Assembly: GCF_006345805.1 (NCBI RefSeq) | Contig: NC_043005.1 | Location: forward strand, 99,882,001 to 99,946,000 | From: Octopus sinensis | Lineage: Eukaryota | DNA: 64,000 nucleotides | Direction: 5' to 3' | Shown here: positions 1-64,000 of the stretch, one piece after another | How positions within the stretch are numbered: position 1 is the stretch's first letter | Layout: every line of letters begins with the position of its first letter | Notes under the pieces: model-generated | Database searches by the model: none | Seen by the model: only the letters and a program-made list of their open reading frames with translations | What the model was told of the DNA's origin: nothing | Made by a program: the position numbers and the translations under genes

Positions 1-74
1 GGGGTCCATTTGCTCGAATAAAGGTGGTGATCCAGCATGGCCATAGTCAAATGACTGAAAAGAGTAAAAGAGTA
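1..74 (+). mobile_element. 3' end of SINE family A
   Basis: Matches the family A tail ...ccagcatggcc.cagtcaaatgactgaaa..agtaaaagagta seen in the full copy at 39022-39474. Confidence 0.8.
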
Positions 75-650
75 TATTTTCTGAATGACAAAAGACAGCA
101 AAAAAAAAAAAGAAATTAAAGGAGAGAGTATGTGGGTAGTGGGGGGGTAGTGTGAGTTGGTTTTAGTTGGGAGGGGGAGCAGTGTGGTAAGGGGATTGTA
201 AGAGCTTCCATGGTCAACGGTGCTGAAGAACATGTGGAGTACTTGTCTACATTCAAGCACATTCTCACATTAGAAGCATGTTATTGTCCATCACACACAC
301 ACCACACATGCATACACACACACACACACACAGCACTATTTAATCAAAATTAACGACAGTTTACCTATATATATATACCTGCCTGCATCTGCATGAGACT
401 TTCTACGCATATCCATACATACAGTCTGCATCTCTGTCTCAAACATACACATCAACACCTTCGCCCCCCCCCCACAGACACACCCACACACACCATATAC
501 ACCATATACACCATACACATTTAATACATTCTTTTATGTAGATAAAAACGTACAAGAAATGTGCTCAGGTGTTTGAAACTATTGAGCAGGTTAAACAAAG
601 ACAAGAGTTATGCTACAATTGTAATTCGATCAGTAAAACTGAATGTTTTT

Positions 651-781
651 CATCATCATCATCGTTTAACGTCTGCTTTCCATGCTAGCATGGGTTGCAC
701 GATTTTGATTGAGGTTTGGCGAACCAGATGGCTGCACCAGACTCCAATCTGATCTGGCAAAGTTTCTCCAGCTGGATGCCC
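651..781 (-). mobile_element. Short 3' UTR fragment of the RTE LINE family, (GAT)n tail
   Basis: Reverse complement of the 63270-63427 LINE end (catgctagcatgg...aaacgatgatgat). Confidence 0.85.
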
Positions 782-929
782 TATATATGTGAGTGTATGC
801 ATGGCGTATGTATGTGTGTATGCATGTGTGTGTGCATGCACATGCATATGTATGTGTATACATATATGTGTGAATCTATCTATCTATCTATATATATATA
901 TATATATTTTTTTAATTTTATTTATGCAC

Positions 930-1218
930 CCTTTTCAACCCAGGTTTCCCAGTTTCTATGGCATATGCGTTCCCCCCCCCCCCCCAGCTGGACGGGATGC
1001 CAGTCCATCGCAGCGTTACTCAAGAATCAGGAAGAAAGAGTGAGGGAAAGTTGGGGCGAAAGAGTACAACAGGGGTTGCCACCACCCCCTGCCAGAGCCT
1101 CATAGAGCTTTAGGTGTTTTTGCTCAATAAACACATACAACGCCCGCTCTGGGAATTGAAACCACGATCCTCCGACTGCGAGTCTGCTGCTCTAACCACT
1201 GGGCTGTTGCACCTCCAC
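930..1218 (-). mobile_element. SINE family C (tRNA-derived head) with tail type A
   Basis: Head with A-box and B-box-like motifs; homologous to 47097-47399 and 31690-31959. Confidence 0.85.
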
Positions 1219-1244
1219 ATATATATATATATATATATATATAT

Positions 1245-1540
1245 GGCACTCTGTTGGTTACAACAATGAGGGGATTCAGCCTGCTCATGAAATTAACGTG
1301 CAAGTGGCTGAGCACTCCACAGACACGTGTGCCCTTAGCGTAGTTCTAATGGAGATTCAGCATAACACAGAGTGTGACAAGGCTGACCTTTTGAAATACA
1401 GGTACTACACATTTTTGCCAGCTGATTGGACTGGAGCAATGTGAAATAAAGTGTCTTGCTCAAGGACATAATGCATCACCAGGAATTGAACTCACAACTT
1501 TGTGATAATGAGCCGAATGCCCTAACCACTAAGCCATGCA
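1245..1540 (-). mobile_element. SINE family D (tRNA head plus CORE-like gtccttgagcaagacactt) with tail type B
   Basis: Head tggcttagtggttaggg...gagttcaattcc on the minus strand; tail shared with 52473-52663. Confidence 0.75.
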
Positions 1541-1799
1541 TGAATGAATAAATAAATAAATGATTTCTTTTCTTTGATATTTGAAGATTTTCCTTCACAG
1601 AAGTCAAGACTCTTTTGTTTGATTCATGACAGCTCCTGAGATTTGTATATATGTGAATAAGTTAATTAACAGCAGTCTGTCAAGTCCAAGGAAGACAGTT
1701 CTGCAATGTCTTGCTGAGAAACTTGCACAAATGTTTTGTTGTTTAAAGTGATCAGATGTATGTGCTGCCCATTAGCTGATTTTCTCTATTGATTCAACA

Positions 1800-1950
1800 C
1801 TACCTGTACAGGTGCATGGTATGCCACACATCAAATGTTGGAGTGATCACAGAACAACATGAGATGAAGTGTTTTGCTCAAGAACACAATAAACTTCTCA
1901 GTTCCGGAATCGAACCCATGATCTCACAATATAGTGCAAGCCACTTACAG
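1800..1950 (-). mobile_element. Degenerate SINE family D fragment
   Basis: ttttgctcaagaacac...ggaatcgaaccc motif; similar to 36950-37110. Confidence 0.55.
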
Positions 1951-2016
1951 ATATACTGCAGCAATGAGTTCAACAAGGAATTTAGCATGTAGGTGTGTGC
2001 CTATCAGGGTTCAGGT

Positions 2017-2251
2017 GAAGGCGGCGAACTGGCACAAACGTTAGCACGCTGGATGAAATGCTTGGTGGTATTTCGTCTGCTGTTATGTTCTGGGTTCAAA
2101 TTCCGCCGAGGTTGACTTTGTCTTTCATCCTTTCGGGATCGATAAATTAAGTACCAGTTACGCACTGGGGTCGATGTAATCGACTTAATCCCTTTGTCTG
2201 TCCTTGTTTGTCCCCTCTGTATCTAGCCCCTTGTGGGTAGTAAAGAAATAT
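2017..2251 (+). mobile_element. SINE family B (tRNA head, Meta-domain-like core), tail a
   Basis: ggcg.gctggcagaaacgttagc head, gagttcaaattcc B-box, and core gactttgcctttcatcctttcggggtcgataaattaagtacc; many copies in the window. The Meta-domain label is from recall. Confidence 0.85.
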
Positions 2252-2303
2252 ATCAGGGTTCAGTTGCCTCTGCAGCTAGTCTTTATAATTCTGAGAAGTT
2301 TAA

Positions 2304-2527
2304 CCCTTTTGATACCAATCCAGCTGAAACTAGCTCTGGCTCTAGTACAAATGTCTTGTTTATATAAGTTTTGAATTTAAATCTTCCACCAAACTTTAGT
2401 CACAATTTATGTTCCTAACACTAGCTTAATGATAAGTAATTTTTTTTTTTTACCAAATTCTTTGTTATATTTAAAATTGATTGAAAGAAACACAGAGCAT
2501 CTCAAAAGAAATATGGTAGCAAAATGG
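2304..2527. mobile_element. piggyBac-type MITE
   Basis: TTAA on both sides (2300-2303, 2528-2531); imperfect TIRs cccttttgatacc / ggtagcaaaatgg. Confidence 0.65.
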
Positions 2528-2579
2528 TTAAGACAAGTGATTATTAGACAATTTTCTTTGCTGATATCCTTGTAGAAAT

Positions 2580-3170
2580 AGCTGAATTTGTTAAAGATTA
2601 GGGAGGAAATTCCAAAGCAAAGTAAAGCCTAGAGTCAAGAGGCCTTAAAATAAACCGAGCAAAGGCAAAAAGTTCAGTTAGAGAAAAAGACAAGACTCTA
2701 CTGCAATCTGGGAAGTGGTCATGTGTGACACAAAAAGGGTAGGCATAAATACCATAGGGTGTGCCCAGTGTAAACTACGGGTGCACTAGAGTTGTGATGA
2801 AAGTACAAATGATGGAGTAAAACTGTGTAAGAGAAGAATTGAATGTGATTTGCATGAGAGAAGACCTATAAAGATATAGCTATGTTAAGAGGGGTTGCTG
2901 AAAAGTTCCTGGCTTTGGGTAAAAGAAAATACAGGAGGATCTGTGAATCATGATTTTATTCAAAATATTTCTCTCCCAGATTTACACACTTATTGTAATG
3001 GTCCTTCGGTTTTTTGAAGCCCTGTGAAAGAACTCAGAAGGATATCCTTAAAGCCAAGAACTTTTCAAAAACCCCTTGAATGTGGATGAAAATATAAATT
3101 GAATCCAGAAAAGAGGAAGATCAAGAAAGATATGAGAGGTCTCAAAACCTTGAACCTCATAAAGGAGTTG
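2580..3170 (+). mobile_element. Old degenerate RTE LINE RT fragment, interrupted by a MITE
   Basis: Remnant similarity to the RTE ORF at 61440-62260 (LESRGLKIN-like and RGRxRK-like stretches). Confidence 0.5.
2888..3078. mobile_element. Mariner-derived MITE
   Basis: TIRs aggggttgctgaaaagttcctggcttt / aaagccaagaacttttcaaaaacccct; TA at the left end. Confidence 0.65.
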
Positions 3171-3289
3171 ACAAAGGACAACAACCAGTTGGATGACCCT
3201 ACTCGAGAAACCCTGTCAAACCCATAAAAGCATGAATAGTAGTAAAATAGTTATTCTAATAATTATGAAGCCAGAAATTTGAGGGATAA

Positions 3290-3523
3290 GGCAACGTGCT
3301 GGCAGAAACGTCAGCACGTCGGGTGAATTGTTGAGCCAGTCTTTCGTCTGTCTCTACGTCCTGAGTTCAAATTCCTCCAAGGTTGACTTTGCCTTTCATC
3401 CTTTCGGGGTTGATTAAATAAGTACCAGTTACACACTGGGGGTTGATATAATCGACTTAATCCGTTTGTCAGTCCTTGTTTGTCCCTTCTGTATCTAGCC
3501 CCTTGTGGGCAGTAAAGAAATAA
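3290..3523 (+). mobile_element. SINE family B, tail a
   Basis: Full-length homology to 2017-2251. Confidence 0.85.
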
Positions 3524-4170
3524 GAAATTTCAGGGATCAATGTAATCAATTAGTCGCCTCCCCCAATAGATTGGAGCGTTGTGCCTACAGTAGAAACAAT
3601 AATTATTCTTATTTTATAAGCAGGTTAGCAGATGTCAAACTCAGTAGAATGTCAGATTTAACACTGGGTTATTTAGTTACACCTCCTTATGTTTCCAGTT
3701 CAATCCCCACTAATGCTGTCATTATTTTTCATTCATACAGGGATGATAATATACTGGTGCATTATTAAACAGACAATTTCTTTCCCACACATCCTATGTG
3801 TGTGACCTTCTGCTTATGAAAGATATCTTAATTACTATGATTAATCATAATGTTTGTGATAGATTTTCACTTAATACATTTAATATTTTTAATTATACAT
3901 TTACTTACTAATTTTTCCTCATTAAAGGAAATCATACAAAAAAAAAGAAGCAAACCAAAAGACAAAAATGAGAGGAATGTATAGGAATACATCAATAACA
4001 TCAATTCATCTTGATGTGTATATGTGTGTGTATATATTATATATGTTCAAATGCAAGTGCCATATACATGTTCTATAATTATGTAAAGGTGGGTGTATAT
4101 ATTAATATATATATGCATGTATGTATGCATGCATTCTCACACACTCATGTTATGTGTATATGTATATATA

Positions 4171-4220
<50 letters not shown>

Positions 4221-4266
4221 ATATAGGCACATAGCATAAGTGTGTGAGAAGACGTAAGCATATTTA

Positions 4267-4318
<52 letters not shown>

Positions 4319-4575
4319 TGTATCTGTAAATACATGTGTGTATATGTATAGACACACAGAGATATATATACACATATGTATTTGTATGACTGCGTGTGCA
4401 TGTGTGTATGTGGGCTAAAATTAAATAACTTTGATTGTGTTCAGATAAGTTAAATATTAATTATGAAGATGAAGACTGAAAGGAGTAGCATTTTAATTTT
4501 CAAGTCATGCAGAATTAACATACATACTAATGTATATATATATGCATACACACTGTATAAGCAGATACATCAATG

Positions 4576-4610
<35 letters not shown>

Positions 4611-4635
4611 TGTATGAAAGATACATCAATGCATC

Positions 4636-4669
<34 letters not shown>

Positions 4670-4996
4670 CCTATAATACTCATAAACATATGCAATAAAA
4701 AAAATATTAAATGCATAACAATATTTAAATAAATTAGTAGATACGAGATCAAGAGATTATTTCATAAACATATTTGATTAGAAAAACGAGAATACAAAAT
4801 ATCAACAGCAACTACACCATATGCAACAGTAACCACAACATCAACAATATCAGTAGGCTGTTATAAACAGCAATTAGAAGAGATGTAGATAATTTTATAT
4901 TCTAACTGCCTTGTATGAACCAGTAATTTTCTCTCATCAAAGACTCTATAAACGTATGAGAATATAAATACATATAGACATACATACATACATGCG

Positions 4997-5030
<34 letters not shown>

Positions 5031-5988
5031 CTTACACACACACACACATATATATATATATACATACAGGCACATACACACACACACATATATACATGGA
5101 TATATGCATATATACATATATGAATACGTTCATATTCATATATGTTTATGTGTGTATATATGTGTATAATGTGTGTGCATGTGTGTATGGATGTATTTGT
5201 TTGAGTATATCCAGATATATGTGTTTACATATGCATAGATACATATGAATTTACACATAAGTATAACTAACCAAATAACACATACAAGATATTATGATGA
5301 TATGAAGTCATTTAACATCCAGTTAAAATGAAGTTTCAAATCAGATGAAGATGATTTCATGTAATTTCATAAAGTTAGAAACATGTTCCACTGATATCAA
5401 TATATTGTTTATAAATATTGAGTTTTGTTAAGTGTTATTTTTATTGATCAAATGGTACAAGGAGATTAGAATGAAGTGCAGCTTTAACAGACAGATCTGT
5501 TTATGATATAGCAATGATAATAATTATATTATACTCCACGCAGCAAACTAATAATTTTTTGTCCATATATGTGAATACTGGTGTTTATTTAGTTTTGTGA
5601 TGAACATTTGAGGGTTTAAATCATAAACCAAATAGAAATATCTCATATTTGTTTAATGGAGGAATGTAATTTGTGAGATGAAATGGAACTAACTTGACGT
5701 GATTACTTGTTCATTTGTAAATGACTTATAGACATAATATGCCTTGCTAACTGCCACTCAGTTCATTGTGGAGATAATTTGGTTCACTATTCAGTAAGGG
5801 GAAGAAAAAGCCTTAAGGTTGCCTGGTTTCACTTGCCAAATATAAATAGATCAGTTACATGTTCCAAGAACTTGTATATACGATACGTGAGAAATTTTCT
5901 ACCATGACATTGTATATTTTTGGTCATACAGTTCACATCACACAGACAAATTGTGTTATTTCTCCATGTCTCATTGTGACTATTATGC

Positions 5989-6220
5989 AGGTGGCGAGCT
6001 GGCAGAAATGTTAGCACACCGGGCGAAATGCTTAGCGGTATTTCGTCTGCTGGTACATTCTGAGTTCAAATTCGGCTGAGGTCGACTTTACCTTTCATCC
6101 TTTCGAAATTGATTAAATAAGTATCAGTTACGGACTGGGGTCGATACAATCAACTTAATCCATTTGTCTGTCCTTGTTTGTCCTCTCTGTGTTTAGCCCC
6201 TTGTGGGTAGTAAAGAAATG
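5989..6220 (+). mobile_element. SINE family B, tail a
   Basis: Full-length homology to 2017-2251. Confidence 0.85.
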
Positions 6221-6480
6221 GGTACAAGAAGCTGCTTAGTGAGAATGAAACTCCAAAGACACCAAGTCTTTTCACTCCAGTGTGCCTTTACGGATAACAT
6301 TACTGACCTCATGGAAACATAGATTAAACACTGCTAAGATCAACTTCCCTTTTTGCCATTGAAGCCACTCCTCAGTAAATATGTGACTCTGTGAGACATG
6401 TAACGTGTCACTCTGCACCACTTCTCCCAATATCAAATCTGTGGCAATCTCAAAGAGAATGTTAGTAGAAGCCACTGCAG
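6221..6480 (+). pseudogene. Possible internally deleted piggyBac-like transposase remnant
   Basis: Translates in pieces to TPSLF...TDNITDLMET and LCETCNVSLCTTS, resembling PGBD N-terminal and Cys-rich C-terminal motifs; contains stops. Confidence 0.3.
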
Positions 6481-6569
6481 CAACATTTACAAGAGTAACA
6501 AAATATGTTTTTTACTCTCAGAAGGGCATGAGAACAACTACTTCTACCACCTCCACCAACAACAGCAAC

Positions 6570-6932
6570 TAGAGGCGCAATGGCCCGGTGGTTAGGGCAG
6601 CAGACTCACGGTCGGAGGTTTCGATTCCCAGACCAGGCGTTGTGTGTGTTTATTGAGCAAAAGCACCTAAAGCTCCACGTGGCTCTGGCAGGGGGTGGTG
6701 GAGACCCCTGTTGTACTCTTTCACTCCAACTTCTCTCACTCTTTCTTCCTGTTTCTTGTCCCTGACTTCCTACGCAACTGCTGAGCCTGGATGCACATTC
6801 ATCCATCCGTCAATGCTCTCGGTGTCGGGGGTTGACCTGCTTTCTCTTCTGCGGGTCTTACGAATAGCAAAGGACCACATTTTGGACTTTTCCCAAGGAC
6901 GAAGACTGCTTCACTCAACAAACAAACAAACA
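6570..6932 (+). mobile_element. SINE family C with tail type C ending in (CAAA)n
   Basis: Family C head; 12-bp TSD aacaacagcaac at 6558-6569 and 6933-6944. Confidence 0.85.
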
Positions 6933-7040
6933 AACAACAGCAACATTAACAAATGTTGAGAAATAAAATGCAAATCCTGTTGAGTCCTTGGGTATAGAAG
7001 TGGTCACAAATAACACAAAAGCACCTAAATGGATAATAAT

Positions 7041-7266
7041 CAAGTGGCAGAGATGTTAGCATGCCAGGCGAATTGCTTAGCAGTATTTTGTCTGTCTTTA
7101 TGTTCTGAGTTCAAATTCTGCCGAGGTCGACTTTGTCTTTCATTCTTTTTTTGGGGGGGGGGGGGTTATGTTGATAAATTAAGTACCAGTTGCATACTGA
7201 GGTCAATCTAATTGACTGGCTCTCTCCCCTAAAATTTTGGGTCTTGGGCCTAGAGTAGAAAAGAAT
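7041..7266 (+). mobile_element. SINE family B, tail b
   Basis: Family B head and core; alternative tail ...cctagagtagaaaagaat as at 22103-22310. Confidence 0.8.
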
Positions 7267-7944
7267 CAAGTGGCTTTTAAAAAGGAAAAGATGCAAGCTG
7301 GTGAATACACTAACTTAACTCCAAAATACTAAAAATTTACGAGCATCAAGCTGATTAACTCAGAATACAGTGTGTCCAATAATTTAACCCTCACAAGCGG
7401 CTAATAGGCACAGCAACAACATCTTCAACAATACCTGCTGCAGCAGTGAGAGACAGGTTGAGATCAGTAGTAAAAGAAAGCAAAATCAAAACAGTCAAGA
7501 CAACAAGAACCCTGCCAACCACAAGAGATGGAACAATTATGTTAACCCCTAATGGATGAACATGTCATCTACACAGTTCTCTGAAAGTAGAACAAGTATT
7601 TAATGGGGTTTGTAAACTGTAACAAAGACAAAATTTTAGCAATGAATGAGGATTTTCATAAGGAAATATTCTGGTAAGAACTGCTCCAACAATGTTTGTG
7701 TTTTGAGAATGCATTTTCCACATGATGTGAGAGAATTTAGAAACTTACTAGACTGAAGGATCCTTGAAGGTTAATAAAAAAGGTCCTGAAAAAGGATAAC
7801 CCAAGAGACTCAGGTAAGTGACCAACTACTCTTTTCTGGTTTCTTTTCCTCCTCCTGAAATGGCAATACTCAGATGATGTTGTATAAATGCTGATGACAC
7901 TGGGGCAACATAGAAGCAAGGATATCTGCTCATTGATCTCATCA

Positions 7945-8400
7945 TCATCATCATTTAATGTCCGCTTTCCATGCTAGCATGGGTTGGATGGTTTGACTGA
8001 GGGCTGGCGAACCAGATGGCTGCGCCAGACTCCAATCTGATCTGGCAAAGTTTCTACAACTGGATGCCCTTCCTAATGCCAACCACTCCGAGAGTGTAGT
8101 GGGTGCTTTTATGTGCCACCTGCACGAGGGCCAGTCAGGCAGTACTGGCAACGGTCATGCTCGAAAATGGTGTTTTTTTACGTGCCACCTGCACAGGAGT
8201 CAGTCCAGCGGCACTGGTAATGACCTCACTTGAATGTTTTGTTCATGTGCCACCAGCACAAGTGCCAGTAAGGCGACGTTGGTAACGATCATGCTCAGAT
8301 GGTGCTTTTTACATGCCCACCGGCATGGAAGCCAGATAGCTGCTCTGGCAGTGATCCCGCTCGGATGGATCTGTCAGTGCTCCACTGGCACAGGTGCCAG
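7945..8400 (-). mobile_element. RTE 3' UTR fragment with about 5 diverged ~60-bp repeat units
   Basis: Reverse complement of the 63240-63427 end plus repeated gtgcttttacgtgccacc-like units. Confidence 0.85.
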
Positions 8401-9025
8401 TCATCAAATTTGGTTTAATTAAATTTTGATTCAATAGTCATTAATGAGCAGGATTTCTGAAATGTGATCTCTTGCTTAATTCTGCACAACTATGAGTTTA
8501 CAGTTAGTGGCTGTCAACACTCTGACAGGAACTTGATGGTTGGATTTCTTTATATATCTAGAGATCCTTTAGGGGTCATTCTGTTCACTAGTGTTAATGG
8601 AAGAGGATCTTCAGCACATGTAAAGATTATGTTGGAATAGCTGATAGGAAAGTGGGGGGCAAAAGCCTAGTAAACCATCTCGAACAGAAGTGGACTTGAG
8701 ACAGCAGGCTTTGAGGCCTACATCGATGGTTTGTCATGATTACTGCACATGGAACTGAGCGTTTTGAGAAGCTAATTTCAACTGATGAAGCAATGGATGT
8801 GATGAACTGTTGTGTAGGGTTCAAAGTGCCAGAATTGGAGAGTCCTCTCTATGAGATTCATTTCCACTTGATGGCGAAAAGGGAGCACAAGTGAGCCGGT
8901 AAAAAAAAACACAGACAAACATATATGTCATATGATGTCTGTGATAGAGAGGAGTACACTGAAGGGGACACACATTATAGAGTGGATGATGGAAAATATA
9001 CTGTGACCTACAAATGAATAAGGTG

Positions 9026-9242
9026 GAAGCCTGTGGCTTAGTGGTTTAGGGCGTTAGACACATGACTGTAAGATTGTGGATTCGATTTCTGGGTTGGGCA
9101 ACACATATTCTTGAGCAAAGCACTTAATTTCACATTGCTGGCAGAAATGAGTAATCCTGTGATGGCCTGGCGTCCTATCCAGGTGGGGAATTTATATGCC
9201 ATGAAACTGGGAAATTGGCCCTTATGAGCCAGCATGACTTCC
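9026..9242 (+). mobile_element. SINE with family D head and tail type A
   Basis: Head tggcttagtggtttaggg plus cttgagcaaagcactt; tail gagtaatcctgtgatgg...atccaggtgggg...cccttatgagcc shared with family C copies. Confidence 0.7.
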
Positions 9243-9336
9243 ATCACTCATAGTGAGGGAAGATCTAAGACAACATGAGAAAGAGATCGCCCTAACCTGC
9301 AACCAGATTTTTAGGATGATGTACTTTGCAAATATT

Positions 9337-9710
9337 TTTACTTGTTTCAGTCATTAGATTGTGTGCGGCCATGCTGGGGCACTATCTTGAAGGGTTTAGG
9401 TGAACAAACCAATGCTAGTATTTAGTTTTTTCAGCCTGCTACTTATTCTATCAGGCCCTTTTGCTGAACTGCTAGGTTGTGGGTATGTAAGCAAATAAAC
9501 ACCCATTGTCAAGTGGTGATGTGGGACAAACACACTCACATATATGATGGGATTCTTCCAGTTTCCATCTATGAAATCCACTCACAAGGTTTTGATCAGT
9601 TAAAAGCAATTGCAGAAGACACTTGCCCAAATTCCTATGCAATGGGACTGAACTCAGAGCCATGTGGGTAGGAAGCAAACTTTCTACCACACAGCCAAAC
9701 CTGTGCCTAT
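9337..9710 (-). mobile_element. SINE family A, near full length
   Basis: Head, internal short microsatellite and tail all match 39022-39474. Confidence 0.8.
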
Positions 9711-10494
9711 GATTACAAAATACCAAAATTGGTAATGACATACTGTATGGCGAACCCATCCAACCAGCATTATCATAAAGGGACAGTTTGTTCATAAGGT
9801 GGCTGAAAATATTGATTTTAATTATTACCATTCCCTTTAGATGGGGATGGAGGTGGGTGATCCTGAGTTTTGATGTGTTCACATTTTCCTCAGGGACAAC
9901 TTTTCTTTTCACCCCTTCTGGGTCACCAAAAATAAATATCAGCCAAGTAATGCAGTTGATTAAATCAGCAACCCTCAACCACTCAAACATTTGTAGCCAT
10001 GTGCCATTGTAAGGAACTTTTATTATTACCATTAACCTTTAGGAACTTTCTATTGTTCCACTCAATCAAATGTGCAAAATAGGAAAAATAAATGACAGGA
10101 CATCAGTAACCATAGCAACAGAAGAAAAACAAAACAAAAAATATAATGGTATTATTAAATGGTGCTAGATTGAGCTGTAACTAAAAGACATGGCATTGCA
10201 GTGTTTTGTCTGGCGTTTTTAGCCAAAGTTTGTAAGACAAAGGTGGACTATATTGATGTTGCAGTTCTTTTAAAAAGTTGGTTCACAATATATCGCAAAA
10301 TGTGTCTATTCTTTAAATAATTAATTAATATTAAAGATGATTACAATGTTAATTGACATTCTTTTCCTTTGTGGAGGGAACTGGGGTGTTCATGATGGGG
10401 GAATGGACTATTTATTTTATATCTTTGAGGCATTGAGGTTTGGAATTCATAGAAAATTTCATTTCTGGTTCATTAAAGATATATTAACAAAGGA

Positions 10495-10553
<59 letters not shown>

Positions 10554-11239
10554 GAAAGAGAGAGTGGGGGAGAGATAAGAGAGAGAGGGAAGAGAGTGAA
10601 AATAACAATACTTACTGACAAATTTACATGCATATACACACATACACTCACACACACACTTACACACATTATATATATGGACACTTTGTTACAAACTATT
10701 CTAAAATACAAACACACATCCATCAAGAAACAGAGATACACACATAAATGCCAACTCATGGCTATGAACCTATACACAACACACACACACACAGAGCGAT
10801 ATCTATACAATCATATACACAGACAATCACAATCAAACACACAGGCAAATGAAAATACTTGTGGCTGTGAGGCTAAGTAGTTTGTTTCATAAGCATATGG
10901 TTTCAAGCTCAGTCCTAAAGTGTACCCCCTGGGGGTAAATGTCTTCTGCCAGAACCTCAGGTGGGCCAAAGCCTTGTTCTTGAGAGCTTATCATCAAGGG
11001 ACCATTCCTGTTGATGCTTGGTGGACTTCATTTGTTGCCTGATTTAACATTATCACTTGATCCATTGGTAACATTAAGATCAGGATTAAGGGCCACTCTC
11101 CCCACCACTACTACAGTTATGGGAGTAAACTTTCTTTATTTGATTAAATGGTTACAAAAAACAAAGCAAAATGTCCAAGCACTGCTACTTCAACATGAAA
11201 ACAAACTGGTACACACAATAACACTGCAACATCCATATA

Positions 11240-11690
11240 TAGGCACAGGCATGGCAAGAACCTTGCTTCCCAACCACATGGTCCCGGTTTCAGTCCCATG
11301 GCAAGGTACCTAGGACAAGTGTCTTCTACTACAGCCTCAGGCTAACCAAAGCCGTGCGAGTGGATTTGGTAGATGGAAACTGAAAGAAACCTGTCGTGTT
11401 CAGCTGAAATTGCAAGGATAGTCTGGTTCTTGGCTGAAGATAGAAAACTTCGAATGACATATCCTTGTTTTCTTTGTATCGTCTATCTGGATATTTTGTT
11501 GTCCCTTTTTGTATAACCTAGTTGTCTGGATGTTTTGCGTTCTTGTCCCATTTTGTATTTTATATGTGTGCATGTGTGTATGTATGTATGTGTGTGTATA
11601 TTTGTGAATCAGTGTTTGTCTCCACACCACCATCGCTTGACAAAAAATGTTGGTGTGTTTACATCCCTATAACTTAGTGGTTCTGTGGAT
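11240..11690 (+). mobile_element. SINE family A with a ~165-bp unrelated insert at about 11400-11565
   Basis: Head 11240-11399 and tail part 11600-11690 flank non-family sequence. Confidence 0.7.
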
Positions 11691-12215
11691 CTGTGGTGTT
11701 GAAGAGAACTGGAAATAAACAACCTCGCTTGTATGACAATGATGCTTGTTTACTACCATTACATGATGGCTACATAAGGGTGTATACAAGCTCCCACCTC
11801 ACACACACACAGACACACACATACACACACAGACGCACACACACACATACACACACACAGGGCACTGGGATATGTAACATACTGTCTAAATACTAATCTT
11901 GAGAAATTAGGTTTCTCAAAACCAGAAAGGAGAAAGCTGATTCAAAGACTACAAATCCAAGCCATTACTGGAACTGTAAAAATCTGTAAAACTCACCAGA
12001 AGTTTAGCATTTAAGTATATACAAGCATGTCTAGACATGCACCTATAGGTATGAGAATACATACATAAAACAAAACATACAAATCTGCACACACACACAT
12101 ACACACACACACATACATACATACCCTGTTCATGTTGTTGAAATTCCAATGAAGAAGCCTTGGATCTAGGTTAGAAACTGGCTCTTTCTCTATTGGCAAG
12201 AAATCTTGAAATATA

Positions 12216-12448
12216 GGTGGCGAGCTGGCAGAAACGTTAACGTGATGGGTGAAATGCTTAGTGGTATTTCGCCTGCCGTTACGTTCTGAGTTCAAATTCC
12301 GCCAAGGTCGACTTTGCCTTTCATCCTTTCAGGGTCGATAAATTAAGTACCAGTTACACACTGGGGTCAATGTAATTGACTTAATCCATTTATCTGTCCT
12401 TGTTTGTCCCCTCTATGTTTGGCCCCTTGTGGGCAGTAAAGAAATAAG
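12216..12448 (+). mobile_element. SINE family B, tail a
   Basis: Full-length homology to other family B copies. Confidence 0.85.
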
Positions 12449-13022
12449 AAACATTGGAATAAAACTGAATAATGACATACATACATATAGACACTTTATG
12501 GATTCTTTTCAGTTTGCTTCTACTATATCCACTTGTAAGGCATTGATCAGCTTTAGGCTATAATAGAAGAGCTCCTTTGTAAGGTGCCACAAAGTGGCAT
12601 GGAACCGAAGACCACTTGAGGCAAGCTTCTGAATCGCACAGCCACACTTGCATGTTTCCCATGCACACATAGATACACATTTATGCATTTATTATGCATG
12701 CACACATACACAAACATATATTCTGCCGAGGATTGAAACCTGCATCTGTTTGGTGAATATTGGATAAGTAAGAAAGGTTGATAGATTTAATTGATGAGAG
12801 AGAAATATCTTAGATTAAGGAGCAATGGTATAGATCATGGGAGCTACTTACTGTTGCCCTGTGAATGTGTGCGTGTGTGTTTATTTCACAGAAGGAAGTT
12901 GAGTGTGTATGTGATATTGTTTGTGCTTGCGTGGGTGAACAGCAATGAATTTACTGATATTATGATATAATGTAGAGAGAAGCAATAGACAGATAGAAAT
13001 AGAGAGGAAGGGGAAATAGGTT

Positions 13023-13054
<32 letters not shown>

Positions 13055-13120
13055 GGTGAATAGTTGAATAAACAAAAAGACAGAGGTGTAAGGAAAAAAA
13101 ATATATATATATATACACAG

Positions 13121-13170
<50 letters not shown>

Positions 13171-13586
13171 TTAGTGAGAGGGATAGAGCAAGAGAGACAG
13201 TTGTGGGGGATGGAGCTTGAGAACAGACATAACAAACAAATACAATAGATAAAAGATATCACAACAGACACAAAATATAACAAATAAAACAAAATAATAA
13301 AATAATAAAAAAATGTTTTGTTTAAAGAATTGCGGACATGTCTGTTGGAGAAAAATAATAATGTAAAAAATAATTAGTTTTGTCTGTTTAATCTTAGAAG
13401 TTCTAATTATTAGAAGAGAATAGTTCCAAAGGGAAGTGTTGTTGGCAGATAGGAAACACGCACCCACACACACACACACGCACACTCATACACACACATA
13501 CAGACTGATCAATGCCAAGGAATTTGGTCAAGCATATATAGACAATGGCAAGAGGTTCAGTGAATTTCAAAGGAAATATAAGCCAC

Positions 13587-13600
13587 TTAACAACAACAAC

Positions 13601-13644
<44 letters not shown>

Positions 13645-54214: not shown

Positions 54215-55045
54215 TACTCGGAGAGACAAAGGACAATGCCAAAACAAAATTGAGAGAGATGCAAAACAACTGGTGGCAACAAAAAGCTGTTGAACTCCAA
54301 ATGTATGCTGATGCCTGTGACCTCAGACACTTCTATGTTGGAACAAAGGAATTTTTTGGGCCTGTGAGATCATCAATAGGGTCTCTTCAATCAGAAAACT
54401 CTAACACTATCCTGACTGACCCACAAGACATCCTTCAATGCTGGAAGGAGCACTTCTCAAGTTTTCTGAACCAAGATTCCAATGTGCAGAGAATTTCTTG
54501 AAGAATGTACCCATTCATTCAACTCGACACAAGATGAACATGCCACCACCCTACGAAAAGTACCAAATTGCCCTCAGTTGCATGAAGCAGTGGAAGTCCC
54601 CTGGCCTAAACAACATCCCAGTGGAAATTCTAAAACATGGTGGACTACTATTAAGTGCCAGCCTGTTCACATTAGTTCTCTCAATGTGGAAGAATCACCA
54701 TGTTCCCCAAAACCTCAAAGGGGATGTTATCATCATCATCTTTAAAAAAGGAGATAGAAAGATAAGTAAGAACTATTGTGGCATCTCACTGCTCCCCACT
54801 GCAGGGAAAATCTTTGCAAGGCTCCTTCTGGATCATCTGCAAGTGATTGCAGAGGAAGTCCTACCCAAATCACAATGTTGTGGATTTCAACCATCCAGAG
54901 GGACAACTGACATGATCTTTTGTGCATGACAAATACAAGGAAAGAGTAGAGAACAACGAAAACCTCTCTATTTTGTTTTCTATAACCTTGAAAAGGCCTT
55001 TGATACCGTCCCAAGGCCTGCAGTGTGTCAGATCCTGATACGTGC
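54215..55045 (+). mobile_element. RTE (BovB-like) LINE ORF remnant, N-terminal part of RT
   Basis: LREMQNNWWQQKA..Q.YAD...FY, WKEHFS, KSPG..IPVEILKHGG, NYCGISLL..AGKIFAR, GF.PSRGTTDMIF, LEKAFDTV; frameshifts and stops present. Confidence 0.9.
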
Positions 55046-55139
55046 TGTATACAAATGTTGTGAAATTTTGAAATCAACATGAAAAATTAGTCAAAAAACA
55101 TTGGTTTGCATTCATACATTTAATTTTGTTGACCAGTGT

Positions 55140-55240
55140 TATAAAACACTGATGACGATAGTAGAAAATACTTGTCCAAGGTGCCACACAGTGGGACTGA
55201 ACCCAAAACCACATGGTTGTGAAGCAAACAACCAGCCTGT
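55140..55240 (-). mobile_element. SINE family A head fragment
   Basis: Head homology. Confidence 0.65.
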
Positions 55241-55332
55241 GCTAGATGTGTAAATGGTATAATATAATATATCATATAATATAATATAAAATAATATAAT
55301 GTTATATATATATGTGTGTGTGTGTGTGTGTG

Positions 55333-55373
<41 letters not shown>

Positions 55374-56239
55374 TATATATATATGTATGTGTATATATAT
55401 GTATACATATGTATATATATGTATATACACATATATATATTCATATTTATGTATATGAATCTATGTATGTAGATATGTGTGTCAGTATGTGTGTGTGTTA
55501 GCAGGTATGTTGAGAAGCATATAACTGAAAAAACAAGGTCAACTCTTGCATTGTACCATTTCCCCAAATGGGTAGTATTGTTGTGATTGACTTTCTTTCT
55601 TCAGCATCAAAACCTGATCATCACCATTACGACTGCTACCACCCTCACATCATCCTTAACAGCCCCACTGTTGCCACACACCCCATCACTCGCATCATTT
55701 TGTTTGATATGTTTTTTTTTCTTTTTTTGCAGAAGGAGGAAAAAGTTTTTCTTGGTTCTTCGTTCTGCTGTTCTTTGCACAATGTCATCAATTAGCCATC
55801 CATGGAAGAAGGACACTTTGCAAAGATATTACATTTATGTATACACATAGTTTGGTAACTTCAAGAATTAGGTTAGGTCTTTGGAGAGAGAAAGACAGGA
55901 AAGGAAGAGAGAGAGAGAGAGAGAGAGGGAGACAGCGGTGAATGAGTATGGAAATAAAACGGAGAGGTGGGGACAAAAGAGTTGAAGAAAGATGGCAAAA
56001 GAGAGAAAAAGTGAGACTGGGGGACGAGAGGGATACAAAGAATGTGAGCAGAAAAGAAAGGGAAATGGGGGGGGGAGGGTTCAAGAGGTAGAGAAAATGA
56101 GTGTGATTGAAGCAGAGTGTTGGGAGTGGAGAGGGAACATGAAGTGAAATGTTAGATGAAAGGGGATGTGACAGCAAGAATGAATCACACACACATACAC
56201 GCAGATGTACATACATGCATACATATATATGTACACGTC

Positions 56240-56276
<37 letters not shown>

Positions 56277-56397
56277 TGAAATGAGACAATTTGGTGCAGC
56301 TGTTTCGACATTGTGAATTTGGTATGGCTGACTGGATATTCAACCTGCTTTGGCAACGGTACATTTTGGTAATGCAAGAAAACACACAGAAATATAA

Positions 56398-56443
<46 letters not shown>

Positions 56444-58199
56444 GCACACACACACACAGAAATACACACATATAAACAAAGAGAGAGAAAAAGATGGAGA
56501 GAATGAAAGAACCAGTAAAACCTCTAATGTCAAATAACTCAGCATTGAATAAGCAATGTCAAAAGAGTTCTATCGAAATGCTTCATACCCTGTGTGTGTG
56601 TGTGTGTGTGTGTACTTGAGGGAATTCCTCTTTGAACAATATCATATTTATACACCTTGAAAAGATCGTACACATAATGCATAAATCGCTGCATATAAAT
56701 ATGCAGCAATATGCAGTTGATGCAATCAAAACACGTGTCAGACAATTATTATGAATAAGCCAACTGTAAATAAATGTAAAGTTTGAATGTTCAAATCCTT
56801 CATTCTCCTTATTATCAATATCGTACTTTACAGTAAGTAGCCATGAAAAAACTGTAACGTGGGGCACCATCTGAAGCAACCAGCCTTGGAATTTTACGTA
56901 TAGAAATTTGGTATCTGCCTGGATATTATATCCTTCCTCTTACTATTTATATGTATCCTACATTATTAGGCAAATCAACCTTCTCTCAATAAGTAAATGT
57001 ATATTCATTCAAAACCAGTTGTTTTCCCACTGACTGTTGGCAACACCTGTCTGTACACATTCTGTTAAAATAAATTGGATCTCAGCAGATGAAAACAAAT
57101 GGTGGCCATTATCAGGTAGCAGCAACATTTCTGCTGTCCCAAATTATTAGGCAGGAGCCCAATTTAAGTGCCATTATGGGTCAGAAACATGATCTTACTT
57201 TGAATAAGAAGTCTATCATTGTGTCAGAGCTTGGAAAAGGAAAACAACCATAAAAATATCAAAAATACTGGGACGAGATCATCGAACAGTGAAGAAATTT
57301 GTGCAGTCCCCTAATTCTGTCCGGTCGAGGGCAGATAAGGGTAAGCTGAGGGTTGCTTCAAATCGTACTTTGTCAAATGGGAAAAGGGGAAGTTGTGTGG
57401 AACCCACGTCTGACAAGTAGAAAAGTCTGCAAACGTTGTGGCAAGGAAGATATATTGAAAATGACAAAGTGTCATCTCTTGATGCAAGTAGCCAGGATTG
57501 ATAAACCTGTGACAAGGCTGCCACACACACACCCTGAGAAGGTTGTTCATGAAGCGACTGAAATGGACAGAAGAATACATTAAGATAGATTTTTCAACAG
57601 TTCTGTTCATGGACGAATGCTGTACTACCCATGATGGACCAGATGGCAGGAGTAAAGGTTGGGTATCAATCAGTGGGAACCATCCTCATCATCTGAAATG
57701 CCAACAGTGGGGAGGTGGAGTCATATTTTGGGTTGGCATCATTAGTGGTATGATGGTCGGGCCATGGAAAGTCCCAGATGGCGTTAAGATGACATCAAAC
57801 ACATGTTACTTTCTTAAAGAACAATTTCTAACAAGTTCAAAATGCAAAAACTTTCATTCAAGAGAAAGCTGGTCTTCATGCAAGAGAATGGCCCATTTCA
57901 TGCAGTGAAGAATTCCAAGGAATACCTGCAGCAATTAGGATTCTCTGGAGGTCGTTTGATGGTGTGGCCACCTTGTTACCCTGACTTAAACCCAAATGAG
58001 AACCTGAAGAGGTGCGTTTACCAAGATGGAAGGTAGCTTTCAAGTAAAGCTGCCCTCTGGAATGCTATTGTAGATGTTGCTCAAAGTATGACACAAGAGG
58101 ATATCATCACCTTGACAAATTCAATGGATCAACAGGTAAGAAAGGTTATTTCATGTGGAGGATGATATATCATACATTAAGAGCTCTATGATATCAGGC

Positions 58200-58671
58200 A
58201 CTTGCCATATTCTGAACGCCTTACTTCCCTGGGCATGGATACATTGAAACTCCGACGTCTGGCAGCTGACTTAGCAGACACCCATAAAATTATCAACCAT
58301 CGTACAAACAATAACTCTGAGCACCTTTTCAAACTCCACCCATCTAACACCTGTGGACATGTTTACAAAGTAAGAAAATAGCACAGCTCCCATGACTTTC
58401 AGAAACATTTTTTCACGCTAAGAGTTGCTGAAGCATGGAACAAACTGCCAGCATTAGTTGTTAGTTGTCGGAGCACTGCATCCTTCAAAACTTCCATGCT
58501 TCCTGAGATTCGCCAACACTACACCTGATTTTCTCCCCTCCATACACACACAAGCATGTATCTGACTCATACACTGTTCACTTTCCAGACATTTGTACAT
58601 TACTAAATATACTTTATACACCCTTTTGACAAGTTGTGGTGCACCTGAGCACTGTATACGATAATTTCATT

Positions 58672-58695
<24 letters not shown>
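58200..58695 (+). mobile_element. CR1 3' end nested in the Tc1
   Basis: Same family as 46060-46607; (ATT)n tail. Confidence 0.9.
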
Positions 58696-58706
<11 letters not shown>

Positions 58707-58761
58707 AATTCCATAATTATTTTCATTCAGACGTATCATTATGTTTACCATGGAGTCCTTT

Positions 58762-59165
58762 ATACTCTTTTACTTGTTTCAGCCATTTGATTGTGGCCAT
58801 GCTGGAGCACCACCTTTAGTCAAGCAAATCGATCACAGGACTTATTCTTTGTAAGTGTAGTACTTATTCTATTGGTCTCTTTTGTCAAACCACTAAGTTA
58901 CAGGGACGTAAACACACAAGCATCGGTTGTCAAGCAATGTTGTGGGGGACAAACACAGACACACAAATGTATACATACACACATACATATATATATATAC
59001 ATATATACGATGGGCTTCTTTCAGTTTCTGTCTACCAAATCCACTTACAAGGCTTTGGTTGGCCTGAGGCTATAGTAGAAGACACTCAAGGTGCCACGCA
59101 GTGGGACTGAACCCGGAACCATGTGGTTGGTAAGCAAGCTACTTACCACACAGACACTCCTACAC
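58762..59165 (-). mobile_element. SINE family A nested in the Tc1
   Basis: Full head, microsatellite and tail. Confidence 0.9.
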
Positions 59166-59682
59166 CTATTATGAATAATTTTTTTGTTAAACCTTTACTA
59201 TTGAATTAAATAAATGCTTTTTCTGACATTTTTATTATATTTGCCTAAAAATTTGTGATGCTGAAAATGTTGCCCAATCACAAAAATGGCCATCACTTCT
59301 TGGCATCTGCTGAGATCCAATTTATTTTAACAGAATGTGTACAGACAGGTGTTGCCAACAGTCAGTGGGAAAACAACTGGTTTTGAATGAGTATACATTT
59401 ACTTATTGAGAGAAGGTTGATTTGCCTAATAATGTAGGATGCAGTGTGTGTGTATATATATATTTATATCGAAAAATAAGAATGAGTGCCCAACATCACA
59501 TTAATGGATAACAATTCTATGTATATTTATCAATTAAGGCTACCATTGGTTTCATGTTAAGAGAAATACCTTAACAGTTATCAAACCTGTCACATGGAAC
59601 ATCAGTGCTCATCTCCATCTTGGATTAAAACATTTATATATTTATGTTCTGTGTGTGTGTACACACACACATATATATATTA

Positions 59683-59715
<33 letters not shown>

Positions 59716-60658
59716 TCCATATACATACTTGCATATACACACACACATCATGACCATCATTAGTTTATCTTCAATAATACATGCTAACATTTGTTGAATG
59801 GGTCATCAAGTGCTTGCATCAGTCCTTATTCATAAGAGAGACAGCTACATGAGGGTTAGTGGTAAGGAAGGTGAGTAGAAAAAAATACAATTGAAAGCAT
59901 AAAAGGAGAAAGAGAGAGAGAGAGAGAGAGCAATAAAATAAAGCATAGTTATAGAGAAGAGAGTATGGAGAGCAGAGGAAAGACTATATGATGACTGTGG
60001 GTAAGGTGATTGAATAGAAATAGCAATGGAATCATGATGTGGTTAAACAGAAGTGAGACAAATAATGGAGAAGGTACTGGACACAGGATACAAGAAAGGG
60101 AGGAAATGAGAGAGAGAGACTGAATGATGCTAATATTGAATAATAAGGAAGGGAGTAATGTGGGAGTCAGGGAGAGTAATAAAGACAAATGGGGATAAGA
60201 GAGGGAGAGTCGTGGATGGCAAAAATGAGTGGCAGGAAGAGGGGTAAAGAGAAAGTTGTCTTTTGTCATCCACTGATGTTGTCTTCAGTCTTTCAGTGAT
60301 ACTGTCTCATGTATTCCATTAGAATTCCACTGATTTGGCCTTCAGTCTCCTGCTGGTATAGTCTTCAGGGCATTCTCTGTTGCTAAACCAGAAATGACAC
60401 ACATGTCTATTCTTTGACTGTTATGTTGTAACTATGTTATCAGAGGCATCCATTAAGATATTGTATTGTCTCTTCATCAAAGCACAGCTTCTCAATGGTT
60501 CCTTTATATAAACAACCAATTCACATCATGTCTGTGTGTGGATGTGTAATCATGTCTTAAACTTATATCTTTAAACATGTCTCATATGGAGGTTGATGTA
60601 ATCCTCAGTAAATATAAGGTAAATCACTGCAAATATTATTATTATTATTATTATTATT

Positions 60659-60847
60659 GAGTGAGAGAGAAGTGCATGCCATCAAAGTGACACTGGGGTA
60701 AAATATACGAAGCCCAGTATACCCATCATGACTACCTGTCTGATAAGGGTACACCAGGCACATGCATCACAACCATATGTGCATGACATGGTGATCTCAT
60801 ATCAAGATAAACAGCACATGACCTTGCAGATGGGGCCCAGTTGGAAT
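60659..60847 (-). mobile_element. 3' half of the 530-bp (TAA)n element, split by the RTE
   Basis: Reverse complement of about 42660-42848. Confidence 0.85.
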
Positions 60848-63427
60848 AGGTAAAGGTGATGACTGCTACAAAGGTAAAGGTGATGACTGCTACAAAGGTA
60901 AAGGTGATGCCCTAGATACAAATAATTACAGGGGTATCAAGCTGTTGGATCAGGTGATGAAGGTTACAGAGAGGGTCATAAGCCAACTAATTAGAGAGAG
61001 AGTTAGTTTAGATGAGATGCAGTTTGGTTTTGTGCCAGGGAAAAGTACCACTGATGCTATATTCCTGGTAAGGCAGCTGCAGGAGAAATACCTAGCCAAA
61101 GATAAGCCCTGTACCTGGCTTTTGTTGACATGGAGAAAGCCTTCGACAGGGTCCCCCGATCCCTCATATGGTGGTCAATGAGGAAACTAGGAATAGAAGA
61201 ATGGTTAGTGAGAGCTGTGCAAGCCATGTACAGAGACGCTGCTAGTAAGGTGAGGGTTGGAAATGAGTACAGTGAAGAATTCCGGGTAGAGGTAGGGGTC
61301 CACCAAGGCTCAGTCCTCAGCCCCCTCCTATTTATCATAGTCCTCCAGGCAATAACGGAGGAATTCAAGACAGGATGCCCCTGGGAGCTCCTCTATGCTG
61401 ATGACCTTGCTCTAATTGCTGAGTCATTATCAGAACTGGAGAAGAAGTTTCAGGTGTGGAAGCATGGTTTAGAATCGAAGGGCCTTAGAGTCAACCTAGC
61501 TAAAACCAAAGTCGTAATAAGTAGGAAGGTAGACAAATCACAAACGCCTTCAGGTAGATGGCCCTGCTCGATCTGTAGAAAAGTGTAGGTAGAAACTCTA
61601 TAAGATGCACCAAGTGTAAGCTATGGACACATAAGAGGTGCAGCAATGTCATAGGAAGGCTAACTAGGAAGATGGTTTTTGTATGTGGCAGATGCTCGGG
61701 AGCATTAACCTCTGAAAATCTGCAGAAAACAACTTCCGTCACTTTCCAGGGGGAAAAACTAGAAGTAGTTGATAGCTTCCATTATCTTGGTGACCAAGTC
61801 AGTAGTGGGGGTGGGTGTGCTGAAAGTGTAACGGCTAGAGTAAGAATAGCCTGGGCAAAGTTTAGGGAGCTCTTACCTCTGTTGGTGACTAAAGGCCTCT
61901 CGCTCAGAGTAAAAGGCAGACTGTATGATGCATGTGTACGAACAGCCATGCTACATGGCAGTGAAACATGGGCCGTGACTGCTGAGGACATGCGTAAGCT
62001 CGCGAGAAATGAAGCTAGTATGCTCCGTTGGATGTGTAATGTCAGTGTTCATAGTCGACAGAGTGTAAGTACCTTGAGAGAAAAGTTGGACCTAAGAGGA
62101 ATCAGATGTTGTGTGCAAGAGAGACGATTGCGCTGGTATGGTCATGTGGTGAGAATGGATGAAGATAGGTGTGTGAAAAAGTGCCACACCCTGGCAGTTG
62201 AGGGGACCTGTGGAAGAGGTAGACCCAGGAAAACCTGGGTCGAGGTGGTGAAGCACGACCTTCGAACTCTAGGTCTCACCAAGGAAATGACCAGAGACCG
62301 AGACCTATGGAAGTATGCTGTGCGTGAGAAGACCCGGCAAGACCAGTGAGAACAATCAAAATCAAATCATATATCAGAAAGCAGGGGTTAAGTGACCCAT
62401 CTGTTCGTGTCCGCTGTCAGCCTCGTCTGGCACCCGTGCTGGTGATACGTAAAAGCACCATTCGCTCATGGCCGTTTGCCAGCTCTGCCTGGCCCCGTGT
62501 CGGTGGCACGTAAAAGCACCATCCGTTGGTGTTCGTTTCCAGCCTTGCCTGGCCCCGTGCCGGTGACACGTAAAAGCACCGTCCGTTCGTGGCCGTTGGC
62601 CAGCTCTGTCTGGCCCCGTGTCGGTGGCACGTAAAAGCACCATCCGTCCGTGTCCATTGCCAGCCTCGGCTGGCCCCCGTGCCGGTGACACGTAAAAGCA
62701 CCGTCCGCTCGTGGCCGTTTGCCAGCTCTGTCTGGCAACCGTGTCAGTGGCACGTAAAAGCACCATCTGTTCGCGTCCGTTGCCAGCCTCGGCTGGCCCC
62801 CGTGCCAGTGACACGTAAAAGTATCATCTGTTCGTGGCCGTTTGCCAGCTCTGTCTGGCCCCGTGTCGGTGGCACGTAAAAGCACCATCCGTCCGTGTCC
62901 GTTGCCAGCCTCGGCTGGCCCCCGTGCCGGTGACACGTAAAAGCACCGTCCGCTCGTGGCCGTTTGCCAGCTCTGTCTGGCAACCGTGTCGGTGGCACGT
63001 AAAAGCACCATCCATTCGCGTCCGTTGCCAGCCTCGGCTGGCCCCCGTGCCGGTGACACGTAAAAGCACCGTCCGTTCGTGGCCGGTTGCCAGCTCTGTC
63101 TGGCCCCGTGTCGGTGGCACGTAAAAGCACCATCCGTTCGTGTCCGTTGCCAGCATCGCCTGGCCCCGTGCCGGTGACACGTAAAAGCACCATCCGTTCG
63201 TGGCCGTTCGCCAGCTCTGTCTGGCACCTGTGCAGGTGGCACGTAAAAAACACCCACTACACTCGCGGAGTGGTTGGCGTTAGGAAGGGCATCCAGCCGT
63301 AGAAACACTGCCAGATCTGACTGGGCCTGACGAAGCCTTCCAGCTTCACAGACCCCAGTTGACCCGTCCAACCCATGCTAGCATGGAAAACGGACGCTAA
63401 ACGATGATGATGATGATGATGATGATG
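60848..63427 (+). mobile_element. Young 5'-truncated RTE LINE: RT coding region to stop 62349, 3' UTR with tandem array, (GAT)n tail
   Basis: NYRGIKLLDQVMK, QFGF.PGKSTTDAIF, DMEKAFDRVP, GVHQGSVLSPLLF, LLYADDL, F.YLG, LRWYGHV, GRGRPRKTW; two apparent 1-bp frameshifts (about 61105 and 61583). Confidence 0.95.
62397..63250 (+). repeat. GC-rich tandem array: 14 units of 60-62 bp with 2-mer and 4-mer higher-order repeats
   Basis: acgtaaaa anchors at 62447, 62508, 62568, 62629, 62690, 62752, 62813, 62874, 62935, 62997, 63058, 63119, 63179 and 63241. Confidence 0.95.
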
Positions 63428-63770
63428 AGTAGCCCATCCTGCTCAAAAGGTCCCTAAATAAGGGTTGTTTAAGGATGTTGAACGAACCACCCATGTTTCC
63501 AGAGGTGAATTATTCAAACCCCAAAGAATCCCTCTCAACACATGGCTATGATGCTCCCCAACTACTTCTGCTCGTGATCAGAGATGCACATATTGTCAGC
63601 CACTAAGGGACATGCTCAACTGGTTAAGGTCAAACAACTGACAAGCAAATCTGTGGTATTGAGCAGAATATTTGATGTGGCCCATCTTTTATACCAAGAC
63701 AAAACAATGTACATGATGACACTTCCAGTCAGTTAAGATCAGAAGCCATGAGAGCCACTGCCTGGGACTG

Positions 63771-63773
<3 letters not shown>
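63428..63773 (-). mobile_element. 5' half of the 530-bp (TAA)n element
   Basis: Reverse complement of 42319 to about 42645; followed by (ATT)n. Confidence 0.85.
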
Positions 63774-63811
<38 letters not shown>

Positions 63812-63849
63812 GGGTGGTGGACAGCTGAATCAGTTGAGTAACCAAAATA

Positions 63850-63980
63850 AATGTATTGAGTGCTGTTATTGTATGTTCTGAATTCAAATATGGCTGGGGT
63901 TGACTGTATTCCTTCATCACAATAAAATAAGAACCAGTAAAATACTCAGGTTAATCGACTCAAATGTACCCCCCTCCAAA
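63850..63980 (+). mobile_element. SINE family B, degenerate partial copy
   Basis: gttctgaattcaaat...ttgact..ccttcatc...aaaataagaaccag. Confidence 0.55.
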
Positions 63981-64000
63981 TACACACACACACACCCACA

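What the first reader, a model, noticed from the sequence alone, without database searches (positions are those of the whole stretch)
62397..63250. LINE 3' UTR array with higher-order structure and a candidate RNA pseudoknot in each unit
Fourteen ~61-bp units alternate between type A (cgtgtc-ggt-ggcacg) and type B (cgtgcc-ggt-gacacg). A 245-bp 4-mer is itself duplicated (62629-62873 and 62874-63118). Each unit can form a gccag-N6-ctggc hairpin and an H-type pseudoknot: CGUG(Y)/(R)CACG stem, loop GGUG pairing with CACC after a UAAAAG linker. A and B halves also pair perfectly across units (cgtgtc with gacacg, cgtgcc with ggcacg). The same core survives in independent copies with different unit numbers: one at 36111-36139, three at 32003-32080 and about five at 8100-8400. 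It is therefore a family-level, copy-number-variable module. Possible roles include RT recognition, RNA stabilisation or nuclease blocking, or a multimeric ribozyme-like element; RTEs are known to carry HDV-like ribozymes, though in the 5' UTR. It is not CRISPR: there are no unique spacers.
Basis: partly seen in the sequence, partly recalled or inferred. Interest (0 to 1): 0.7.

Follow-up and report, generated by a model that had tools for sequence, protein, structure and literature searches.

The report
Variable tandem repeat in octopus LINE tail
This is a 14-unit, 61-bp tandem repeat in the 3' untranslated region of a dead, 5'-truncated octopus LINE retrotransposon. It is a copy-number-variable minisatellite built from short GC-rich palindromes, an ordinary kind of repeat, and the proposed RNA pseudoknot or ribozyme has no support in the available copies.

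Summary
Window 62397-63253 holds 14 units of 60-63 bp that alternate between types A and B. A 245-bp four-unit block is duplicated at 95.9% identity. The array lies between the stop codon of a frameshifted, 5'-truncated reverse-transcriptase ORF and a ~150-bp tail ending in (GAT)n.

Related LINE copies in Octopus vulgaris and one ENA contig carry the same module with 4, 5 and 6 units.

The RNA reading does not hold up:
- There is no Rfam match.
- Single units fold no better than shuffled sequence, and RNAalifold finds no consensus fold.
- The pseudoknot stem GGUG:CACC shows no compensatory change; 17 of its 19 departures break the pair.
- The two short hairpins are mostly invariant, and their few double changes are mainly CpG-decay transitions.
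- The perfect A-to-B complementarity occurs only in this array, rests on one pair of substitutions copied by the duplication, and is equally strong on both strands.
- A 70%-identical relative joins its ORF directly to the terminal hairpin and has no array.

Best reading: a minisatellite expanded by unequal exchange or slippage. Low interest.

The parts
60886..62349 (+). 5'-truncated, frameshifted ORF remnant of a non-LTR retrotransposon (reverse transcriptase plus C-terminal region)
   Evidence: RVT_1 E=2e-19 on 61130-61588. ORFs 60945-61181, 61130-61588 and 61672-62349 lie in different frames. 90-91% nucleotide identity to O. vulgaris copy L002 and ENA contig L003, with the alignment starting at ~60886. 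Relatives carry a PHD-like zinc finger after the RT.
62350..62396 (+). short 3' UTR leader with an (AAATCA)-like microsatellite remnant; the ~110-nt spacer seen in L002, L003 and L005 is missing
   Evidence: Read directly. In the relatives the spacer ends with a diverged duplicate of the last ~24 nt of the ORF. The window copy goes from the stop codon straight to the microsatellite.
62397..63253 (+). array of 14 tandem units of 60-63 bp, alternating B/A types
   Evidence: CpG observed/expected 1.02 and GC 63%, against 0.37 in the ORF remnant and 0.34 in the window.
62397..62580 (+). older, more diverged edge units u1-u3
   Evidence: Identity to other units of the same type is 72-92%.
62629..62873 (+). 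higher-order repeat, copy 1 (four units)
   Evidence: 10 differences in 245 against copy 2. Nine are transitions, and most are CpG to TpG/CpA in this copy.
62874..63118 (+). higher-order repeat, copy 2 (four units)
63132..63253 (+). last two units (u13 type B, u14 ancestral type), the likely founders of the B/A dimer
   Evidence: u13 shares GCCAGCATCGCCTGGC with a unit of L005. The hairpin GCCAGCTCTGTCTGGC of u14 is the one found in all A units. The core of u14 matches the last unit of other copies.
63254..63402 (+). 3' tail shared with other copies of the family
   Evidence: 80-94% identity to the full-length tail matches, about a dozen, in the window (35960-36116, 7950-8105), L002, L003 and L005; partial, shorter matches also occur at window 661-782, 16978-17017 and 32077-32232 and in L002 and L005.
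63373..63386 (+). terminal palindrome CCATGCTAGCATGG, the candidate 3' stem-loop just before the microsatellite
   Evidence: The arms are conserved with a changed centre (CCATGC-AC-GCATGG) in a 70%-identical relative, L011, where the ORF joins it directly. It is present in the other tails.
63403..63428 (+). (GAT)n terminal microsatellite
   Evidence: TRF: period 3 x 8.7, 100% matches.
7950..8405 (-). 5'-truncated 3' end of a sister subfamily: five diverged units plus tail plus (GAT)n
   Evidence: The same unit order is seen in L002:12390-12813 and L005:6842-7330.
35960..36139 (-). 5'-truncated copy holding one core plus the tail
32003..32232 (+). more distant relative: three ~27-nt core-only units plus a partly matching tail

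Best explanation
The array is a minisatellite (VNTR) inside the 3' UTR of an octopus LINE family.

Family layout: ORF stop, spacer, (AAATCA)n, then 4-6 diverged ~61-66-bp units, a ~150-bp tail with a terminal palindromic hairpin, and (GAT)n. Each unit is GC-rich and holds two short inverted repeats: GCCAG/CTGGC and CGTGCC-GGT-GGCACG.

In this copy, or in its immediate source, the last two units (a B-like and an A-like unit) were duplicated as a dimer. A four-unit block was then duplicated again, giving 14 units. The mechanism is most likely unequal exchange or replication slippage, which the palindromes would favour (inferred).

The A/B signature is two transitions at the two partner positions of an originally perfect palindrome: C5>T in A and G11>A in B. 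The duplications copied it seven times. This automatically makes A and B complementary to each other on both strands.

The extra units need no RNA function. If any part of the 3' UTR is read by the reverse transcriptase, it is most likely the terminal hairpin plus (GAT)n and perhaps the last core. That last point is inferred by analogy with stringent LINEs and was not shown here.
For: (1) Position and anatomy are shown.

(2) Unit number varies among copies of the same LINE: 4 (L002), 5 (L003), 6 (L005) and 14 (window).

(3) The array has classic higher-order-repeat structure. Same-type units four apart are 92-98% identical, neighbouring units 75-87%, and edge units u1-u3 and u14 are the most diverged.

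(4) Nine of the 10 differences between the two four-unit blocks are transitions, mostly at CpG, which indicates genomic DNA decay after the duplication. Their 4% divergence is below the 9-10% between this copy and other copies of the family.

(5) Folding gives no sign of selection on the sense RNA.
- Monomer z-scores are -0.26, -1.97, +0.39, -1.73 and -1.15.
- The last unit plus tail scores +0.45.
- The dimer scores -2.40 on the + strand and -2.67 on the - strand, i.e. no strand asymmetry.
- RNAalifold on 33 units gives -1.15 kcal/mol and no hairpin.

(6) Pseudoknot stem 2 has 0 compensatory changes; 17 of 19 departures are breaks.

(7) Cross-unit complementarity is 5.7-5.9 of 6 Watson-Crick pairs in this array. 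In eight other arrays it is 4.35-4.39, no better than the local pairing of 4.56.

(8) At the Y/R pair, mismatched C.A states are about as frequent as U.G states among non-identical cores.

(9) There is no Rfam match.

(10) L011, a 70%-identical relative, has no array between its ORF and the terminal hairpin.
Against: - The core palindrome is better conserved than the rest of the unit. Its pairs are kept in 87.6% of cells against 85.0 +/- 0.9 in shuffles (4 of 500 shuffles reach the observed value).
- Two 70%-identical relatives keep a 6-bp stem through a compensatory change: TGTGTC...GACACA against TGTGCC...GGCACA.
- Arrays in all copies are far richer in CpG (observed/expected 0.65-1.02) than the ORF (0.37). 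This could mean constraint on the source elements.
- The A and B substitutions hit exactly the two partner positions. I estimate this at roughly 5-10% by chance.
- Type B also carries a G>T change that makes CGTGTC at the start of the unit complementary to GACACG.
- I could not date the insertion or see an orthologous empty or shorter allele. Whether the expansion preceded or followed insertion is inferred, not shown.
- Only about a dozen independent copies were available.
Confidence: 0.72

Rival explanations
1. Each unit is a functional RNA module made of simple hairpins, without a pseudoknot. It might be a binding site for the element's reverse transcriptase or ORF protein, or for a host protein, and more units would give a fitter element.
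For: - Hairpin 2 pairs are kept slightly above shuffles, with 14 cells changed on both sides.
- A compensatory U-A/C-G change separates L004 and L009.
- GCCAG/CTGGC is nearly invariant, with one A-U compensation.
- At least one core next to the tail is present in the copies that extend upstream of the tail; in the more distant copy at 32003-32232 only a short core variant survives.
- CpGs are retained in the arrays.
Against: - Most double changes are CG>TG plus CG>CA decay in a palindrome, which gives U-A by chance a quarter of the time.
- Single-hit wobble states and mismatch states are about equal.
- RNAalifold finds nothing, and monomer z-scores are unremarkable.
- Units with internal deletions persist (L005).
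- L011 has no array.
- The shuffle control is known to be exceeded by related sequences without any structure (note).
Confidence: 0.14
2. One reading: each unit folds into an H-type pseudoknot. Stem 1 is CGUGY/RCACG, and the loop GGUG pairs with CACC after a UAAAAG linker. The fold acts in RT recognition or blocks exonucleases, as an xrRNA does.
For: - The geometry is sterically possible: 5-bp stem 1, 4-bp stem 2, a 1-nt loop 1 and a 6-nt A-rich loop 3.
- GGUG and CACC are both well conserved (86% of cells paired).
- In type B cores, RNAfold prefers GGUG:CACC to the mismatched local hairpin.
Against: - Stem 2 shows 0 changes on both sides. There are 17 breaks and 2 wobbles, so the conservation is of sequence, not of pairing.
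- Variants shared by several copies, and so inherited from source elements, break it: AACC in unit 1 of L002, L003 and L005, and AAAC in a unit of the sister subfamily.
- G10 is needed by both stems.
- In the array a 14-bp inter-unit helix outcompetes it.
- The 32-nt core has z = -0.29 and -0.61.
- No Rfam pseudoknot or xrRNA family matches.
Confidence: 0.04
3. The A/B alternation was selected. Adjacent A and B palindromes form 14-bp inter-unit helices, turning the 3' UTR into a row of long hairpins. These could protect the RNA, or serve as double-stranded RNA substrates for ADAR editing or small-RNA pathways.
For: - The minimum-free-energy fold of the dimer and of the whole 3' UTR uses exactly these helices.
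- The dimer z-score is -2.40.
- The two substitutions sit at partner positions and are complementary in trans.
Against: - This rests on a single evolutionary event copied by duplication.
- It is not seen in any of eight other arrays.
- It is equally strong on the antisense strand. That fits a DNA palindrome, or templated (template-switch) mutation, rather than selection on the sense RNA.
- The copy is a dead, truncated element.
Confidence: 0.06
4. The array is a self-cleaving, multimeric ribozyme-like element of the kind found in other retroelements (HDV-like, hammerhead).
For: Only the general precedent that some retroelements carry ribozymes in repeated units (my own knowledge).
Against: No match to any Rfam family, including all ribozyme models, even at E <= 10 with permissive filters, and none at gathering score in the whole window. 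No conserved catalytic-core motif is visible in the units.
Confidence: 0.01

Closest known systems
VNTR / minisatellite regions inside retrotransposons, e.g. the GC-rich VNTR of hominid SVA elements and tandem repeats in LINE untranslated regions (my own knowledge). RTE-type 3' UTRs rich in short repeats are reported for octopus RTE-2_OV (PMC9115989).
   Same: Head-to-tail GC-rich units of tens of bp inside a non-coding part of a retroelement. Unit number differs between copies. Multimers are duplicated as blocks, and the array is inherited through retrotransposition and can change afterwards.
   Different: The unit sequence is unrelated. Here each unit carries two short palindromes, and the array shows a clean A/B dimer plus tetramer higher-order structure. 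PMC9115989 only says that a 'microsatellite' fills most of the ~600-nt 3' UTR, and I could not check whether that is the same element.
Higher-order repeats of satellite DNA, such as alpha satellite (my own knowledge)
   Same: Alternating monomer types. Multimer copies are more alike (96-98%) than neighbouring monomers (75-87%). Diverged monomers sit at the edges and homogenised units in the centre.
   Different: Tiny scale (0.86 kb), located inside a transposable element, and not centromeric.
3' stem-loop plus short tandem-repeat tail of 'stringent' LINEs and their SINE partners, e.g. eel UnaL2/UnaSINE1 (cited in PMC4758252; details from my own knowledge)
   Same: The element ends in a short tandem repeat, (GAT)n, preceded by a conserved palindromic hairpin. 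The 3' end is shared by many short copies.
   Different: That system concerns one terminal stem-loop, not a 61-bp array. RT recognition was not tested here. The short copies seen here look like 5'-truncated LINEs rather than true SINEs.
H-type pseudoknots with an A-rich third loop, and exonuclease-resistant RNAs of viral 3' UTRs (my own knowledge)
   Same: The order of the elements on paper (stem, loop that pairs downstream, A-rich linker) and tandem duplication in a 3' UTR.
   Different: No covariation in the second stem, no Rfam match and no thermodynamic signal.

Membership tests
Retrotransposon-internal minisatellite (VNTR) with higher-order repeat | Head-to-tail units of 10-100 bp far beyond chance | tested here: met
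   TRF: period 61 x 14, score 1039. The core pattern has 14 matches against 0.00 expected.
Retrotransposon-internal minisatellite (VNTR) with higher-order repeat | Lies inside the element, between the ORF stop and the 3' tail | tested here: met
   Stop at 62349, array 62397-63253, tail 63254-63402, (GAT)n 63403-63428. The order is the same in L002, L003 and L005.
Retrotransposon-internal minisatellite (VNTR) with higher-order repeat | Unit number differs among copies of the same family | tested here: met
   4, 5, 6 and 14 units.
Retrotransposon-internal minisatellite (VNTR) with higher-order repeat | Multimer copies are more similar than adjacent monomers; edges are more diverged | tested here: met
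   Identity matrix and 245-bp blocks at 95.9%.
Retrotransposon-internal minisatellite (VNTR) with higher-order repeat | Length polymorphism at one locus (alleles or orthologues) | not testable with these tools
   No second haplotype or orthologous locus could be fetched. The look-up of the window's own ORF found nothing.
H-type RNA pseudoknot element | Stem 1 supported by compensatory changes | tested here: inconclusive
   87.7% of cells paired. 11 cells changed on both sides, mostly CpG-decay doubles. Shuffle control: 19/500 for double changes and 10/500 for the covariation score. Related sequences can exceed shuffles without any structure.
H-type RNA pseudoknot element | Stem 2 (loop to downstream strand) supported by compensatory changes | tested here: not met
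   0 changes on both sides, 17 unpaired cells and 2 wobbles. Inherited variants AACC and AAAC break it.
H-type RNA pseudoknot element | Folding more stable than composition predicts | tested here: not met
   Core z = -0.29 and -0.61; units -0.26 to -1.97. Pseudoknot energies themselves were not computed, because no pseudoknot predictor was available.
Self-cleaving ribozymes (HDV-like, hammerhead, twister and others) | Match to a covariance model of a known ribozyme class | tested here: not met
   No ribozyme family up to E = 10 in 60000-64000, and none at gathering score in the window.
Self-cleaving ribozymes (HDV-like, hammerhead, twister and others) | Site-specific self-cleavage | not testable with these tools
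   Needs in vitro transcription.
Stringent LINE 3' recognition module (UnaL2-like) | Conserved stem-loop immediately upstream of a short tandem-repeat tail | tested here: met
   CCATGC-TA-GCATGG at 63373-63386 lies before (GAT)n. The arms are kept and the centre changed in L011. It is present in the other tails. This refers to the tail, not the array.
Stringent LINE 3' recognition module (UnaL2-like) | Reverse transcriptase requires that stem-loop | not testable with these tools
   Needs a retrotransposition assay.
   The copy is 5'-truncated at ~60886 and no clade-level reference set was available. Relatives carry a PHD-like zinc finger after the RT.
   (GAT)n at 63403-63428, and the same tail in other copies.
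CRISPR array | Identical repeats separated by unique spacers | tested here: not met
   The whole 61-bp period repeats, there are no unique spacers, and the context is eukaryotic.

The most novel reading that the evidence does not exclude
The ~61-bp unit, or at least its palindromic core followed by UAAAA-GCACC, could be a real RNA or DNA element of this LINE lineage. It would be kept in the source elements, as the CpG retention and the stem kept through a U-A/C-G swap in 70%-divergent relatives might suggest. The A/B higher-order array would then be a selected way to build long inter-unit helices that stabilise or mark the 3' end of the transcript. In a cephalopod such helices would also be natural ADAR substrates.
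Probability: 0.08. Interest if true: 0.6.

Novelty: new member of a known kind. Interest (0 to 1): 0.2.

Why it matters
Mostly it matters as a caution. GC-rich palindromic minisatellites inside abundant octopus LINE 3' ends look like structured RNAs and give long open frames on the antisense strand. One such array is annotated as a hypothetical protein in O. vulgaris (P0121). Knowing the architecture helps repeat annotation, and explains the length variation among copies. That architecture is a variable array, a shared tail, a terminal hairpin and (GAT)n. If the minority reading were true, it would give a testable 3'-UTR RNA element for an active cephalopod retrotransposon family.

Tried and rejected
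- A viral-contig scan for the core found one phage contig, L001, which is a chance match inside a coding region.
- A metagenome-contig scan for the tail found nothing.
- A protein search with the 301-aa antisense ORF of the array, meant to catch other long arrays, gave only one hit, P0121. That hit led to L005.
- Looking up the window's own ORF to find the source or an orthologous locus found nothing on record.
- The RT-domain search gave mostly 55-69% relatives from other animals. L006 and L007 carry no unit or tail. L008 and L010 were uninformative.
- RNAalifold gave no consensus fold.
- Literature searches found no description of this array.
- I considered a tRNA-derived SINE origin for the short copies. 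I rejected it for 8099-8405 and its relatives, because L005:6985-7330 continues upstream into LINE 3'-UTR spacer sequence.
- I considered coding potential of the array. I rejected it because open frames exist on both strands purely from the lack of stops, and the only homologue is the array-derived P0121.
Full report
1. WHAT IS THERE

Window 62397-63253 is a tandem array. TRF gives period 61 x 14.0 copies, period 122 x 7.0 (89% matches) and period 245 x 3.5 (91%). Cutting at the conserved GTAAAAG gives 14 units of 60-63 bp.

The 15-nt cores alternate strictly from unit 2 to unit 13. Type A is CGTGTC-GGT-GGCACG and type B is CGTGCC-GGT-GACACG. Unit 1 is a decayed B and unit 14 is TGTGCA-GGT-GGCACG. 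The 25-nt core pattern occurs 14 times in the window against 0.00 expected.

The two four-unit blocks 62629-62873 and 62874-63118 differ at 10 of 245 positions (96%).
- The 'three copies' at 32003-32080 are a short ~27-nt variant that lacks the palindrome and the GCCAG hairpin.
- In type B the local stem has a C.A mismatch.

2. CONTEXT

Upstream lies a reverse-transcriptase ORF remnant. RVT_1 matches at E=2e-19. The remnant is broken into three frames and is 5'-truncated at about 60886. Its stop codon is at 62349.

Downstream of the array come a ~150-bp tail (63254-63402), a perfect palindrome CCATGCTAGCATGG (63373-63386) and (GAT)n (63403-63428).

The closest protein relatives are from Octopus vulgaris and O. 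bimaculoides, at 85-91% identity over partial matches. More distant relatives (40-70%) occur in cnidarians and other molluscs and carry a PHD-like zinc finger after the RT. So this is the 3' UTR of a dead LINE copy in an octopus genome. I did not test the 'RTE' label.

3. THE SAME MODULE ELSEWHERE

Three further copies of the same LINE (90-96% nucleotide identity in the ORF end, 90-92% in the tail) were fetched:
- L002, O. vulgaris chromosome OX597814: 4 units.
- L003, an ENA contig: 5 units.
- L005, O. vulgaris OX597836: 6 units, two of them with internal deletions.

A sister subfamily has 4-5 units in a fixed order with unit-specific signatures. It is seen at window 8099-8405, L002:12390-12813 and L005:6842-7330. 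An array of a few diverged units was therefore already present in the source elements, and the module is family-level and variable in number.

In these relatives a ~110-nt spacer sits between the stop codon and the array and ends in a diverged copy of the ORF end. In the window copy that spacer is missing.

4. HOW THE 14 UNITS AROSE

The identity matrix shows the pattern of a higher-order repeat:
- u4/u8/u12 are 95-97% identical.
- u6/u10 and u5/u9 are each 98% identical.
- u7/u11 are 92% identical.
- Neighbouring units are only 75-87% identical.
- Edge units u1-u3 and u14 are the most diverged.

The GCCAG-loop-CTGGC hairpin of all A units is that of the last unit, u14. That of the B units is like u13 and like a unit of L005. 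So a B+A dimer taken from the last two units was multiplied, and then a tetramer was duplicated.

Nine of the 10 differences between the tetramer copies are transitions. Most are CpG to TpG/CpA in the first copy, which is what genomic decay after a DNA-level duplication looks like. Their 4% divergence is lower than the 9-10% between this copy and its relatives. The last duplication is therefore younger than the family burst. I infer, but cannot prove, that it happened at this locus. The mechanism, unequal exchange or slippage favoured by the palindromes, is also inferred.

5. TESTS OF THE RNA-STRUCTURE READING

(a) Rfam. There is no match to any family up to E = 10 over 60000-64000, apart from three obvious chance hits outside the array. 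Nothing reaches gathering score in the whole window.

(b) Thermodynamics.
- Single units score z = -0.26, -1.97, +0.39, -1.73 and -1.15.
- The 32-nt cores score -0.29 and -0.61.
- The last unit plus tail scores +0.45.
- Only the A+B dimer stands out, mildly: z = -2.40 on the sense strand and -2.67 on the antisense strand.
It is a 14-bp helix between the whole A palindrome and the whole B palindrome, and the same helices dominate the fold of the full 3' UTR.
- The equal signal on both strands points to DNA palindromy rather than selection on the transcript.

(c) Covariation was tested on 39 non-identical cores from about a dozen copies (alignment A1).
- Hairpin 2 pairs in 87.6% of cells against 85.0 +/- 0.9 after shuffling (4 of 500 shuffles reach it).
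- 14 cells are changed on both sides.
- Nearly all of these are CG>UA at the outer pair or GC>AU at the next pair. They are two CpG decays in a palindrome, which give a perfect pair a quarter of the time each.
- Single hits give wobble states and mismatch states about equally.
- At the Y/R pair the states are C-G 24, U.G 7, U-A 2 and unpaired 6.

(d) Pseudoknot stem GGUG:CACC (alignment A2). No change on both sides was found, and 17 of 19 departures break the pair. The variants AACC (first unit of L002, L003 and L005) and AAAC (one unit of the sister subfamily, seen in three copies) are inherited, so the source elements tolerated a broken stem.

(e) GCCAG/CTGGC is almost invariant, with one A-U compensation.

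(f) RNAalifold on 33 units returns -1.15 kcal/mol and neither hairpin.

(g) Cross-unit pairing was scored as Watson-Crick pairs out of 6.

| Arrays | Local | Cross-unit |
|---|---|---|
| Window array | 4.8 | 5.7-5.9 |
| Eight other arrays | 4.56 | 4.35-4.39 |

The A-B complementarity is therefore private to this array and rests on one C>T and one G>A change at the two partner positions of a once-perfect palindrome.

6. WHAT ARGUES FOR SOME CONSTRAINT

- The core is the best conserved part of the unit.
- Two 70%-identical relatives from other samples (L004, L009) carry one core with a 6-bp stem kept through a U-A / C-G swap and a longer loop.
- The arrays are much richer in CpG (observed/expected 0.65-1.02) than the ORF (0.37) or the window (0.34).
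- The partner-position coincidence in A and B has, by my rough estimate, a 5-10% chance.
- Type B also has a G>T change that makes the start of the unit (CGTGTC) complementary to GACACG.

Templated mutation within quasi-palindromes could produce such complementarity without selection (my own knowledge). These points keep a minority probability for a simple hairpin function of the core in source elements. They do not support the pseudoknot.

7. WHERE FUNCTION MORE LIKELY SITS

L011 is a 70%-identical relative. Its ORF runs directly into CCATGC-AC-GCATGG, then GGACGTAAAACG, then (GAT)n, with no array and no middle tail. The arms of the terminal palindrome are kept while its centre differs. By analogy with stringent LINEs (cited in PMC4758252), this terminal hairpin plus the microsatellite is the best candidate for the site read by the reverse transcriptase. 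This is inference.

8. COMPARISON AND NOVELTY

The closest known things are:
- VNTR regions inside retroelements.
- The repeat-rich 3' UTRs of RTE-type LINEs. PMC9115989 reports that a 'microsatellite' fills most of the ~600-nt 3' UTR of octopus RTE-2_OV.
- Higher-order repeats of satellites.

I found no paper that describes this particular array. It is a new member of a known kind. Interest is low, because the eye-catching features follow from duplication of a palindrome-bearing dimer.

9. LIMITS

- Only about a dozen independent copies from one or two octopus species were reachable.
- No orthologous locus, no subfamily consensus, no pseudoknot energy model and no expression data were available.
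- The pair counts mix mutations that arose after insertion with differences between source elements.

Noticed in passing
window 62397-63253 versus 60901-62349 and the whole window: The array is CpG-island-like: 85 CpGs, observed/expected 1.02, GC 63%. The adjacent ORF remnant has 0.37 and the window 0.34. Arrays in other copies are also CpG-rich (0.65-0.88). The cause is unclear; it could be youth of the array, lack of methylation, or constraint.
   Followed up: partly
window 62761-62781 and 63006-63026 versus 63389-63409: The start of the units (CACCATCYGTTCGCGTCCGTT) is 81% complementary to the very end of the tail (AACGGACGCTAAACGATGATG). In B-type units GTGTCCGTT pairs with AACGGACGC. RNAfold uses this pairing in the last unit plus tail, but the z-score is +0.45. 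It is possibly chance, or a trace of an inverted-duplication origin of the unit.
   Followed up: partly
L011:540-640: A 70%-identical LINE relative whose ORF runs straight into the terminal palindrome and (GAT)n, with no array and no middle tail. It is either a deletion derivative or a more basic 3' end.
   Followed up: no
L007:11364-13151: In an unidentified animal genome (ENA ERZ25069870), a LINE with 69% RT identity is followed directly by an unrelated 151-bp x 11.8 tandem array at 92% matches. It is unknown whether the array belongs to that element's 3' UTR.
   Followed up: no
window 62349-62396 versus L002:7243-7440, L003:790-960, L005:10690-10500 (-): The relatives have a ~110-nt spacer after the stop codon that ends in a diverged duplicate of the last ~24 nt of the ORF (gaagacctgttgaggcaagtga). 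The window copy lacks the spacer, as expected from a deletion between those two direct repeats.
   Followed up: partly
window 60861-60930: At the 5' junction of the truncated LINE, a 23-nt motif (GGTAAAGGTGATGACTGCTACAA) is repeated about 2.5 times. The first 22 nt of the LINE match appear twice.
   Followed up: no
L005:10001-10504 (protein P0121): An O. vulgaris 'hypothetical predicted protein' of 167 aa is called on the antisense strand of a 6-unit array plus tail. The window array likewise gives a 301-aa antisense ORF, 62466-63371. These are almost certainly annotation artefacts of a stop-free repeat.
   Followed up: partly
window 31870-31975: Just upstream of the 32003 copy lies a sequence whose reverse complement looks tRNA-like (GGAGGCGCAATGGCCCAGTGGTTAGGGCAGCGGACTCGCAGTCGGAGGATCGCAGTTTCGATTCCCAGACCGGGCA), probably the head of a tRNA-derived SINE. 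ARAGORN calls no tRNA in the window.
   Followed up: no
L005:338-819: An unrelated 39-bp x 12 tandem array at 95% matches in O. vulgaris.
   Followed up: no
L004:1100-1140 and L009:535-585: In 70%-identical relatives from other samples the single core has a 10-nt loop (GGTGTGTCRC). Its stem differs by a compensatory pair: TGTGTC/GACACA against TGTGCC/GGCACA. L004 also has a perfect 12-bp hairpin, AAGAATCACCAAGCTTGGTGATTCTT, near its 3' end.
   Followed up: partly
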